From NCBI GenBank assembly GCA_020632375.1, contig JACKFR010000001.1, positions 149,106 to 213,105 on the forward strand: a stretch of 64,000 nt of DNA. The letters are read 5' to 3'. The notes below the pieces were generated by a model. It worked only from the letters and a program-made list of their open reading frames with translations. It did not search any database and was not told where the DNA came from. A program made the position numbers and the translations under genes. The stretch comes from Candidatus Nomurabacteria bacterium. GTDB lineage: Bacteria > Patescibacteriota > Dojkabacteria > SC72 > JAHDCA01. Each line of letters begins with the position of its first letter. The stretch's first letter is position 1. Below are positions 1-64,000 of the stretch, piece by piece.

Positions 1-132
1 TACACAATTGACTCTCAGAAAAAAGGAAAAAAACTTGAAATCTTTAAGTACAAAGCAAAATCTAGATATAGAAGACGATTTGGCGACAGACCCCTCATTA
101 CACGAATTCTTGTTACTAAGATAGAGGGTTAA
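1..132 (+). CDS. rplU: 50S ribosomal protein L21, C-terminal fragment (5' end outside window)
   Basis: Frame 1 reads ...KLEIFKYKAKSRYRRRFGDRPLITRILVTKIEG, then TAA at 130-132. This is the basic C-terminal tail typical of bacterial L21, and it lies upstream of rpmA. Confidence 0.8.
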   Translation, partial: YTIDSQKKGKKLEIFKYKAKSRYRRRFGDRPLITRILVTKIEG

Positions 133-151
133 ATCTTTTAATCCACTGACA

Positions 152-1318
152 ATGCAATATTTTTTTATCCCTGGCAGACTGCAAGATCTTTCTACTGAAG
201 AGTTAAAGTCTGTATTAAAGATTTTTTCCAAAAGCAAATATAGTGTAGATGCTACAAATAAGGGCTTTATTCTAGTTGATAGTGATTGTTCGGCAGAAAC
301 AATGAGAGAAATCTTTAATAGGCTCGGAGGCTTTGTAAAGTTTGGGAAAATCCTTTCTGAGCAAGAAGAACGAGATTTCTTGAATAAATACCTTTCAAAG
401 GGACGTATAACATTCGGTGTAAGTCGGGTAGGCATTGAAAGCGGCCCTATAAAGGTGAAAAAGCTTGCAACAGAGATAAAAGATTATTTCAAACAGAATA
501 ATGTCTCTGCTCGGTATGTCGGTGGGAAAGGGTTTGCTTTTCTTTCTTCTGCCGAAATTAGCGGAAATAAAGTACTTGAGAACGGCTTTGAAATTGTTAA
601 TCTTGAAACAAGAGTAGGTGACCTGCTAACCGGGAATACGGTTGCAGTACAAGACATCGATGATTTTACTAAGCGGGACTACGGTCGCCCAGTTGCCGAC
701 AAGAAGATGGGCATGCTACCGACAAAACTCGCCAGAATAATGCTTAATCTTGCCGAGCTAGAGAGCGGAAGCACAATATGGGATCCTTTTTGTGGCTCTG
801 GAACAATTTTAACCGAAGCCTTGTTGATGGGATATAATGCGCTTGGCTCGGATATAGATGAATATGCTGTTAAAGGTGCTTATAAAAATATAAAGTGGCT
901 GTCGCAGAATTATAATCTCGGCGATACGAAGTATTCTGTATTTGAAAGCGATGTGATGCGTCCGAATAAGCCGCTCCAGAAGAAACTCCGGTATACATCG
1001 GTAAACGCCATGATATTTGAGCCATATATGGGGCCGCCTCAGCACCGGGTTATGTCTGCCTATACTGCAGAAGAGCTTTTGACCAATGTGATGTCCTTAT
1101 ATAAAGAGATTTTTACGTTTGCAGAGAGAATAAACTCGCCCAATCTGAAGGCTGTGTTTGTAGTTCCGTCATATAAAACTAAAAAAGGCTGGGCTACAAT
1201 CCGATACAATACTTTTCTATCCAAAAGATGGAAGGTTCATAATAGAGAAGGCTTGCATTGGAGCCGTTCTAATAGTATTATTAGGCGCAATATTTTAATA
1301 GCGAATCTAAAAAAGTAG
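152..1318 (+). CDS. class I SAM-dependent methyltransferase (UPF0020/Trm11/RlmL-like putative RNA methylase)
   Basis: 388-aa ORF with SAM motif I DPFCGSGTILTEALLMG followed by GSDID. FEPYMGPP stands where (D/N)PPY is expected. The gene is embedded between rplU and rpmA. Confidence 0.7.
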   Translation: MQYFFIPGRLQDLSTEELKSVLKIFSKSKYSVDATNKGFILVDSDCSAETMREIFNRLGGFVKFGKILSEQEERDFLNKYLSKGRITFGVSRVGIESGPIKVKKLATEIKDYFKQNNVSARYVGGKGFAFLSSAEISGNKVLENGFEIVNLETRVGDLLTGNTVAVQDIDDFTKRDYGRPVADKKMGMLPTKLARIMLNLAELESGSTIWDPFCGSGTILTEALLMGYNALGSDIDEYAVKGAYKNIKWLSQNYNLGDTKYSVFESDVMRPNKPLQKKLRYTSVNAMIFEPYMGPPQHRVMSAYTAEELLTNVMSLYKEIFTFAERINSPNLKAVFVVPSYKTKKGWATIRYNTFLSKRWKVHNREGLHWSRSNSIIRRNILIANLKK

Positions 1319-1343
1319 CTCTAAGATTATTTGATAATGACTT

Positions 1344-1616
1344 ATGTCACACGTTGCAGCATCTGGAAGCATAGACATTTCTACAAATACACCGGGTAAA
1401 TACTTAGGTGTAAAAAAGTTCGCTGGCGAAGAAGTGAGAAATGGTAACCTTCTTGTAAGACAGAGAGGAACAGTTTTTCACGCCGGAAAAAATACAAAAG
1501 TCGCAAACGACCATACTATATACGCTACTTCAGACGGTATTGTAAAGTTCAGGCGAATGACAGGTCATAAACGTAAGCAGTTTTATGTCGATGTAGAAGC
1601 TGCAGAAACCAAATAA
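1344..1616 (+). CDS. rpmA: 50S ribosomal protein L27
   Basis: 90-aa ORF. The blocks GKYLGVKKFAGEEV...LVRQRGTVFHAGKNT...DHTIYA..DGIVKF are collinear with bacterial L27. Confidence 0.95.
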   Translation: MSHVAASGSIDISTNTPGKYLGVKKFAGEEVRNGNLLVRQRGTVFHAGKNTKVANDHTIYATSDGIVKFRRMTGHKRKQFYVDVEAAETK

Positions 1617-1627
1617 TCAATTACCCC

Positions 1628-2377
1628 ATGCCTAGAATTAAATATGCCCAGATTGAAAATAAAAACGCTCTTATTGAATTGCTTGAAGAAGGCAAGCCAC
1701 TTGAAAAAATATATCTCGCTAATAATGCTTATAAAGACCCAAAGACCAAACGGGTCTTAGAGCTAGCCAGAAAGAATAATATTCCAATCGAAAAAATAGC
1801 CAGAAGATCTATTTCAAGAAGATCTAAAACCTCGAGCCATGAAAGCGTGATTGGGCTGATGGAAATTGATAATCAGTATTCACTACAAGAACTTCTTTCT
1901 GAAGCATTTACCGATGGCAAGCAGCCTTTCTACTTGATTTTTGGAGACATAAAGTATCCCCAGAATGTTGGGGCAATATTTAGAACTGCATACGCTGCTG
2001 GTGTTACAGGAATAATTACACCTGTTCAAAAAGCAAATTTACTTAGTGACGAGATAATTAGAATTTCAATGGGAACATGTTTGCGGATACCAATTGTCGA
2101 AGTAGGGTTATTTGCTGCTATCAAAGAGATTAAAAAACAAGGAATTCCTGTCTTGGCATTAGATATGGATGGGAAAGATCTTTACGATACTGATCTTACA
2201 GGTCCTGTAGCTATTATTCTTGGATCCGAATATACCGGTGTTTCATCTAAGATCAGAGAAAGGATAGATGGTGTGATATCGATTCCTATGAATAAAGGAA
2301 TTGGATCACTAAATGTCGGTGTTGCATCAGCGATTACGATGTACGAGAAATATAGACAGGAGTTAGCTGGAAAATAA
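1628..2377 (+). CDS. TrmH/SpoU-family RNA 2'-O-methyltransferase (RlmB-like)
   Basis: 249-aa ORF with SpoU motifs PQNVGAIFRTAYAAGV, ILGSEYTGVS and IPMNKGIGSLNVGVASAI, plus an N-terminal L30e-like substrate-binding region. Confidence 0.85.
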   Translation: MPRIKYAQIENKNALIELLEEGKPLEKIYLANNAYKDPKTKRVLELARKNNIPIEKIARRSISRRSKTSSHESVIGLMEIDNQYSLQELLSEAFTDGKQPFYLIFGDIKYPQNVGAIFRTAYAAGVTGIITPVQKANLLSDEIIRISMGTCLRIPIVEVGLFAAIKEIKKQGIPVLALDMDGKDLYDTDLTGPVAIILGSEYTGVSSKIRERIDGVISIPMNKGIGSLNVGVASAITMYEKYRQELAGK

Positions 2378-2396
2378 ATGAAAAAGTGTTCTTACC

Positions 2397-3263
2397 CTAA
2401 GAATTGAGTAGCTTTTGCATTAGGTCTTCAAGTTCAGACCTGCTTGTGTATCTAATTGTTATTTTCCCACCCTTAGACATCTGCTGAATCTTTGCTGTGT
2501 AGCCAAGCTTTTTTGAAAGCTTCGTTATAAAGGCCTTTGTCTTTGTATCAAACTCTTTTCTTTCATTTTTTGCGGTGTCTTTACCGAAATTAATCTTTCT
2601 GACAAGCTCTTCGGTATCTCTGACACTAAGGTTCTTTTTAAGAACAATATTGGCGGCTGCGATTAGAGACGCCTGGTCAGAAATTCCCAGTAAAGCCCTT
2701 GCGTGCCCTTCAGAAAGCTCTTGTCCTAGAACGGCTTCTTTTACTTGTTCGGGTAGGCTTAGTAGTCGTATCTTGTTTGTCACTGCTACACGACTTAGAC
2801 CCATTTTCTTTGAAATATCTGTTTGAGTAAGACCAAACTGGTCTTGTAGCTGCATAAAAGCAGTCGCCTCTTCGAGAGGGTTTAAATCTTGTCTTTGAAT
2901 ATTTTCAATAAGAGCGAGTTCAAGCATTTCTTGTGGAGAGGTATCTCTTATAACAACAGGCACCGTTTTCAACGCTGCGAGCTGGGCTGCTCGAAAACGC
3001 CTTTCTCCGGCAACAAGGTAGTACCCTTCACCCTCTTTATTTTTTGAAATGATAAGCGGCTGAATAATGCCTTGCTCTCGGATTGAGTCTGCTAGTTCGA
3101 CCAGTTCTTCTGTCTCAATCTTCATTCGGGGCTGATAAGGGTTTGGCGAAATCTGAGTTATATCAAAGTGTTCGTTGTAAGGTGAATCTTTCTTATCATA
3201 ATCGCCTGAAGCGATAAGTGCTGATAATCCTTTCCCGAGACCTTTTGTATTTGTTTTACTCAT
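2397..3263 (-). CDS. parB: chromosome partitioning protein ParB/Spo0J
   Basis: 288 aa with GLGKGLSALI at the N-terminus, the ParB box VAGERRFRAAQLA, and an HTH (LTQTDISKKMGLSRVAVTN). Lies directly downstream of parA. Confidence 0.92.
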   Translation of the reverse strand: MSKTNTKGLGKGLSALIASGDYDKKDSPYNEHFDITQISPNPYQPRMKIETEELVELADSIREQGIIQPLIISKNKEGEGYYLVAGERRFRAAQLAALKTVPVVIRDTSPQEMLELALIENIQRQDLNPLEEATAFMQLQDQFGLTQTDISKKMGLSRVAVTNKIRLLSLPEQVKEAVLGQELSEGHARALLGISDQASLIAAANIVLKKNLSVRDTEELVRKINFGKDTAKNERKEFDTKTKAFITKLSKKLGYTAKIQQMSKGGKITIRYTSRSELEDLMQKLLNS

Positions 3264-3287
3264 AAGGAAAATCTAACATTTAATGAC

Positions 3288-4082
3288 TTATTTATCAAAT
3301 CTATTAATGAATTCATCAGCTAATTTTGCATATGCAATAGCGCCGGTTGATTTCGGATCGTAGTCAAATATTACTTTGCCGTGTGATGGCGCTTCAGATA
3401 ATCGAACATTTCTTGGAATAATTGACTTGAATGCCAGTTCTTCAAAATGTGTATTTATTTCGTCAATAACTTGGGTCGAAAGCCTTGTTCTGCTGTCAAA
3501 CATTGTCATTACTATTCCGCCTATGCTGAGGTCATTGTTGATATTCCTGACCAGATCAATTGTTTTTAATAGTTGCCCGACCCCCTCTAAAGCGAAATAT
3601 TCGCATTGAATGGGAATAAGGGCTTTTTGGGCGGATGTTAATGCATTGATTGTTAAAAGTCCAAGTGAAGGAGGACAATCGATAAGGATATAGTCGAATT
3701 CTTCTTGCATTGCAGCAAGAGCTTTTTTAAGCAATGTCTCTCTGGCCATCATATTCACCATTTCAACTTCCGCACCGGCAAGTGATAAATGTGAGGGAAT
3801 AAGCATTAGATTAGGAATATCGGTTGTTACAAATACTGAGGAAGCCGACTCAGCATTCACAAGAATATCATAAATACTTTTATACGGAGATTTTCCCTCT
3901 TTATCCCATTGGTCATTGCTAAACTGACTTGTAAATCCAACTCCAGAAGAGAGATTTGCTTGAGGGTCAAGATCAACTAGAAGCACCTTTTTGCCCTTTT
4001 TTGCAAGGCTGGCGCCGAGGTTGATAGCAGTAGTTGTCTTTCCGACTCCACCTTTCTGGTTCGCAATAACAAATGTTTGCAT
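3288..4082 (-). CDS. parA: chromosome partitioning ATPase ParA/Soj
   Basis: 264 aa with the deviant Walker [17 protein letters not shown] and DCPPSLG. Paired with parB. Confidence 0.93.
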
Positions 4083-4149
4083 CTTATGTGTTCTGAATCT
4101 AAATCTTCAACAGTATTCTAGCTTAATAACCGATTGTTGGGCAAATAGG

Positions 4150-4761
4150 TTATTCGTAAACAGGGTGCTTTATAAGCATAAACCTATCTAGTGGAGAGAT
4201 AATTACAAAGACTCTACCTTTGATTTGCTCTTTTTTTATTGTTCCAAAGCTTCTTGAATCGGAGCTTTTCGGACGATTGTCACCCGATACAAAATACTCT
4301 CCCTCAGGAACCTTTACTTGTATTCCTTCGTAAAGAAATTTGCCACCGGCTGTCACCACAGTAGGAGCAAGATAGTCGCTCTCGTCTAAGTGTTTTCCGT
4401 TTATATAGTACTGTCCATCTTTAATAGTTACCACATCACCAGGAAGGCCTATAATCCTCTTAATGAAGTCTTTTGTTTCTGAATACTTAAATATGATTAC
4501 ATCACCCCGCTTTGGTTCTGAAAATCGGTACAACATTTTATTTGCAATTACATAGTCTGTATTGTGAAAATTAGGGTACATTGAGTTTCCATCTACCTGG
4601 TGAGGCGTTATAAGAAGAAGGTATAGAACAACGCAAGAGGCAAGGACTAAAACCGCTGTTTGTAAAATACTGAAAAATATCCTAACGCTATTGCTGCGAA
4701 TCCGGCGTATTTTATCAGATGTGGTCAGAATTTCTGGTTTTTCCAGATCATACATTGCCAT
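4150..4761 (-). CDS. lepB: signal peptidase I
   Basis: 203 aa with an N-terminal TM, catalytic Ser box GNSMYPNF, Lys box IKRIIGLPGD and GDNRPKSSDSR. Confidence 0.9.
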   Translation of the reverse strand: MAMYDLEKPEILTTSDKIRRIRSNSVRIFFSILQTAVLVLASCVVLYLLLITPHQVDGNSMYPNFHNTDYVIANKMLYRFSEPKRGDVIIFKYSETKDFIKRIIGLPGDVVTIKDGQYYINGKHLDESDYLAPTVVTAGGKFLYEGIQVKVPEGEYFVSGDNRPKSSDSRSFGTIKKEQIKGRVFVIISPLDRFMLIKHPVYE

Positions 4762-4779
4762 TGGGCAGCAGGTCTAATC

Positions 4780-5385
4780 TTAGTTGTAAGAAGGAGCATG
4801 TATTAGTCCAACCTGGCTCAATGGGTAATAAATAAACCAGGCTTTCCCAATGATCTTGTCTTTCTTAACCGGTCCGAAAGTTCTTGAATCAGAGCTTTGA
4901 GGCCGATTGTCTCCTGATACAAAATACTCATCTTCTTTAAGAGTATAAGACTCGCCTTCATTCAAGAATGTTCCTTCAGAGGTATAAACCGTATCACTTA
5001 GATACTGAGATTCATCGAGTGGCTTGTCGTTTACATAGTACCGTCCGTCAATAACTGCGATAGTATCACCGGGTACACCAATCACCCTTTTTATATAATT
5101 CTGGGTAGGAGAGTGCTCAAAAATAATTACATCACCCCGTTTAGGTGATGCCAAGCGATATACAAGCTTATTTGCAAAAAGAAATTCTCCATTTACGAAA
5201 TTCGGCTCCATTGATTTACCGATAACTTCATGCGGGGTAATTAAGACTAAAAACAAAACTACAGAAACTGCTATTGCAATCACAACACCCTCGATACTTT
5301 CAAAGATAAATGAAGATAGTGCCCCAAGTATTCCAGACGCTTTTTCATATGAATCTTTTTGCACTTGCTTCTTGTTTTCCTCCAT
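4780..5385 (-). CDS. lepB: signal peptidase I (tandem paralog)
   Basis: 201 aa with GKSMEPNF, IKRVIGVPGD and GDNRPQSSDSR. Collinear with the adjacent copy. Confidence 0.9.
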   Translation of the reverse strand: MEENKKQVQKDSYEKASGILGALSSFIFESIEGVVIAIAVSVVLFLVLITPHEVIGKSMEPNFVNGEFLFANKLVYRLASPKRGDVIIFEHSPTQNYIKRVIGVPGDTIAVIDGRYYVNDKPLDESQYLSDTVYTSEGTFLNEGESYTLKEDEYFVSGDNRPQSSDSRTFGPVKKDKIIGKAWFIYYPLSQVGLIHAPSYN

Positions 5386-5454
5386 TTGAAGTATAGATAT
5401 CAGATTAGCCTCATTAACATAACATTATACACTTTGGATTGAAAGTGTGAAGAC

Positions 5455-5484
5455 AAAAAGCCGGCTATTAGGTCGGCCGGCTTT
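5455..5484 (-). terminator. rho-independent terminator downstream of the VOC gene
   Basis: GC stem gccggc (5460-5465) pairs with gccggc (5476-5481) around a 10-nt loop (5466-5475). The plus-strand A run 5455-5459 gives a U tract on the minus-strand transcript. Confidence 0.6.
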
Positions 5485-5504
5485 CTAAGAGCACAAAACT
5501 TTGT

Positions 5505-5903
5505 CTAATAAAAAAGCACTTCGAGCTTGATTCTGTCTGGGTCTTCAAAAAAGACTGCGTAGTAATTCTCAGAATATTCAGGGAAAGCCTTCGGTGTTTC
5601 ATATAGAGTCTGTAGACCTTGTTTTTTAAGAAATGCTTTATTGAATTGATCAACATCCTCTTTTGAATCGACTTTAAATGCAATATGATTTACTCCTGTT
5701 CTTTTTCTATGGTAGGGGATATCTTGATATTTCTTCTCTGTTTCTTCGAGAATAATACTTGCCTCTCCATTTGAAAAAGAAATTCCCCAGTCTTCTTCAA
5801 AATCGATTTTATAACCGAGAATTGCAAGAAAGCCCTGGTAAAACTTTTTAGACTTATTTAGGTCGGAGACCATAATACTCATATGATCTAATTTTGAACG
5901 CAT
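5505..5903 (-). CDS. VOC (glyoxalase/bleomycin-resistance/dioxygenase) family protein
   Basis: 132 aa. Starts with the LDHMSIMVSDLNKSKKFY beta-alpha-beta-beta-beta module, then GVNHIAFKV and FEDPDRIKLEV, typical of VOC proteins. Confidence 0.65.
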   Translation of the reverse strand: MRSKLDHMSIMVSDLNKSKKFYQGFLAILGYKIDFEEDWGISFSNGEASIILEETEKKYQDIPYHRKRTGVNHIAFKVDSKEDVDQFNKAFLKKQGLQTLYETPKAFPEYSENYYAVFFEDPDRIKLEVLFY

Positions 5904-5928
5904 AGAACTTTGATAAAAATTTAAATAA

Positions 5929-6921
5929 CTAATCCCGAATAAGATTTTTCAGCCATTCGGCTTCGCTCTTTTTGTGCTCCCACCACAAATCTTCCCAGAA
6001 ATAGTGGACTGCCAAGTGTTTGTATGGGGAAAATTGGTTAAAGTGCTGCAAGAGTTTTTCTACTGGAATAGGGGTTTCTGGGTCTTGGTCAAAGAATATC
6101 TTGCTATAAATTTTCTGCTCCCATGGTGAGATGTGGTCTATATAATCCCAATTGTGGAAAACATCAAACAGCAAGTACCAAGTCGTTGCTGGCCCAACGC
6201 CATATATCGATAAAAGCTTGTTTCTTTGGTCATCTACAGATAGGCTTCTCATCTTCTGTTCATCAAATTCACCCGAAGCAAATTGCTCATCTGTTTTTAA
6301 AATTCTTTTAGCTCGATACCCGACCTTGAGTGCTCGCAGGGTATCTTCGCTGACCTGTTTCATTCTGCCAGGATTCCATATCACTGCATCGGTATGCCCT
6401 GCAAAGGATATCTGTGTCCCGAAATTGTCAATAAGGTTATCGTACATCTGTTTTGACCTTCTTACAGTAGCATTTTGCAACACCATCCCAATAATTAAAT
6501 ACTCGTAAAGCGAACTCGGTTGTCCAGGTCTCATTCCATACATTCTTTTGATAACAGGTCCAAGCGCTCTATGATTATCAAACTTTTTATAGAAATCGGA
6601 CAAATCAAGCGTCAAGTTGTATCTATACGCTATTTCGCCTGAAACGGCTTTCAAAGCATCTTCATTAAGGCCTCTTTGGGAATAAACACTTACTTCAATT
6701 TCTGGTGCTCTCTCGGTCCCTTTATCTTTGAAAATCAGTCCAAGCGGCTGTCTGTCATATACCCATCCTACAGACCTTTCACCAGGAGACCACTCTTCAC
6801 CATTCAAAGTAAAATGATCTGGCTTGAGAAATGTCATGTCAAAATTAAACGGGGAAGTCGGGTTAATCGTTAAAGCCCGTTTCCTGCCTAATTCTAGAGT
6901 TTTTCTCTTCGTGGGTTTCAC
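5929..6921 (-). CDS. HhH-GPD superfamily DNA glycosylase (AlkA/Ogg-like)
   Basis: 330 aa. Helix-hairpin-helix LLSIYGVGPATTWYLLF is followed by an Asp-containing segment (DYIDHISPWEQK). Confidence 0.65.
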   Translation of the reverse strand: MKPTKRKTLELGRKRALTINPTSPFNFDMTFLKPDHFTLNGEEWSPGERSVGWVYDRQPLGLIFKDKGTERAPEIEVSVYSQRGLNEDALKAVSGEIAYRYNLTLDLSDFYKKFDNHRALGPVIKRMYGMRPGQPSSLYEYLIIGMVLQNATVRRSKQMYDNLIDNFGTQISFAGHTDAVIWNPGRMKQVSEDTLRALKVGYRAKRILKTDEQFASGEFDEQKMRSLSVDDQRNKLLSIYGVGPATTWYLLFDVFHNWDYIDHISPWEQKIYSKIFFDQDPETPIPVEKLLQHFNQFSPYKHLAVHYFWEDLWWEHKKSEAEWLKNLIRD

Positions 6922-6922
6922 G

Positions 6923-7480
6923 CTATTTGTTCAATAGAATTAAGTTATCATTAAGTCCTAGGCTCTTTGCGTAATTTTGTACTTTGTTTATAAAAACATT
7001 ATTTTTTAATGAACCAACTAACAGTTTGTCTCTAAAAATCACGTAGGTTTTTTCGTTGCCTGTAAATTTTACCCATGCCAGTTCGCTTACAAGCCTGCTC
7101 TTCAAAGCTTCTAACACAGTGTCCAGTTCTGTTCTATAAAAAACAATCTTGACAATGTCTTCTGCCGGGTTAGAAGGGAGAACCTCTACGATCTCTCTAA
7201 GGTGAGCCTCTTCTAAAGCTTGCATCGTTGCACTTCCTACAAACTTTTCTCCCCAGATAGGACCTTCTCTTAGCCAAGTAACTGCTTGATCTAACTTTTT
7301 ATCTTCAGAAATTTCAGGATGATCTTCTTCAATATATTCGATCATCCCGTCGAGTATGTCTTTGTAGCTTTTAAGCTTTCCTTGTTTGTCTACGCAATGT
7401 GGACAGAATCCTTCAGCGATAATGTCTTCTTCATTAAAATCGCTTAATAATCCAGAACAAGATTTGCAAAGATTATCCAT
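6923..7480 (-). CDS. hypothetical protein with N-terminal zinc ribbon
   Basis: 185 aa with CKSC...(19 aa)...CPHC at the N-terminus. The stop abuts the glycosylase start, suggesting an operon. Confidence 0.5.
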   Translation of the reverse strand: MDNLCKSCSGLLSDFNEEDIIAEGFCPHCVDKQGKLKSYKDILDGMIEYIEEDHPEISEDKKLDQAVTWLREGPIWGEKFVGSATMQALEEAHLREIVEVLPSNPAEDIVKIVFYRTELDTVLEALKSRLVSELAWVKFTGNEKTYVIFRDKLLVGSLKNNVFINKVQNYAKSLGLNDNLILLNK

Positions 7481-7502
7481 TAGATTTTCTGATCAAATTA
7501 TT

Positions 7503-8072
7503 TCAAACACCAACACTTGTATAGATTTCTTTTTGAAGCTTGTCTAAATCAACCAGATCCTTATTGATGTAGTTTAAAACTCTGCCGATATCGTGAGTCA
7601 GGATAATCATGAGAGCAGCAGACTTGGGGTCTGCAACTTGAAAGCTTCCATCTGCTTTCCCTTCTGCAATTACATCAGATACGAGGTTGAAGTATGTTTT
7701 GAAAAATTCCAGCGCACCTTTGGTCTTAATGCTATTGTGCGAGCTAATTAAAAGAGCATAGTTCATTAAAAGGATCTCAGGCTGTTTCTGTGACATTCTG
7801 TTATTGGCCTCTAGAAGAACCTGAAGCTTTTTGATAGGGGACGAGTATTTGACGAGCAGCTTTTTTAATGCATTGGTTCTTTGTGTCGCAAGGTATTTTG
7901 CCCCTTCAAGCAGAAGCATTTCTTTACTGTCAAAATATTCATAAACGCTTCCCTTAGCGATTCCTGCCGCTTTTGCGATATCGTCTACAGTACCGTTTTC
8001 TAAGCCCTTTTCTGCGATTACTTGTGCAGCAGCTGTTATAATTTGTGTTTTATTGATCTGGTGTTTCGACAT
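7503..8072 (-). CDS. TetR/AcrR family transcriptional regulator
   Basis: 189 aa with the N-terminal TetR HTH QIITAAAQVIAEKGLENGTVDDIAKAAGIAKGSVYEYFDSKE. Confidence 0.88.
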   Translation of the reverse strand: MSKHQINKTQIITAAAQVIAEKGLENGTVDDIAKAAGIAKGSVYEYFDSKEMLLLEGAKYLATQRTNALKKLLVKYSSPIKKLQVLLEANNRMSQKQPEILLMNYALLISSHNSIKTKGALEFFKTYFNLVSDVIAEGKADGSFQVADPKSAALMIILTHDIGRVLNYINKDLVDLDKLQKEIYTSVGV

Positions 8073-8085
8073 ATGTGTGCGAAAT

Positions 8086-8099
8086 TGACTAACTAGTCA
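8086..8099. promoter_or_regulatory. 14-bp palindrome, candidate TetR operator
   Basis: TGACTAacTAGTCA is a perfect 6-bp inverted repeat with a 2-bp spacer, 14-27 nt upstream of the TetR start codon (8072, minus strand). Confidence 0.35.
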
Positions 8100-8192
8100 T
8101 ACTGAGGATTATGACAGGTACTGACCAGGAAGTCAATGTGGTTAGTTATGGAAAATAAACTTTAATGATTGTTCCGCTATAGGTTAGCGGCA

Positions 8193-8264
8193 TACCGCCA
8201 CGGGGAATCGAACCCCGGTTTACAGGATGAAAACCTGTCGTCCTAGCCACTAGACGATGGCGGC
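8193..8264 (-). tRNA. tRNA-Glu (anticodon UUC)
   Basis: The reverse complement GCCGCCATCGTCTAGTGGCTAGGACGACAGGTTTTCATCCTGTAAACCGGGGTTCGATTCCCCGTGGCGGTA folds as a 72-nt cloverleaf. Anticodon loop is TTTTCAT; no CCA is encoded. Confidence 0.9.
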
Positions 8265-8278
8265 TTAATCCGGGTATT

Positions 8279-8515
8279 TTAGCCTATCTGTTTCTTTTTG
8301 TTAAGGAATTCTTTTTCTTCTTCGAAAGTAGCCCTTTTGTAAGAGTTTGTCTCTTGGTCAAGAATATACCTTCGTTTACATTTACACTGCAAAATAACTT
8401 TGTTTGGGCGTAGTTCTTCTCGGTTTCCGATCTTGTCCAATGGGTGCGTACACGCAGGACAAAGACGTTTTTTAAGCAATACAATCTGAAAAGGCATGAT
8501 TAATTTCTTTATCAT
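8279..8515 (-). CDS. small zinc-ribbon protein (hypothetical)
   Basis: 78 aa with CPAC...(24 aa)...CKCK, lying between two tRNA genes. The nested same-strand ORF 8284..8484 is rejected. Confidence 0.45.
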   Translation of the reverse strand: MIKKLIMPFQIVLLKKRLCPACTHPLDKIGNREELRPNKVILQCKCKRRYILDQETNSYKRATFEEEKEFLNKKKQIG

Positions 8516-8538
8516 TTTTTATCAAGCTTATTTAAAAG

Positions 8539-8624
8539 TGCTGGGGAGAGGACTCGAACCTCCACAGGATATAACTCCCACATGGGCCTAAACCATGCGT
8601 GTCTGCCAGTTCCACCACCCCAGC
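8539..8624 (-). tRNA. tRNA-Leu (anticodon UAG)
   Basis: 86-nt class II tRNA: acceptor GCTGGGG/CCCCAGC, anticodon stem CATGG/CCATG with loop TTTAGGC, a 17-nt variable arm, and T-loop TTCGAGT. Confidence 0.9.
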
Positions 8625-8642
8625 TGTTAAAGAGCGTGCAAA

Positions 8643-9623
8643 TTATACTATAAAACGAATATATATCATATTTGAAGCTGGTAGATAGCTACCAACTTTA
8701 TACCCTAGAGAGGAGTAATTTTCCATATAATTTAAGATCCAATTATGAAAAACTTCTTCCGGATATGCTTCAAATTCCTTGTAAAATTGTGTCTCAAAGT
8801 CTGAGTAAGTTACGTTTTTAATGATGTCAATTATAACCTTATCTGAACTTTGCGATGCAAGATATGCTATAAAGTTATTTGATAAGTCATAAGCTGCATT
8901 TGCTTTCCCAAGTGAATCGCCATTAAAGAGTCTATCTAAATCGTTTAAACTATCAACTGGGTAATCTTCCAGAGTAGCTCTTACAGAAGCGGATTTTGTA
9001 TCTGAAAAGTAGTCGGCTAAACCCTCGTCAAACCATCTAGGCGTTGTAATTACAGCAAGATAGTAACGGAATTGAAACGCATGAAAGAGCTCATGGCTAA
9101 TTAACTTAAAAAAGTCTTGTTTACTATATGCAAGGTCGGATCCCATATAGATATTTATTTCACCAGCAAAAGTATATCCTCCATAGCCAATATCATATCC
9201 GTAAGGCTGTTGTGTGGCTTTTTCATAGTCAGCTTGGTTGTCGAAGTATAAAACTCTTATCTTATACGGCAGCTCTTCTCCGAAAAGCCTAGCATATCTG
9301 TCGTATTCTGAAGCAAGATTCGTGAGAATAAAATCTTCTTCGTATTGATAATTAATTGAATCTTCGTAACTTATTTCAGGGCTAAATTCAAAATAGAACC
9401 TGTCATCAGCATATTTGAGTAAACCCTCGGTAGAGGCATTTTCTTCAGGATCAATGTATTCATGCCGATTGTCTACGAGACTTTCATACTCGAGGGCTGA
9501 GCTATTATTGGGAGATTGAGATCTCTGATAAATAGCTATAGCTGCAGCAGCGACGAAGTATACTTGCAGTGCGAAGATTAAACTAGCAATGATTCCTATC
9601 GCAACCTTTGTGTTTCTTTTCAT
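8643..9623 (-). CDS. membrane-anchored gluzincin-like metallopeptidase (Peptidase_MA-like)
   Basis: 326 aa with an N-terminal TM. Carries HELFHAFQ (HExxH), with WFDEGLADYF (third-ligand Glu) 19 residues later. Confidence 0.6.
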   Translation of the reverse strand: MKRNTKVAIGIIASLIFALQVYFVAAAAIAIYQRSQSPNNSSALEYESLVDNRHEYIDPEENASTEGLLKYADDRFYFEFSPEISYEDSINYQYEEDFILTNLASEYDRYARLFGEELPYKIRVLYFDNQADYEKATQQPYGYDIGYGGYTFAGEINIYMGSDLAYSKQDFFKLISHELFHAFQFRYYLAVITTPRWFDEGLADYFSDTKSASVRATLEDYPVDSLNDLDRLFNGDSLGKANAAYDLSNNFIAYLASQSSDKVIIDIIKNVTYSDFETQFYKEFEAYPEEVFHNWILNYMENYSSLGYKVGSYLPASNMIYIRFIV

Positions 9624-9637
9624 ATAGTGCTTTGAGT

Positions 9638-10738
9638 TTAGCTTTCTGTTCCGAAGACTTCAAGCCTTTGTTCAGCTTTGTCTTCCGCATTTTTAGCACT
9701 TCTTTTGAGCGAGTAGTATGTTCCACGTCCAACCCCACCACTTTTAATAAAGCCTTCTTTTATAAGTTCTTGTAAGTCACGGTATGAAGTCATAAAAGAA
9801 ACCCTCATCATTTTGGTATACTCCTGTCTTGTTATTTTGCCGACGTTTTCGAGGTATTCAAGAATCTTGATCTGCCTGGTATTAAACTTTTCTTTAAGTT
9901 TTCCCTGTTTTTTAATCTTGTTTTGGAATGTGTCAGTGTATTTATGCTCTAGATTAAGCATTTCAAGTGAAACTGCATACAGAAACGCTTCGATAAAAAT
10001 CGTCTGATCTCTTTTAGACCTTGACATCTTGAATGCAGACATTAGATCTTCAGCGATGAAATTAATCGCCTTACTATATGAAAGCATTCCCTCAGGATTG
10101 TATCCTGCATCTTTAGCAATTGCGGCTACTGTTGCTATGGATGTTATCTGATTTCCTCCATAAAGCGGTGCTTTATCAATAAGCTCGAATAGTAAGACTG
10201 CCAGTTGAATTAGCTTGTGTGTTTTGTTTGAGCGATCTTGCATCCATCTGAAAAACTCATCAAAGTATGCAGACATGTTTTTATCCGGGTAGAAATCTCG
10301 GTATTTATACCAAGTGTCGTATATTTCGTTGGGCTTGTCTGAGAATGTTCGCATTTTCCCAGCCTCCCATTCCTCAATTACTTTATTTATAATCAGCTTA
10401 TTTATATGAGAAAGCAGCTCTGAAGAAGGCGGGATGAACTGGTTTTGGTTATAGCTTTTTACAAACTCCATCGCACTACGATAATTTGTAAAAATAATTA
10501 GTCTTTTTCGAGCCGAAGGCATAACTTTTCCTTCTTGGACCTGTTCTGCTTGATGAAGTGCTATTCGATCACCTATGAGCTCACTGAGGTTGTATATATC
10601 ATCGGTAAGAAGGTCTCCTTCAAGCTCTTCTCGGTGGGTGTGGGGGAGTGGCGTAGACTTGATCCTTTCGAGCGAGACTTCGTAACGAATCAGGTAATCG
10701 CTTATTAGGTTGGTTATTGTAAAAGTAGGTGTTTTCAC
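9638..10738 (-). CDS. Fic-family-like protein with degenerate active site and C-terminal winged helix
   Basis: 366 aa with Fic-core architecture. APLYGGNQI (res 190-198, nt 10145-10171) stands where HPFxDGNGR is expected. C-terminal wHTH: ILEYLENVGKITRQEYTKMMRVSFMTSYRDLQELIKEGFI. Confidence 0.6.
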   Translation of the reverse strand: MKTPTFTITNLISDYLIRYEVSLERIKSTPLPHTHREELEGDLLTDDIYNLSELIGDRIALHQAEQVQEGKVMPSARKRLIIFTNYRSAMEFVKSYNQNQFIPPSSELLSHINKLIINKVIEEWEAGKMRTFSDKPNEIYDTWYKYRDFYPDKNMSAYFDEFFRWMQDRSNKTHKLIQLAVLLFELIDKAPLYGGNQITSIATVAAIAKDAGYNPEGMLSYSKAINFIAEDLMSAFKMSRSKRDQTIFIEAFLYAVSLEMLNLEHKYTDTFQNKIKKQGKLKEKFNTRQIKILEYLENVGKITRQEYTKMMRVSFMTSYRDLQELIKEGFIKSGGVGRGTYYSLKRSAKNAEDKAEQRLEVFGTES

Positions 10739-11055
10739 AGTCAGTGTAATGTTTAGTCTGAGTTAATTCCCCATAAGTATTCTTAGGGAAACTCACGTAA
10801 CATTATTATAACGAAGGTTTGCGAGTAAAGAAAGAGAGATTCTGCGAAAAACTTTTTTATAACAGAAGTTCTGTTTTTCAGTAAGACACTAAAGTCCTAG
10901 ATCTACTCTATATTGCAGGCTTTTATTTTCTCTCAGTATTTCGGTCTATATGGTGCTTGATCAGGACTCTTTTTTAGATGTATTACTTTAATATCCAACA
11001 AGAGCTTGTCTCATGTAACTCATGCTTTATAGACAAACTCTGGACATGCCTTTCT

Positions 11056-11676
11056 CTAATTGGGGCACACCGTAAGTGAAACAGACTGATTTGCTACCGT
11101 TTCAATATATTCTAAAAGCCCATTACCCCCAGCTTCCACTAGAACTGCTAGGCGAGGAAACGCATTTTGGACCTTCCGATTGAAAGGATTGAGAACAACC
11201 CAACCCTCTTCTCTTGCTTCTTCAGAAGTAGTAGGCCCTATAACAAACTCTAACGGAGGGGAGTAAACAATTCTGCTAATTTTCAGTAGAGATCGTACTT
11301 GTTCTGTTGGAACTAAGCATTCTGCTGCTAGAAGCAGAGCCTGTTGTGACGGGTCTAAGGTGCCGGAATCTTTTTCGGGAACGCTCAGTGGGCTTTTCTG
11401 CAGTGTCCCAGCGTAATCACTAAAATTAACCCAAGATCGCCTTTGGTACGGCCATCCTTGTAGTCTGAGAGGAAAAAATGGTCCATTCAATTCTAAAGCG
11501 GCAATGCCAGTTGGCATTCGGTGAATCACATTTAGCACGCCTGCGCCTTGAGGGTTCCACAACAGACATTCTCCTACAAATCCATAGAAAATCAATGGAT
11601 CTAGAGGTGTACACCTCCCCATTTCAGTGGGCGGAAGATCGACGGAAAACTGTTGTGCTTGCTTAGTCGTGATCAT
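11056..11676 (-). CDS. hypothetical protein (orphan, G+C-shifted)
   Basis: 206-aa ORF with no family recognised. It is Lys-poor and Pro/Trp/Leu-rich, and visibly richer in G+C than its surroundings. An open frame this long is unlikely by chance. Confidence 0.55.
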   Translation of the reverse strand: MITTKQAQQFSVDLPPTEMGRCTPLDPLIFYGFVGECLLWNPQGAGVLNVIHRMPTGIAALELNGPFFPLRLQGWPYQRRSWVNFSDYAGTLQKSPLSVPEKDSGTLDPSQQALLLAAECLVPTEQVRSLLKISRIVYSPPLEFVIGPTTSEEAREEGWVVLNPFNRKVQNAFPRLAVLVEAGGNGLLEYIETVANQSVSLTVCPN

Positions 11677-11764
11677 CTAATAAATAACCCTTTCTGACGG
11701 GATTATAGCCTTTTTGTGTGACGGTGTCTATATATCCGCTAAATATCCGCGCAGTCTTTTCACA

Positions 11765-11837
11765 AGCTGGTGGTGAGGATCGAACTCACGACCTAATCTT
11801 TACGAAAGATTTGCTCTGCCAACTGAGCTACACCAGC
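11765..11837 (-). tRNA. tRNA-Thr (anticodon CGU)
   Basis: The reverse complement GCTGGTGTAGCTCAGTTGGCAGAGCAAATCTTTCGTAAAGATTAGGTCGTGAGTTCGATCCTCACCACCAGCT is a 73-nt cloverleaf with anticodon loop TTCGTAA. Confidence 0.92.
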
Positions 11838-11872
11838 TAGATGAGGTTATTATAGCAAATAGGAAACTATAT

Positions 11873-13573
11873 TTAGCCAGTATGCGTTCGCTCTTCATCA
11901 TCGATAATTCGCCTGTATTCGTCCAGTAATGATTCTTTGTCAGGTGGCATCAGTAGTTGATCTGTTTGAGGTAAACCAAGCCGTGTTGGATCAGGCGGTA
12001 TCTGTAGGAGACTCATTCGCTCTGGACTGGTCCATGTTGAGTACGCTTTTTCTTCGTTCGGAAGCCGAAATAGAGTGTATGTTATCATTTGAGGTGCTAC
12101 TTGCGAGAGCCAGTTGTTGAAATCTGGATCCGTATTATACCACTCTTCAAACGATTGACCTACTTTACGAACTCGAGAAAATAGTGATAATGCCATAACC
12201 ATAAAACGGTGCATTGCAGATCGTCTTACCTGATTTAACCCTCCGCTTCCATTAAGTCCGACTTTATATTCTACGAGATGTAGTCTGAACGCAGGTATTT
12301 CAGTTGTTCCCCAGCCTTTTAGGATCTCGTCATAAATTCGTGAGTCTGGACTTATCGAAGTTGTATTTTCTTGATAATCTTCTCCGGATACGACAACAAG
12401 ATCAGGTTTTGTTAAAACAGGCCTAAGAACCTTTCCTTTGCTAGTTGCAATCGCAAGATAGCCAGCCAGTTTTCTGGCAAACTTTGTAACTGTTTTACTT
12501 GCTTCCAGGATTGACAAAACTCTCTGCCATTCTGTAAATTCCTCAGTGCTCTCATCACTTGGTTTGAGTGTTTTCCATTCTCCGATGATTTGTTCATGTC
12601 CTTCTACTGTTGTCAAAATATCTGAAAAATCATTTCTTGATAAGACCAGTTCAAGGCTTTCAAGGTTGTCTAATATCGGCGGTCGGAAATTAATAATATC
12701 TTCGTGGAGAGACCTATTGGGTAAATGTTCTTTGTAGATACCTGCAGATCTGTTAAGTTCTTCTCTATACTGATCCAGTCCTTCGGTAGTCATTTCAATT
12801 GTTTTCGTATGAAGAGCTGGTGTATAAATCCTATCACCATCTTGCCGGATAGCCTTCCACTCTCTGTCCCGCATCATAAAGATACAATTTAGGTATGACA
12901 GCCCAACTGTTTTTTCAATTTCATCCATCAGCCAGTATCTTTGTGCGGAATTGTTTGCCAAACGACCAAAGAAATCTGACCTGCTGGCTAGATATCCATA
13001 TGTTGTTTTGGGATAATAACCATATCTGGCAAGATACCTTATAAGACCCCGATCTAGCATATTTGAAATATGTCTCCATAACTCTTCATAAAGTCTTGAG
13101 TCTTTGAGTCCTTCTTCAATTTGATAAGCATCAGAAGGATCACCCGATAGGGCGTTTCTTAAAGCTTCTAAGTCATTGATGTCATAGTTATCGAGAATAG
13201 AGTGAATCGCCTGTGTTTCAAGCATGATTGCATGAATACTAGCATGGTCGGGTTCTGTCCACCTTATTGAATTCGGAGCATTGGCAGATATCGTAGCGTT
13301 AATTTCATTACAAATATCTCTACTATTTGCGGATGAAAATGGATCTTCACGATCCATGATGCAATGAAACATCGTCCCTCTGTCAATTATCAACAATCTC
13401 GGGACTGTATGCAAGAAATAACCGTACTCGCCTTTATGTTCTGGTTCCGGAGTTTCAGGTGGGGGTGGATCAAGTGCTATTGGATTGTTGGATACAGTAG
13501 CCCCTTGCCCTATTTTAAGTCGTTCTATTAACAAGTTTGCGATGTGGCTCAAATAAAATAGAGTATATCCCAT
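11873..13573 (-). CDS. hypothetical protein with C-terminal PD-(D/E)xK-like nuclease motif
   Basis: 566-aa ORF, G+C-shifted. KPDLVVV (D391) and HLVEYKVG (E435, K437) resemble RecB/Cas4-type motifs II and III. The N-terminal ~380 aa are unrecognised. Confidence 0.6.
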   Translation of the reverse strand: MGYTLFYLSHIANLLIERLKIGQGATVSNNPIALDPPPPETPEPEHKGEYGYFLHTVPRLLIIDRGTMFHCIMDREDPFSSANSRDICNEINATISANAPNSIRWTEPDHASIHAIMLETQAIHSILDNYDINDLEALRNALSGDPSDAYQIEEGLKDSRLYEELWRHISNMLDRGLIRYLARYGYYPKTTYGYLASRSDFFGRLANNSAQRYWLMDEIEKTVGLSYLNCIFMMRDREWKAIRQDGDRIYTPALHTKTIEMTTEGLDQYREELNRSAGIYKEHLPNRSLHEDIINFRPPILDNLESLELVLSRNDFSDILTTVEGHEQIIGEWKTLKPSDESTEEFTEWQRVLSILEASKTVTKFARKLAGYLAIATSKGKVLRPVLTKPDLVVVSGEDYQENTTSISPDSRIYDEILKGWGTTEIPAFRLHLVEYKVGLNGSGGLNQVRRSAMHRFMVMALSLFSRVRKVGQSFEEWYNTDPDFNNWLSQVAPQMITYTLFRLPNEEKAYSTWTSPERMSLLQIPPDPTRLGLPQTDQLLMPPDKESLLDEYRRIIDDEERTHTG

Positions 13574-13636
13574 AGTCGTCTATATGTCTATACTGTATAT
13601 ATATCAGTTCAAAGGCAATTTCTGAATTTTTCCTCG

Positions 13637-13644
13637 TGTATAAT
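13637..13644 (+). promoter_or_regulatory. -10 element (TG+TATAAT) 6 nt upstream of an ATG; candidate leaderless promoter
   Basis: The sequence is cgTGTATAATgaactcATG, with TATAAT at 13639-13644 and ATG at 13651. No SD is present. Confidence 0.4.
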
Positions 13645-13650
13645 GAACTC

Positions 13651-14331
13651 ATGTCAATGAGTAAAGAAACACTGAAAATGCTAGCTAAAGTCGCTTTGGT
13701 TCTGTTTGTTTTTTACCTTTTTATAAAACTTCTCTTTATACCGCTGGTTTTATCCGATCAATTTGTTATTTTTGTCGAAAAGCTTGGATACTGGGGGTAT
13801 TTAGTAATTGCACTCTACCAGATTGCTTCACATGTTTTTGCCCCATTGACTGGAACACCTGCTGTTTTACTTGCAACTTCGCTGTACGGTATGAAAACCG
13901 GCCTGATTCTGCTTTATTTCGCAAGTTTAATAAGTGCTACCATAAACTTCTATCTTAGTCGGAAGTACGGCAGAAAGATTATTATTAAGCTTGTTGGTAA
14001 AAAATCTATGAATGAGGTTGATGAACTCGCCTCCGTTGAGGGCTTTAAGCTGATGCTTTTCTGTAGAGTCTTTGGGTCTTCAGTCTTTGACTTTCTGTCT
14101 TATGCGGCAGGTTTAACAGAAATTCGCTTCCAAGACTACATGAAAGCAACAGTAATTGGCCATTTGATAGCGAATCTATCGTTCTACTTTATATTCAGAA
14201 AACTAGATCTGAGAAGCGAGCAGGGGATAACTATTTGGATTGGAAGTCTTACTGTGATGGCAGTAATTTTTTCGATTGTTCTTGCAAGGTATATTAAGCT
14301 CAAAAAAAGTAGTAGCAGAAAGACGGGCTAA
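13651..14331 (+). CDS. TVP38/TMEM64 (DedA-related, SNARE-associated) family membrane protein
   Basis: Multi-TM protein with the signatures FAPLTGTPAVLLATSLYG and YLSRKYGRK. The track ORF starts at GTG 13636, but that codon overlaps the -10 box, so ATG 13651 is preferred. Confidence 0.7.
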   Translation: MSMSKETLKMLAKVALVLFVFYLFIKLLFIPLVLSDQFVIFVEKLGYWGYLVIALYQIASHVFAPLTGTPAVLLATSLYGMKTGLILLYFASLISATINFYLSRKYGRKIIIKLVGKKSMNEVDELASVEGFKLMLFCRVFGSSVFDFLSYAAGLTEIRFQDYMKATVIGHLIANLSFYFIFRKLDLRSEQGITIWIGSLTVMAVIFSIVLARYIKLKKSSSRKTG

Positions 14332-14382
14332 ACTGTAAAAGCTTATTAGAAATACAAGCACTTGTCTTACGCACTATAAGTT

Positions 14383-14453
14383 AGCGGGATACGGGAATCG
14401 AACCCGTATCACTACCTTGGGAAGGTGGTGTTTTACCATTAAACTAATCCCGC
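14383..14453 (-). tRNA. tRNA-Gly (anticodon CCC)
   Basis: The reverse complement GCGGGATTAGTTTAATGGTAAAACACCACCTTCCCAAGGTAGTGATACGGGTTCGATTCCCGTATCCCGCT is 71 nt with anticodon loop TTCCCAA. There is one C-A mismatch in the anticodon stem. Confidence 0.85.
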
Positions 14454-14468
14454 ACGAAACCTCTTAGA

Positions 14469-14831
14469 TTAAGCTTTTACTGCATTTGAAACAAGTTTCC
14501 AATCTGCTTTCAACATCTCGCTAAGTTTCTGCGCTGTTTCTTCTGTTACTTTTTTGTCGTTTTTTATCTCATCTATTACATTTTTAACAAGCTTTTCATA
14601 ACCTGCCTTGTCTATCTTTTTTCCCACTTCCTTTAGGTTTGCGAGCTTTTTGTCTACAACAACTTTTGCCTTTTTATACTCAACTTCTGCTTGACTCTTT
14701 AGTTCTTCTGCCTTCTTTTTAAGCTCTTTTCTAGTCTCCTCACCAGATTTCGGTGCAAACAAAACTCCTGCAGCGGCTCCGACAATTGTTCCTAAAATAA
14801 TACCCTTCATAAAAGACTCTGTTCTGCTCAT
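14469..14831 (-). CDS. YtxH-domain protein
   Basis: 120 aa. N-terminal GIILGTIVGAAAGVLFAPKSGEETRKELK is the YtxH signature, followed by a Lys/Glu-rich helix. Confidence 0.8.
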   Translation of the reverse strand: MSRTESFMKGIILGTIVGAAAGVLFAPKSGEETRKELKKKAEELKSQAEVEYKKAKVVVDKKLANLKEVGKKIDKAGYEKLVKNVIDEIKNDKKVTEETAQKLSEMLKADWKLVSNAVKA

Positions 14832-14901
14832 TTTCTTGATTGGACAATTTAAATAATCTCTAAGCAGAATATTACAACAATACTCTGCATGAAATCTAGG
14901 G

Positions 14902-15504
14902 TTAAAGTCTTAGCTTTTTAATCAAAGCGTAGCCAAGTGCGACAAAAATAGCGGGTGGAAGTAGTGACAGGAAAAGATTCAATAAGTTAAGATTTCTTGC
15001 TTTTTGACTTGTTTCTTTTTGGCCTTCAGCTGTTGCTGATTCTTGCTGCTGTTGCTCATTTCCTTGCAGATTTTCGGAAGTGTTGCTGCTATCTGAAGAC
15101 TTTACAGCTAAAGCACCTATTTTCGCTCTGACAGAGTCTGTTCCATTGATACAGTTTTCTCCGTAAGATAAAACAGGTAGATCGGTCCCATCTTCGCAAA
15201 GATTTTTTATTTTGTCATAAAGAACTCCACCTGAAGTACTGGAGATATCTTCTGTTTGTAGATTATAGCTCCCAGTTCCTAAAGTTTTCTGAAAATATGT
15301 TGAAACTTCATCGCACTCTTCGCAGTCGGGTGAAACAAATAATACAACTACATCTGTTGCTTCAACTTCAGCACCTTTAACCTCTCCTTTTTCTACGGTT
15401 ACCGATGAAGGTACATTATCTGCATAGACATTCCCAGAGGAGTAGATGCTATTAAAAGATAATGAAATAAGTATAAACAATATTGACCGGAATGCTTTAT
15501 TCAT
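14902..15504 (-). CDS. secreted CxxC (thioredoxin/glutaredoxin-like) protein with C-terminal membrane anchor
   Basis: 200 aa with a signal peptide, VVVLFVSPDCEECDEV (CxxC after a beta strand), and a C-terminal TM plus basic tail (LLPPAIFVALGYALIKKLRL). Confidence 0.45.
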   Translation of the reverse strand: MNKAFRSILFILISLSFNSIYSSGNVYADNVPSSVTVEKGEVKGAEVEATDVVVLFVSPDCEECDEVSTYFQKTLGTGSYNLQTEDISSTSGGVLYDKIKNLCEDGTDLPVLSYGENCINGTDSVRAKIGALAVKSSDSSNTSENLQGNEQQQQESATAEGQKETSQKARNLNLLNLFLSLLPPAIFVALGYALIKKLRL

Positions 15505-15545
15505 AATAAGATTTTATCACATAACGAAACCTTATTTTAAAGAAA

Positions 15546-16184
15546 ATGGCCAAGATATTTCCTACTCTAAAACTTGAAAGTAGACTTTGGAAGTCAGGGT
15601 ATCAATATATTGTCGGTGTAGATGAAGCCGGAAGAGGTCCTTGGGCAGGACCAGTTACTGCAGGTGCTGTAGTTGTAAGTAGTCGTGATCAAGTCGTAGA
15701 AACAGTGTGTGATAGCAAAAAAATGACAAATAGAGCCCGTGAAGAGTCTTATAAAGCTATTTTAAATAAATCGCTTGCCTGGGGAGTAGGAGTTATTGGC
15801 AGCAATCAGATTGACTCTATAGGAATCCAGGAAGCCGTGAATAAGGCTATGAAAATAGCAATCAAAGAAGTTGAAAAGAGGCTTGGGCAAAGAGTCGATT
15901 ATATAATTTCAGATGGAATAAATGTTTTATTAATTGATGGCTATCCTATGGAAAAGATAAAAGCGGGTGACACCTACCACTACTCGATTGCCGCTGCTTC
16001 AGTGATTGCAAAAGTCACAAGAGACAGGCTTATGGTTAAATCTGCTGCACAATTTCCGCAGTATGGGTTTGAAAACCATTTCGGCTACGGCACAAGAGTT
16101 CATAGAGAAGCATTAATGAGGTACGGTATATGTGAAATTCATCGCAAAAGCTATAAACCGATTAAGGCAATCCTTGAAGCATAA
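15546..16184 (+). CDS. rnhB: ribonuclease HII
   Basis: 212 aa with VGVDEAGRGPWAGPVTAGAVV and SDGINV...AAASVIAKVTRD. Confidence 0.92.
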   Translation: MAKIFPTLKLESRLWKSGYQYIVGVDEAGRGPWAGPVTAGAVVVSSRDQVVETVCDSKKMTNRAREESYKAILNKSLAWGVGVIGSNQIDSIGIQEAVNKAMKIAIKEVEKRLGQRVDYIISDGINVLLIDGYPMEKIKAGDTYHYSIAAASVIAKVTRDRLMVKSAAQFPQYGFENHFGYGTRVHREALMRYGICEIHRKSYKPIKAILEA

Positions 16185-16542
16185 GAGCAAAGTTCATATC
16201 GGTCGTGCTGCAGAGAATTATGCGGCAGAATTCCTTAATAAAGAGGGATTTCGTACGGTTGAAAAAAACTTTATTGCCAGAGGAGGTGAAATAGACTTGA
16301 TTTGTAGCAAAAATAGCAAAGTATATTTTTTTGAAGTAAGATACCGATCATCGAAGTCGTTTGGTAGTGCAGGCGAGTCAGTTTCCAGTCTAAAAATATA
16401 CCGTCTTTATAGGGCTATCTCTCAGTGGATACTTCAACGGGGTTTACAAAGCGAGTTTATTGGGGGTGTTTATGCAATATGCATAGATATGCCTGCTGGT
16501 AGAGCAGAACCGGTTGTAAAACTCGTCTCGCTTAGAGTATAA
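16132..16542 (+). CDS. yraN: YraN-family (UPF0102) endonuclease-like protein
   Basis: 136 aa with GRAAENYAAEFLNKEGFRTVEKNFIARGGEIDLIC and YFFEVRYR. The annotated ATG overlaps rnhB by 53 nt, so the start is uncertain. Confidence 0.8.
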   Translation: MKFIAKAINRLRQSLKHKSKVHIGRAAENYAAEFLNKEGFRTVEKNFIARGGEIDLICSKNSKVYFFEVRYRSSKSFGSAGESVSSLKIYRLYRAISQWILQRGLQSEFIGGVYAICIDMPAGRAEPVVKLVSLRV

Positions 16543-16543
16543 T
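16538..16543 (+). promoter_or_regulatory. candidate -10 box for tRNA-Lys
   Basis: TATAAT lies 15 nt upstream of the mature tRNA 5' end and overlaps the yraN stop codon. Confidence 0.3.
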
Positions 16544-16558
16544 CGCTGCAGATAATGC

Positions 16559-16631
16559 GGGTCGCTAGCTCAATTGGCAGAGCAACTGGCTTTTAACCAG
16601 TAGGTTCAGGGTTCGATTCCCTGGCGACTCA
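16559..16631 (+). tRNA. tRNA-Lys (anticodon UUU)
   Basis: GGGTCGCTAGCTCAATTGGCAGAGCAACTGGCTTTTAACCAGTAGGTTCAGGGTTCGATTCCCTGGCGACTCA is 73 nt with anticodon loop CTTTTAA. Confidence 0.92.
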
Positions 16632-16842
16632 GTTTAAGAAAATGTGTAACGTTCATACACAAAGAACTACATCTATTTTATTCAGAAGCTTTTAATTATC
16701 AATGCACCGATCATAGGGAAAAGTCCTAGTGCCGCAAAAGCAAGAAGCGATGATGAAGAAGCTTAAAAGATTGCCAAGACGCAGCACCGGGATGTTTTTA
16801 TACATAGAAAAGATGGGAAAATAATGAATAGAAAGGTAATTA

Positions 16843-16848
16843 TATAAT
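16843..16848 (+). promoter_or_regulatory. -10 box 5 nt upstream of an ATG (candidate leaderless promoter)
   Basis: The sequence is taTATAATattctATG, with the ATG at 16854. No SD is present. Confidence 0.35.
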
Positions 16849-16853
16849 ATTCT

Positions 16854-17216
16854 ATGCTAAATAGCATGAATAATGCCGTTAAAGGTAAATCAGCTGAGCA
16901 TAGAGTAGCGAAACAACTTAAGGCTACTCGCAAAGCTGGACCTAATAGTCCTGATTTAAAAAAGGGAAGCGAACGAATAGAGGTAAAAAATTATAAAAAT
17001 CCGCTTACCAAAAAACAGTTGCAAAATGCATATGCACAGAATCATGCTGATGTAATTGTTTCATCTAACGGTTTTACAGATGAGGCCATAGAATATGCTC
17101 AAAAGCATATGCCAACCATTCAATTACGTAAAGGTCTAGATGGAAAATCAAAATTAGTTAAAAGAAGGCAGTCAAAAATAAAGAATCAAAAGAAGAAACA
17201 ATCTATGCCTTTATAG
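16854..17216 (+). CDS. small restriction-endonuclease-like (Mrr_cat / PD-(D/E)xK) protein
   Basis: 120 aa. GKSAEHRVAKQLK...SPDLKKGSERIEVKNYK (D...E-x-K) followed by VIVSSNGFTDEAIEYAQKH matches the minimal Mrr-type catalytic-core layout. The tail is Lys-rich. Confidence 0.6.
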   Translation: MLNSMNNAVKGKSAEHRVAKQLKATRKAGPNSPDLKKGSERIEVKNYKNPLTKKQLQNAYAQNHADVIVSSNGFTDEAIEYAQKHMPTIQLRKGLDGKSKLVKRRQSKIKNQKKKQSMPL

Positions 17217-17596
17217 ATAGCCAAAACCTTAATCTTGGTATCAAGAATGATTTCAACCGAAATAAGAAAACAGTATATAAAGGCTGGGGACTTGATTTTT
17301 ACAGGTTTAAAAAATACCTTGAGGATCGGTACAAGGTTACTAAGTGGTTTCTTTTCATTGGCATGTTGCAGGAGAATGCTTCACTGTATACAAGACTTCA
17401 AAAGTCAGGTTACACACTCGTATTTAAACCAACTCTTGTTGTTAAGGATGGTTGCAAGCAAAGAATCAAGGGTAATGTTGATGCAAAATTGGTGCTACAT
17501 GTCATGATTGAATATCCACAATATGATAAAGCGATTGTTGTATCGGGAGATGGTGATTTTCATTGTTTAGTTGAATATCCTGAGGAAAAAAACTAA
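17162..17596 (+). pseudogene. NYN/LabA-like (PIN-like RNase) gene lacking a start codon and truncated at the 3' end
   Basis: The frame is open from 17162 and reads ...TIYAFIDSQNLNLG...KGNVDAKLVLH...VVSGDGDFHCLVEYPEEKN*. It is collinear with the intact paralog at 36650..37180. There is no ATG/GTG/TTG before 17363, and the codon aligned to the paralog Met is AAG (17165-17167). The ORF ends just after an A7 run (17586-17592). Confidence 0.6.
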
Positions 17597-17636
17597 AGTT
17601 AGTCTAGACCCTAAACTAAATTATCATTTTAGTTCT

Positions 17637-17954
17637 ATGCCAAAAACACGATTAGGGAAATGGTCTGTTGTGCTGATCGTCCTGATGCCGCTTCTATTTT
17701 CACTCGCCAATCTTTTTCTTCGGCTATTTTATGAGTCAACTTCTGCTGGAAACAGCATTCTCGAAGATGTTGTTAAAAGGCCTGCACTATCAATTACAAT
17801 GCTTTTAGGGATAGGTGCAGGTGTTTCTGCTTTTATTACCGGGTTTATCGCTATTATTAAGCAAAAAGAGCGAACTGCATTAGTTATTGGGTCAACTCTA
17901 CTTGGTGCCCTAGTAATACTTTTTCTTGTAGCTGAAGTTGCATTTCCATACTGA
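17637..17954 (+). CDS. small integral membrane protein (hypothetical)
   Basis: 105 aa from the internal ATG, with three predicted TM helices. The track ORF 17571..17954 starts at TTG inside the NYN remnant. Confidence 0.45.
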   Translation: MPKTRLGKWSVVLIVLMPLLFSLANLFLRLFYESTSAGNSILEDVVKRPALSITMLLGIGAGVSAFITGFIAIIKQKERTALVIGSTLLGALVILFLVAEVAFPY

Positions 17955-17965
17955 GAAGCTACTTT

Positions 17966-19303
17966 TTAAGCTTGTCCGATAGCGTGTTTGGCTGCTTCAA
18001 GACCCGATCTTAATGCTCCCTCAGAAAAAGGCGCATCTAAGTAGTCTCCAGCAAACAATATCTGATCTTCTGAAGTTATTTTACTTTTGAATTCTGCAAT
18101 TGCTTCAAGATATCCTGGATAAAAGATCGGTAAAGATGAACTCCAGCGATGGATTTTATCTATAGTGAAGTCTTCTTGTAAGATTTGGCTCAAGTCTTCG
18201 CGAATTTCAACCATTAAGTCTACATCGTTTTTAGAAATGATCTGTTGGGCAAACTCTTTTCTTAAAACTGCTTCAATTTCGGAAGAGCCATAAACATTTC
18301 GTTTTACGAGCACTGAAGCGATTTTTTGCGATGCACTTGATGAAATAATAAACTGATTTGTCAGTTTAAATGAATCTGTATTGCTCGTGCAAAAGATTCG
18401 AGCAGTCGAAGAGTAGCGCACTTTGTCGAAAAAATCTTTTGCACACTGTGTAGGGCTGTTTATCAGGCTTAATACTTTATCTCCTGGTACTGCTACAATA
18501 ACTTTTCTTGCTGTCAGCCTTTCGGCTCCAACCGGCGTTGTGAAATTAATTTCAACCAAGTCTCTGTCTCTATTTTTACTGATCTTCTCGACCTCAGAAT
18601 CATAACTTACATTTAGATTCTCTGCTAAGCGTTTATTAAGTTCTCCAATGCCACCTTCAAAAGTCTGATACTGAGTTTTCATTAAATCACCAAGATTTGC
18701 AAAAACTAAATTCGCTGACATTTCTTTTGCAGAGTAAGTGAATGCCCCATAAACAATTGGGTCAATGATATTATCTGCAAAATCTTTTCCAAACTGTTTT
18801 TTGAGTAGATTGTAAATGCTAATATCGTGCTCTTGTGATAGCTCTGTTGCAGACTTCCCTTTAAATTGAATTAATTTCGCATATAATCTCCCTACTCTCA
18901 TGAGGATATGCATCTTTGTTTGTTTCGATAGAAAGGGTACTCCTACCATCTCACTTACTGTGTCTATATGAAACACAGCGAAGTTTGATTCTTCATCTTT
19001 TGCTAAATCGAAAAGGTATCTTTTGTCCGAAATCATGAAAGTAAAATTTTTTGTCTTGGGTATTGGAACTATCTTACAGCCAAGTTCATCTGCCAAAGCT
19101 CGTATGTTTTTAAAGTGCGGCAAAATAAACCCCGCACCGGCTTCGTACTTTTTCCCTCCGTATGAGTTCGTTTTCATCCTGCCACCCGGTGAAGACTGGG
19201 ATTCAAGTACCAGAACCTCTCCCCCTTTTTTGCTGAGAGTATATGCTGCTCCAAGTCCTGCAATTCCTGCACCAACAACTATATAGTCATAATCTGGATT
19301 CAT
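17966..19303 (-). CDS. FAD-dependent oxidoreductase (amine oxidase / protoporphyrinogen oxidase-like)
   Basis: The dinucleotide fold DYIVVGAGIAGLGAAYTLSKKGGEVLVLESQSSPGGRM follows immediately after Met at 19303. The 70-aa N-terminal extension in the track ORF (to 19513) is judged spurious. Confidence 0.75.
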   Translation of the reverse strand: MNPDYDYIVVGAGIAGLGAAYTLSKKGGEVLVLESQSSPGGRMKTNSYGGKKYEAGAGFILPHFKNIRALADELGCKIVPIPKTKNFTFMISDKRYLFDLAKDEESNFAVFHIDTVSEMVGVPFLSKQTKMHILMRVGRLYAKLIQFKGKSATELSQEHDISIYNLLKKQFGKDFADNIIDPIVYGAFTYSAKEMSANLVFANLGDLMKTQYQTFEGGIGELNKRLAENLNVSYDSEVEKISKNRDRDLVEINFTTPVGAERLTARKVIVAVPGDKVLSLINSPTQCAKDFFDKVRYSSTARIFCTSNTDSFKLTNQFIISSSASQKIASVLVKRNVYGSSEIEAVLRKEFAQQIISKNDVDLMVEIREDLSQILQEDFTIDKIHRWSSSLPIFYPGYLEAIAEFKSKITSEDQILFAGDYLDAPFSEGALRSGLEAAKHAIGQA

Positions 19304-19368
19304 GATTTTATAATAGCATACGAAAAGCAGGCTCGGTTCCACAGCTGTTTGATAGAATCGCACAAAGA

Positions 19369-19377
19369 TGCTATAAT
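19369..19377 (+). promoter_or_regulatory. extended -10 promoter (TGcTATAAT) of a ~170-nt leader
   Basis: The sequence is aagaTGcTATAATgaag. It is followed by AGGAGG (19391-19396), a 4-codon uORF and hairpins upstream of the methyltransferase gene at 19556. Confidence 0.4.
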
Positions 19378-19518
19378 GAAGCGGTTCTTCAGGAGGACGT
19401 TTCATGAGTCCTTCATGAAAGTAGCTCAGTGGCTGATTGAAATTAGACAGAGCGCCTGAAGTTATCTTACAGATAATTCTGTAGGATAGCTTTGGGTGCT
19501 TTTTATTTGCCAAAACTC

Positions 19519-19552
19519 AAGGTAACCGAGATATAAATTGTAAGGTTACTTT
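19519..19552 (+). promoter_or_regulatory. hairpin abutting the translation start of the 19556 gene
   Basis: A 9-bp stem forms between aaggtaacc (19519-19527) and ggttacttt (19544-19552), with one G-U pair and a 16-nt loop. It ends 3 nt before the ATG. Confidence 0.35.
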
Positions 19553-19555
19553 ATT

Positions 19556-20011
19556 ATGGCAAACGAGAAACAATACCGTTATAGGACAGTCTTTGTCGCT
19601 ACAAGAGGGGTCAAAGAGTATCGTGCTTCAATAAATCAATATATAAATCGGCATGATATTGTCCTGGAAATTGGTTGTGAATGGGGAACAACTTCAGAAT
19701 TGATATACCCCAAATGCAAGCAACTTATAGCCACAGATATTAGCAGCGAGTGCATACTAAGAGCAAAACAGATGAGATCAGAAATTCATTTCGAGACTTT
19801 AGATGTTTATGATCTAAAAAGTGCCCTGAGCTTCGGTTTGGGTTTTACAAAGATGTACATAGATGTTTCGGGTTTATCTGGATATAGGTCTCTTCTTGAT
19901 GTGATTGCTTTGCTAAACACCTCTGCAGCGGCTTTTCCTATACAGGCAATCGTTGTAAAAAGCGGTGCTTTAAAAGATTTTGCGAAAAAATGTGTCGCCT
20001 GGGATGGTTAA
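19556..20011 (+). CDS. small class I SAM-dependent methyltransferase
   Basis: 151 aa with motif I VLEIGCEWGTTS and motif II LIATDIS. Confidence 0.6.
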   Translation: MANEKQYRYRTVFVATRGVKEYRASINQYINRHDIVLEIGCEWGTTSELIYPKCKQLIATDISSECILRAKQMRSEIHFETLDVYDLKSALSFGLGFTKMYIDVSGLSGYRSLLDVIALLNTSAAAFPIQAIVVKSGALKDFAKKCVAWDG

Positions 20012-20016
20012 TGAAG

Positions 20017-20568
20017 TTAGTTTTTTTCGATTAGCGATCTAAGATATTCTGACTTAGTTGTTTTCGCTTCTTTTGAAAACTTTTCAAGCTTCTCTAATTG
20101 AGTTCTACTTAAAAAGAGGTTAAATCTTTGGTCAAGCCTATTAGAAGAGACTTTTTTAATAAAGTCAGATACTACAAAGTCTAAATTAAATTCATTATAG
20201 TGTGCTCCATGAAAATATGGACTATCGATTTTTTTGCTAAAGTCTTCATAGATCGACAGACAAAGAACCGGTTTTTTATTCAGGATTGCCAGAGTCGCTT
20301 CGTGACCGAGCTGAAAGTCTTCATTGCTTATTTCAATAATTGTTGCATCGCACAATTGAATACCTTTTCTTATCGCACGATAGTGGACAAGATCATGAGA
20401 CTTCACAGCACTTCTTTCACTTACTGATAGGACCTTTTCATATCCACCCAGTTCAGGCGAAATGATGTCTACTTCGTTTCTTTCTATTGCTCTCAATACC
20501 TGATCATAATTCTTTTGATATTTCTTCTTGCCATAATATGATGCAGTATAGAAAACTTTGATACTCAT
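20017..20568 (-). CDS. nucleoside 2-deoxyribosyltransferase-like domain fused to a C-terminal ribbon-helix-helix
   Basis: Starts MSIKVFYTASYYG... and carries CDATIIEISNEDFQLGHEATLAILNKKPVLCL (NDT-like core with a conserved Glu). The C-terminus FNLFLSRTQLEKLEKFSKEAKTTKSEYLRSLIEKN has a CopG/Arc-type RHH pattern. ATG at 20568 is preferred over 20592. Confidence 0.55.
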   Translation of the reverse strand: MSIKVFYTASYYGKKKYQKNYDQVLRAIERNEVDIISPELGGYEKVLSVSERSAVKSHDLVHYRAIRKGIQLCDATIIEISNEDFQLGHEATLAILNKKPVLCLSIYEDFSKKIDSPYFHGAHYNEFNLDFVVSDFIKKVSSNRLDQRFNLFLSRTQLEKLEKFSKEAKTTKSEYLRSLIEKN

Positions 20569-20636
20569 GTATGTATAAGTCACAATTAACAATGTAGGGA
20601 TTATACACTATCATTCTCACTACGTATGTATAAACT

Positions 20637-20642
20637 TAGAAT
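20637..20642 (+). promoter_or_regulatory. -10-like box 6 nt upstream of an ATG (candidate leaderless promoter)
   Basis: The sequence is TAGAATcaatttATG, with the ATG at 20649. Confidence 0.3.
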
Positions 20643-20648
20643 CAATTT

Positions 20649-21086
20649 ATGTTCAATATAAAAAAATGTGGTGTACACATAAAGTCTAAGGATATTTACA
20701 AGTCATTTGACTTTTATTCTTCTTTAGGATTCAAGCCGGTTTTTTCATATGGTACAGCAGAATTCTATTCTAGGATAATTGAGCTCGATAGTATTCAAAC
20801 AGTGGAGGAAAAGTACAATGGAGTTGTTTTTGATGTTTCAGGGATGATTTTTGAAATCGCAGACGGACATATAGCTGTAAAGGATGGGGTCTTTAAGACC
20901 GAAATGAAAAATTCCAAGATATCTCTCATTGTTGATGTAGATGCGGTTAACGAAGTTGTAAGGATTACCAAGAAGAAGAAGTACAAGATTTCTGTTCCGG
21001 TTAAAGTGTATCCATGGGGGAGTAAAGAAGTTGTCATAAAAGACCCAGATGGAGTTGTTATAGTGTTTAGAGAGTTGCTAGACTAG
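20649..21086 (+). CDS. VOC/glyoxalase-family protein
   Basis: 145 aa with HIKSKDIYKSFDFYSSLGFKP at the N-terminus and VIKDPDGVVIVF at the C-terminus, the VOC-fold pattern. Confidence 0.55.
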   Translation: MFNIKKCGVHIKSKDIYKSFDFYSSLGFKPVFSYGTAEFYSRIIELDSIQTVEEKYNGVVFDVSGMIFEIADGHIAVKDGVFKTEMKNSKISLIVDVDAVNEVVRITKKKKYKISVPVKVYPWGSKEVVIKDPDGVVIVFRELLD

Positions 21087-21111
21087 GCGGATAATATATC
21101 CACTCTTTTCT

Positions 21112-21549
21112 ATGCCGCCAATTATATTTGTTTTTGAATCGTTTCGACCTAAAGAAGAACTTCTTGAAAGCTTTGATGATGTCTTCGTGTTAAATACTAT
21201 CAACAAAGATTTGAAACAAGTCTTGGATTTAGCAGAAAAATACCCGACCCGTTGGATTATTGGTATTGCAAAATCACGTCGATCGAGATTTGAATCGCAA
21301 GCGGTCAATAAATTGGGTAAATCAAAAAAGGTAAATAGATCAAATAATAAGTTTAGCTATAAACTCCATGTCCCTCAATCTGCACCATTTGGAGTAAACT
21401 CTCACTACACATACACATTTTGCAATATGGCCGCGTACAAACTAGCAGAGAGGTTATCAAACCCAATTTCTTTTTGTCATCTGTACCCTAAAGATGTAGA
21501 TATTTTGGTAGAATATATGAATTCACTCTCACCTGAGGATCTGTCCTAA
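21112..21549 (+). CDS. hypothetical protein (weak pyroglutamyl-peptidase/C15-like layout)
   Basis: 145 aa. FESQAVN and YTYTFCNMAAYKL loosely resemble the Glu and Cys regions of peptidase C15. This is very tentative. Confidence 0.35.
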   Translation: MPPIIFVFESFRPKEELLESFDDVFVLNTINKDLKQVLDLAEKYPTRWIIGIAKSRRSRFESQAVNKLGKSKKVNRSNNKFSYKLHVPQSAPFGVNSHYTYTFCNMAAYKLAERLSNPISFCHLYPKDVDILVEYMNSLSPEDLS

Positions 21550-21589
21550 GCTGAAACATTGAGACTTAAATTTTAATTTATTCATCAAC

Positions 21590-22387
21590 ATGTATATTGT
21601 TCCAATAATTATAGCGATCTTTATAATTGTTAATATTCGCCAAGTGAATGAATACCAGAGAGGTGTACTTTTTTTCATGGGGAAATACCAAAAGATAGTC
21701 AATAGCGGATGGAGATTCATAATCCCCGTCTTCCAGTCAATGAGAGTCATAGATATGCGCACGCGCACAGTAGACTTAAAAGATCAAGAAGCTATGACTA
21801 GCGAAAACGTTTCAGTCCGTATAGGTGCTGTTGTATTCTTTAAAGTAATCGAAGCCTCAAAAAGTGTTTTAGAGGTTGAGAATTTCCAGTGGGCAATCTC
21901 ACAACTTTCTGAGACAACTATGCGATCTGTGATCGGTCAGGTATCGCTAAACGAGCTTCTTTCAAACCGTCAGCATGTCGCAGACAAAATAGAAGGTATT
22001 ATTCAGCCTCATGCAGAAGGATGGGGATTGGAAATAGTAGGGGTTGAGCTTAAAGATATAGTACTTCCAGAAGATATGAAGCGAACAATGGCGAAGCAGG
22101 CTGAAGCTGAGCGAGAGAAGAATGCTGTTATTACAAAGGCAGAAGGTGAGTTAATTGCTTCTGAGAACCTAACCAAAGCTGCAGCAAAGATGGCTGGCAC
22201 ACCCGGAGCACTTCATTTAAGAACACTTAGCACAATTAATGACCTTTCTTCTGACCAATCCAATACAATAATATTCGCCATCCCAATTGAAGTTTTGCGA
22301 GCTTTTGAAGGAAAGTCTACGAGTAGTGCAGAAGGCCTTGTTGAAGCGATTACAAAGAAGCTCTCCGGCTATTCAAAAAAGAGCTGA
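21590..22387 (+). CDS. SPFH/band-7 (stomatin/slipin-like) protein
   Basis: 265 aa with an N-terminal TM, EYQRGVLFFMGKY, and the Ala/Glu-rich coiled segment AKQAEAEREKNAVITKAEGE. Confidence 0.88.
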   Translation: MYIVPIIIAIFIIVNIRQVNEYQRGVLFFMGKYQKIVNSGWRFIIPVFQSMRVIDMRTRTVDLKDQEAMTSENVSVRIGAVVFFKVIEASKSVLEVENFQWAISQLSETTMRSVIGQVSLNELLSNRQHVADKIEGIIQPHAEGWGLEIVGVELKDIVLPEDMKRTMAKQAEAEREKNAVITKAEGELIASENLTKAAAKMAGTPGALHLRTLSTINDLSSDQSNTIIFAIPIEVLRAFEGKSTSSAEGLVEAITKKLSGYSKKS

Positions 22388-23120
22388 TAATGATGTAGAG
22401 CGCAAGGCATATGGCGATCACTGAAAATAAGTCTGAGGTTTCAATTCCCAAAAAGTATTCTTTATCAATCCTCACTCTGTTTAAAATAAGGCGTATAACG
22501 CCATAGTTTAGTAGGTAAACTGCAGAAAGGACTCCGCTTTTGAACTTTTTTGAGCGGTATAAAACTACAAGAATAGCAAAATTCACTAAGTCAAGAATTG
22601 ATTCATACAAGAAAGTCGGATGAAAGCCAGCAAAGCTTTCATACCCTAGAATGCGATCCTCTTTAGGTATGAAAACAGCCCATTTCACCGATGTCGGCTT
22701 TCCGTACAGCTCATTGTTTGCGAAATTTCCAATTCTTCCTATTGCTTGCGCAAGAGGTAATCCGATGGCAAGTGAGTCAATGACTTTTGCTAGGTTCGGT
22801 TTAAATACCTTTCTTAGTAGTAGTATTGCCAGAATCCCGCCAACTATAGCACCATATAATGCAAATCCTCCACTTGAGATTCTAAATATGTAAGTTAGGT
22901 CTAATCTAACGAGATCTATATTATGCAAAAGAAAAAGGATTCTGCCTCCCAGTAGTGCTCCTAATGCAATTAGGAAATATTGCCAATCGTTTAATCCATT
23001 TCTCAAGATCTTTTTACTCATTAGGTACATCATTACCCCAGAGAAACCTAACAGCAGTCCGTAGGTATATAAATCAACTGACCCAATAGTTATTGTAGAT
23101 GGTATGAAGTTTCTGATCAT
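22350..23120 (-). CDS. lgt: prolipoprotein diacylglyceryl transferase
   Basis: 256 aa, multi-TM, with GRIGNFANNELYGKPT and HPTFLYES signatures. The 3' end overlaps the SPFH gene by 38 nt (convergent). Confidence 0.88.
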   Translation of the reverse strand: MIRNFIPSTITIGSVDLYTYGLLLGFSGVMMYLMSKKILRNGLNDWQYFLIALGALLGGRILFLLHNIDLVRLDLTYIFRISSGGFALYGAIVGGILAILLLRKVFKPNLAKVIDSLAIGLPLAQAIGRIGNFANNELYGKPTSVKWAVFIPKEDRILGYESFAGFHPTFLYESILDLVNFAILVVLYRSKKFKSGVLSAVYLLNYGVIRLILNRVRIDKEYFLGIETSDLFSVIAICLALYIIISSFLNSRRASL

Positions 23121-23153
23121 GATAGAATTTTACACATTTTATACTTTTAAAGC

Positions 23154-24119
23154 ATGCATGTAGACAAAGCGAAGTTAATGAAGATAGGAAAAAAGGCCCT
23201 CGAATACGGAGTTTACATTGCTGTAGCAATTTTCATCTACACCAAGCTAAATGGGAATATCCGTGAGTTAGAAGAAATTGATGATGTAGATATTGGCTTA
23301 ATGGTTCTTTCTTTGTGGATTTTTTCACTTCATTCTATCTGGAATGGTTTCAATTGGCACTATCTTATTAGGCAGTCAGGTGAGAAAGTAGAGATCTCCG
23401 GTCAGATGAAGGTTTATCTTAAATCTTATATTTTGAGATATATTCCTGGAAATGTAGTCGGAATAATGTCAAGAGGGGTTTATAACAAGCAATACAAAGT
23501 CCCGATGGTTAAAAGCCTTTGGGGATGGTTTTTTGAAAACATCGTCTACTTGATGTGGGGGATACTGATAGGTGGGTATTTCTTAATCACTTCAGGTTTT
23601 AGCATCGCTCAGATATCCGCTTTAGTTATAGCTTCATTAATCATCGGCTCTGTAGTGCTTCTCCGTAACGAATGGTTTACCTTTCTTTTTAATAAGGTAG
23701 TTCTTCCTAAACTTCCACCAGAAGCAAAAAGCGAGTTTAAATCATTAAATGTTAGTTTCTCCTCCAGAATTCAATTATTCGGAAGATATCTTGTGTCTTG
23801 GATTATTTATTCGGTGAGCTTTTTAATCTTAGCTATGGCTTTTGGTGTAGACGTTTCTAAAAACTGGCTGTTACTAGTTTCTGCAAATGCACTTTCTTGG
23901 TCAATTGGCTATCTTTCTCTTGTAACTCCGAGTGGCACAGGAGTCAGAGAATCTGTCATGATAACAGCCTTGAGTGGTGGAGCAGGACTATCGAATGAGA
24001 TTGCGGTAATCATATCTATCGCTGCTAGAATCGTATTTATTGTTGGAGAGCTTCTTGGCTTTGCACAAGCATATGCTATGATGTTTATATCTGACTTTTT
24101 CTATAAAAAGAATGAATAA
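23154..24119 (+). CDS. flippase-like (UPF0104 / lysyl-PG synthase TM-region family) membrane protein
   Basis: 321 aa, multi-TM, with YLKSYILRYIPGNVVG and TPSGTGVRE motifs typical of this family. Confidence 0.6.
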   Translation: MHVDKAKLMKIGKKALEYGVYIAVAIFIYTKLNGNIRELEEIDDVDIGLMVLSLWIFSLHSIWNGFNWHYLIRQSGEKVEISGQMKVYLKSYILRYIPGNVVGIMSRGVYNKQYKVPMVKSLWGWFFENIVYLMWGILIGGYFLITSGFSIAQISALVIASLIIGSVVLLRNEWFTFLFNKVVLPKLPPEAKSEFKSLNVSFSSRIQLFGRYLVSWIIYSVSFLILAMAFGVDVSKNWLLLVSANALSWSIGYLSLVTPSGTGVRESVMITALSGGAGLSNEIAVIISIAARIVFIVGELLGFAQAYAMMFISDFFYKKNE

Positions 24120-25086
24120 TTCCAAGATTGATATTTCAGTTATACTCCCATCCAGAAATGAAGGAGATAAGGTTAAAAAGCTTGTTCCAGAGGTTATTGA
24201 TGCACTTGAAAAAACTGGCAAAACCTATGAAGTTTTTGCGATAAACAGCCCAACTGACAAGACCTCTTTTCCAACCTTTAAAGAATTTGCATCAAAACAT
24301 AAGAATTTCTATGCAATTGACTTAAGCGATAAACGTGCAGCTGGAGACGGAAAATCTGTCCAGTATATGATTGGTTTTGAACTTGCCAGAGGCAAATATG
24401 TAATACATATGGATACAGATGGGCAAGATAATCCTGCGCAGATCCCAGACTTTCTGGCAAAGCTAGAAGAGGGTTATGATCTTGTTGTTGGCCATAAACA
24501 GAAGAGAAAAGACGGTGGTTTTTATATGTTTACTTCTAAAGGTTGGCATGCAGTTATGAGTATGTTTATGGGGATAGATTTACATGATATGAACTGTGGG
24601 TTTAAAGCATATCGAGGTCATGTGGTAAAAAGACTTAACCTAAAAGGGCGCTGGTATAGATATATCCCATCTATTCTTTCCGCCAAAGGGTATAGAATTA
24701 CAGAGATACCTATTGAAAATCGAAAGAGAGAATGGGGTAAATCAAATTTTTCTTTTTTTAATAGATTGCAGGGAGGGGTTTTTGATATGCTCACAGTTGC
24801 TACTCTGAATAGAATCGGCGGGACTCCCATGTACTTTTTTGGTTGGCTATCGATTGGCTTTGTCGGACTTTTTATTGCATTGATCGCTCTTAGTCTAGTC
24901 TTTTTAGACCTCTACTTGAAGCTTCTTTTTGCTATTCTTGCCACTGGGTTTGGAGTATCGGCAATCTTTAGTTATCTTATAGGGCTCAAGATTGCATATG
25001 AAAGATCGCTTGTGAAAACTCCTTTACAGGAATATGGCATAAGAGAAATCTTCCCTAGTCATAAAAGGGTTGAAATCGAAGCCTAA
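24112..25086 (+). CDS. family 2 glycosyltransferase (polyprenol-phosphate sugar synthase-like)
   Basis: 324 aa with ISVILPSRNEG, DTDGQ (DxD) and two C-terminal TM helices. The start overlaps the upstream gene (ATGAATAA). Confidence 0.8.
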   Translation: MNNSKIDISVILPSRNEGDKVKKLVPEVIDALEKTGKTYEVFAINSPTDKTSFPTFKEFASKHKNFYAIDLSDKRAAGDGKSVQYMIGFELARGKYVIHMDTDGQDNPAQIPDFLAKLEEGYDLVVGHKQKRKDGGFYMFTSKGWHAVMSMFMGIDLHDMNCGFKAYRGHVVKRLNLKGRWYRYIPSILSAKGYRITEIPIENRKREWGKSNFSFFNRLQGGVFDMLTVATLNRIGGTPMYFFGWLSIGFVGLFIALIALSLVFLDLYLKLLFAILATGFGVSAIFSYLIGLKIAYERSLVKTPLQEYGIREIFPSHKRVEIEA

Positions 25087-26867
25087 AGCTTTACCCCTTC
25101 TGTATACAAAACAAACCCGGTATTCTCAATTGTTCCGACAATAGCAACCTTACCCGTATCAACAAGCTTCTTTAATTTAAGCATCTCTTGACTTGCGTTG
25201 GAGGGGTTTCCGTAAAGAGTATCTTTGTCAACTCTAAAGAATCTTGCATTACCCTCTTTAAGATCTTCAATATTTTGAGAGATACCATATACTTCATTGT
25301 CTCGAACAAAGTTAAGGTCTAAAATCTTGTCTTGGTACCAATCTAGATTGCTGTCTCTGAGGTACAAGTAGCCGTTTTGAGGTCCGCCAACAAATTCATT
25401 GAAATACTCTATGTAATTCGGATGAATCTGTAGAGTCATAAAGATTGAAATAGCAAGCAACGTACCTACTGCGTAGTCCAGATACTTACTCTTTAGACTT
25501 ATTGCTGATATTAGGATTGAGATAAGCAGAAAGATTAGTGGGTACGTAGGCAAGATATGCCTTACTCCAAGGTTTATTGAGCTTTTCATTGCGAGGATAA
25601 TGATTGTTGCTGCTGGAAGAAATATCGCCCACAAAGCCAGCTCTGGCCATCTCAACTTCTTGATTTTGAATGTTTCTCGAATCTTGTAACCTAGATAGAA
25701 GAACGTGCTGAGCACTGAGAGACCGACGGTAATTAAAGTTTCTTTTGTAAAGTATGCGAAGGGGAAGTAATACCACCATCCTTTCTGAGAAAAATGACCA
25801 AGTAGAAATGTTCCATGACCAGTATAGTTGTGCAGAAGTACATTCTCCATAAAACCATTCACATATTGTGGGAAAGGCCATTTAAAGTCTTTATATAGAT
25901 AGATTGCTATATTTGCTGCTCTATCACCATAAGTTCTTCTGATTAAATCAAAATTTCCTTCACGCGACTCAATCTTATATGGATTCCCATAGGTCATCTC
26001 TTCAAGGGTATTGAAGTGAAAACGATACGCAGCAGTTAACAAGATCCCCCATGCAGCGATAATCACAAAGACAGTCTTGGTTGCATGTAGTATTTTCTTC
26101 ATACTACCGCCATTAGAGCGTTTAGATACAAAGAGAAAGAGAATAAATGCCCATATTGGAGCAATCATAAAAGCGGTATATTTTGTTAATATAGCAACAA
26201 ATGCAAGTACGGCGAAAAGAGCAATCTTCTTTTTATTAATATTCTTTTCTTTAAGTACATCGTACAGTGCAATTGAGGCAAGGAAGATTGTAATTGCAGC
26301 TGGAGCGTCTGTTGTCACCAGCCTGCTGTGAGCTATATATGTTGGACTGAACGCTAGCATGAGAGAAGATATAGATGCAACCCTAGTTCTGAACCTCTTT
26401 TGGATAATTAAGTAGTAAGCAATCAGGAATGAGGCATTGATACTTATCATCAGAATTCGTGACGGGTTAAGAACTTTCTTCTCAAAATCTCCTCTTCCTC
26501 CATTTAGATCAAAAAATATATTAGCGAGGTTGTCTTTATCAGCATATTTCCACTCGTCAAGCTTCAAAGATGGAATTTTAACATCTTTATTTAATGCTGT
26601 TGGAATTGCTGGTATTACATTAAATAAGTACGGATGGTGCTGGTTTATCCTTAAATCGCCAGTTTTGAGTGCCATTACGCCTCTAATTAAATGGTACTTC
26701 TCATCGGTTGTTGAGCTTTTGTACAGTATTGAGTTAGTTGCAAGTAAAAAATATATAAGTGCTATAAGTGCAGGGATTACTAAGGTTTTCAATTGCTTAA
26801 TTAAGATCTTTTTCTTGCTCTTCAATGAAATGCTATATAAACTTAAACCGCTTTGGAATTCTACCAA
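25083..26867 (-). CDS. family 39 glycosyltransferase (ArnT/PMT-like, lipid-carrier dependent)
   Basis: 594 aa with more than 10 TM helices and a DE motif in the first loop (TTDEKYHL). The start codon is TTG. Confidence 0.7.
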   Translation of the reverse strand: MVEFQSGLSLYSISLKSKKKILIKQLKTLVIPALIALIYFLLATNSILYKSSTTDEKYHLIRGVMALKTGDLRINQHHPYLFNVIPAIPTALNKDVKIPSLKLDEWKYADKDNLANIFFDLNGGRGDFEKKVLNPSRILMISINASFLIAYYLIIQKRFRTRVASISSLMLAFSPTYIAHSRLVTTDAPAAITIFLASIALYDVLKEKNINKKKIALFAVLAFVAILTKYTAFMIAPIWAFILFLFVSKRSNGGSMKKILHATKTVFVIIAAWGILLTAAYRFHFNTLEEMTYGNPYKIESREGNFDLIRRTYGDRAANIAIYLYKDFKWPFPQYVNGFMENVLLHNYTGHGTFLLGHFSQKGWWYYFPFAYFTKETLITVGLSVLSTFFYLGYKIRETFKIKKLRWPELALWAIFLPAATIIILAMKSSINLGVRHILPTYPLIFLLISILISAISLKSKYLDYAVGTLLAISIFMTLQIHPNYIEYFNEFVGGPQNGYLYLRDSNLDWYQDKILDLNFVRDNEVYGISQNIEDLKEGNARFFRVDKDTLYGNPSNASQEMLKLKKLVDTGKVAIVGTIENTGFVLYTEGVKL

Positions 26868-26890
26868 CTAAACTTACTTAATAACAATAG

Positions 26891-27565
26891 ATGAAAATTG
26901 CGATTCTTGACTATGACGATACGTTATCTACAGGAATAATGAGATATCAGCTGGGAATTGAGATGGAAAAAGCTGGTTTGATTGCAAAAGGGTTTTCTTC
27001 AGAGATTACAGAGCTACAAGATAGTTACGAGAATAGAAAGATTTCATACAATGAAAAATTCTCTGAAGACAAAAAAATCTTTACGAGATATTACACAGGA
27101 GTTAAACGACTTGATATGGTCAGGTTCCTTGAAGAGAGGTATGGCTTAGAGAAATACATTAAGCCGTGGGCAGCAAAATTAATAAACCAACTTAAGCAGC
27201 TCGGCTTCTTAACCGTAATTATAAGTGGCAGCTGGGATTTTATTATCGAAGAAGCTCAAAAGTATTTGGACTTCGATTCGTTTTTTGCTTCTGAAATGGA
27301 GTTTGCAGACGGGAAGTTTACAGGCAGGTATAAGCGAATTCTTGATTATAAAGCGAAAGAGCTTTATTCAAAACAAACTTTACACGGATCAGATTTTTCT
27401 ATTGGACTAGGTGACTCACAAGCCGATCTATCTTTCTTACAGCATGTAGACAAAGGCTTTTTATATCTTCCAGATGAGAGAGTTTTAGAAGCCAGCTTGG
27501 CTCAGAAGTTAGCTATTGTCAATGATAAAAATGTCCTCTCTTCGATTACTGAGGCAATTCAGTAA
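26891..27565 (+). CDS. HAD-IB family hydrolase
   Basis: 224 aa with motif I IAILDYDDTL, motif II VIISGS and motif III GLGDSQADL. Confidence 0.75.
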   Translation: MKIAILDYDDTLSTGIMRYQLGIEMEKAGLIAKGFSSEITELQDSYENRKISYNEKFSEDKKIFTRYYTGVKRLDMVRFLEERYGLEKYIKPWAAKLINQLKQLGFLTVIISGSWDFIIEEAQKYLDFDSFFASEMEFADGKFTGRYKRILDYKAKELYSKQTLHGSDFSIGLGDSQADLSFLQHVDKGFLYLPDERVLEASLAQKLAIVNDKNVLSSITEAIQ

Positions 27566-29783
27566 GAAGTGGAGATCTCTTGTTTGATGGAGAGAGAATG
27601 TAAAGCCTATGCAATGCCCTTGTAATTGCAACATAGAACAGTCTCACGTCTAAAGCAGATTCTGTATATTTTTCATTGTCTACATCCGCAAGTATTACTG
27701 CATCGAACTCAAGCCCTTTGGCATTTTTAATTGGTAAAACCAAGACTCCTGTGTGGTAGTCTTTTTCTCTATAGCTGTAAATTGCCTGAGAAAATCGATT
27801 TTCATTCTTTTTTAATTCTTCATAAATAAAATCTGCATGGTTTTCATCTTTGCAGATAATTGCGGTTGTCGTTGACTCCAACGTTTCTTCTTCTTTTAGA
27901 ATTTTAATGATCTCATTTACCCCTGAGCCTAGCTCTTTGACAGAGTCGCCATGCCTCAAAACTGCTTCAGGTAGCTTGTATTCAGCTGGAAAGTATTTCT
28001 TAAAGACCTTATTTGCAAATTCAATAATCTCAACGGTTGTCCTGTAACACCTGTGCAGCTGATGGTAGGAGACTTGTTTTTCCGTTTTAATGGTATGATT
28101 AAAATCTTCAATAAAGTCATCCCAGCTATCTATGTAAAATGGAGGTATTATTGACTGTGCCAGGTCTCCAGCGTATGTGATATTTTGTCTCTTAGCGATT
28201 TTAGCTAACCCTAAAAGCTGGAATGTACTGAGATCTTGTGCTTCATCAACAACAATGTAGTCTTTTATATAATCTTTAGCACCATAGATTTTTAGGTGTA
28301 GCCATACAAGCGCAGCCATATCTTCCGACTTGTAAAACCTATAACCTCCTTTACCTCCTTTAAAGACTGCGGCAGTTTCTTTTATGGCTTCCTGCCAAAT
28401 CTCTTTGAGAGTTTCAGGTACGAGGTCTGAGTTGCGTTTACTACCAGTAAATAGCGCTTTATATATTTTATAAGGATCGAGCGTTCGCGTTATATAAGCT
28501 TTAATTTTCTTCCTTTTTTCTTCTTCTAGATTAACCCCCATGACGAGTGTACCAGCTTTTTGTTTTTTAAAAGATTCTTGTGCGAAAGCAAAATCGATTG
28601 CAAGCTCAAGTGCCTCGTACCGAGAAAGATCTGGATGGCTTTTATGTAGGTCATAATATCTGTCTTGAACAATATAGCTTATCGATCCTGGCATCTTTTC
28701 AAAGAATTCTTCTTCAAACTGTTCATAATACTTGTCTATAATCTCTGTAAACGCTCTTGAGCCCTTAAACCTCATAACTTCTAAATTATCAGGCGAATTA
28801 GAAATAACAAACTTTTCTTTCTGATTTAGCAGGCTTTTAGCCCACGATATATAAGTATTCTGGGCAAGGCCTTTTACTCCAAGGCTTGGTAAAACGTCTG
28901 ATATATAGTCTAAAAAAACCGCATTCGGGGCAATAATTAACGAATTCTCTGGCTTAATATTTTTGTTATGGGCAAAGAAGAGGTATGCCAGGCGGTGAAG
29001 GATTATTGTTGTCTTTCCAGATCCGGCAACCCCTTGTATTACGACTGGCTTATTGATTTCTTCTCTAATAATCCTATTTTGCTGAGATTGGATTGTCGAT
29101 ACTATTTCTGCAAGCTTTTTACCAATTCTTTTATTAAGTTGGCTAAGCAAAAATTCATCAGCTGCAACATTTCCGCTTTTAGTATCATATATATGCTGGA
29201 TGCGTGCATTTGAGATTTCAAACTGGCGTCGCTGTGTTAGGTCTCCTTTCTGTTCTCCGGCGGGTGCTATAAAACTTACATTATCTTTTATTCCACTGTA
29301 TTCGTAGTAGAGATTGGCTATTGGTGCTCTCCAATCAGTGACAACTGCTTTGTTTGTTGCTTTATCAAAAAGTGCGAATTTCCCGATATACACACTCATC
29401 TTTTTTGAAGGATAAAGTCCATTTTTTCTACGATCAAAAACGATCTTTCCGAAGTAAGGTGAGTCCAGTTGGTCAAGGTTTTGATTCATTCTATCGACAA
29501 GCTCAGACATCTGTCGCAAAAGCTTGTTATAATAGCCGACAGCATCAGATTTGTCATCTCCAGTTTCGTGGTCAACGGCCCAGATTGCATCTTCAATCTC
29601 CTTTGTTAGGCCGTTCATCCGATTAAGCTGAGCTTGTAAATCTTTCCCTAAAGTACCTGATGTCTTTATAAGATAGGGATATTCCTTAGATTCAAGTGGG
29701 GTTTCTGGCTTAACCAGTGAGAAGTCTAGAACCTCGTTGAGATTCTTAAAAATAGGTCTTAAGTACTTACGGAAGTCCTGCAT
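27546..29783 (-). CDS. helD: UvrD-like helicase, HelD/helicase IV type
   Basis: 745 aa with Walker A VIQGVAGSGKTTIILHRLAYLFF, motif II VVDEAQD, an N-terminal HelD-like region (SPYFGKIVFD) and C-terminal FYVAITRA. Confidence 0.8.
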   Translation of the reverse strand: MQDFRKYLRPIFKNLNEVLDFSLVKPETPLESKEYPYLIKTSGTLGKDLQAQLNRMNGLTKEIEDAIWAVDHETGDDKSDAVGYYNKLLRQMSELVDRMNQNLDQLDSPYFGKIVFDRRKNGLYPSKKMSVYIGKFALFDKATNKAVVTDWRAPIANLYYEYSGIKDNVSFIAPAGEQKGDLTQRRQFEISNARIQHIYDTKSGNVAADEFLLSQLNKRIGKKLAEIVSTIQSQQNRIIREEINKPVVIQGVAGSGKTTIILHRLAYLFFAHNKNIKPENSLIIAPNAVFLDYISDVLPSLGVKGLAQNTYISWAKSLLNQKEKFVISNSPDNLEVMRFKGSRAFTEIIDKYYEQFEEEFFEKMPGSISYIVQDRYYDLHKSHPDLSRYEALELAIDFAFAQESFKKQKAGTLVMGVNLEEEKRKKIKAYITRTLDPYKIYKALFTGSKRNSDLVPETLKEIWQEAIKETAAVFKGGKGGYRFYKSEDMAALVWLHLKIYGAKDYIKDYIVVDEAQDLSTFQLLGLAKIAKRQNITYAGDLAQSIIPPFYIDSWDDFIEDFNHTIKTEKQVSYHQLHRCYRTTVEIIEFANKVFKKYFPAEYKLPEAVLRHGDSVKELGSGVNEIIKILKEEETLESTTTAIICKDENHADFIYEELKKNENRFSQAIYSYREKDYHTGVLVLPIKNAKGLEFDAVILADVDNEKYTESALDVRLFYVAITRALHRLYILSPSNKRSPLLTELPQ

Positions 29784-29838
29784 CTATTTGGGTAGTAAAC
29801 TGAGAGCCATGCTACAGTAAAAATTAGATTCTGTCAAG

Positions 29839-29865
29839 AAAAAGGGGCTATTAAAAGCCCCTTTT
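29839..29865 (-). terminator. rho-independent (bidirectional-looking) terminator
   Basis: The sequence is aaaaaGGGGCtattaaaaGCCCCtttt. The GC stem is flanked by an A run and a T run, and it lies downstream of the 29892..30716 gene. Confidence 0.65.
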
Positions 29866-29891
29866 GTTTCTGCCTTAAATTTAGACTTCAT

Positions 29892-30716
29892 TTAGATTGA
29901 AAGAGGGGCCTTAATATTAACCTCTTTGTTAACTGACTGGTACTCAATCTGAGTAGTAAAATTTGTTACTGTCATTTTAAAAAGGCTGGGAAAATTATAA
30001 ACAAGATTGTCCATGCTTACATATTCTCTTACTGGTTCAGAAGTATTTTGATCTACCCATACAGTATAGCTTGTATCTCCTGCTTTTATTTCTACATCAG
30101 AGAAATCTACTCCATACTGCGTAAGTGAGTCTGAGGTTAGACCGTCTTTCACGGCAGAATCCAAAACCTCTTGAAGGGCATTTCCATCAAGAGTAACCTC
30201 ATACCTAAATGTGTCTCTTCCGTCTATTACCTCCGTCCCAACAAGTTTATATTCAGCGTCATCATCAAGATCCTGGAGAACTTTACCCTCATTAAATCCT
30301 TCTGAATCAGATGATACATACTGGTCTAGTTCACTCTTCTCAATTTTACTTGTTTGGCCTCCAATAGTCGCATATGCTTCATCACCAATCTTATAAATTG
30401 TGAATTCTTGGTTACCAAGTTCGCCAAGGTCGAGTAAGATCTTGACATACATATCACCCTTTTCTATATCAAAAGCACCTTCGCCGGATGTGGCAAAATT
30501 GATAGGATCGAGCTCCTTATTATAGCTCTCAAACTCATATTCAATGCGCATCTTTTGCTCAAAAGTAAACTCAGCCGAGTTGATGTCTTTTGAAATTTCT
30601 CTTGCTTCTGCAAACGCTCTGTTCGGACGGATAAATGTTCTATATCCGAACCACCCTCCTGCCGCTACTAGCAGCACCCCGATAATTCCTGCAATAACTA
30701 AAACTTTTTTGTTCAT
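29892..30716 (-). CDS. membrane-anchored secreted protein (hypothetical, LolA/LppX-like size and composition)
   Basis: 274 aa with an N-terminal TM. No diagnostic motif recognised. Confidence 0.5.
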   Translation of the reverse strand: MNKKVLVIAGIIGVLLVAAGGWFGYRTFIRPNRAFAEAREISKDINSAEFTFEQKMRIEYEFESYNKELDPINFATSGEGAFDIEKGDMYVKILLDLGELGNQEFTIYKIGDEAYATIGGQTSKIEKSELDQYVSSDSEGFNEGKVLQDLDDDAEYKLVGTEVIDGRDTFRYEVTLDGNALQEVLDSAVKDGLTSDSLTQYGVDFSDVEIKAGDTSYTVWVDQNTSEPVREYVSMDNLVYNFPSLFKMTVTNFTTQIEYQSVNKEVNIKAPLSI

Positions 30717-30774
30717 ACTGTGTATAGAAAATTTAATCTGTATAGATTATACATGAATAAATGCCTCTGAGAAG

Positions 30775-31863
30775 TCACTTACTAGTGACATCGCCCGTGA
30801 TAACTCCGCTTCCGAGACACTTATCATTTTTGTAAAATGCGAGAAATTGACCAGGAGATGGTGACCACGCAGCTTCCGAAAGATGTATCACGGGAAGGCT
30901 GTTATTGATACCGGTAAAGCCTTCTATTGGAATAAGCTTTCCTCTGTGCCGGATTCTTGCCGTCAGCTTTTGACCTTTATCGAAGATATCTCCAATATGC
31001 CCTGAGATTGCTTTTACCGCAGCTAGTTTAATGTCTTTTTTCCATAGGGCTGGATTTTCTTTACCAAGTGCTACATAAAGAATATTTCTTTCTGAGTCTT
31101 TTTGTGCTACAAAGTAAGGTTTTGGCGACCCACCTACCTGGATTCCTTTCCTTTGTCCTTCTGTATAAAACCAGACACCACGGTGATCGCCTATCTCTTT
31201 TCCGCTATCTATATCAACAATCTTTCCTTTGCGCGGCTTTATCTTTTGTTCCAAAAAATCTCTTAGCTCTATCTTCCCAACGAAACAAATCCCTTGGCTA
31301 TCTTTTCGTTTTGCATTGGGCAAGTCGATGCTTTTAGCTATTTGGCGAGTTTTATCTTTGGTGAGTCTGCCTAGCGGAAAGAGTGTTTTCTCCAACTGAT
31401 TAGAGCCTAAACGAGAGAGAAAATATGTCTGGTCCTTCTCTCTGTCTGCTGATAAGAAAAGATTTCCTTCTTCCGTCCTAGCGTAGTGCCCTGTTGCAAT
31501 ATAATCAGCACCTTCTGAGACGGCTTTTTCTAAAAAGGCGTTAAACTTTATATATTTGTTACAGAGTATGTCTGGGTTGGGAGTATTTCCTAGCTGGTAT
31601 TGCTTAAAAAAATAATCCATAACATGTTTTCTGTATTCTTTTTCGAAGTTGTATGTTCTGTGTTCTATTTTAAGATGTTTACAAACTCTTATCGATTCCT
31701 GTAAATCTTCTTCCCATGGACATTCATCTGTAATTCCATAGTCTTCTCCAGACCAGTTTTTCATAAATACTCCAGTTAGTTCGTATCCCTGCGTTTTGAG
31801 AAGGTGTGCTGCCACAGCACTGTCTACTCCGCCTGATATTCCGACAAAGACTTTCTTTTTCAT
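30775..31863 (-). CDS. mnmA: tRNA-specific 2-thiouridylase
   Basis: 362 aa with the PP-loop VGISGGVDSAVAAHLL, NPDILCN and DSQGICFVG. Confidence 0.93.
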   Translation of the reverse strand: MKKKVFVGISGGVDSAVAAHLLKTQGYELTGVFMKNWSGEDYGITDECPWEEDLQESIRVCKHLKIEHRTYNFEKEYRKHVMDYFFKQYQLGNTPNPDILCNKYIKFNAFLEKAVSEGADYIATGHYARTEEGNLFLSADREKDQTYFLSRLGSNQLEKTLFPLGRLTKDKTRQIAKSIDLPNAKRKDSQGICFVGKIELRDFLEQKIKPRKGKIVDIDSGKEIGDHRGVWFYTEGQRKGIQVGGSPKPYFVAQKDSERNILYVALGKENPALWKKDIKLAAVKAISGHIGDIFDKGQKLTARIRHRGKLIPIEGFTGINNSLPVIHLSEAAWSPSPGQFLAFYKNDKCLGSGVITGDVTSK

Positions 31864-31912
31864 GAGAAGAATTATATCATCTGAACTAGTTTAACTGTGA
31901 AATCAAGGGTTT

Positions 31913-32449
31913 ATGAAAAAGGTACAGCGTAAACAGCTCATTGCAATCTTGATTCTTCTCTTGGTCTCTTTAGCTTGCATAATCATCTCTGCTGTAAAGG
32001 TCAGTCGTGAAGACCCATACCTTAGGCTTAAAAATAATCTCGAAAAAGACAACGGTTTAGAATATACAAATAGCTATATAGTATTTAGAACATCAGAAGG
32101 AGACAAGAGAGTAGAGGTAGAAGTAGCAGATTCTGCGGATAAAAGAACTTTGGGGTTGATGTTTAGAGAGAGGCTTGAAGACGGTTCCGGAATACTGTTT
32201 ATATTTGATACCGAGGTAGATCATCCATTTTGGATGAAGAATACACTTATACCTTTAGATATGATATTTATAGGAGGCTCAGATCAAGTTGTCGCTCTTA
32301 TAGAAAATGCAACTCCTTGTGAAAAAGATCCGTGTACCAGATATTTCCCAGGGGAAAAGTACGACAGAGTTGTCGAAGTGAATTCAGGCTGGGTAGGGGA
32401 GAATGGGGTAGAAGTAGGGGACCCGGTTGTTATAACTCAAGCCCCCTGA
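31913..32449 (+). CDS. DUF192-domain protein
   Basis: 178 aa with an N-terminal TM and RTLGLMFRE...GILFIF...FWMKNTLIPLDMIFI, characteristic of DUF192. Confidence 0.75.
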   Translation: MKKVQRKQLIAILILLLVSLACIIISAVKVSREDPYLRLKNNLEKDNGLEYTNSYIVFRTSEGDKRVEVEVADSADKRTLGLMFRERLEDGSGILFIFDTEVDHPFWMKNTLIPLDMIFIGGSDQVVALIENATPCEKDPCTRYFPGEKYDRVVEVNSGWVGENGVEVGDPVVITQAP

Positions 32450-32453
32450 TCAA

Positions 32454-33071
32454 TTACATTGAGTCAATTGAGTTCATTACTGATTGAACCTTCGCACCCC
32501 ATGTAGGACACTGATAACAGTAATATTGTCCGATTTCATAAGGAGTATCAGCACCTTTGTCAAAGTAGCCGGTTCTTAAGATCTTCGCATGTGTTTCAAT
32601 TGCCTGGTCAAAACTTGTAAATACATAAGGATTTACTTGTCCACCCATTCCTGCATAGTTGTAAGGTCTATAGTTGTGAAGACCACCGCTAGATTCAATA
32701 ATAGAGATTGCAGGCATAAGGTTATATGGTAGGTCATATTTTTGAGCCATCCTTACAAAAGTTTCTGCATGATCAGCTAAAGGTGCACCTCTTTTAGCAA
32801 GATATGCTCTAATCTTTCTGACCTGTTCTTTGTCGAGATTTATGTCTTTTAGCTTCTCATCAATTGACTTGATATTGAGCTCCTCATGAGACTCGTCCAA
32901 TTGTGGAGGCAGAAAATATGACTCTTCAGTAGAAGAGGCAGCGTATACAGGGTTGCTTATAGCAATCGCTTCATTTCTGTTTGGAGTTGCGACATTTACG
33001 ACTTGACCTAAAACAAGGACACAAGCTGTAATTGATAAAATTGTCTTTTTAGCAGATAATGATAAACTCAT
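32454..33071 (-). CDS. secreted lysozyme-like / transglycosylase-like protein (putative)
   Basis: 205 aa with a signal peptide. The block AISIIESSGG (Glu-Ser) and a C-terminal CYQCPTWG are shared with the paralog at 46806..47528. Confidence 0.45.
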   Translation of the reverse strand: MSLSLSAKKTILSITACVLVLGQVVNVATPNRNEAIAISNPVYAASSTEESYFLPPQLDESHEELNIKSIDEKLKDINLDKEQVRKIRAYLAKRGAPLADHAETFVRMAQKYDLPYNLMPAISIIESSGGLHNYRPYNYAGMGGQVNPYVFTSFDQAIETHAKILRTGYFDKGADTPYEIGQYYCYQCPTWGAKVQSVMNSIDSM

Positions 33072-33203
33072 TTGCTCTTAATAAAAGATTAGTTTATATA
33101 TTATCTATACTAATTATAGCATACTATAGGATTTAAGTCCAGTTGCGTGGTATATTAAAATGCCAGTGTAACAACATAATTTCTAATTTATTACTTTACT
33201 ACT

Positions 33204-33827
33204 ATGCAACATTTACTTCTTTCAGTTGCTTCTTGGATTGAATCTTTAATATCTTCACTTGGTTATTGGGGAATTTTTATTGGTATGGTTATTGAATCCG
33301 CAAGTATACCGCTGCCATCCGAGATTATTATGGGGTTTGCGGGGTATCTTGTATTTAAGGGAGAAATGACTGTTTTATTGGCAGGTCTAGTTGGTGCCTT
33401 AGGAAATATTACCGGCTCAACTATAATGTATACATTAGGAATAAAAGGTGGAAGACCGCTTTTAAACAAGTACGGGCGTTATATAAGGATTAAAAAAGAA
33501 GAAATCGAGAGATCAGATAAGTGGTTTCAGAGATGGGGGGATGAAACTGTTTTTGTCTCTCAGCTTTTGCCCGGAATAAGAACATTTGTCTCGTTTCCTG
33601 CAGGAATATTAAGAATAAACTTTGTAAAATTTATTACATATACTTTTCTCGGGGCCCTTATTTGGTGTACAGCACTTGCGTTTTTCGCTTTCAAATTAGG
33701 AGAAAACTGGGAGAAACTTTCTGAAGTAATCCATAAAGTCCAGTATGGGCTAGCTGGGGTTGTTTTAGTTGGAGTCGCATGGTTTCTGTATACCCGAATT
33801 AATAAAAGAAAAGCACGTTCTAACTAA
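33204..33827 (+). CDS. DedA family membrane protein
   Basis: 207 aa with GYWGIFIGMVIESASIPLPSEII and the FVSQLLPGIRTFVSFPAG DedA signatures. Confidence 0.88.
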   Translation: MQHLLLSVASWIESLISSLGYWGIFIGMVIESASIPLPSEIIMGFAGYLVFKGEMTVLLAGLVGALGNITGSTIMYTLGIKGGRPLLNKYGRYIRIKKEEIERSDKWFQRWGDETVFVSQLLPGIRTFVSFPAGILRINFVKFITYTFLGALIWCTALAFFAFKLGENWEKLSEVIHKVQYGLAGVVLVGVAWFLYTRINKRKARSN

Positions 33828-33833
33828 GAAACC

Positions 33834-35381
33834 TTATTTAGAAAACAAACTTATCCCAGACATTCCGTCTGGCTGGGTAATATTCATTAGCTGAAGAATT
33901 GTAGGTGCAATATCTGAAAGACTTCCGAATCTAAGAGTCTTGCCTTGTAGGGCACTGCTTACTATAACGAATGGAACAGGATTTAAAGAATGTTCTGTAT
34001 CTATCTCTCCCGAATCGAGTTTAATCACTTCTTCAACATTTCCATGGTCTGCAGTTAAAATCACAATTCCACCATGTGAAACAAATCTTTTTACTAATCG
34101 ATCGATGCACTGATCTACTACGCTGACGGCTTTGATGCAGGCTTCCAAGTTACCTGTATGCCCGACCATATCTGTATTTGCAAGATTTAAAACAAAAAAG
34201 TCGTAAATCATTAAGTCAATTCGATGTTCAAGTGCTTGAGTCACTTCTAAGGCACTCATTTCAGGCTTCATGTCATATGTCGGTACATTAGGTGATTGTA
34301 TTTCAATTCTGTCTTCACCGGGATATTTTATTGCAATTCCACCGTTAAAAAAGTATGTCACGTGAGGAAATTTTTCTGATTCTGCTATTCGTAGCTGTTT
34401 TAGACCAACCTCCGAGATTATTCGCCCAAGAGAAAGAGTAATATATTCTTTAGGCATTAAAACATTCTGGGGAAAGTCTTTTCGGTAAGCAACCATGCTT
34501 GCAAAAAAAAGATTGGGAAGCTTTTGCACAGGAAAGTCAGAGAAGTCTTCTTGGATAAAGGCATCTGTCAGTTGGAGAGCTCTGTCACTACGATAATTCA
34601 TGTATATGACCGCATCATTCGCTTTTATAGTAGGCAGGCTGCCTTGGTCTGGAATCATGACAGGTTCAATATATTCATCAGTTTGTTTTTGGTCATATGC
34701 CGCTTTCAGGCCTTCTTGCCAATTGTTTACTTTGGTCGCCTTACCGTTTACCAGCATATCGTAGGCTTTTTGGGTTCGTTCCCATTTTTTGTTTCGGTCC
34801 ATTGCAAATGCTCTTCCGCACATTGAAGCAATACGCCCAATTTTCGTTGAATCGATCTTTTTTTGAACTTTTGACAAATAGTCAGCCGCGGCAGTCGGAC
34901 TCGTATCTCGACCATCTGTGAAGGCCTGTATATAAAGCTTTCCTTTGTAATTCTTTTTTGAAAAATATTCAATTACTGCTAAAAAGTGGTCTGTATGTGC
35001 ATGAACTGCGCCATCACTTAAACATCCAATAAGGTGTACTGCGCCGTTGTTTTGCTGTACATGCATTAAAACGCTTTCAAGAGTTTTATTTGAAAAGAAA
35101 GCGCCAGTTTGAATTGCTTTATTAATCTTCGGCAAGTTTTGGAGAATAACCTTTCCCGAACCTATGTTCATGTGTCCAACCTCACTGTTCCCGTATATTC
35201 CGGGTGGAAGTCCTACTGCTTCACCTGAGGCTTTAAGATATGTATGAGGATATGCGTCCCAATATTTAATAAGGTTTTGAGGTTTTGAGAGGCTTACTGC
35301 ATTGCCTCTATTGGCTGGGGCTACTCCAAGCCCATCCATGATAATCAACAGCACTTTTGTTCGCTCTTTTCCTTGGGGCAT
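33834..35381 (-). CDS. gpmI: 2,3-bisphosphoglycerate-independent phosphoglycerate mutase
   Basis: 515 aa with LLIIMDGLGVAP, GNSEVGHMNIGSG and TADHGN. Confidence 0.93.
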   Translation of the reverse strand: MPQGKERTKVLLIIMDGLGVAPANRGNAVSLSKPQNLIKYWDAYPHTYLKASGEAVGLPPGIYGNSEVGHMNIGSGKVILQNLPKINKAIQTGAFFSNKTLESVLMHVQQNNGAVHLIGCLSDGAVHAHTDHFLAVIEYFSKKNYKGKLYIQAFTDGRDTSPTAAADYLSKVQKKIDSTKIGRIASMCGRAFAMDRNKKWERTQKAYDMLVNGKATKVNNWQEGLKAAYDQKQTDEYIEPVMIPDQGSLPTIKANDAVIYMNYRSDRALQLTDAFIQEDFSDFPVQKLPNLFFASMVAYRKDFPQNVLMPKEYITLSLGRIISEVGLKQLRIAESEKFPHVTYFFNGGIAIKYPGEDRIEIQSPNVPTYDMKPEMSALEVTQALEHRIDLMIYDFFVLNLANTDMVGHTGNLEACIKAVSVVDQCIDRLVKRFVSHGGIVILTADHGNVEEVIKLDSGEIDTEHSLNPVPFVIVSSALQGKTLRFGSLSDIAPTILQLMNITQPDGMSGISLFSK

Positions 35382-35542
35382 TTGTTTGAAGTGCTAGAAG
35401 AAGTTATTTATCAATAAATTCTGGCATAAATCAGAAAATTATTCTATAATGTCGCCAGTCAATTTTACACCTATTACTGGCGATATCAATAGCCGTTTTA
35501 GCACAAATTGTTTTCTGAAGCTTAATATTTAACTAGCTAGAA

Positions 35543-36142
35543 ATGGATACTAATATGCTTACTAAAATTGAAGGCGATCAGTACAAGAAAAGGCCGGATG
35601 TAAAGGTCGGAGACACTGTTAGGCTTCACATGAGAATTAAAGAAGGAGATAAAGAAAGAATTCAGGTTTTTGAAGGAATCGTGATCTCATTAAAAGGATC
35701 TGGTATGAGTAAAACAATGACTGTTAGAAAGATTTCAATGGGGGTCGGTGTTGAGCGAATTGTTCCTTTCCATTCTCCGCTATTAGATAAGATTGAGATT
35801 GTTAAGAGAGCTCAAAAAACACTTCGATCAAAACTTTATCACATGCGTAAACAAGTTGGGCGCAAAGCTTCAAAAATATCTGGATCGGAACAGGTTTATA
35901 TGGTTGATGAGGAAGATAAACCTGAGGCTGAAGAAGAGCCTACAAAGTCAGATTCTGCAGATACAACTAAAACTGATGTTGTTATAGAGGATACTCCAGC
36001 CACCGCGGAGGCAAAAGAGGAGTCTGGAGATAAGCCAGAAGAACAGCCAGATGCTAAGGGTTCCAAAGAAGATGCTCCTGATAAGGACAAAGAAAAGAAC
36101 AAAAAAGCAGAAAAGCCGGAGGAGTCATCAAAAGAGAAGTAG
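35543..36142 (+). CDS. rplS: 50S ribosomal protein L19 with an ~85-aa acidic/Lys-rich C-terminal extension
   Basis: The first ~115 aa (VGDTVRLHMRIKEGDKERIQVFEGIVISLKGSGMSKTMTVRKIS.GVGVERIVPFHSP) are collinear with L19. Residues ~115-199 are a low-complexity E/K/D/P/T tail. Confidence 0.9.
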   Translation: MDTNMLTKIEGDQYKKRPDVKVGDTVRLHMRIKEGDKERIQVFEGIVISLKGSGMSKTMTVRKISMGVGVERIVPFHSPLLDKIEIVKRAQKTLRSKLYHMRKQVGRKASKISGSEQVYMVDEEDKPEAEEEPTKSDSADTTKTDVVIEDTPATAEAKEESGDKPEEQPDAKGSKEDAPDKDKEKNKKAEKPEESSKEK

Positions 36143-36183
36143 CTTGCTTTAAGCATCTATTTAAATACACTTTCATAAAGAGC

Positions 36184-36260
36184 GGCGGGAGTAGTTCAAT
36201 TGGCTAGAATGTCTCCCTTCCAAGGAGAAGGTTGCGAGTTCGAATCTCGTCTCCCGCTCC
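36184..36260 (+). tRNA. tRNA-Gly (anticodon UCC), CCA encoded
   Basis: GCGGGAGTAGTTCAATTGGCTAGAATGTCTCCCTTCCAAGGAGAAGGTTGCGAGTTCGAATCTCGTCTCCCGCTCCA, with anticodon loop CTTCCAA. It is the only tRNA in the window with a genomic CCA. Confidence 0.92.
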
Positions 36261-36301
36261 ACTTGCAAAAGAAAACCTCCAATGGAGGTTTTTTGTTGCA
36301 A
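36261..36301 (+). terminator. rho-independent terminator after rplS and tRNA-Gly
   Basis: Inner stem aaacctcc (36272-36279) pairs with ggaggttt (36283-36290) and is followed by T residues. Outer stem cttgcaa pairs with ttgcaag. Confidence 0.7.
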
Positions 36302-36636
36302 GTATAGGTGTGCCACAGATAAGAACTCGATTAGTGCTAAGCACTGAGAGTTCGCATAGATCAATGATAATACTATAGATCTATCTAGCTCAGCTGCGAA
36401 GTGGCAAGAGTTTCTTTCGCCTCCTACCGTTTGAGAAAGAAGTAAACGGGAATAAGCATACACCAAGCAAATGAAACAAGGCTGAACGTTGCTGCGGTCT
36501 CCAGCACTAGCATGAATATAGTCGGAAAATAGCTGTCGTTCATTGTAGACGTTTATAATTAAACTTACTTTACATGCATGAGTGTTTCATTATATTAATG
36601 CATCTGCCTGTTCTATAATTCCTCGAATTCTTCAAG

Positions 36637-36642
36637 TATAAT
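36637..36642 (+). promoter_or_regulatory. -10 box 7 nt upstream of an ATG (candidate leaderless promoter)
   Basis: The sequence is agTATAATtacgtcaATG, with the ATG at 36650. No SD is present. Confidence 0.4.
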
Positions 36643-36649
36643 TACGTCA

Positions 36650-37180
36650 ATGGACTCTAAAAATCCAAAAAACATACCCTCCAACTACGCCTTCATTGAC
36701 AGCCAAAACCTGAATCTTGGGACTAAATACAGCGGCTGGGAACTAGATTTCGGCAAATTCCGCCTTTTTCTAAGAAACAAATACAATGTCAAAAAAGCAT
36801 TCCTATTTATCGGCTACATTGAAGGGAATACGTCTCTTTACCGCTATCTTCAAGACAGCGGTTACATCTTAATCTTCAAAAATGTATTAGAGATAAAAAA
36901 TGGTGAAAAAATAACATACAAGGGTAATGTCGACGCAGAGCTCGTCTTACATGCAATGATTGAAATAAACAATTACCACAAGGCCGTAGTCGTCTCGGGC
37001 GACGGAGACTTTTTTTGTCTTATCGAGTACCTTCAAGAAGCAAACAAGCTTGAAAAGGTTATTGTACCGAACCGCAAATACTCGTCACTCCTCAAAAAGT
37101 ATGCTAAATATATTTATTCTATAGCCTTCTCAAAAAAGAAACTACGAATTGCGAATAAAGCAAATGCGAAGAAGAATTGA
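36650..37180 (+). CDS. NYN/LabA-like domain protein (PIN-like putative RNase)
   Basis: 176 aa with the acidic NYN motifs YAFIDSQNLNLG, KGNVDAELVLH and VVVSGDGDFFCLIEY. Confidence 0.8.
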   Translation: MDSKNPKNIPSNYAFIDSQNLNLGTKYSGWELDFGKFRLFLRNKYNVKKAFLFIGYIEGNTSLYRYLQDSGYILIFKNVLEIKNGEKITYKGNVDAELVLHAMIEINNYHKAVVVSGDGDFFCLIEYLQEANKLEKVIVPNRKYSSLLKKYAKYIYSIAFSKKKLRIANKANAKKN

Positions 37181-37280
37181 GAGGCATTCCCGCGGTATAT
37201 GAGAATAACCTTTGGTAGTCCTCTCATGGTGATGTATAATTATATCCTTTTATGGTTGGTGTTTCAACTGATAAAACCTA

Positions 37281-37976
37281 TTAAAACTCATCGACCTCGT
37301 ATGGTTTCTCCACAAAAAATTCTTTAGGAGGCTTCAAGTACCAATTGTAAATATCCATATCAGAATAAAACTTCTTTTTTACCTTTGGAAAGTCAGCTAA
37401 GTTTATCCATTTGTTCTCACCACCCTCGAAATTGCCGAGCTTTCCTGTCACTCCAGCTAGCTTCACTACATGAAAAATCTTGTCTTCAAGAAGTTCTCTT
37501 TGTGGGCTGTATACATGTTCATGCAAGATAAATACTACTTTGGCTTTCTCCGCAGTTAACCCAGTCTCTTCTTTTAGCTCTCTTTTTGCTGCTTCGTTGA
37601 TTGGTTCACCGAAGCGGACCTTCCCTGTCGGACAGCCTTCGAAGCCATAGTAGGGATTCTTTAGCCTTTTCTGAAGAACAATTTGTCGTTTCCCTCTAAA
37701 CTCTCGCTCAGCAAACACCAATACAGCAACTTTAGGCTGCTTCTCTATTATCGCTTTGTCTGTATCCATTGTGTTTGCATACTCCTTCCCCTTTGCTGTG
37801 AGGTTATATTTCCCGTCATCATTCCTACTAATTAACTCGAGCATCTTGAGAGACTTAATGTAGTATGAGAGATGGTCAGAAGTTAGGTTAGATGCATTTA
37901 AATCTCTAAATCGACTATCTGGGTTAAAGAGGAGATGTCTAAGAATTTTTATCTGGTAACGATTGAGAAAGCTCAT
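37281..37976 (-). CDS. winged-helix + NUDIX hydrolase fusion protein
   Basis: 231 aa with an N-terminal wHTH-like region. The Nudix box GKVRFGEPINEAAKRELKEETGL fits GX5EX7REUXEEXGU. Confidence 0.8.
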   Translation of the reverse strand: MSFLNRYQIKILRHLLFNPDSRFRDLNASNLTSDHLSYYIKSLKMLELISRNDDGKYNLTAKGKEYANTMDTDKAIIEKQPKVAVLVFAEREFRGKRQIVLQKRLKNPYYGFEGCPTGKVRFGEPINEAAKRELKEETGLTAEKAKVVFILHEHVYSPQRELLEDKIFHVVKLAGVTGKLGNFEGGENKWINLADFPKVKKKFYSDMDIYNWYLKPPKEFFVEKPYEVDEF

Positions 37977-38132
37977 TTAATAAAGTTCGAATAATTTATG
38001 TTCACTCATTATTGGTGATTTTACAGCAGTCGCAAAATGATTCCAGTTAAAAAACTTTCAGCTAGAATTTAGCTTGAGTTTGATCATACTGAGGGCATAC
38101 GTTACCGGATTCCAACACCAATTCTCCAAACG

Positions 38133-38141
38133 TGTTATAAT
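38133..38141 (+). promoter_or_regulatory. extended -10 promoter (TGtTATAAT) of the DEAD-box helicase long leader
   Basis: A perfect TGnTATAAT at 38133-38141, about 260 nt upstream of the ATG at 38401. Confidence 0.45.
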
Positions 38142-38400
38142 CTCGCGTTAATGGTTAAGGTTCAATAACTTTCAATACAAAAGTTATTAGGAGAAGTGAA
38201 CTAGCCTCAAATAAAGACTAAACATACTTACACCTAGATCATTAGTGTAAGTACTGAATATCTTTTCTCAAAACGAAAATCTACTTGGTACTTGTTGAGA
38301 GACAGTATCTATTGACCCAATTTCCTGTTTCAAGACAAAAAAGCCGTTTCGGCAGTTTCTATGCCATAAGCGACTTAATAAATTTTTATAAAGTAAATAA

Positions 38401-39624
38401 ATGTATAGACAAGGTAACAGCAAGAACAGTTATAATAGAAGGCACTATTCAGGTGGCAGATCCCGTGGTAGACGTAATTTCGGCGGTGGAGGAACGAGAC
38501 GATTTGCAAAGAGCAAGATCAATCCGAGTAAATATGTGTCCAAAGTCATTGACGAATCTATTTCACAGTCGAAAGAATATGAAGGTGTGGACTTTTCTAC
38601 ATTCGACTTGTCACCCGAGCTGATGAGAAACATTGCGAGTAAAGGATATAGTAAAACAACGGAGATTCAAGAAACTGCAATACCACTTGCACAGGCGGGT
38701 AAAGACATATTAGGTGTTTCGTCAACTGGCTCTGGTAAAACAGGAGCATTTTTAATCCCACTCATAGATAAGATCTTTAAGTTTCGCGATCAGAAAATAC
38801 TTATCATTGCACCAACAAGAGAGCTTTCACAACAAATTATGAAAGAAGGAATCTCTTTGGTTCGTGGAAGTAGGATTAGATTGGAGGTATTAATCGGAGG
38901 CGAGAGTATTTCACGACAGATATGGAAATTAAAAGGTAACCCAGAGATTGTTGTTGGTACACCAGGGCGCCTTCTAGATATGGTTGATAGAGGAGCACTT
39001 CGATTAAATCAGTTTAATAATATTGTGTTGGATGAAGTAGATCGAATGCTTGATATGGGTTTTATCAACGACATTAAAAAAGTCTTCGAGGGCACTCCTA
39101 AAGAGAAACAGGTTCTATTTTTTTCCGCAACTATAAACGACAAAATCCAGAGAGCAATAAATGATATGAGCAGAGATTATGAGACAATTAAGCTTTCAGC
39201 AAATACTCCGATCGGAAGAATTAAGCAAGATATAGTCTATTTCTCACAGACTAGTGAGAAAGTAGAGCTGTTGCATGAAATCCTTTTGAGGGAAGAGGTT
39301 ACAAAAACTTTAGTTTTTGTTGGAACAAAAAGATACGCAGACAGGATTGGAGATCAACTTAGTTCTAAGGGGATCAGCTCTGCTGTGATCCACGGTGATA
39401 AACGACAATCCAAGAGAAAGCAGGTACTTGATCTTTATAGGAACTCCAGAGTGAGTGTTCTTGTTGCAACCGATGTTGCAGCACGGGGTATAGATATCGA
39501 TGACATATCTCACGTTATTAATCTCGACGAACCCAACGATTTTGATTCATATATTCATCGTATTGGACGAACTGGGCGAAACGGAAGGTTAGGAAATGCA
39601 TATACTTTTGTACAGAAAGGCTAA
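38401..39624 (+). CDS. DEAD-box ATP-dependent RNA helicase
   Basis: 407 aa with motif I SSTGSGKTGAF, Ia PTRELS, II DEVD, III SAT and VI HRIGRTGRNG. An unusual N-terminal Arg/Gly-rich segment (GGRSRGRRNFGGGGTRR) is present. Confidence 0.92.
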   Translation: MYRQGNSKNSYNRRHYSGGRSRGRRNFGGGGTRRFAKSKINPSKYVSKVIDESISQSKEYEGVDFSTFDLSPELMRNIASKGYSKTTEIQETAIPLAQAGKDILGVSSTGSGKTGAFLIPLIDKIFKFRDQKILIIAPTRELSQQIMKEGISLVRGSRIRLEVLIGGESISRQIWKLKGNPEIVVGTPGRLLDMVDRGALRLNQFNNIVLDEVDRMLDMGFINDIKKVFEGTPKEKQVLFFSATINDKIQRAINDMSRDYETIKLSANTPIGRIKQDIVYFSQTSEKVELLHEILLREEVTKTLVFVGTKRYADRIGDQLSSKGISSAVIHGDKRQSKRKQVLDLYRNSRVSVLVATDVAARGIDIDDISHVINLDEPNDFDSYIHRIGRTGRNGRLGNAYTFVQKG

Positions 39625-39707
39625 TACTTAGAATTGAGACAATTTCGTGAGTGCAAGATGTTTCTGATTGATGTAAAATATTCCGTCTAAGCTATTAATA
39701 TAATGAA

Positions 39708-40202
39708 GTGTTAAAAAACCTTTCTCCAATTGCAATTTTAATAATTATAGTGGTTACTTTTGTTTTAGTTTTTCTCCTACTATATAACCTAAACAAAATT
39801 GTAGAATCTACAAAAAAAGGGGATTCTGGAGACCAAATCGCTCAAAGCTCTGAAACTACAGCTATGGGTCAGGATGTGGACAAGCTTGAGACAAAGACAT
39901 TAATAGAAGGAAAGGGAGCAAAAGCTAAAGTCGGTGACACAGTAAGCGTTAATTACAAAGGAACTCTCCTTGACGGGACTCAATTCGACAGTTCATATGA
40001 TCGAGGTACGCCATTTGAATTTACACTGGGTGAAAATAGTGTTATTCAAGGCTGGGAACAAGGTGTTCTTGGGATGAAAGTTGGGGAAAAACGTAGGTTA
40101 ATAATACCCTCGTCACTTGGGTATGGTGAAACTGGTGCTCCGCCAAGTATCCCGGGAAATGCAGGGTTAGTGTTTGAGATTGAGCTTTTAGAGATTAAAT
40201 AG
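39708..40202 (+). CDS. FKBP-type peptidyl-prolyl cis-trans isomerase, membrane anchored
   Basis: 164 aa with an N-terminal TM, VNYKGTLLDGTQFDSSYDRGTPFEFTLG and GMKVGEKRRLIIPSSLGYG. The start codon is GTG. Confidence 0.88.
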   Translation: MLKNLSPIAILIIIVVTFVLVFLLLYNLNKIVESTKKGDSGDQIAQSSETTAMGQDVDKLETKTLIEGKGAKAKVGDTVSVNYKGTLLDGTQFDSSYDRGTPFEFTLGENSVIQGWEQGVLGMKVGEKRRLIIPSSLGYGETGAPPSIPGNAGLVFEIELLEIK

Positions 40203-40459
40203 TGCAAAGTTTTGATCTTTATGCTTTCAGAAAGGTTCTAGAAATACTGGGTTTCAATCCAAAGTCTTTCTGGGCTCTAGAAACGATGTTTATAATTGGA
40301 CTCGCGATATTTGTTGCGGGTCACCCTAATCAATCAGTTGATAAATCTTTTTGCGATTTTGTTGCGTCATTCGTAAACTCTTTTTACCACTGCCTGAGCG
40401 AAGAGCAAAAGACAAGTATCAGCTTAATCTTTGGAAATGTTTTGCATGGGTTCGTTTAA
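40202..40459 (+). CDS. hypothetical small protein (uncertain)
   Basis: 85-aa ORF. Its GTG overlaps the FKBP stop (taGTG). No family recognised, and it lies in a region where all three forward frames are open. Confidence 0.3.
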   Translation: MQSFDLYAFRKVLEILGFNPKSFWALETMFIIGLAIFVAGHPNQSVDKSFCDFVASFVNSFYHCLSEEQKTSISLIFGNVLHGFV

Positions 40460-40796
40460 TAGGTTTTGGGGTCGTTCTGACCAAACACCCTCGAATAGTA
40501 GGCCTCAAGAAGACTTCCCCGAGGCTCTTGAAGCCCATACAGAAGCCCAACTGGGTGTTCTGAGATTCCTGTGGGAGGTGTCAAGAGATCAGTTTAAAGT
40601 AGGCGGGCGGATCGCTTTGGGTCAGTTTCTCTATGGGATGACGCTGCTTCAGTATAAAGCTGTATTACCAGAAATAAGGACATTTCTTCATGCTGGCTCT
40701 GAGATTCTGGTTGTGGTTAGGACAATTGGGGAACAGTATCATACTCAGTTCAGAAGTCCGGATTCGTTCGATGATGATCCTTGTCTTTTTGAATAG
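40446..40796 (+). CDS. hypothetical protein (G+C-rich patch)
   Basis: 116 aa from MGSFNRFWG (the track ORF starts at 40431). Local lines count 34/60 and 31/60 G+C. No family recognised. Confidence 0.4.
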   Translation: MGSFNRFWGRSDQTPSNSRPQEDFPEALEAHTEAQLGVLRFLWEVSRDQFKVGGRIALGQFLYGMTLLQYKAVLPEIRTFLHAGSEILVVVRTIGEQYHTQFRSPDSFDDDPCLFE

Positions 40797-40850
40797 ACAG
40801 AATTCTCCTTGTAGTAGGGCTACAAAACTTGATAAAATCTCAATAGACAT

Positions 40851-41909
40851 ATGAAAGAGATAAAGCTCCCTAAAACGAAAAATAAGAAACAAGCTTCCAA
40901 AAGCCAGTCTGATGACAATAGACAGGCAGGCTCAATCGCTTTAGATGACGTTTCTACTCGATCAGATAATACGCAGAATCCAGCCCCACCTCTTAGGAAT
41001 GTTGATCCGCTTAAGAAGGCATCTTCAAAACCAACCAGCAGTGCTCCATTAAAATCTTCTTTTGGGACTAAGAAAGGCTTTTCTCGTAGGCAAGACTCTC
41101 AGTCGGGTATGCCTTCTCAAAATAGTTCTACTAGGAATTTCGGCGCGCCTCCAATGAATTCAGGTATGCCTATGGGGCAACCAGGTGGTTTTAGTGGCGG
41201 TTTCGGAGGAGATCCATGGAGTGGTGGTAATTCATGGGGAGACCCATGGGGAAACTCAAGTGGTAATAACCAGAAGAAAAAACTGACTCCTCAGGAACGA
41301 ACTGAGATGATAGAGAAAGTTTATCAACAGGTTTTAGGAAGAAAAGCTGATACAAGAGATATTAATTATTACAAGTATAGCTCATTAGGCGAAGAAGAGA
41401 TCATAAAGCAGCTCCTCGATGGTAAAGAACATAAACAAGTAATAAATGATGGGCGTGATTATAAAAGTATGACTTCACGTGCGGAAAAGGCAGAAACTAG
41501 GGTTAAAGTTTTAGAGTCACAAATTCAAGATCAACTTAAAGAGTTTAAAGAGCTTACAAATTTATTAAGAGAAAAGAATCAGCATATTCAACGATTAAGG
41601 CTCGAGTCTGATAATCCATACGATTTTGTTCATAATAATCAACGAATTAAACTTCAAAAGTCTGGAGAAGGTCATTATATGAGGAGTGATGAAAGAACCT
41701 CCCAAGCACAAACAGTTGGTGCAGAAGATGTATCTGAAAATCCATATTTAGCAGTTGAACCGAACCCTCAAGAGACTGAAGTCAGTAGTACCGTTTTTTC
41801 TGCGCCACCTGGACAAGCTATTTCAAGGGGTTTGCAGCCTCCTGTACAGAAAGAAATGACTACTATTGAGAGACTTATAGAAAAGATTAAAGAGTTTATT
41901 TCTGTTTAA
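40851..41909 (+). CDS. Gly-rich low-complexity / DUF4214-like / coiled-coil protein
   Basis: 352 aa. Contains the GMPMGQPGGFSGGFGGDPWSGGNSWGDPWGN repeat-like tract, a DUF4214-like segment (IEKVYQQVLGRKADTRDINYYKY), and then coiled coil. Confidence 0.6.
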   Translation: MKEIKLPKTKNKKQASKSQSDDNRQAGSIALDDVSTRSDNTQNPAPPLRNVDPLKKASSKPTSSAPLKSSFGTKKGFSRRQDSQSGMPSQNSSTRNFGAPPMNSGMPMGQPGGFSGGFGGDPWSGGNSWGDPWGNSSGNNQKKKLTPQERTEMIEKVYQQVLGRKADTRDINYYKYSSLGEEEIIKQLLDGKEHKQVINDGRDYKSMTSRAEKAETRVKVLESQIQDQLKEFKELTNLLREKNQHIQRLRLESDNPYDFVHNNQRIKLQKSGEGHYMRSDERTSQAQTVGAEDVSENPYLAVEPNPQETEVSSTVFSAPPGQAISRGLQPPVQKEMTTIERLIEKIKEFISV

Positions 41910-41920
41910 GAATAATTAAT

Positions 41921-41929
41921 TGGTATAAT
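41921..41929 (+). promoter_or_regulatory. extended -10 (TGgTATAAT) 7 nt upstream of an ATG (candidate leaderless promoter)
   Basis: The sequence is atTGgTATAATctaggatATG, with the ATG at 41937. No SD is present. Confidence 0.45.
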
Positions 41930-41936
41930 CTAGGAT

Positions 41937-42242
41937 ATGCTAAACGGACTGGGTGATAGAATAAAAAAATATAGAGAGCGAACCGGTATCTCACAAAAGA
42001 AACTAGGACTTGCCCTAGGTCTTTCTGACAAAGCTGTGAGTGCTTATGAGAGTGGCAGAACCCTGCCACCTCTCGAAACACTTTATAGAATTTCTTCAGA
42101 ATTGAAAAAGCCTGTAAGGTATTTTTTGACTGATGAGCCTGAGTTAACTGAGATTGATGAAAGACTACATACAATTGAAACAGCACTTTATAGCATCCAG
42201 GAAGAGATTGCAGGACTTAAAAAAAAGCTAAATTCCAAATAA
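41937..42242 (+). CDS. XRE-family helix-turn-helix transcriptional regulator
   Basis: 101 aa with LGDRIKKYRERTGISQKKLGLALGLSDKAVSAYESGRTLP (HTH_3) and a C-terminal coiled coil. Confidence 0.85.
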   Translation: MLNGLGDRIKKYRERTGISQKKLGLALGLSDKAVSAYESGRTLPPLETLYRISSELKKPVRYFLTDEPELTEIDERLHTIETALYSIQEEIAGLKKKLNSK

Positions 42243-42243
42243 C

Positions 42244-43086
42244 TTAGAGCTGTTCAAGCGTACTTTCAAGTGATCGGATTTCTTGAAGGTGAATACTTAT
42301 CAAGTTAGTAATTTCTTTGTCAGATGAAGTTCTGAGCTTATCTTTTTCTTTATCTAGAGTGTTTATAGATTTCCGAAGTGTTTTTGCTTGATCTTCGTCT
42401 TGTGCCTCGATTGCAGCATAGAGAGACCTCGTTGCCTGCCAATACTCTTTCTTTTTGTTTAAATATTCTACGGTCTCCTTGGTTTCATAAGGTAAGTCAT
42501 TAACCAAGTCTCTTTCTTTGTTTATTTCGTTTATACATTTTTCTAACGCCGCTACTACTTTTTTATTTGAATCTTCAAAATTTATTTTGTTAAAGCAGCT
42601 GTTAGAGGCTTGTGCTTGGAAGTAGTAGTTATTTGTGATTGAATCGAAGCTAAGTAAAGAGTCATACTCAAAGTATAGTTCACGGCTTATACTATCGTAC
42701 TGCCTGATTATATTCGTATCATCATTGTTGCTGAGCTTTAGTATCTTTTCAGAATAATCAAATACTTTATCGAGTTCTTCAGATCTACCTTTGTTTAAAT
42801 CTTGGAGTAGTGTGAGTTGTTTCTTTCTATCCTTTAATTTCGTCATTGTGTTTAGTTTGTCAAACTCCAGGTTAAACTCGTTGTTCAGTTGCTCAAGTTT
42901 GTTGACTTCAAATTGACGATTCTGTATTAAGGCATCTAGGTCTTCGGAGTCAGCCTTCCTCAAATTTCTGTCGGTCAAGAAAATAAAAACAATAATTGTG
43001 AGCAACACAAATATTACAGAAAGAACGGTTGCATATACTACAAGGTATCTTTTTTTTACATCGTTTATTGAGGCGGCTTGAACCAT
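42244..43086 (-). CDS. membrane-anchored coiled-coil protein (hypothetical)
   Basis: 280 aa with an N-terminal TM (LVVYATVLSVIFVLLTIIVFIFL), followed by long heptad-like Lys/Glu/Leu/Asn-rich sequence. Last gene of the 47528->42244 operon. Confidence 0.55.
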   Translation of the reverse strand: MVQAASINDVKKRYLVVYATVLSVIFVLLTIIVFIFLTDRNLRKADSEDLDALIQNRQFEVNKLEQLNNEFNLEFDKLNTMTKLKDRKKQLTLLQDLNKGRSEELDKVFDYSEKILKLSNNDDTNIIRQYDSISRELYFEYDSLLSFDSITNNYYFQAQASNSCFNKINFEDSNKKVVAALEKCINEINKERDLVNDLPYETKETVEYLNKKKEYWQATRSLYAAIEAQDEDQAKTLRKSINTLDKEKDKLRTSSDKEITNLISIHLQEIRSLESTLEQL

Positions 43087-43694
43087 GCTTTTATCGGCTG
43101 TTTAAATTTTCTAAATCCGAAATAAGTCCCTGCTATGATACTTGCGAAAATAAGCAGAATAACAGTGTATCTAATAATACTTGCTATAGTATAGCTCGAA
43201 GTCTCTGGATCTGTAACCAGATTTGTTCCAAAAGTAAGTGTTATATTCTCAGATGAGGTGTAATTACTTCCGTATCCCCAGTTTGTTACGTTCGCTGTGA
43301 TTGTATAGGTTCCAGGTTTCCCAGGAAAAACATATGCTTTTCTTTTAAAAGCTTCACCCTTTCCCGCAGAAAAAAAGTTTTGATTTTTGTCAACAATTTC
43401 AACGCCATATGGAACATCCCAAGAAACTTCAGTTCTGTTTGAGTCTAGGTTTGGTGTAATAGTTAGTGTGACAGGGACTTTTTTATTCCATGGTGACTGT
43501 GTCCCGACATCAATCTTTATATCAAATACCATCGAGGGTATGACAGGTTCTTGGGTCGCTTCTTGATTTGGTGCTGTAGGATTGTCTGTCTCAACATTTT
43601 GTGCATAAACTGGGTAATTAGAGCATTGGGACAAAGAAATAATCATAACTGATGCCAGTGTTCCGATAATCATCTTAGTGTTGTTTTTAAACAT
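43065..43694 (-). CDS. secreted Ig-like/beta-sandwich protein with C-terminal membrane anchor (hypothetical)
   Basis: 209 aa with a signal peptide, a beta-rich central domain (PVTLTITPN..., GTYTITANVTN), and a C-terminal TM plus basic tail. Confidence 0.55.
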   Translation of the reverse strand: MFKNNTKMIIGTLASVMIISLSQCSNYPVYAQNVETDNPTAPNQEATQEPVIPSMVFDIKIDVGTQSPWNKKVPVTLTITPNLDSNRTEVSWDVPYGVEIVDKNQNFFSAGKGEAFKRKAYVFPGKPGTYTITANVTNWGYGSNYTSSENITLTFGTNLVTDPETSSYTIASIIRYTVILLIFASIIAGTYFGFRKFKQPIKAWFKPPQ

Positions 43695-43697
43695 GTT

Positions 43698-44114
43698 TTA
43701 TCCGAGTAATTTATATATAACTTTGTGAAATGTCTTGTATGCACTTTCTATTTCAGCAGATGATATTTCAAGCCCTTCATGTACTACTTGATTGCGCAAT
43801 TTATGATACTTCCATAATTCATTATATATATTTTTCGTAAATAAGGGCTTAGCTTTCTTTAAATTCTCTCCGCAACTCAATGAATTTGAGTATTTAAATT
43901 GAAGAGTTTTTGCGAGCAACGCATCTAAACGGATAATGAGGTCTCTGTTATTTGCGGATGAGCTTGTAGATGCTTTTTGCCTTAATGACTCTAAATCAGA
44001 GTAGATTCTGCTTCTTTCTGTTTTTTTCTTTGTACCGATCCCACTCTGTAGAGCAACAAAAACTGCTGCAACTATTAGTAGGATTAAAATTATCAGTGCA
44101 ATAGAGTTCGGCAT
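43698..44114 (-). CDS. membrane-anchored small protein with Rx4H (HEPN-like) motif
   Basis: 138 aa with an N-terminal TM (IALIILILLIVAAVFVAL). The C-terminal all-alpha region contains YHKLRNQVVHEG (R-x4-H). Confidence 0.5.
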   Translation of the reverse strand: MPNSIALIILILLIVAAVFVALQSGIGTKKKTERSRIYSDLESLRQKASTSSSANNRDLIIRLDALLAKTLQFKYSNSLSCGENLKKAKPLFTKNIYNELWKYHKLRNQVVHEGLEISSAEIESAYKTFHKVIYKLLG

Positions 44115-44130
44115 AGTAATTATTTCAAAG

Positions 44131-46071
44131 TTATTTCTTTTTTTTCGTTAGCTTTTTAAACAAGATTCCCAAAAGCAGAAGCAATATCAAGTAACCCACT
44201 GTGCATATAATATAAACCATCGGAGTCCACCACCAGTAGGTTTTAATCTCTATTTTTGATGAAATCTCTTGACTTATCGAGCTATCTTTTAATGTCGTCG
44301 CTGTAACTTTATATGAGAGAGCTTTTTCTGAGTTTTGGAGTAGATCTGTAATCGGAAGAACCTCATTAACTTCAGCGCTAAATTTCTGTCCGGGTACTAA
44401 AATTGTATTTGCAGGCAAATCAACCTTATTTTGTCTGCTGTCAGTGATACTCGAAAGCTCTAGTATTTTATTACCCGTATTCTGAATTTGAACCGAGCCG
44501 CTTAAAGAGTTGCTTGGCACTTGCACTGGATCCAGCTGTGCATCGCCCTCCAACGCAACAATATCTCCAGGAATTTCGCTTGTAAAATTAAATTCAAGAA
44601 CATCACCTTCAATAAAATTTAATTTAGGGGACGTTGGAGACTGGCTTCTCACCAGGATGCTCAGATGGTCTATATTTGCATCAGTTTTGACTTTATAGTT
44701 TGCCGCCTCTTCAAGTGCTGGGTCAGCAATTTGCCAGCCAAGTTCCGAGTCCCAATATTCGACCCAGTTGTGGAAAAAGCCTTTTTCAAAGCTACTAGAT
44801 TCATTTGTAACATATCCAAGAACCATTCTTGATGGAACCTGATAAGCTCTTAACAGAGCAATTAAAAGATCTGAATAATCTTCTGTTGAAACATTGCTGC
44901 TTTTAGTAATCGAGCCGGAGGCACCAGATCTTATGAGAGCTGCTTTTTCAGCTAGAAAATCAGGCGATATGTTTAATCTGTCGATTATATACTTATATAC
45001 AAGGCTGTAGAAGATTTCTTTCTCTTTTTGGTCAAGGCTTTGCACATTTCCTGGGTTTTCATCTAAGACCAGGTTATTTTTACGTAAATACAAGTCAAAT
45101 CGTTTCAGTTCTGTTTCGCTGTCTAGAGACCAGTAACTTTCTTGCTTCACGAGCTCTTGGTTTTGCGGAAATACAAGCACCTCAGTATCTTTGTTCGGCT
45201 GAAGAACGATATTACCTTCAACACCTATAATTTTCTGTTCATTTGGCTCAAGAGTATACAAAAGAAAGATATTTCCATCTTCGTCTTTAAAAGAACGATC
45301 GGGAATTGGTATTACACTGTTTAGAAAGATCTCTTGGTTGAAGCTTGATCTTGGGATCGGCACTTCTGCGACCCGTTTTGTATCACTCGGATTATTTAAG
45401 ACTTTTTTAATCGAAAATTTATATCCAATGTTGCCTTGGAAAAGAATCTTAACCTCAGCTCCTTTGGGACTATTTATAGAAATACTTGATTGTCGGTCAG
45501 TGGAAGTTACATTCGAGTCGCTGTTTAAAACCTGACTTATTTTTCCTAATTCAGAAGGTATTGTTACAAGTATCTTATCTGTTTCTGAACCGGAAAATTG
45601 TACTGGTAGATTAAGACTTGTTAATTGTGCATTTTGTGGCACAAACCTAGGTACAGTGAAAGTAATTGATAAATCAATTGGTTTATTTTTTGAGAGAGAC
45701 TTGTCGTTTAGATCTATCCGGATTTGAGTTGAGTTGGTTAATTGGGTTTCACTGTGGTCAAGAGATTGTGCTGAATTACTTACTTTGATACTGTCGATCT
45801 GGCTAAAAGGCACCGTGGCGGTATAGTATTTGACGACAATTGGAGTCTTAGAAGTGTTAGCGAGTCTTTGTTGGAGGGTTACATTTAAATCACCGTTAGT
45901 CGAGAGTGAGTAGGTTGCAATCGAGGCAGTATCTACTTCACTACTTTGAGCAATTGCTAGTTTGGGACTTGCTAACAGTACAATGAATAAAACGGTGAAG
46001 AGCAAGCTGATTATCAGCGGATTTCTAAATTTCCGGAGAATTTTCTTTAAATAACCAACTGAACTTCTCAT
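44131..46071 (-). CDS. large surface protein with transglutaminase-like core lacking the catalytic Cys
   Basis: 646 aa with an N-terminal TM/signal and a C-terminal TM plus KKLTKKKK. The core STEDYSDLLIALLRAYQVPSRMVLGYV...FHNWVEYWDSELGWQIADP aligns with GxCxxFA...RxxGIPARxVxGY...HaWxEvy...W..fDP, but Thr stands at the Cys position. Confidence 0.65.
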   Translation of the reverse strand: MRSSVGYLKKILRKFRNPLIISLLFTVLFIVLLASPKLAIAQSSEVDTASIATYSLSTNGDLNVTLQQRLANTSKTPIVVKYYTATVPFSQIDSIKVSNSAQSLDHSETQLTNSTQIRIDLNDKSLSKNKPIDLSITFTVPRFVPQNAQLTSLNLPVQFSGSETDKILVTIPSELGKISQVLNSDSNVTSTDRQSSISINSPKGAEVKILFQGNIGYKFSIKKVLNNPSDTKRVAEVPIPRSSFNQEIFLNSVIPIPDRSFKDEDGNIFLLYTLEPNEQKIIGVEGNIVLQPNKDTEVLVFPQNQELVKQESYWSLDSETELKRFDLYLRKNNLVLDENPGNVQSLDQKEKEIFYSLVYKYIIDRLNISPDFLAEKAALIRSGASGSITKSSNVSTEDYSDLLIALLRAYQVPSRMVLGYVTNESSSFEKGFFHNWVEYWDSELGWQIADPALEEAANYKVKTDANIDHLSILVRSQSPTSPKLNFIEGDVLEFNFTSEIPGDIVALEGDAQLDPVQVPSNSLSGSVQIQNTGNKILELSSITDSRQNKVDLPANTILVPGQKFSAEVNEVLPITDLLQNSEKALSYKVTATTLKDSSISQEISSKIEIKTYWWWTPMVYIICTVGYLILLLLLGILFKKLTKKKK

Positions 46072-46756
46072 ACTTTCTAAGAATCTGCTTTATAATCGGG
46101 GTTCTTAATGTTATGCTGTGCTTAGTCGCAAGATCTTCCCATTTAACGCGTCTATATTTGCTATCATCTCTATAGTTCGGATTCCTAACGATTTCCTGCT
46201 TTGCGTTTTTTCTAATCACATAATAATTCATTCCCTTCATCTCGTCTAGCGAAGCGCTGTGTCTTAAATCTTTTTGGTAAATTTCCGAAACAACAAGAGT
46301 TGATTGACGCGTATTTACTAAAACCATTGCGAAGTCAGGCGGAACTATGATTTTCTGGTCACGTTTGATTTTTGTTAGGATTACGTCAGTATTTCCATCT
46401 TCAGTGTATCTTTGTAGAATAATAACACCACCACCGTACAAGACTTCAAGAATCTTTGGATGGGTTTTTAGTCTGTTTGCTCTCGTTTTTACATACTCAA
46501 TTCCTGCCAGGTTTGATGGAATAACATATGTGTTTAGCCGGAGTCCTTTCTGGTCAAGAATATTATCTTGGTCTAGGCTAAGATACTTGTTGTAGAACGT
46601 CTCTGGATATGAAAGATCTTGGTTAAGAAGTTGGTTACGAACATCTTCTATATCAGCAACTAACATTGTTTTAGGAACAAAATCTGTACTCGTGAGTTCA
46701 TTATTTTCGAGAATTAATGAAAACCCTGCAGATTTTTTAAGATCTATTTTTGCCAT
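46025..46756 (-). CDS. cupin-type glucose-6-phosphate-isomerase-like protein, metal ligands not conserved
   Basis: 243 aa. KTRANRLKTHPKILEVLYGGGVIILQ...IIVPPDFAMVLVNT...EIY is collinear, from memory, with archaeal cupin PGI (TKGHFHAK..AEVY...VPPYWAHRTVN). The His ligand positions read N, L and M. Confidence 0.45.
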   Translation of the reverse strand: MAKIDLKKSAGFSLILENNELTSTDFVPKTMLVADIEDVRNQLLNQDLSYPETFYNKYLSLDQDNILDQKGLRLNTYVIPSNLAGIEYVKTRANRLKTHPKILEVLYGGGVIILQRYTEDGNTDVILTKIKRDQKIIVPPDFAMVLVNTRQSTLVVSEIYQKDLRHSASLDEMKGMNYYVIRKNAKQEIVRNPNYRDDSKYRRVKWEDLATKHSITLRTPIIKQILRKYEKFSWLFKENSPEI

Positions 46757-46805
46757 AGGCGATTATATCATACGTGGAGGTCCCGATTCGGCAATATTCC
46801 CTTAC

Positions 46806-47528
46806 CTATAGGGTATTTAAATAAACACTCAGTTCATTCATGTAGTTTGTTACTCCTTGCGCCCATGGAAGTCCTGGCGTCTGTCCGCAAGGAGGGCAAT
46901 AAGTGTATACGATATCGAATGGGCCAAGATCAGTGCCATATCCTTGGGCTAATCCTTTCGTAACTGTCTCAATCCCCTCAGACCAGCTGATAAAATAACT
47001 CCAGTCTCTTGTCGGATCACCTTTCCAACCCCACGCATTATTCGATCTGTAAGGGATGAGATTCCCAAAAGCCGATTCAACCCCAGAGATTGAGGCTACG
47101 ATTCTCCAGTCTAGACCATACTTATCTGCTTCTTGAATGAATACTTCTGCATACGGATACATTGGTGAATTATAATCTACTAGGAATCTTCTCATAGCAA
47201 TAACTCTTGAATCAGAAGTTACAATTTCACTCTTCCCATCTGATGTTCCGAGTTGGGTGGTCTTTAATGATAATGAGTAAATTGTTTCATGAGATTCATC
47301 TGAAGCTTTGAGTGTCTCTGATAAAGTGTTATCGATTTGAACTGTTTGCTCTAATGAATATTTTATTATGTTTGTCTGAAGTGGCTTTGCTAAGACTGGT
47401 GTTACTAAAAGGTTTAGGGTAAGCAAAAGTATTAGAAGTATTGCCCATGAGCCTATATTGGGAGTGACTCTAGTAAAAGTAGAGTTTCCCTTCTTCTTTT
47501 TTACTAGCGAAGTAGATTTACTTTTCAT
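46806..47528 (-). CDS. membrane-anchored lysozyme-like / transglycosylase-like protein (putative)
   Basis: 240 aa with an N-terminal TM. ASISGVESAFGN (Glu-Ser) and CPPCG are paralogous to 32454..33071. First gene of the operon. Confidence 0.5.
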   Translation of the reverse strand: MKSKSTSLVKKKKGNSTFTRVTPNIGSWAILLILLLTLNLLVTPVLAKPLQTNIIKYSLEQTVQIDNTLSETLKASDESHETIYSLSLKTTQLGTSDGKSEIVTSDSRVIAMRRFLVDYNSPMYPYAEVFIQEADKYGLDWRIVASISGVESAFGNLIPYRSNNAWGWKGDPTRDWSYFISWSEGIETVTKGLAQGYGTDLGPFDIVYTYCPPCGQTPGLPWAQGVTNYMNELSVYLNTL

Positions 47529-47609
47529 GAATTCAGTATATCAGATTTAATGATTCCAAAAGACAAACTATAATGTCTTAGCCTAAGTAATTATTGGATT
47601 AGATTGTTC

Positions 47610-50600
47610 ATGAAAAAGAAAGAATTAAAGCCGTTTACTCATCTGCACCTGCATACAGAATATTCTTTGCTTGATGGGACAATTAGGATTCCAGCTCTTG
47701 TTGAGAAGCTTAAATCATTAGACATGAAAGCTTGTGCAATTACTGATCATGGAGTTATGTACGGAGCTTTTAAATTTTGGAATACGCTTAAACACGAAGA
47801 TATTAAACCAATCATTGGTTGTGAAATGTATATTGCTCCGAGATCGCACCATAAGAAAGAAGCCGGAATTGATAACAAATATTCACACTTAGTACTTCTT
47901 GCTAAAAATCTCCAGGGCTATAAAAACCTTATTAAACTGACATCAATAGCCAATCTTGAAGGCTTCTATTATAAACCGCGAGTAGACTTTGAGACTCTCA
48001 AAAAGTATTCAGAAGGCCTGATTGCGACATCAGCTTGTATGAGCGGCGTAATTGCAAGAGAGATTGTTCGCAATAATAACGTCAAGCAAGCAGAAGAGAA
48101 TGCACAACGTTATGCTGAGGTCTTTAAAGACAAATTTTATGTTGAAATTCAGAGAAACGGCCTTGAAGAACAGAAAGAGGTTAATAAAGAATTATTAAGG
48201 ATTGCTAAAAAATTCAAACTTCCCATTGTGGCTACTTGCGATGCGCATTATCTTGAAAAAGAAGACTACCTCGTTCAAGAAGTTCTCTGGTGTATTGCTG
48301 ATGGACGCACGTTAGACGATCCGACCCGCAGGTCGATGGATTCTCACGAATTTTATGTAAAGTCTCAGGAAGAGATGAATGAGCTTTTTGCTGATCTACC
48401 TGAAGCTCTTGATAATAATCAAAAGATAGTTGATGAAATTGAAGATTACAGTATCCAGTTTGATCGGGTTGAGCCAGAGTATTTAGACCTCCCCAAAGGC
48501 CAGACTCCTGCTGAGCACCTTAGAGAATTGGTTGAAGATGGTACGCGCAAGAAGTATGGAAAGATAACTCCAGAAATCCAGGAGAGAATCGATTATGAAC
48601 TGGGTATTATAGATGACAAAGGATACAACAACTATTTTCTTGTTGTTAAGGACTTTGTTAAATATTGCGTAGATAATGGGATTATGGTTGGTGCGAGAGG
48701 CTCTGCTGTTGGAACAATTGTCGGATATGCTTTAGATATAGCCGGTGTTGATCCAATCTCATGGGAGTTATATTTTGAAAGATTTCTTAATCCGGGACGT
48801 GACTCCCCACCGGATATTGACTTAGATATTTCAGACAAAAGGCGTGAAGAAGTAATCCAATACGCAAGAGATAAATATGGAGAAGAAAATGTAAGACAGA
48901 TAATTACATTCAGCAAGCTACAGACACGTCAGGCTATTCGTGATGTCTCACGAGTTCTGGGGATTAATCTTCAGATAGCAGATCAGTTGTCTAAAATGGT
49001 TCAAGTTCTTTTCGGGAAAGCAAAAGACATTGACTATATGATTGAAACTAACAAAGAATTTGCTGACCTGATTGAATCTTCTTCAGAAACCAAGCAGATG
49101 GCTGAAATTGTAAGAAAAGTGGCTGGGCTTTGCAGAGGAGTCTCTACTCATGCATGCGGGGTCGTTGTTACTCCTAAACCAGTAGACGAGTATGTCCCTG
49201 TTGCCCGAGATACACATGAACAAGGTATTGGAATGGCTCAATACGATATGGTTGACATAGAGTATGTAGGGCTTTTGAAGCTTGATTTCTTAGGACTGAG
49301 AAATCTTAATGTCATTGATACTGCTATTAACAAAATTTATCAAAACCAAGGTGAAAAATTAGATCTTTTGGGTATAGACACTGAAGATAAGACAGTTTTT
49401 GAAATGATTCAAAGCGGAAATACAGTAGGAATTTTCCAGCTTGAGAGCGAAGGGATGAAAAAGACTATTAGGCAGCTCAAACCCGAATCGACTGAAGAGC
49501 TTTGTTATCTTCTCGCAGCATATCGTCCAGGTCCCATGGAGTTTATCCCTGAGTATGTTGCGGTAAAGAGAAAGGATAAAGAGGCAGAGTATCTTGTACC
49601 CCCTCTAAAAGATATCTTGTCTGTTACAAACGGCGTTATTACGTATCAGGAGCAGGTGATGAGAATTGCGACTGACTTGGCAGGATATTCGCTCTCAGAC
49701 GCTGACATTTTAAGAAGAGCTATGGGTAAAAAGAAAATGGAGATTATGGAAGCTGAAAAACCACGATTTATTAATGGAGGCGTTGAAAAGGGTTTCGCTA
49801 AGGATAAGATGGAGACAATTTGGGAACTTTTGATTAAATTTGCAAACTACGGTTTTAATAAATCTCACTCAGCAGCCTATGCAATGGTCTCTTACTATAC
49901 TGCGTATTTAAAAACGCACTATCCACTTGAGTACATGGCTGCACTTCTAGAAGGAGATCTTGATGACTTTAATCGAGTAGTTCTCGATTTACAAGAATGT
50001 GAGCGTTTGGGGATAGATGTCCTTCCGCCTTCAGTGAACTACAGTAATCACGATTTTTCGATTGAAGAAGATAAAAATATTCGCTTTGGTTTGGCTGCTA
50101 TTAAAAATGTTGGAGAAGATATTGTAAGAAGGATTGTTTCTGAAAGAGAAAAAAACGGTCTTTATAAGAATTTTGATGATTTTATATTTAGAAATATAGA
50201 AAATAAATTACAGAAAAGGGTTGTAGAGTATTTAATCATGGCGGGCGCTTTAGATGAGCTTGGCGACAGAAATGCCATGCTTAGTGCTCTTCCTTCTTTT
50301 TATGATAGATACAAAAAGCTCAAAGAAGATCATAAAAGAGGTCAATTTGGACTTTTTAGCGGGGGAGAAGCACAAATAAATATCCAAAATCCGCTTCCAA
50401 TGCCGGATGTCGAAAAAACTCAGGTATTCGAAAAGTTACAGTGGGAAAAAGAGCTTCTTGGAATATATCTTACAAGTCATCCATTAGACGACCTTCAGCA
50501 GTTTTTCCAAAGCAAAGGAGCTGTCCCGATAAAGGTTGTAACCAGTATGAAGCCGTCTAGAGAGATTATTGTAATCGGTGGGATTGTTAATACGGTTAGA

Positions 50601-51029
50601 CGTGTTACTACAAAGAAAAATGAGTCTATGGCTTTTCTCACTGTTGAAGACAAAACAGGTCAGATAGACATGGTTGTTTTTCCTCGGGTATATGAGGAGC
50701 TAAAAGAAGAAATGCATCCCAACAGCCCGATGCTTTTTGCAGGCAGACTAAACGAAAGAAACAAAGAGATAAGCTTTGTGTTGGAGAAGGCTAAGCTTAT
50801 TGATCCTAAAAAATTTGGAAGCAATTTTTCAGGTGTTACATTCAAAGTAAGGGATGCCAATAATGCAGATGAAATTGTAGAACTAAAAGAATGCATTAAG
50901 AAAAATCCTGGAGAGACATCTGTTAGAATTATCATCGCTGATCTGGATAATGGTGACCGTGAGATGATTCTAAACTATAAAATTGCCCTGAACGACACAA
51001 CCCGTGCAATGATAGAGAGATTCTCGTAA
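47610..51029 (+). CDS. dnaE: DNA polymerase III alpha subunit
   Basis: About 1139 aa with the PHP domain FTHLHLHTEYSLLDG, the palm/fingers block GLLKLDFLGLRNL and FNKSHSAAYA, and a C-terminal OB fold. ATG 47610 is preferred over TTG 47604. Confidence 0.95.
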   Translation: MKKKELKPFTHLHLHTEYSLLDGTIRIPALVEKLKSLDMKACAITDHGVMYGAFKFWNTLKHEDIKPIIGCEMYIAPRSHHKKEAGIDNKYSHLVLLAKNLQGYKNLIKLTSIANLEGFYYKPRVDFETLKKYSEGLIATSACMSGVIAREIVRNNNVKQAEENAQRYAEVFKDKFYVEIQRNGLEEQKEVNKELLRIAKKFKLPIVATCDAHYLEKEDYLVQEVLWCIADGRTLDDPTRRSMDSHEFYVKSQEEMNELFADLPEALDNNQKIVDEIEDYSIQFDRVEPEYLDLPKGQTPAEHLRELVEDGTRKKYGKITPEIQERIDYELGIIDDKGYNNYFLVVKDFVKYCVDNGIMVGARGSAVGTIVGYALDIAGVDPISWELYFERFLNPGRDSPPDIDLDISDKRREEVIQYARDKYGEENVRQIITFSKLQTRQAIRDVSRVLGINLQIADQLSKMVQVLFGKAKDIDYMIETNKEFADLIESSSETKQMAEIVRKVAGLCRGVSTHACGVVVTPKPVDEYVPVARDTHEQGIGMAQYDMVDIEYVGLLKLDFLGLRNLNVIDTAINKIYQNQGEKLDLLGIDTEDKTVFEMIQSGNTVGIFQLESEGMKKTIRQLKPESTEELCYLLAAYRPGPMEFIPEYVAVKRKDKEAEYLVPPLKDILSVTNGVITYQEQVMRIATDLAGYSLSDADILRRAMGKKKMEIMEAEKPRFINGGVEKGFAKDKMETIWELLIKFANYGFNKSHSAAYAMVSYYTAYLKTHYPLEYMAALLEGDLDDFNRVVLDLQECERLGIDVLPPSVNYSNHDFSIEEDKNIRFGLAAIKNVGEDIVRRIVSEREKNGLYKNFDDFIFRNIENKLQKRVVEYLIMAGALDELGDRNAMLSALPSFYDRYKKLKEDHKRGQFGLFSGGEAQINIQNPLPMPDVEKTQVFEKLQWEKELLGIYLTSHPLDDLQQFFQSKGAVPIKVVTSMKPSREIIVIGGIVNTVRRVTTKKNESMAFLTVEDKTGQIDMVVFPRVYEELKEEMHPNSPMLFAGRLNERNKEISFVLEKAKLIDPKKFGSNFSGVTFKVRDANNADEIVELKECIKKNPGETSVRIIIADLDNGDREMILNYKIALNDTTRAMIERFS

Positions 51030-51039
51030 AATTAACCCC

Positions 51040-52518
51040 ATGGAACAAAGAATTCAAGAGCTTATAGATTTAATTCCTCGCCGTACTGGGGTGTATAAAT
51101 TCTATGATCAAAACGGAGAACTTTTATATATTGGAAAAGCTCTTAACCTTAATTCAAGAGTTACCTCCTATTTCAGACAGGACCACACTGATAGACCCCA
51201 TATAATTCCTATGATTCCTAAGATTTACAATATCGAGTATATAGAGACTGAAAATGAAGTCGAGGCACTTGTTTTAGAGTCTGCTTTGGTCCATAAACAA
51301 CAGCCAAAGTATAATGTAATGCTGAAAGATGATAAATCTTACGCATGGATTTATATTTCGACTCATGAAAAAGTTCCTCGTATTGAAATCGTAAGATCTA
51401 TCGACCCCAAGAGCTTCAAAAATGGTCGACTTTTTGGCCCGTACCCTAGTGGAAGAGCTGTTCTTCAAGTTTTTCGTTATATAAGAAAATTATATCCATT
51501 TTGTACCTGCAAGAATCCTAAAGAACCGTGTCTTTACTATCACATGGGGCTATGTCCTGGTCCACACTTTGACTATATTTCTCACGAAGAATATATGAAA
51601 AATATAGGCGAAATAATAAAGTTTCTTCAAGGAAAGAAAAAGCGACATGTTTCAGGAATAGAGAAAGAAATGAAGCTTGCTGCTTCAGAAGAAGATTTTG
51701 AAAAAGCTGCAGAGCTTAGAGATAAGCTGCAAGATTTAAGGCATCTTAGCGGAGGGTTTAAGTTCAGCTATCTTAACTCTGAGAGAGAGTTTAAAGAAAG
51801 TCGATATAAAATGGTTCTTTCTGAGCTTGAGTCAATCAAGAGTGATTTAGGGATTGGTTCAGTCGCCCGAATAGAATGCTACGATATTTCAAATATTCAG
51901 GGGGAAGACGCATATGGTTCTATGGTAGTCAGCATAGATGGTATCCCAAAGCATTCTGAGTACAGAGTTTTTAAAATCAAGAGTAAAGACACTCCAGATG
52001 ACTTCGAAATGTTACATGAAGTACTTAGCCGGAGGATTAAACACATTGGAAACCCTAAGTCAGATGAGAGCTTGAGTATGAAGCCCGACATTATTCTTAT
52101 AGATGGAGGCAAGGGACAGCTATCAGCAGTTCGTGACGTTGTTCCAAAAGATACCTTTTTGCTTGGAATTTCTAAAGGACGACACTTAAAGCGTAAAGGG
52201 AAAAGGAAAGAAGACCAGTTTTGGGTTTTGAGAGGAAAAATCTCCCTAATGATTAAGATAAACTCACCGAGAATTCTAATAAATCTAAGAGACGAAGCTC
52301 ATCGATTTGCGCTGAAACACCACCGTAATGCAAGGAAGTTTAGAAAGAAGAAATCAATGCTAGACAGCATCAAGGGGGTTGGTGCAAAAAGAAAAAAGAA
52401 ATTAATTGAGAGGTTTGGCTCTTTGGACGAGATTAGAAAGGCTTCAATAAAAGAGATTGACTCTGTCGTAAAGAATACCGCTCTAGCAGAAAAGATTGCA
52501 AAATCATTAAAAAACTAG
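51040..52518 (+). CDS. uvrC: excinuclease ABC subunit C (short form, 492 aa)
   Basis: Contains GIY-YIG (GVYKFYDQNGELLYIGKALNLNSRVTSYF), a Cys-rich segment, the UVR domain (EEDFEKAAELRDKLQDL), an endonuclease V-like domain, and HhH (IKGVGAKRKKKLIERFGSLDEIRKAS). Confidence 0.9.
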   Translation: MEQRIQELIDLIPRRTGVYKFYDQNGELLYIGKALNLNSRVTSYFRQDHTDRPHIIPMIPKIYNIEYIETENEVEALVLESALVHKQQPKYNVMLKDDKSYAWIYISTHEKVPRIEIVRSIDPKSFKNGRLFGPYPSGRAVLQVFRYIRKLYPFCTCKNPKEPCLYYHMGLCPGPHFDYISHEEYMKNIGEIIKFLQGKKKRHVSGIEKEMKLAASEEDFEKAAELRDKLQDLRHLSGGFKFSYLNSEREFKESRYKMVLSELESIKSDLGIGSVARIECYDISNIQGEDAYGSMVVSIDGIPKHSEYRVFKIKSKDTPDDFEMLHEVLSRRIKHIGNPKSDESLSMKPDIILIDGGKGQLSAVRDVVPKDTFLLGISKGRHLKRKGKRKEDQFWVLRGKISLMIKINSPRILINLRDEAHRFALKHHRNARKFRKKKSMLDSIKGVGAKRKKKLIERFGSLDEIRKASIKEIDSVVKNTALAEKIAKSLKN

Positions 52519-53711
52519 TCGCCTGTCTCGAAGTTAAAGTCGTCTCCTGTAAAGCCGCTTTTTTTAACTGTCAGATTTTTCACTAAAAATTTGCAAAAAG
52601 TATCTGAATTATCGAAAGAGCTTATTAAATAAGCGAAATTACTGCGGCTGTTTTCAAGTACATAAGCATTAGAAGTCTTTGAGCCGTTTGTGATGGAAGC
52701 TTCAAGATACGCACCTTGGTTTCCTTCTGTAAAAAACGAATTTATCGTTGCCCAGCCCTCCGATTGTTTTTTCGGATCAGTTTCCCCAGGAGGAAGCTTA
52801 TTTGAACTTAGAAATCCTGTTAGAAGTGCATCGAGGTGAGAACCTATTTTACCGATTGGTTCAAGGTAACAGCGGTCTGTTCCACCAATCTTTTTAAATG
52901 AAACACCTCTTAGGTCAGAAAAATTAGAAGCATGATAGGCTATTAAATATTCATTCGGAATGGCTAGCTCCCAAGGAAAATCTGGTAGCAGCTCGGTAGT
53001 TGAGCTTCCTGCCATGACCAATTCGTGTGCAGCTGCTGCTTCAACTTCTTCTTTGAGACCGGTTTTAGCGTCTTTAACAGAGATTTTTTCATACCAGATA
53101 TCGTTTATTTCACTATGAATTCTCAGCCCTTCATCTTTTCTAACCCAATATTCGCCATATTTTTGTACTTCAGAGGCTCTTTCTACGCTTAAGACATGCT
53201 CCCAGTCATATTGTGGAAGATCTTTGTTGTAAAAGTCATAGACATCTTGTGCGGTTGAGTGAATCGGCAAACGGTAGATAGCTTTTCCTGAGGTTATAAA
53301 CTGTCTCACTGAGTCATCAGTTTTGTAATCTTGGAATACAAACTCAGAGTTTGGAAATATCGGCACACCTTCAAATCCGATTACCTGTCCTTCCTGTGTC
53401 TGGACTCCGTTTACATCCCGAGTTTTATCTACGCGAATAGAGATAACTGATTTTACCCCACGATATGATAGAAATATAAGCGCAGTAGGAATAAAAAGAA
53501 TCAAAAAGTACTTTAAAGCAATGCGTAGATACTTATGTTTAATAAATGATAGCTGTCTTTTTTTCTTAAGGCTTGATGATTTGTCGGATCTCCGAAACTT
53601 TAATATTGAGGAAGTTTTTTTACGCTTATTTTTGAGTCGTGTTGGCTGTTTTTTAAAATAGACGGGATCAATTTGAGATTTCTTTTTTCTTTTCAGCAAT
53701 GGTATCTTCAT
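52515..53711 (-). CDS. membrane-anchored hypothetical protein
   Basis: 398 aa with a Lys-rich N-terminus, one TM helix, and an extracytoplasmic domain with no motif I recognise. Confidence 0.5.
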   Translation of the reverse strand: MKIPLLKRKKKSQIDPVYFKKQPTRLKNKRKKTSSILKFRRSDKSSSLKKKRQLSFIKHKYLRIALKYFLILFIPTALIFLSYRGVKSVISIRVDKTRDVNGVQTQEGQVIGFEGVPIFPNSEFVFQDYKTDDSVRQFITSGKAIYRLPIHSTAQDVYDFYNKDLPQYDWEHVLSVERASEVQKYGEYWVRKDEGLRIHSEINDIWYEKISVKDAKTGLKEEVEAAAAHELVMAGSSTTELLPDFPWELAIPNEYLIAYHASNFSDLRGVSFKKIGGTDRCYLEPIGKIGSHLDALLTGFLSSNKLPPGETDPKKQSEGWATINSFFTEGNQGAYLEASITNGSKTSNAYVLENSRSNFAYLISSFDNSDTFCKFLVKNLTVKKSGFTGDDFNFETGD

Positions 53712-53799
53712 AGTGGTTAGATTATAGCAAGAAGTTTGTTCAGCGGTTAAAGATTTTTTGAGGGCTATTAATGTGATAGAATCGCTTGTCTAATAATGA

Positions 53800-53870
53800 T
53801 GCGGGATCGTCTAACGGTAGGACACCGGCCTTTGAAGCCGAGAATCATGGTTCGAATCCATGTCCCGCAA
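53800..53870 (+). tRNA. tRNA-Gln (anticodon UUG)
   Basis: TGCGGGATCGTCTAACGGTAGGACACCGGCCTTTGAAGCCGAGAATCATGGTTCGAATCCATGTCCCGCAA is 71 nt. It has the U1-A72 pair typical of bacterial tRNA-Gln and anticodon loop CTTTGAA. Confidence 0.88.
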
Positions 53871-53985
53871 TGTCGCTAACCTATAGTACTTTGGATGGCG
53901 CAAGTAAGGTGAAAATCTCTCTTAAAAATACTACATCCTGATCATTTCGAACCGTCTTGTAGAATTTTTCGCCAGACTTGTTCGT

Positions 53986-54357
53986 ATGGATGGGAGAAAT
54001 AATACGAAACCTGCAATGGCATTTGCTTTATTCCCATGCATAATTATCTTGCGGAACCAAAAGCATCCAATGACAGACCAATGGCTAAATCATGAAAAAA
54101 TTCATGTAATGCAGAATTTTGAGTCATTGGGGTTAATCCACATAATTTCTCGACTTGAGTACCTTTATGCTCGATATATCTTAAAGTATGACAGAATTAA
54201 AGCTTATATGTACCAGTGCGTGGAACAAGAAGCCTATTTAAACCAGCACGATTTTGAGTATCTTAAAAATAAGCGGCCTTTGGAAATAATGAAATATATT
54301 CGCACGAAGAGGAATTTCCATACAGATGACAGTTATGGAATTACAATCGACCGATAG
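53986..54357 (+). CDS. small HExxH zinc-metallopeptidase-like protein (DUF4157-like)
   Basis: 123 aa. AMAFALFPCIIILRNQKHPMTDQWLNHEKIHVMQ resembles the DUF4157 pattern (A.AfT.G..I.f....LLaHEltHvvQ). The frame is open upstream to 53926 without an ATG, so the N-terminus is uncertain. Confidence 0.45.
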   Translation: MDGRNNTKPAMAFALFPCIIILRNQKHPMTDQWLNHEKIHVMQNFESLGLIHIISRLEYLYARYILKYDRIKAYMYQCVEQEAYLNQHDFEYLKNKRPLEIMKYIRTKRNFHTDDSYGITIDR

Positions 54358-54460
54358 CCTGTCCCAAACCTACTTCTACCACATCTATTCCCTCGGTTCT
54401 AGATATCTCTGCAAGAGGAAATCATATATAATCGCTACATATATTCTAGAATAATCGTGT

Positions 54461-55438
54461 ATGGAAAAGGTTTTCACATGGCTAGATCAGCACAATAAGC
54501 ACGGTGTCGGCAGGCTAGTTTTTCAGCTTTTTCCTATGATTGTATGTGTCGTGCTATTTGCCTTCTTTATTATCTCGTCTCACTTTTTTATTACGAATTT
54601 AATAAATCCGTTTTCAGCAAGCGAGATTAAAATTGTCCTAAATCTGCGGGATATCGGTGTTGGCTTCTTCCTGTATTTTTTAACTGCAATGGACTATGCC
54701 ATCATTGTTGGGAGAATGCAGGTCTCAAATCCTGGATCCAAATCTCGATTGATAATGAATGTAGCAACTTGTGTGGGTTGTTTTTTTGGTGTAACGCTAA
54801 TTCTTTTTCTTTGGGGCTTCGCTAAAGATATTACATGGCTGATAACACCTATCTTAATATTCGCAGGTAGTGTGATGATAAAACTCGGATATGAAGGGAA
54901 GGAATATTTTGAGACAGATAAGAATGTCCGGCCGTTTTTAAGAAAACCCACTGTAGCGATTCTCACCACTCTTTATAAGCTTACAAGAGTCTTTACTTAT
55001 TGGATGCCAGAGATCGGTCATCCTAAAGCAGAAAAAATGCCAGCTAAAACACTGGCTAAATGGTCTTTTCTGCTTCCTTTTATAATTGGCACAGACGATC
55101 TAATCGGATATATGGGTGCAATGACTGTTTATAATGTTTTTGGATTACTTTTCGGTATTTACCTTGCAGATATTGCCATAGATATCCTGATTTTTATTTC
55201 ACCGGAAAATACCAAGAAAATTGTCGAAAATGCATATATATCCCTTTTCGCAGGATACGCTTTTCTTTACCTCGCATATAAATCATTTAGAGAAGCTCAT
55301 TCAGTGTTAGTAGGGCACTACAATTTTTCAGACCTAAAGATCTTGGGTTTTGGACTACTCTTCGCAGCAGTTGTAATAATAGTTGATTTAGTAACATCAA
55401 AACTCCCTTACTCTCACAAACATATCGAGAGACAATAA
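54461..55438 (+). CDS. polytopic integral membrane protein (hypothetical)
   Basis: 325 aa with about 8 TM helices and two acidic intramembrane-looking motifs (AMDYAIIVG, GTDDLIGYMG). A TAGAAT box lies 8 nt upstream of the ATG. Confidence 0.55.
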   Translation: MEKVFTWLDQHNKHGVGRLVFQLFPMIVCVVLFAFFIISSHFFITNLINPFSASEIKIVLNLRDIGVGFFLYFLTAMDYAIIVGRMQVSNPGSKSRLIMNVATCVGCFFGVTLILFLWGFAKDITWLITPILIFAGSVMIKLGYEGKEYFETDKNVRPFLRKPTVAILTTLYKLTRVFTYWMPEIGHPKAEKMPAKTLAKWSFLLPFIIGTDDLIGYMGAMTVYNVFGLLFGIYLADIAIDILIFISPENTKKIVENAYISLFAGYAFLYLAYKSFREAHSVLVGHYNFSDLKILGFGLLFAAVVIIVDLVTSKLPYSHKHIERQ

Positions 55439-55519
55439 GTTAATTTATTTTTCAAGATATTTGTAACTGTTTGTAGTAAAATTCGTATATAGCTTTAGCT
55501 TATTTAAATCAGTTTACTA

Positions 55520-56806
55520 ATGCAAAAAAATCACCCAATTACTAAAGTACTTGCTGTTATCGGCATCCTTTTTATATTCCTCGTTATATTAAGAGTCATC
55601 AGAAACAACATTAACTCTAGTGGAGAAACTCCGGGAACAACTATAAATACCGGAACAACTTCTCTCCAAAAAGAACAGATTGTTGATTGTGTGGCAGGGT
55701 CTTCAAAATGCCCAGAACTAACAATTTCAGGAGACTCTCTGGCAAAACTCCCAAATGGAGAACTAAGTTATTTTAAAGGTTTTGCGGATCCATCGATTCG
55801 ATCAGATCCTGTAAGTAGGAAACTTTGGTTGGCTTATTCTTGGCCAAATATTCACGCTAAAAGTAAAACTGAGGTAGTTCCCGGTGTAGATATTCATTTA
55901 GCGTCTAGCTCTGATGGGGGCGATACGTGGACTTATGAAGGTGCTTTATGGGATTCTAAGGAAGATAATAATGTTGTAAATGGTGAATCTGGTTATACTG
56001 ACAACGAGGTAGTCAATCTTCTTCCTGTAGAAGATGCGGGTGAAGTTACTTGGTATGCAGTAAGGATTCAATATTTTCTCCCAACTGATGGGGGGTTTAA
56101 AAAGAGGCCAGTTACTAGTTTCCGCCTGAAAATTGGAAAAGCCTCTTCACCACTTGGACTTTCAAGTGCAGAAATGCAGACTCTAGGTGCAGTAAAATCT
56201 GACCAAAGGTGGGGAATCGACCAAAACCTTTCTGACTTATCTTCAGATGCCCAGAAATGCCAGTTTTGGAATGAGCCTTCACTGTACTATGAAGACGGCA
56301 GACTGTATCTTGTCGTAAGATGCTTGGCCTTTACTCTCTTTGGTTTACAACCAGATGCAGCTAAAAGCGATCAGATGGTTTTTTATACCGATCCTAGCGG
56401 AGATGCAAAGAATTGGAAATGGACATATGTCGGAATATTAGCGGGAAATAACGAAGCAAAAGAGTTTGGCGCAGACGGAATAACCCAAGTTGATATTGTA
56501 AAGGGAGAAGACGGCGCACTTCTTGCAGTATTCTCACCTGATAGATATGATTCATCTACTAAAGACTTCATACACTACGGCTGCAGAGTCGTAGAGATTA
56601 ATCCAATGAGTGATCCTGGGTTTAAACGGGACTCAGATGGGAATTTAATAATCCGTGCGGCTGTCAACACTTCAGACCTTTCTGAAATTGGCCCTGGGGC
56701 TTGCTCATATGATCCGGAATCTTCAACAGGAATCATTATTACAAGAAGAGAAAAGACAAGTACATCTTTGACCGCAGGTCTATATGTGACAGGACTACAC
56801 CCATAG
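55520..56806 (+). CDS. membrane-anchored BNR/Asp-box (sialidase-like beta-propeller) protein
   Basis: 428 aa with an N-terminal TM and the Asp-box SSSDGGDTW. The sequence is beta-rich. Confidence 0.6.
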   Translation: MQKNHPITKVLAVIGILFIFLVILRVIRNNINSSGETPGTTINTGTTSLQKEQIVDCVAGSSKCPELTISGDSLAKLPNGELSYFKGFADPSIRSDPVSRKLWLAYSWPNIHAKSKTEVVPGVDIHLASSSDGGDTWTYEGALWDSKEDNNVVNGESGYTDNEVVNLLPVEDAGEVTWYAVRIQYFLPTDGGFKKRPVTSFRLKIGKASSPLGLSSAEMQTLGAVKSDQRWGIDQNLSDLSSDAQKCQFWNEPSLYYEDGRLYLVVRCLAFTLFGLQPDAAKSDQMVFYTDPSGDAKNWKWTYVGILAGNNEAKEFGADGITQVDIVKGEDGALLAVFSPDRYDSSTKDFIHYGCRVVEINPMSDPGFKRDSDGNLIIRAAVNTSDLSEIGPGACSYDPESSTGIIITRREKTSTSLTAGLYVTGLHP

Positions 56807-56881
56807 GCATATATTCTTATATATTGATCTCTAACCCGCAGGTTGATACTATTTAGGTGTTAACTTTTGTTAAAAATTTAT

Positions 56882-57253
56882 ATGAACAGAAGTCAGAACG
56901 GTTATGCTGATGCAATAGAAAATGAGACAATCAGCAATACAGATTATAGGCGTGTTTTATATACCGGCAAGTTTCAACTGGTTTTAATGTCGCTTAAGCC
57001 AGGCGAAGAGATCGGTGAAGAGGTTCATGAAGACCACGATCAGTTTTTTAGGTTTGAGGCTGGAATAGGGAAAGTTACTATCAACGGTGAAGAGATATCA
57101 GTTATTGATGGTGACGCTGTTGTTGTACCTGCCGGATCGAAGCATAATGTTATAAATACTTCTACTGAAGAAGAATTGAAACTTTACACCATTTACGCCC
57201 CTCCACAGCATTCGGACGGTACAGTTCAACATAGCAAGACAGAGGTTGAGTAG
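56882..57253 (+). CDS. cupin-domain protein
   Basis: Carries GEEVHEDHDQFFRFEAGIGKVTING...VVPAGSKHNVINT (cupin motifs 1 and 2). ATG 56882 is preferred over TTG 56867. Confidence 0.75.
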   Translation: MNRSQNGYADAIENETISNTDYRRVLYTGKFQLVLMSLKPGEEIGEEVHEDHDQFFRFEAGIGKVTINGEEISVIDGDAVVVPAGSKHNVINTSTEEELKLYTIYAPPQHSDGTVQHSKTEVE

Positions 57254-57292
57254 GTTTTTCATCCGTGAATCCTGGTTTGGCTATAAAATCGA

Positions 57293-57739
57293 CTAATTCA
57301 AATCTATTCGCCCCTGGAGATTGACGATTTTCCCATTGTAGGCGTTAAAAACACTCCTTATTTCTTGATCCATTTCAGACATCTCTAGATAAACTTTTTC
57401 AACGCCAATGTTTTTAAGTTCGGTAAGCGTCCAGTTTAGTAAAGTGGACACATTTGTTTCAGTTAAAGACTCCGGTTCAATAATCAGCTGTAGAATCTCG
57501 CCAATTTCATCTTCACTACCGTATGATACGTATCCTATAACACGATCTCCTTTAACAAGCACACCGTACTTAAGCGGAGATTTTTTATCTTGAATTCTTT
57601 TTCCAATAGTTTTCGTCGCTTCAGAACGACTGGTTAAGTATCTCTGATACCCGAAATCACTATTCTTCCTTTCATAATAGGCGAGAAGGAGCGTACTTAT
57701 TGGATATATATCGTTGTCGGAGGCATTCCTAACATCCAT
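57293..57739 (-). CDS. GNAT-like acetyltransferase-fold protein (weak)
   Basis: 148 aa. VLVKGDRVIGYVSYG...ILQLIIEPE...VEKVYLEM fits the GNAT beta4-alpha3 layout, but the Q/RxxGxG/A CoA loop is not evident. Confidence 0.4.
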   Translation of the reverse strand: MDVRNASDNDIYPISTLLLAYYERKNSDFGYQRYLTSRSEATKTIGKRIQDKKSPLKYGVLVKGDRVIGYVSYGSEDEIGEILQLIIEPESLTETNVSTLLNWTLTELKNIGVEKVYLEMSEMDQEIRSVFNAYNGKIVNLQGRIDLN

Positions 57740-57813
57740 GAGAAGTTATACAAAATATTTGACGAACTGGCAACTGGAAGGTATGATTGAGAGATTAAGA
57801 ATAGATAAATATC

Positions 57814-58110
57814 ATGATCCTCGAATATCCTGTAATATATGGCGAGATCGAAGACTCTTTTGAAAGAGTCTTTCCTGATTATGCCCACCCTAATCCTCTT
57901 TCTGCCCGATTTATTGGTCGTGGAGGTGGAGGGCGAAAAAGAACTTCAGAAGCCGAGGAAGGTTACAAGCAGCTTTCTCTCTTTGACAGGATTACAGGCT
58001 TAGTTACAGTTATAGTCACTAAAGACGGTACTATGATAATCCCCAATGAAGGAGTAAAAAGCAATCTTGGAAGCGACTATGAACGACCTGATAATCCCTG
58101 GAACAGCTAG
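57814..58110 (+). CDS. hypothetical protein
   Basis: 98-aa ORF with an RGGGGRKR tract. Its 3' end overlaps the uvrB stop by 4 nt. No family recognised. Confidence 0.35.
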   Translation: MILEYPVIYGEIEDSFERVFPDYAHPNPLSARFIGRGGGGRKRTSEAEEGYKQLSLFDRITGLVTVIVTKDGTMIIPNEGVKSNLGSDYERPDNPWNS

Positions 58111-60089
58111 ACCAACTCTCTCAATTCTTTAATCTGGTCTCTCAGCTCAGCTGCTTTTTCAAACTGCAAATTCTCAGCAGCAATAAACATTTTTTCTTGT
58201 AATGCCTTGATCTGCTGCTTGATCTCATGTTTAGGTGGGCGAGATTCTTCTACCCATTTCTTATAATCCACTTCTTGAACTTCTTCTTTCTCTACAAGCT
58301 TGCCTCGTATTGCCTTCTGAATTGTAGTTGGTGTGATATGGTATTTTTTATTGTAATCTTGTTGATACCTTCTTCTTTTTTCAGTTACATCAATTGCATA
58401 TTTCATGCTGTCAGTCATTTTGTCGGCATAAAGAATCACTCGGCCATCTTGGTGTCGCGCCGCTCGACCCATTGTTTGAACAAGGCTAGTTTTAGATCTC
58501 AAAAAACCTTCTTTGTCAGCATCAAGAATGATTACAAGCGAAACTTCCGGCAAATCTATACCCTCTCTCAGTAAGTTTATTCCGACAAGCACGTCATATT
58601 CTCCAAGGCGGAGGTCTCTTAATACATCTACTCTCTCTACAGTGTCTTGACCCGAATGGAGATAATGTACCTTAATACCAATGTCCGAAAGATAGGCAGA
58701 AAGATCTTCTGACATCTTTTTTGTAAGGGTTGTTATCAGAACTCTTTGTCCTTTTTTTACTGTTTTATCTACTTCGTTAATTACGTCATCGATCTGATTT
58801 TCAGTTGGTCTTTGGTCAACAACTGGATCCAATAATCCTGTCGGTCTGGTCAGCAGCTCAACCTGCAAACCTTTGCTGTCGTCGGTTTCCCAGTCACCTG
58901 GTGTAGCAGATACATAAATAGTGTTACCCTGTCTCTGTCTGAACTCTTCAAAGTTTAGGGGTCTATTGTCAATTGCCGAGGGTAGCCTAAAACCATAATC
59001 GACTAATGTTTGTTTTCTGGCTTTGTCACCGTTATACATTCCGCCAACCTGAGGAACTGTAATATGAGATTCGTCAATAAACAAAAGATAATCGTCTGGG
59101 AAATAGTCCAAAAGTGTATACGGAGGGTCTCCATGTTCGCGGCCTTCAAAATATACAGAGTAGTTTTCCATTCCTTTACAGTAGCCAACTTGGGAGAGCA
59201 TTTCTAAATCATACTCAGTTCTTTGCTTCAGCCTTTCGGCTTCAAGATGCTTTCCAGCTTTTACAAATTTTTCGACAGCTTGACTTAATTCTTGACGAAT
59301 CTTTGAAACAGCCAGGTTAATGGTTTCGGCATCAAATACAAAGTTTTTTGATGGGAATATTTCAACCTCACTGACCTCGGAAATTTTATGTGCAGTTAAT
59401 GGCTCAATATAGCTGATTCGTTCAATTTCATCTCCCCAATACTCAAGGCGTATAGGGTAGTCATCATAAGGCATAAATATATCTACAACGTCTCCTTTTA
59501 CTCTGAAAGATCCTGGGACAAAGTCTGTAAGATCTCTTTTATACTGCATAAAGACTAAATCTCGAGAAAGCTCTGAAAGAGATTTCGTATCACCAACTTT
59601 AAGTGGGAGGGCTTTGTGTTCGTAGTTCCCGGGATCACCTATGTTGTAGATGCATGAGACTGATGCTACGACAATAACATCTCGACGAGTAACCGCAGAA
59701 TTCATAGCAGAAAGCCTGAAGCGCTCGATCTCTTGGTTTATATCTGCTTCTTTTTCAATATAGACATCTTTTCCAGGTAAATATGCTTCGGGCTGGTAAT
59801 AGTCGTAGTAAGAAACAAAATACTTAACTGCATTGTCTGGGAAGAAGTCTTTAAACTCTTCAAACAGTTGTGCCGCAAGAGTCTTGTTATGTGAGAGCAC
59901 TAAGGCTGGACGATTCAAACGCTGTATTGTATTTGCCATAACATAGGTCTTTCCTGATCCAGTAACTCCGAGCAGAACCTGCCTATCTTTTCCTTCATTA
60001 ATATTTGAGACTATCTCTGTAATTGATTTTTCTTGGTCAGGAGAAGGCTTAAACTTGGACTGGAGATTAAATTTCTTTGAAGATTTCAT
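58107..60089 (-). CDS. uvrB: excinuclease ABC subunit B
   Basis: 660 aa with Walker A GVTGSGKTYVMA, DESHITVPQ, helicase motif VI QTMGRAARH and a C-terminal UVR domain (FEKAAELRDQIKEL). Confidence 0.96.
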   Translation of the reverse strand: MKSSKKFNLQSKFKPSPDQEKSITEIVSNINEGKDRQVLLGVTGSGKTYVMANTIQRLNRPALVLSHNKTLAAQLFEEFKDFFPDNAVKYFVSYYDYYQPEAYLPGKDVYIEKEADINQEIERFRLSAMNSAVTRRDVIVVASVSCIYNIGDPGNYEHKALPLKVGDTKSLSELSRDLVFMQYKRDLTDFVPGSFRVKGDVVDIFMPYDDYPIRLEYWGDEIERISYIEPLTAHKISEVSEVEIFPSKNFVFDAETINLAVSKIRQELSQAVEKFVKAGKHLEAERLKQRTEYDLEMLSQVGYCKGMENYSVYFEGREHGDPPYTLLDYFPDDYLLFIDESHITVPQVGGMYNGDKARKQTLVDYGFRLPSAIDNRPLNFEEFRQRQGNTIYVSATPGDWETDDSKGLQVELLTRPTGLLDPVVDQRPTENQIDDVINEVDKTVKKGQRVLITTLTKKMSEDLSAYLSDIGIKVHYLHSGQDTVERVDVLRDLRLGEYDVLVGINLLREGIDLPEVSLVIILDADKEGFLRSKTSLVQTMGRAARHQDGRVILYADKMTDSMKYAIDVTEKRRRYQQDYNKKYHITPTTIQKAIRGKLVEKEEVQEVDYKKWVEESRPPKHEIKQQIKALQEKMFIAAENLQFEKAAELRDQIKELRELV

Positions 60090-60137
60090 GAAGTCTATTG
60101 TACCAAATTAATAGATTTAATTTGCAGATTACTGATG

Positions 60138-60146
60138 TGTTACAAT
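60138..60146 (+). promoter_or_regulatory. extended -10 (TGtTACAAT) 7 nt upstream of the mutL ATG (candidate leaderless promoter)
   Basis: The sequence is gtgTGtTACAATtcatcatATG, with the ATG at 60154. No SD is present. Confidence 0.4.
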
Positions 60147-60153
60147 TCATCAT

Positions 60154-62007
60154 ATGAGTAAAATCTTGAAGCTTCCACAAGACATTGTTAATCAGATTGC
60201 TGCGGGTGAAGTCATCGAAAGGCCGTCTTCAGTTGTGAAAGAGCTTCTGGACAATGCTATCGACTCTGGTGCAGAAAAGATTAAAATTCGTATAAAGTCG
60301 GGTGGTAAAAGGCTAATCGAGGTGTCCGACAATGGTTCTGGTATTGACGGAGATATGCTTGAGCAAGCTTTAGAGCCTCACGCAACAAGTAAAATCGTAT
60401 CTCTCGAAGATCTTAATTCGCTTATGACTCTGGGATTTAGAGGAGAGGCTTTGTCGACAATCGCTTCGGTTGCAAAAGTCACTATTGCTTCGAAATCAGA
60501 GAATCAAGAAACAGCAAAACAGATCACATCAAGCTATGGGGAAAAAAAAGAAATAACAGATGTTGCAAGAGACACCGGCACAACAGTTACGGTTGAAGAT
60601 CTTTTTGAGGAGATTCCAGCCAGAATGAAATTTCTCAAATCTGATGAGACTGAGTACCGAAAAATAATTGAAACAGTGACCCCTTATCTGGTTCTCCACC
60701 CGGAGATACACTTTACTTTGGAAAAAGACGGAAGAGTTATCTATAATCTTCCCAGGATTGAAGGCGCATCTGCAGGACAACTAGTTGAATCGAGAATAAG
60801 TGAGGTAAACAGAGGAGACTTTGTTAAAGATATGGTCACTGTTTTTTCAGATGGAGCCGGTATTAAAGTCGTGGGCTTGGTTGCTCATCCAAGGCATCAC
60901 AGCCAAAGGCCGACGACTACACAGATGTTCGTAAATAATCGCCCAATTTATGACAAGGGCTTGTATAGAAGTGTCTTAAGCGGGTATGGTAGATTTATTC
61001 CGCATGGAGAAAAAGTTCCGTTTTTGCTGAATATCGTTATAGAGCCACACTTGGTTGACGTTAATGTTCACCCAAGAAAAGAAGAGGTTCGTTTCATGAA
61101 TCCTTATAGAGTTTTTACTGCTGTAGAAGATGCTATAAAAGCTGCCCTTGAGTCTGAAGTTAAAAATTATAATGAAAATGGCGACATGACAATTTCTTCA
61201 GATATGGATTCAGATGAAATCGCATATAACAGGCTCAGAGCATCCGGTAATGTTCGTAAACTAAAAGACCAGCGGTCACAATTTGAGTCGAGTTTTTTGA
61301 AAAGTCCTACTGAGATTAGATTTAACAAGCCCTCCCGGTCTACCCAAATTCAAAATAGCTTAAACTTCAGCAAAAGCATAATCAGCGATTCATCAGATGG
61401 AGAAGCTGATCATCGGGACTCTGGGGTTATATCTGAATTTAGAAGCGTACACCAAGTCTTCAATAAATATATTATTGCTGAAATGGAAGAAGAGATGTGG
61501 GTTATAGATCAGCATGCTGCAGCAGAGCGAATATCTTTTGAACGATTAAAAAATAACATCAAGAATGGCGCAGACATTCAAGAGTTGTTGGTACCTACTC
61601 ATATACCACTCGAAGATTCTGAGATTTCTTATGTTAATGAAAACATTGGGTTTTTTGAAAAAATTGGCTTCGGGATAAAAACAGTTGAAAATGGTGTTTT
61701 AATAACCGCAGTGCCAAGCGAGTTTACAGGTGTACCGATTGAAAATGTTTTTAAAGCGATTTTTGAGCTCACAGACCAGTCACTTGATTTAGCAAATAAC
61801 TTTAAGAAAGCTCAGGAGGATATTCTCGCTACAGTCGCTTGTCATACGAGTATTCGTTCAAAGCAAAGGCTTGATACAGCCGAGTGCGAGTCGCTGATTA
61901 GACAATTGATGGCTTGCAAGAACTCGTATAGCTGTCCTCACGGTCGGCCGATTGTTTGGAGGATGAGCCTTACAGAAATTGATAAGAATTTTGATAGAAC
62001 ATATTAA
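60154..62007 (+). CDS. mutL: DNA mismatch repair protein MutL (endonuclease type)
   Basis: 617 aa with the GHKL ATPase N-terminus (IAAGEVIERPSSVVKELLDNAIDSGA, GFRGEALSTIA). The C-terminal endonuclease motif is DQHAAAERISFE, with CPHGRP also present. Confidence 0.95.
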   Translation: MSKILKLPQDIVNQIAAGEVIERPSSVVKELLDNAIDSGAEKIKIRIKSGGKRLIEVSDNGSGIDGDMLEQALEPHATSKIVSLEDLNSLMTLGFRGEALSTIASVAKVTIASKSENQETAKQITSSYGEKKEITDVARDTGTTVTVEDLFEEIPARMKFLKSDETEYRKIIETVTPYLVLHPEIHFTLEKDGRVIYNLPRIEGASAGQLVESRISEVNRGDFVKDMVTVFSDGAGIKVVGLVAHPRHHSQRPTTTQMFVNNRPIYDKGLYRSVLSGYGRFIPHGEKVPFLLNIVIEPHLVDVNVHPRKEEVRFMNPYRVFTAVEDAIKAALESEVKNYNENGDMTISSDMDSDEIAYNRLRASGNVRKLKDQRSQFESSFLKSPTEIRFNKPSRSTQIQNSLNFSKSIISDSSDGEADHRDSGVISEFRSVHQVFNKYIIAEMEEEMWVIDQHAAAERISFERLKNNIKNGADIQELLVPTHIPLEDSEISYVNENIGFFEKIGFGIKTVENGVLITAVPSEFTGVPIENVFKAIFELTDQSLDLANNFKKAQEDILATVACHTSIRSKQRLDTAECESLIRQLMACKNSYSCPHGRPIVWRMSLTEIDKNFDRTY

Positions 62008-62009
62008 GT

Positions 62010-62717
62010 ATGGCAGCAGAAATTTTTATAATACCTTCTCCATTATCTAAAGATAAAACTGACATTCTGCTTGAAGATGACAGAAGGTTTGTTTCCGAGA
62101 TTAAAACATTCTTCGTTGAAGATAAAAAAACTGCCCGACACCATCTCAAACTACTTCTTCCTGGAGTAGAACTAAGCTCGTTAAAGATGTACGTGATTGA
62201 TGAGCATTCAAAGACCCGTGATATTGAGAATTTAGTCGATATCGTAATAAAGGAAGGAAAGGTCGGACTTGTTTCCGAAGCAGGCTATCCGGCGGTCGCA
62301 GATCCAGGATCAAAGTTTATCAGGTTAGCCCATATGAGAAATATTAGGATAAGGCCACTTTGGGGGGCTTCCTCAATAATCTTAGCTTTAGCCGGATCCG
62401 GTCTTGAATCTCAAAAGTTTACGTTTAATGGTTATCTTCCGAGACAGAAGTCGTTAAGAATCTCCGAAATTAAAAAGCTTGAGGCAAAAAGCAAAAATAG
62501 CTCAACAACACAAATTTTTATTGAAGCTCCTTATAGAAACATTCATCTGTGGAAAGACTTGATAAGCTCTTGTGATAATCAAACAGAAGTATCAGTTGCA
62601 GTAAATTTAACCGGAAAAGATGAGTTCATTAAAACTGCAAAAGCAGGAGATTGGAAAAAGATGAGATGGCCTGATATAGATGGTATCCCCACAATATTTA
62701 TGCTAAACGCTAAATAA
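62010..62717 (+). CDS. tetrapyrrole-methylase-fold SAM-dependent methyltransferase (RsmI-like)
   Basis: 235 aa. LVSEAGYPAVADPGSKFIRLA...PLWGASSIILALAGSGLESQKFTFNGYLP is collinear with RsmI (LVSDAGTP...DPG...PLPG....AL..SGLP...F.F.GFLP). Confidence 0.75.
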   Translation: MAAEIFIIPSPLSKDKTDILLEDDRRFVSEIKTFFVEDKKTARHHLKLLLPGVELSSLKMYVIDEHSKTRDIENLVDIVIKEGKVGLVSEAGYPAVADPGSKFIRLAHMRNIRIRPLWGASSIILALAGSGLESQKFTFNGYLPRQKSLRISEIKKLEAKSKNSSTTQIFIEAPYRNIHLWKDLISSCDNQTEVSVAVNLTGKDEFIKTAKAGDWKKMRWPDIDGIPTIFMLNAK

Positions 62718-62793
62718 AGAGCATAAGCCACCTCTCTTGTCATAGTATTGAATTCTATGTAAACTGTCCTCCTGGAATTAGCTAAACAAACTT

Positions 62794-63567
62794 ATGAAAA
62801 AGAACTCCAAGGGAAAAACAATAATTGAAGTAAAAAATCTCGTAAAAAAATACGGCGACTTTACAGCTGTCGACGGAATTTCTTTTGAAGTTCATGATGG
62901 AGAAATCTTTGGACTTTTGGGGCCAAATGGAGCTGGCAAAACAACTACTCTAGAAATCATTGAAACGTTAAGAGATGAGACTGAAGGCGAAGTGATTGTT
63001 AACGGATTTTCTATCAATAAGCAACCAGCAGAAATTAAGAAGATCATTGGGGTACAGCTTCAGCAAGCCGGTTTTTACCCAAATCTTAATCTCGTTCAGT
63101 TAATAGATCTCTTTGCTGGATTATATGGTGTAGATGTTGATCCCGATAAACTGCTAGCTAAAGTGAGCCTTGTAGATAAGAAGAAAAGCCAGGTGAAAGA
63201 TCTTTCAGGCGGTCAAAAGCAAAGGTTTTCTATTGCTACAACATTGATTAATAATCCTAAAATAATCTTTTTAGATGAGCCAACGACTGGACTTGATCCT
63301 CAGGCAAGACGTAATCTCTGGGAGTTGGTTAAACAGATTCGAGATAGCGGAGCAACAATTGTCATGACCACTCATTATATGGAAGAAGCTGAATATTTAT
63401 GTGATCGAGTGGGGATTATGGATCAGGGTAAGATTATAGATATCGGCACTCCAAGCTCACTGATTGACGGCTTGATTTCTAGGGGCTTTGAAAAGAAAAA
63501 AGAAGTAAGAGAAGCTACTCTAGAAGATGTATTTATTGATTTAACAGGAAAAGAACTTAGAGACTAA
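62794..63567 (+). CDS. ABC transporter ATP-binding protein (ABC-2/DrrA-like)
   Basis: 257 aa with Walker A GPNGAGKTT, signature LSGGQKQR and Walker B IIFLDEPTTGLD. Confidence 0.93.
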   Translation: MKKNSKGKTIIEVKNLVKKYGDFTAVDGISFEVHDGEIFGLLGPNGAGKTTTLEIIETLRDETEGEVIVNGFSINKQPAEIKKIIGVQLQQAGFYPNLNLVQLIDLFAGLYGVDVDPDKLLAKVSLVDKKKSQVKDLSGGQKQRFSIATTLINNPKIIFLDEPTTGLDPQARRNLWELVKQIRDSGATIVMTTHYMEEAEYLCDRVGIMDQGKIIDIGTPSSLIDGLISRGFEKKKEVREATLEDVFIDLTGKELRD

Positions 63568-63571
63568 AAAT

Positions 63572-64000
63572 ATGAAAAATATCAAAGCAATTCTTGCAAT
63601 TACAAAAGCAGATTTACAGGGCACATTTAAAAACTTATCAAGTGTATTCTTTGGAATTCTATTTCCGCTTATTTTTATTCTTGTTTTTGGGCTCCTTGGA
63701 AATGATGGGGTAAAGCTAGAAGTCGGTGTAATGTCTGGTTCTGATACAAACAACCCAATCTATAAAGCTTTAGACAGTATTGAAAATATTGAGCTTAAAA
63801 CAGACAGCACTGACAAAGATTTACACGAAGAGCTTTCCAAGGGGAACATAGATGCTGTTATCAATATAAGCACCAGTAAAGAGCTGCCTAACTATACTGT
63901 GGACCTCCAGACATCAGCAGCAAATCCTGATGGTGGCTCAATTGTTAAATCAATAATCGAAAGTATCACTCAGCAGATTAACACTTCGGCTCTTGAAGCA
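63572..64000 (+). CDS. ABC-2 type transporter permease, N-terminal fragment (runs off the window)
   Basis: ATG at 63572 lies 4 nt after the ATPase stop. The frame reads MKNIKAILAITKADLQGTFKNLSSVFFGILFPLIFILVFGLLG... and stays open to the window end. It is absent from the ORF track because no stop is reached. Confidence 0.75.
   Translation, partial: MKNIKAILAITKADLQGTFKNLSSVFFGILFPLIFILVFGLLGNDGVKLEVGVMSGSDTNNPIYKALDSIENIELKTDSTDKDLHEELSKGNIDAVINISTSKELPNYTVDLQTSAANPDGGSIVKSIIESITQQINTSALEA

Follow-up and report, generated by a model that had tools for sequence, protein, structure and literature searches.

Two narrowly distributed genes on either side of a native tRNA-Thr in a Dojkabacteria-type CPR bacterium

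In a 64,000-nt stretch of the genome of Candidatus Nomurabacteria bacterium (hereafter, the window), two co-oriented genes, annotated merely as 'hypothetical protein' or 'Uncharacterized protein' (MCB9790549.1, MCB9790548.1, UniRef100_A0A955KVR6), are separated by a tRNA-Thr(CGU), with a promoter-like site for each of the three elements (Table 1). Are these genes a mobile defence cassette, as proposed by a sequence-only reading of the locus, or more ordinary accessory genes? The elementary observations behind that reading hold: the coordinates, the tRNA, the spacings (34 nt from the orf566 stop to the tRNA and 87 nt from the tRNA to the orf206 start) and the alternative-frame ORFs that are also open in the orf206 region (11426..11614 and 11478..11666) were confirmed with the ORF list, ARAGORN and Rfam, and its hand counts of G+C (26, 26 and 29 of 60 against 17 of 60) are exact. 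Its interpretation is only partly supported. The explanation that we consider likely is that both orf566 and orf206 are true genes, specific to one lineage and transcribed separately, which were added around a native tRNA and inherited vertically.

Table 1. Features of the locus (positions in the window; a dot denotes no strand).
Feature	Position	Strand	Details
Fic-fold + winged-HTH gene	9638..10738	-	Conserved flank; anchor for locus comparison
AT-rich non-coding spacer, orf206 to Fic-like gene	10739..11055	.	GC 0.341
orf206	11056..11676	-	206 aa; lineage-restricted protein-coding gene (ORF list)
orf206 promoter-like site TAGACA-17-TATAAT	11702..11730	-	Consensus scan, 11/12; best match of the region
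tRNA-Thr(CGU)	11764..11838	-	ARAGORN; Rfam, 67.8 bits
Interval 1, tRNA-Gly(CCC)-to-tRNA-Thr(CGU) hot-spot, window version	11839..14382	.	Contains orf566 and the VTT/DedA-family gene
Extended -10-like element TGcTATAAT, between orf566 stop and tRNA	11849..11857	-	Read from the sequence
orf566	11873..13573	-	566 aa; lineage-restricted protein-coding gene (ORF list)
orf566 promoter-like site TAGACA-17-TATACT	13562..13590	-	Consensus scan, 10/12
VTT/DedA-family gene	13636..14331	+	Inside interval 1
tRNA-Gly(CCC)	14383..14453		Far border of interval 1

The syntenic relative L004, in which the gene order of the window is conserved from ParA/ParB to LGT, carries orthologs of both genes (36–39% identity) with tRNA-Thr(CGT) between them. 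The orf566 homolog, P0003, is full-length (38% identity, E=2.9e-95), the orf206 ortholog consists of 227 aa (39% identity, E=2e-37), and a second orf206 relative in L004 is a distant tandem paralog of 193 aa (E=1e-5). Identity at the first, second and third codon positions is 0.50/0.62/0.35 across the 544 aligned codons of orf566 and P0003, and 0.53/0.61/0.38 across 194 codons of orf206 and the 227-aa gene, and both reading frames are kept despite a nucleotide divergence of about 50%. The full-length, colinear homologs, together with conservation that follows the order 2>1>3, show that the genes are real. In a 99%-identical strain, the orf206 sequence is identical. For orf566, the true start is likely to be the TTG at 13534 (553 aa, matching the NCBI model MCB9790549.1) because the promoter-like site overlaps the first ATG at 13573.

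One could suspect that the ORFs opened by chance, within non-coding DNA of high G+C or across a structured RNA, given that other frames are open too, that the fold of the orf206 region is slightly better than that of shuffled sequences (z=-2.3, 20 shuffles), and that AlphaFold yields no confident fold from single sequences (the AlphaFold2 model of orf566 has a mean pLDDT of 36.4 and is not usable). This reading is ruled out by the protein alignments with L004 and the codon-position pattern, and Rfam finds nothing at the locus besides the tRNA-Thr.

The base composition, which the sequence-only reading took for a foreign signature, is strongly shifted in orf206 (GC of 0.459, z=3.5, at the 99.9th percentile among segments of equal size, the window mean being 0.382) and only modestly in orf566 (0.406; z=1.7, at the 95th percentile). 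The rise is confined to the first two codon positions (GC12 of 0.51 in orf206 and 0.45 in orf566 against a mean of 0.41), whereas GC3 (0.36 and 0.32, respectively) is native, with a window mean of 0.33 (sd 0.04); in the L004 orthologs, likewise, GC12 is high and GC3 normal or low. The shift thus reflects amino acid content rather than foreign codon usage and carries no signature of recent transfer. Both proteins are indeed Lys-poor (2.4% in orf206 and 3.7% in orf566 compared with a mean of 8.7%) and Pro-rich, with Arg in excess of Lys, and they are acidic (pI of about 5.1); orf206, which has 9.2% Pro, is the strongest composition outlier of the window. The G+C rise would then be a by-product of this amino acid make-up. 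Neither protein has a hydrophobic segment, including those of the N-terminal or membrane type (maximum KD19 <1.4), and both look like soluble cytoplasmic proteins. Lys remains low even at substituted sites (4.9% versus 9.5%, p=3e-5), a hint of functional constraint that lies outside the explanation preferred here.

The tRNA-Thr(CGU) is the native tRNA of the clade and not cargo; it differs by 1 nt from its L004 counterpart, its acceptor stem is common to several distant relatives, and in 68 of 68 distant relatives the Fic-like gene follows it immediately, 9–38 nt downstream. The block GTATAGAC...GG(G/A)TATACT...TTTTATTTG at the orf566 promoter-like site is also kept upstream of the L004 ortholog. 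The extended -10-like element, which by its sequence and position is the probable promoter of the tRNA, has an equivalent, TGtTATAAT, upstream of the tRNA-Thr of L004. A ribosome-binding-like GAAAGGG motif precedes the ATG of orf206 by about 13 nt, and TATAAT plus AGAAAGGAAG are found upstream of its L004 ortholog. Of the separate promoter-like sites at the window locus, two are kept in L004. We infer that the two genes are independently transcribed; a sequence scan of the locus found no terminator-like site, which leaves room for read-through co-transcription. One cassette wrapped around the tRNA, as originally described, does not fit a native tRNA with genes in two slots and separate promoter-like sites.

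The first of these slots belongs to a variable region. In 53 relatives, the interval between tRNA-Gly(CCC) and tRNA-Thr(CGT) spans 35–2330 nt, with 13 intervals shorter than 150 nt and 21 of at least 1 kb; it measures 2544 nt in the window and 4671 nt in L004, and the VTT genes of these two show no detectable similarity. An empty state (48–49 nt) occurs in the clade. With its conserved flanks, differing content and empty sites, the interval is a hot-spot, and its cargo comprises 92 ORFs in 43 clusters. Most of this cargo is not defence-related (PadR, HAD, deaminase, deacetylase, kinase), a ParE/Phd toxin-antitoxin pair is present in L010, L026, L032 and L033, and a restriction-modification pair (C5-methylase + LlaMI endonuclease) in L016; no integrase was found among the cargo clusters examined. 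The orf206 gene lies outside the hot-spot proper, in the spacer between tRNA-Thr and the Fic-like gene that elsewhere extends over only 9–38 nt. The family HMMs of orf566 and orf206 have no match in the 73 anchor loci of distant relatives or elsewhere in the window. The notion of accessory, lineage-restricted genes beside a tRNA-bounded variable region, therefore, stands.

Both families are known from one narrow Dojkabacteria-type CPR lineage, which is exhaustively shown for orf566. The phmmer search with orf566, exhaustive over 1.84 billion representatives of about 15 billion proteins, retrieved orf566 itself, P0003 and a weak repeat-protein match (P0004), so that P0003 is the sole convincing non-self homolog. 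The orf206 search was word-indexed only and missed P0005, its 39%-identical ortholog present in the collection; hence support for the restriction of orf206 to one narrow lineage is weaker. No relatives of either gene were detected among the viral contigs, phages and plasmids searched. Both genes are present in the two species examined, those of the window and of L004, as well as in the same-strain Logan contig L080.

In the preferred history, orf566 and orf206 would have entered, or arisen in, the common ancestor of these two species, taking two adjacent intergenic slots, one on each side of the native tRNA: for orf566, the tRNA-Thr end of the hot-spot and for orf206, the tRNA-Thr-to-Fic-like spacer. 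Entry would have involved recombination at the hot-spot rather than site-specific integration, and vertical inheritance would have followed, under purifying selection but with protein change 2–7 times faster than in the neighbouring genes. The dN values against L004 are 0.60–0.69 (0.69 for orf566 against P0003) compared with 0.09–0.36 for neighbouring genes, which makes the two the fastest evolving of 24 syntenic pairs; synonymous sites are saturated (dS), so fast evolution and replacement by divergent alleles cannot be distinguished. In L004, the position of the AT-rich spacer is taken by the 193-aa paralog, of which no remnant is detectable in the window (tblastn and blastn against L004); the sole match is a 21-nt patch just upstream of the Fic-like start, and the spacer probably holds the promoter of that gene.

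The history of the two genes appears to be one of gain. The opposite reading, that the wider clade had the genes ancestrally and the lineage toward the 73 distant loci lost them, the short tRNA-Thr-to-Fic spacer being derived, is improbable. It gains from the near-equal distance of these loci (Fic-like proteins 40–51% identical, as against 84% for the L004 ortholog): they may form one sister clade, in which case parsimony does not separate one loss from one gain. Against this, no other orf566 homolog exists among the representatives of about 15 billion proteins, the 38 variants of the highly diverse tRNA-Thr sequences of the distant loci imply deep branching and yet the spacer is 9–38 nt throughout, and the empty state of the hot-spot also exists. 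As only two lineages carry the genes, a count of events alone favours neither a gain there nor a loss in a sister clade.

A recent genomic island or prophage remnant with the tRNA-Thr as its attachment site, a reading prompted by the tRNA adjacency, the raised G+C and the orphan genes, is very improbable. Between 99%-identical strains, a 46-nt patch directly 3' of the tRNA-Thr is hypervariable, and three assemblies break at the tRNA; the contig of one such strain (L001) ends inside it, that is, before orf566. These contig ends are assembly gaps because L080 shows orf566 in the same sample. The locus encodes no integrase, transposase or phage gene (Pfam, PHROGs, NCBIfam), and from tRNA-Gly to the Fic-like gene there are no ORFs but VTT, orf566 and orf206. 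The 25-nt 3' end of the tRNA-Thr, which an integrated element would repeat at the distal border, has no second copy in the window at up to 3 mismatches, and there are no meaningful flanking repeats in 8000–15000. The tRNA has one gene on each side, the synonymous sites of both are devoid of a foreign signature, and the arrangement is kept in L004 despite saturated dS. The sequence-only reading had itself named conservation in the same position among relatives as evidence against a foreign module, and the genes and the tRNA are found in the same position in L004. The two genes are thus old additions; they form neither a mobile cassette of recent origin nor one recognisable as defence.

A role in conflict is the most consequential alternative. 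Under it, a nuclease-type effector (orf566) and its partner, sensor or immunity protein (orf206) would form an undescribed two-gene defence or conflict module in a tRNA-side defence-type island, which we consider unlikely. The reading draws on the ParE/Phd and C5-methylase/LlaMI genes in the hot-spot of relatives, on the top rank of the two genes among the 24 pairs in rate and their joint presence in both lineages, and on the second, divergent copy of the small gene next to its L004 ortholog, tandem paralogs of this kind being frequent for immunity genes. The invariant residues D391, E435 and K437 of orf566, described below, also count in its favour. The neighbouring gene adds to this; it belongs to Pfam HTH_DeoR, with a sub-threshold Fic match, and matches PADLOC SoFic (E=2.2e-11), the only PADLOC match of the locus. 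Its motif, DKAPxxxGNQxT, is non-canonical, as the description 'degenerate Fic' implied, but it is kept throughout the clade; the gene is therefore not in decay. On the other side, neither family has a PADLOC match in either genome: PADLOC-DB v2 gave none at E<=1 for orf566, orf206, P0003 or the 227-aa and 193-aa proteins of L004. Searches of Pfam, PHROGs and NCBIfam assign orf566 and orf206 to no family, as the sequence-only reading had anticipated, PDB searches gave no hit, and neither protein showed a toxin, immunity, antitoxin or secretion domain. The native tRNA splits the genes, each with its own promoter-like site, and the hot-spot cargo is mostly non-defence. Defence systems usually spread horizontally, and the very narrow distribution, with no phage, plasmid or viral-contig relatives, is hard to reconcile with this. 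On balance, orf566 and orf206 seem to act as independent accessory proteins rather than as a coupled system, by a slight preference. Their co-occurrence in two of two lineages, shared unusual composition and similar divergence also fit a functional link.

The 'nuclease-like protein' of the sequence-only reading found no support from any tool, and a lead comes from the alignment of the two homologs. The best-conserved region of orf566, approximately aa 361–480, lies toward the C-terminus, and if the protein is an enzyme, this core would, at a guess, be its catalytic part. It holds the residues invariant between orf566 and P0003, D391 in '(K/R)PDLVV' and, about 44 residues on, E435 and K437 in 'EYKVGL', each in a hydrophobic, strand-like context in the two aligned sequences. 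The candidate PD...ExK motif is only a lead, as short motifs such as D...ExK often arise by chance; the PD-(D/E)xK nuclease would be the single most likely fold for orf566, and even so a doubtful one. Compared with PD-(D/E)xK nucleases, the invariant residues are shared, but profile comparison links orf566 to none of the members in Pfam or PDB, and the D-to-E spacing exceeds the 10–30 residues that are typical. Neither the full-length protein nor the C-terminal domain alone has a nuclease, and the conserved domain has no other match either, in Pfam or PDB; a PHROG 'endonuclease' match (E=0.37) is not significant, and a local hhalign comparison with UPF0102 was uninformative, its positive control having also failed. 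The fuller version of the conflict view, in which orf566, with a PD-(D/E)xK-like core, and the orf206 family make up an undescribed Lys-avoiding two-component system of defence or toxin/immunity, is more doubtful still than the general one. Such a system would have been seeded at the tRNA-bounded hot-spot and would so far be limited to a single Dojkabacteria-type lineage; the lasting Lys depletion, even at substituted sites, would reflect selection tied to function.

How does the locus compare with known arrangements? As in toxin-immunity and type II toxin-antitoxin pairs, the large gene precedes the small, both evolve fast, and L004 has a divergent tandem paralog of the smaller one; unlike in such pairs, a tRNA with its own promoter-like element lies between the genes, and the C-terminus of orf566 is the most conserved part, not the most variable. 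With tRNA-associated hot-spots and defence islands it shares conserved flanks, variable content, empty and occupied states, and restriction-modification and toxin-antitoxin cargo, but it shows none of the hallmarks of a mobile element, such as an integrase or att repeat, its cargo is small (at most 4.7 kb), and orf566 and orf206 are fixed in both species. In E. coli, 18 of 41 integration hot-spots lie within tRNA loci, and the defence cargo of tRNA hot-spots is almost always carried by recognisable mobile elements (PMC10121019), of which there is none here; this, too, speaks against a conflict module. The closest likeness is to orphan gene families, in the roughly genus- or species-level range and the lack of a Pfam or other family; Lys-poverty, fast evolution and the position flanking a tRNA at a hot-spot are extras, and nothing essential sets orf566 and orf206 apart.

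Lineage-restricted genes of this type are fairly ordinary for Dojkabacteria-type CPR bacteria. If the ordinary reading is right, two more restricted hypothetical proteins are added to a phylum that holds tens of thousands, which matters little; the conflict-system reading, if true, would bring a new system to light in a phylum where few have been characterised. A lesson of method is that a G+C rise beside a tRNA does not equal recent transfer unless the synonymous sites share the rise. More useful than the two genes is the tRNA-Gly(CCC)/tRNA-Thr(CGU) hot-spot with its 43 cargo clusters, a convenient site for mining accessory and defence genes in CPR bacteria, the gene-exchange mechanisms of which are poorly understood.

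The two ORFs on either side of tRNA-Thr(CGT), orf566 and orf206, lie where the sequence-only reading had placed them, as do the tRNA itself and the extra-frame ORFs at 11426..11614 and 11478..11666; the spacers flanking the tRNA, 34 and 87 nt, agree with that reading as well. The conservation of both ORFs shows that they are genuine protein-coding genes. An exhaustive phmmer search of 1.84 billion representatives recovers one full-length relative of orf566, P0003 (563 aa; 38% identity, E=2.9e-95), with an alignment that is colinear end to end. On L004, the 55-kb contig of the syntenic relative that carries P0003, a 227-aa protein encoded just after tRNA-Thr(CGT) is 39% identical to orf206 (E=2e-37). 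Identity to L004 at codon positions 2, 1 and 3 is, respectively, 0.62, 0.50 and 0.35 for orf566, and 0.61, 0.53 and 0.38 for orf206; this order of conservation (2>1>3) is the signature of selection on protein. A structured-RNA reading of the locus was rejected, given that Rfam, at both gathering and permissive thresholds, detects the tRNA alone. The first ATG of orf566 is overlapped by a promoter-like block kept in the window and in L004, which argues for a probable start at the downstream TTG at 13534, yielding 553 aa, as in the NCBI model. With the two-sequence alignment A1 as the query, a word-indexed search returned only the self match, and exact-protein look-ups yielded no record for P0001, the 566-aa form, YtxH or VTT. 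The 754-aa tandem-repeat protein P0004 (E=5.9e-6) was set aside as a probable repeat-inflated chance match, with eight repeat stretches aligned to a single 39-aa segment of orf566.

Coordinates of the features discussed (positions in the window unless L004 is named)
Feature	Position	Strand	Remarks
Fic-like gene	9638-10738	-	Fic fold and winged HTH
orf206	11056..11676	-	ORF, 206 aa
tRNA-Thr(CGT)	11764..11838	-	ARAGORN and Rfam
orf566	11873..13573	-	ORF, 566 aa
VTT/DedA-family gene	13636-14331	+	
VTT/DedA-family gene of L004	8182-8820	-	
G+C-rich, Lys-poor ORF	40431-40796	+	121 aa, TTG start

The raised G+C content that had suggested a foreign origin is real in part. All four manual counts behind it are exact on recount, and orf206 is a strong outlier (GC 0.459, z=3.5 against same-size windows), whereas orf566 reaches only the 95th percentile of such windows (GC 0.406, z=1.7). 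In both genes, the excess comes entirely from codon positions 1 and 2, and GC3 is normal (0.36 in orf206 and 0.32 in orf566, compared with a mean of 0.33 for the genes of the window); therefore, the rise reflects the amino-acid make-up of the proteins, with no foreign codon signature. The poverty in lysine noticed in the sequence is borne out, at 2.4% for orf206 and 3.7% for orf566 compared with 8.7%, and both proteins contain more Arg than Lys and are rich in Pro. The orthologs in L004 have the same odd composition, and the depletion of lysine survives a dN of 0.6–0.7 between the window and L004. At the positions substituted between orthologs, lysine is more frequent than at the conserved positions and accounts for 4.9% of the residues, compared with 9.5% in the neighbouring genes (Fisher p=3e-5). 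Such persistence is compatible both with slow amelioration of an ancestral Lys-poor state and with an ongoing constraint or selection against lysine. The window contains another G+C-rich (0.456), Lys-poor (1.7%) ORF, of 121 aa, in what looks like intergenic sequence; Pfam and Rfam give no match for it, it shows no RNA-fold signal (z=+0.85), and it is related neither to the orf206 nor to the orf566 family.

Synteny between the window and L004 (with which L005 and L006 are identical) extends over more than 20 kb, in the shared order ParB, ParA, two S26 peptidases, TetR, tRNA-Glu, tRNA-Leu, M9-like, Fic-like, orf206 family, tRNA-Thr, orf566 family, tRNA-Gly(CCC), YtxH, RNase HII, UPF0102 and tRNA-Lys. 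The 24 syntenic protein pairs are 51–92% identical, and none is less conserved than the two focal genes (36% and 39%); their dN is 0.60–0.69 compared with 0.09–0.36 for the neighbours, with dS saturated everywhere, and the two tRNA-Thr genes are one base apart. The place of the 317-nt AT-rich gap of the window is occupied in L004 by a 193-aa distant paralog of orf206 (E=1e-5), and comparison with this paralog detects no pseudogene remnant in the gap. Besides the orf566 family, the tRNA-Gly(CCC)-to-tRNA-Thr interval (11839-14382 in the window) contains one VTT gene in the window, and an AI-2E transporter, an unrelated VTT gene and an M48 peptidase in L004. The two VTT/DedA-family genes show no detectable similarity (BLASTP E=23) and, together with the extra genes of L004, indicate that turnover continued in the interval while orf566 stayed.

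More distant loci were collected with the neighbouring Fic-like gene as the anchor, namely, 11 from species representatives and 62 from metagenomes, with Fic-like proteins 40–51% identical. In this protein, a conserved non-canonical (I/L/M)DKAP(F/Y/L)xxGNQ(I/M)T stands in place of the Fic active-site motif, and its match to the PADLOC SoFic family has E=2.2e-11. In all 68 loci with upstream sequence, tRNA-Thr(CGT) lies 9–38 nt (median 15) from the Fic-like start; the corresponding distance is 1025 nt in the window and 1664 nt in L004. tRNA-Gly(CCC) precedes tRNA-Thr in 53 loci, at 35–2330 nt (4671 nt in L004), and 13 of these intervals are essentially empty, whereas 21 exceed 1 kb. Their cargo of 92 ORFs falls into 43 unrelated clusters and includes ParE/Phd toxin-antitoxin pairs, a C5-methylase with a LlaMI-type endonuclease, PadR with DUF1048, a HAD hydrolase, a dCMP deaminase, a polysaccharide deacetylase, a glutamate-5-kinase-like protein and many unknowns; no integrase was seen in the approximately 30 clusters scanned. 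HMMs of the orf566 and orf206 families match none of the ORFs in the 73 loci. Across the clade of Dojkabacteria-type CPR genomes, this interval is a hot-spot for cargo, and tRNA-Thr is the clade's own gene. The tRNA-Thr end of this hot-spot is occupied by orf566, and orf206 sits in a separate slot that is invariant elsewhere.

These observations do not accord with a single cassette wrapped around the tRNA: the genes occupy two different slots, the tRNA between them is native, and orf566, tRNA-Thr and orf206 each have their own promoter-like site, with comparable elements in L004. Recent horizontal arrival is likewise contradicted, by the native GC3 and by a layout older than the split that saturated the synonymous sites. 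The proposed repeat of the tRNA 3' half at the distal border was not found, and the weak match at 10951-10969 does not reappear when up to three mismatches are allowed; the idea of an att site was dropped, there being no repeat of the tRNA 3' end and no meaningful repeats. Neither an integrase nor a phage-like gene is present at the focal locus according to Pfam, PHROGs and NCBIfam, and viral contigs and collections of phages and plasmids contain no relatives of either family. The description of the two genes as accessory components of a tRNA-linked variable region holds to the extent that orf566 and, probably, orf206 are lineage-restricted and that both lie beside a hot-spot that sometimes carries defence modules, but they show no mobility or defence signature. 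In the best-studied case, the defence cargo of tRNA hot-spots rides recognisable mobile elements (PMC10121019), whereas the locus in the window has no such elements.

Contigs end at tRNA-Thr in three other assemblies. The same-sample contig L080, found via an RNase HII look-up, is 99.98% identical to the window and contains VTT together with codons 1–459 of orf566, so that these ends are assembly gaps. In the Logan assemblies of SRR12358676, positions 11817-12194 (the 3' third of orf566 and the 5' part of the tRNA) are unassembled between two contigs otherwise 99.98–100% identical to the window, which could reflect low coverage or local strain variation. Differences from the 99%-identical strain L001 (GCA_020429345.1), whose contig stops at the tRNA, are mosaic, with 14 in 46 nt just 3' of tRNA-Thr (11717-11762), including the -35-like hexamer of orf206, 24 in the TetR gene (7734-8145), mostly at third positions, and one in the 3.5 kb between, a pattern that suggests recombination tracts. 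The taxon labels conflict: proteins of the window are assigned to Candidatus Nomurabacteria (H6764_00835), an identical 206-aa protein from a 99%-identical MAG to Candidatus Dojkabacteria (KC622_02615), and relatives with the same locus layout to Dojkabacteria or 'Saccharibacteria'; at least one of these labels is probably wrong.

As the sequence-only reading anticipated, neither protein is placed in a family by Pfam, PADLOC, PHROGs or NCBIfam, and the L004 homologs give nothing significant against Pfam, PADLOC and PHROGs; the best values over all these searches, none of them significant, are E=0.18 (TcpS) and E=0.37 (a PHROG endonuclease). PDB profile searches with A1, A3 and the C-terminal domain A4 returned matches at chance level, of which the top one, to saccharopine dehydrogenase (E=0.0095), covers a stretch of low conservation, and the single-sequence AlphaFold2 models are unusable (mean pLDDT 32.8 and 36.4). 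With an acidic pI of about 5.1 and no hydrophobic segments, both proteins are probably soluble and cytoplasmic. Conservation in orf566 is highest at aa ~361–480, where the two available sequences share an invariant '(K/R)PDLVV ... EYKVGL' pattern; its resemblance to the PD-(D/E)xK signature, seen in these two sequences with no profile support, may serve as a lead. Local hhalign against UPF0102, a PD-(D/E)xK family, gave no score, with a single-sequence template for which the LlaMI positive control also gave nothing.

That the pair forms an undescribed conflict system is improbable. The original interpretation survives insofar as the genes are accessory, lineage-restricted and hot-spot-adjacent, but not as a recent arrival, one cassette or a locus with a defence signature. 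In Patescibacteria, genes of unknown function confined to one lineage are the rule (PMC9132574), and orf566 and orf206 are old, vertically inherited genes, separately placed and probably separately promoted.
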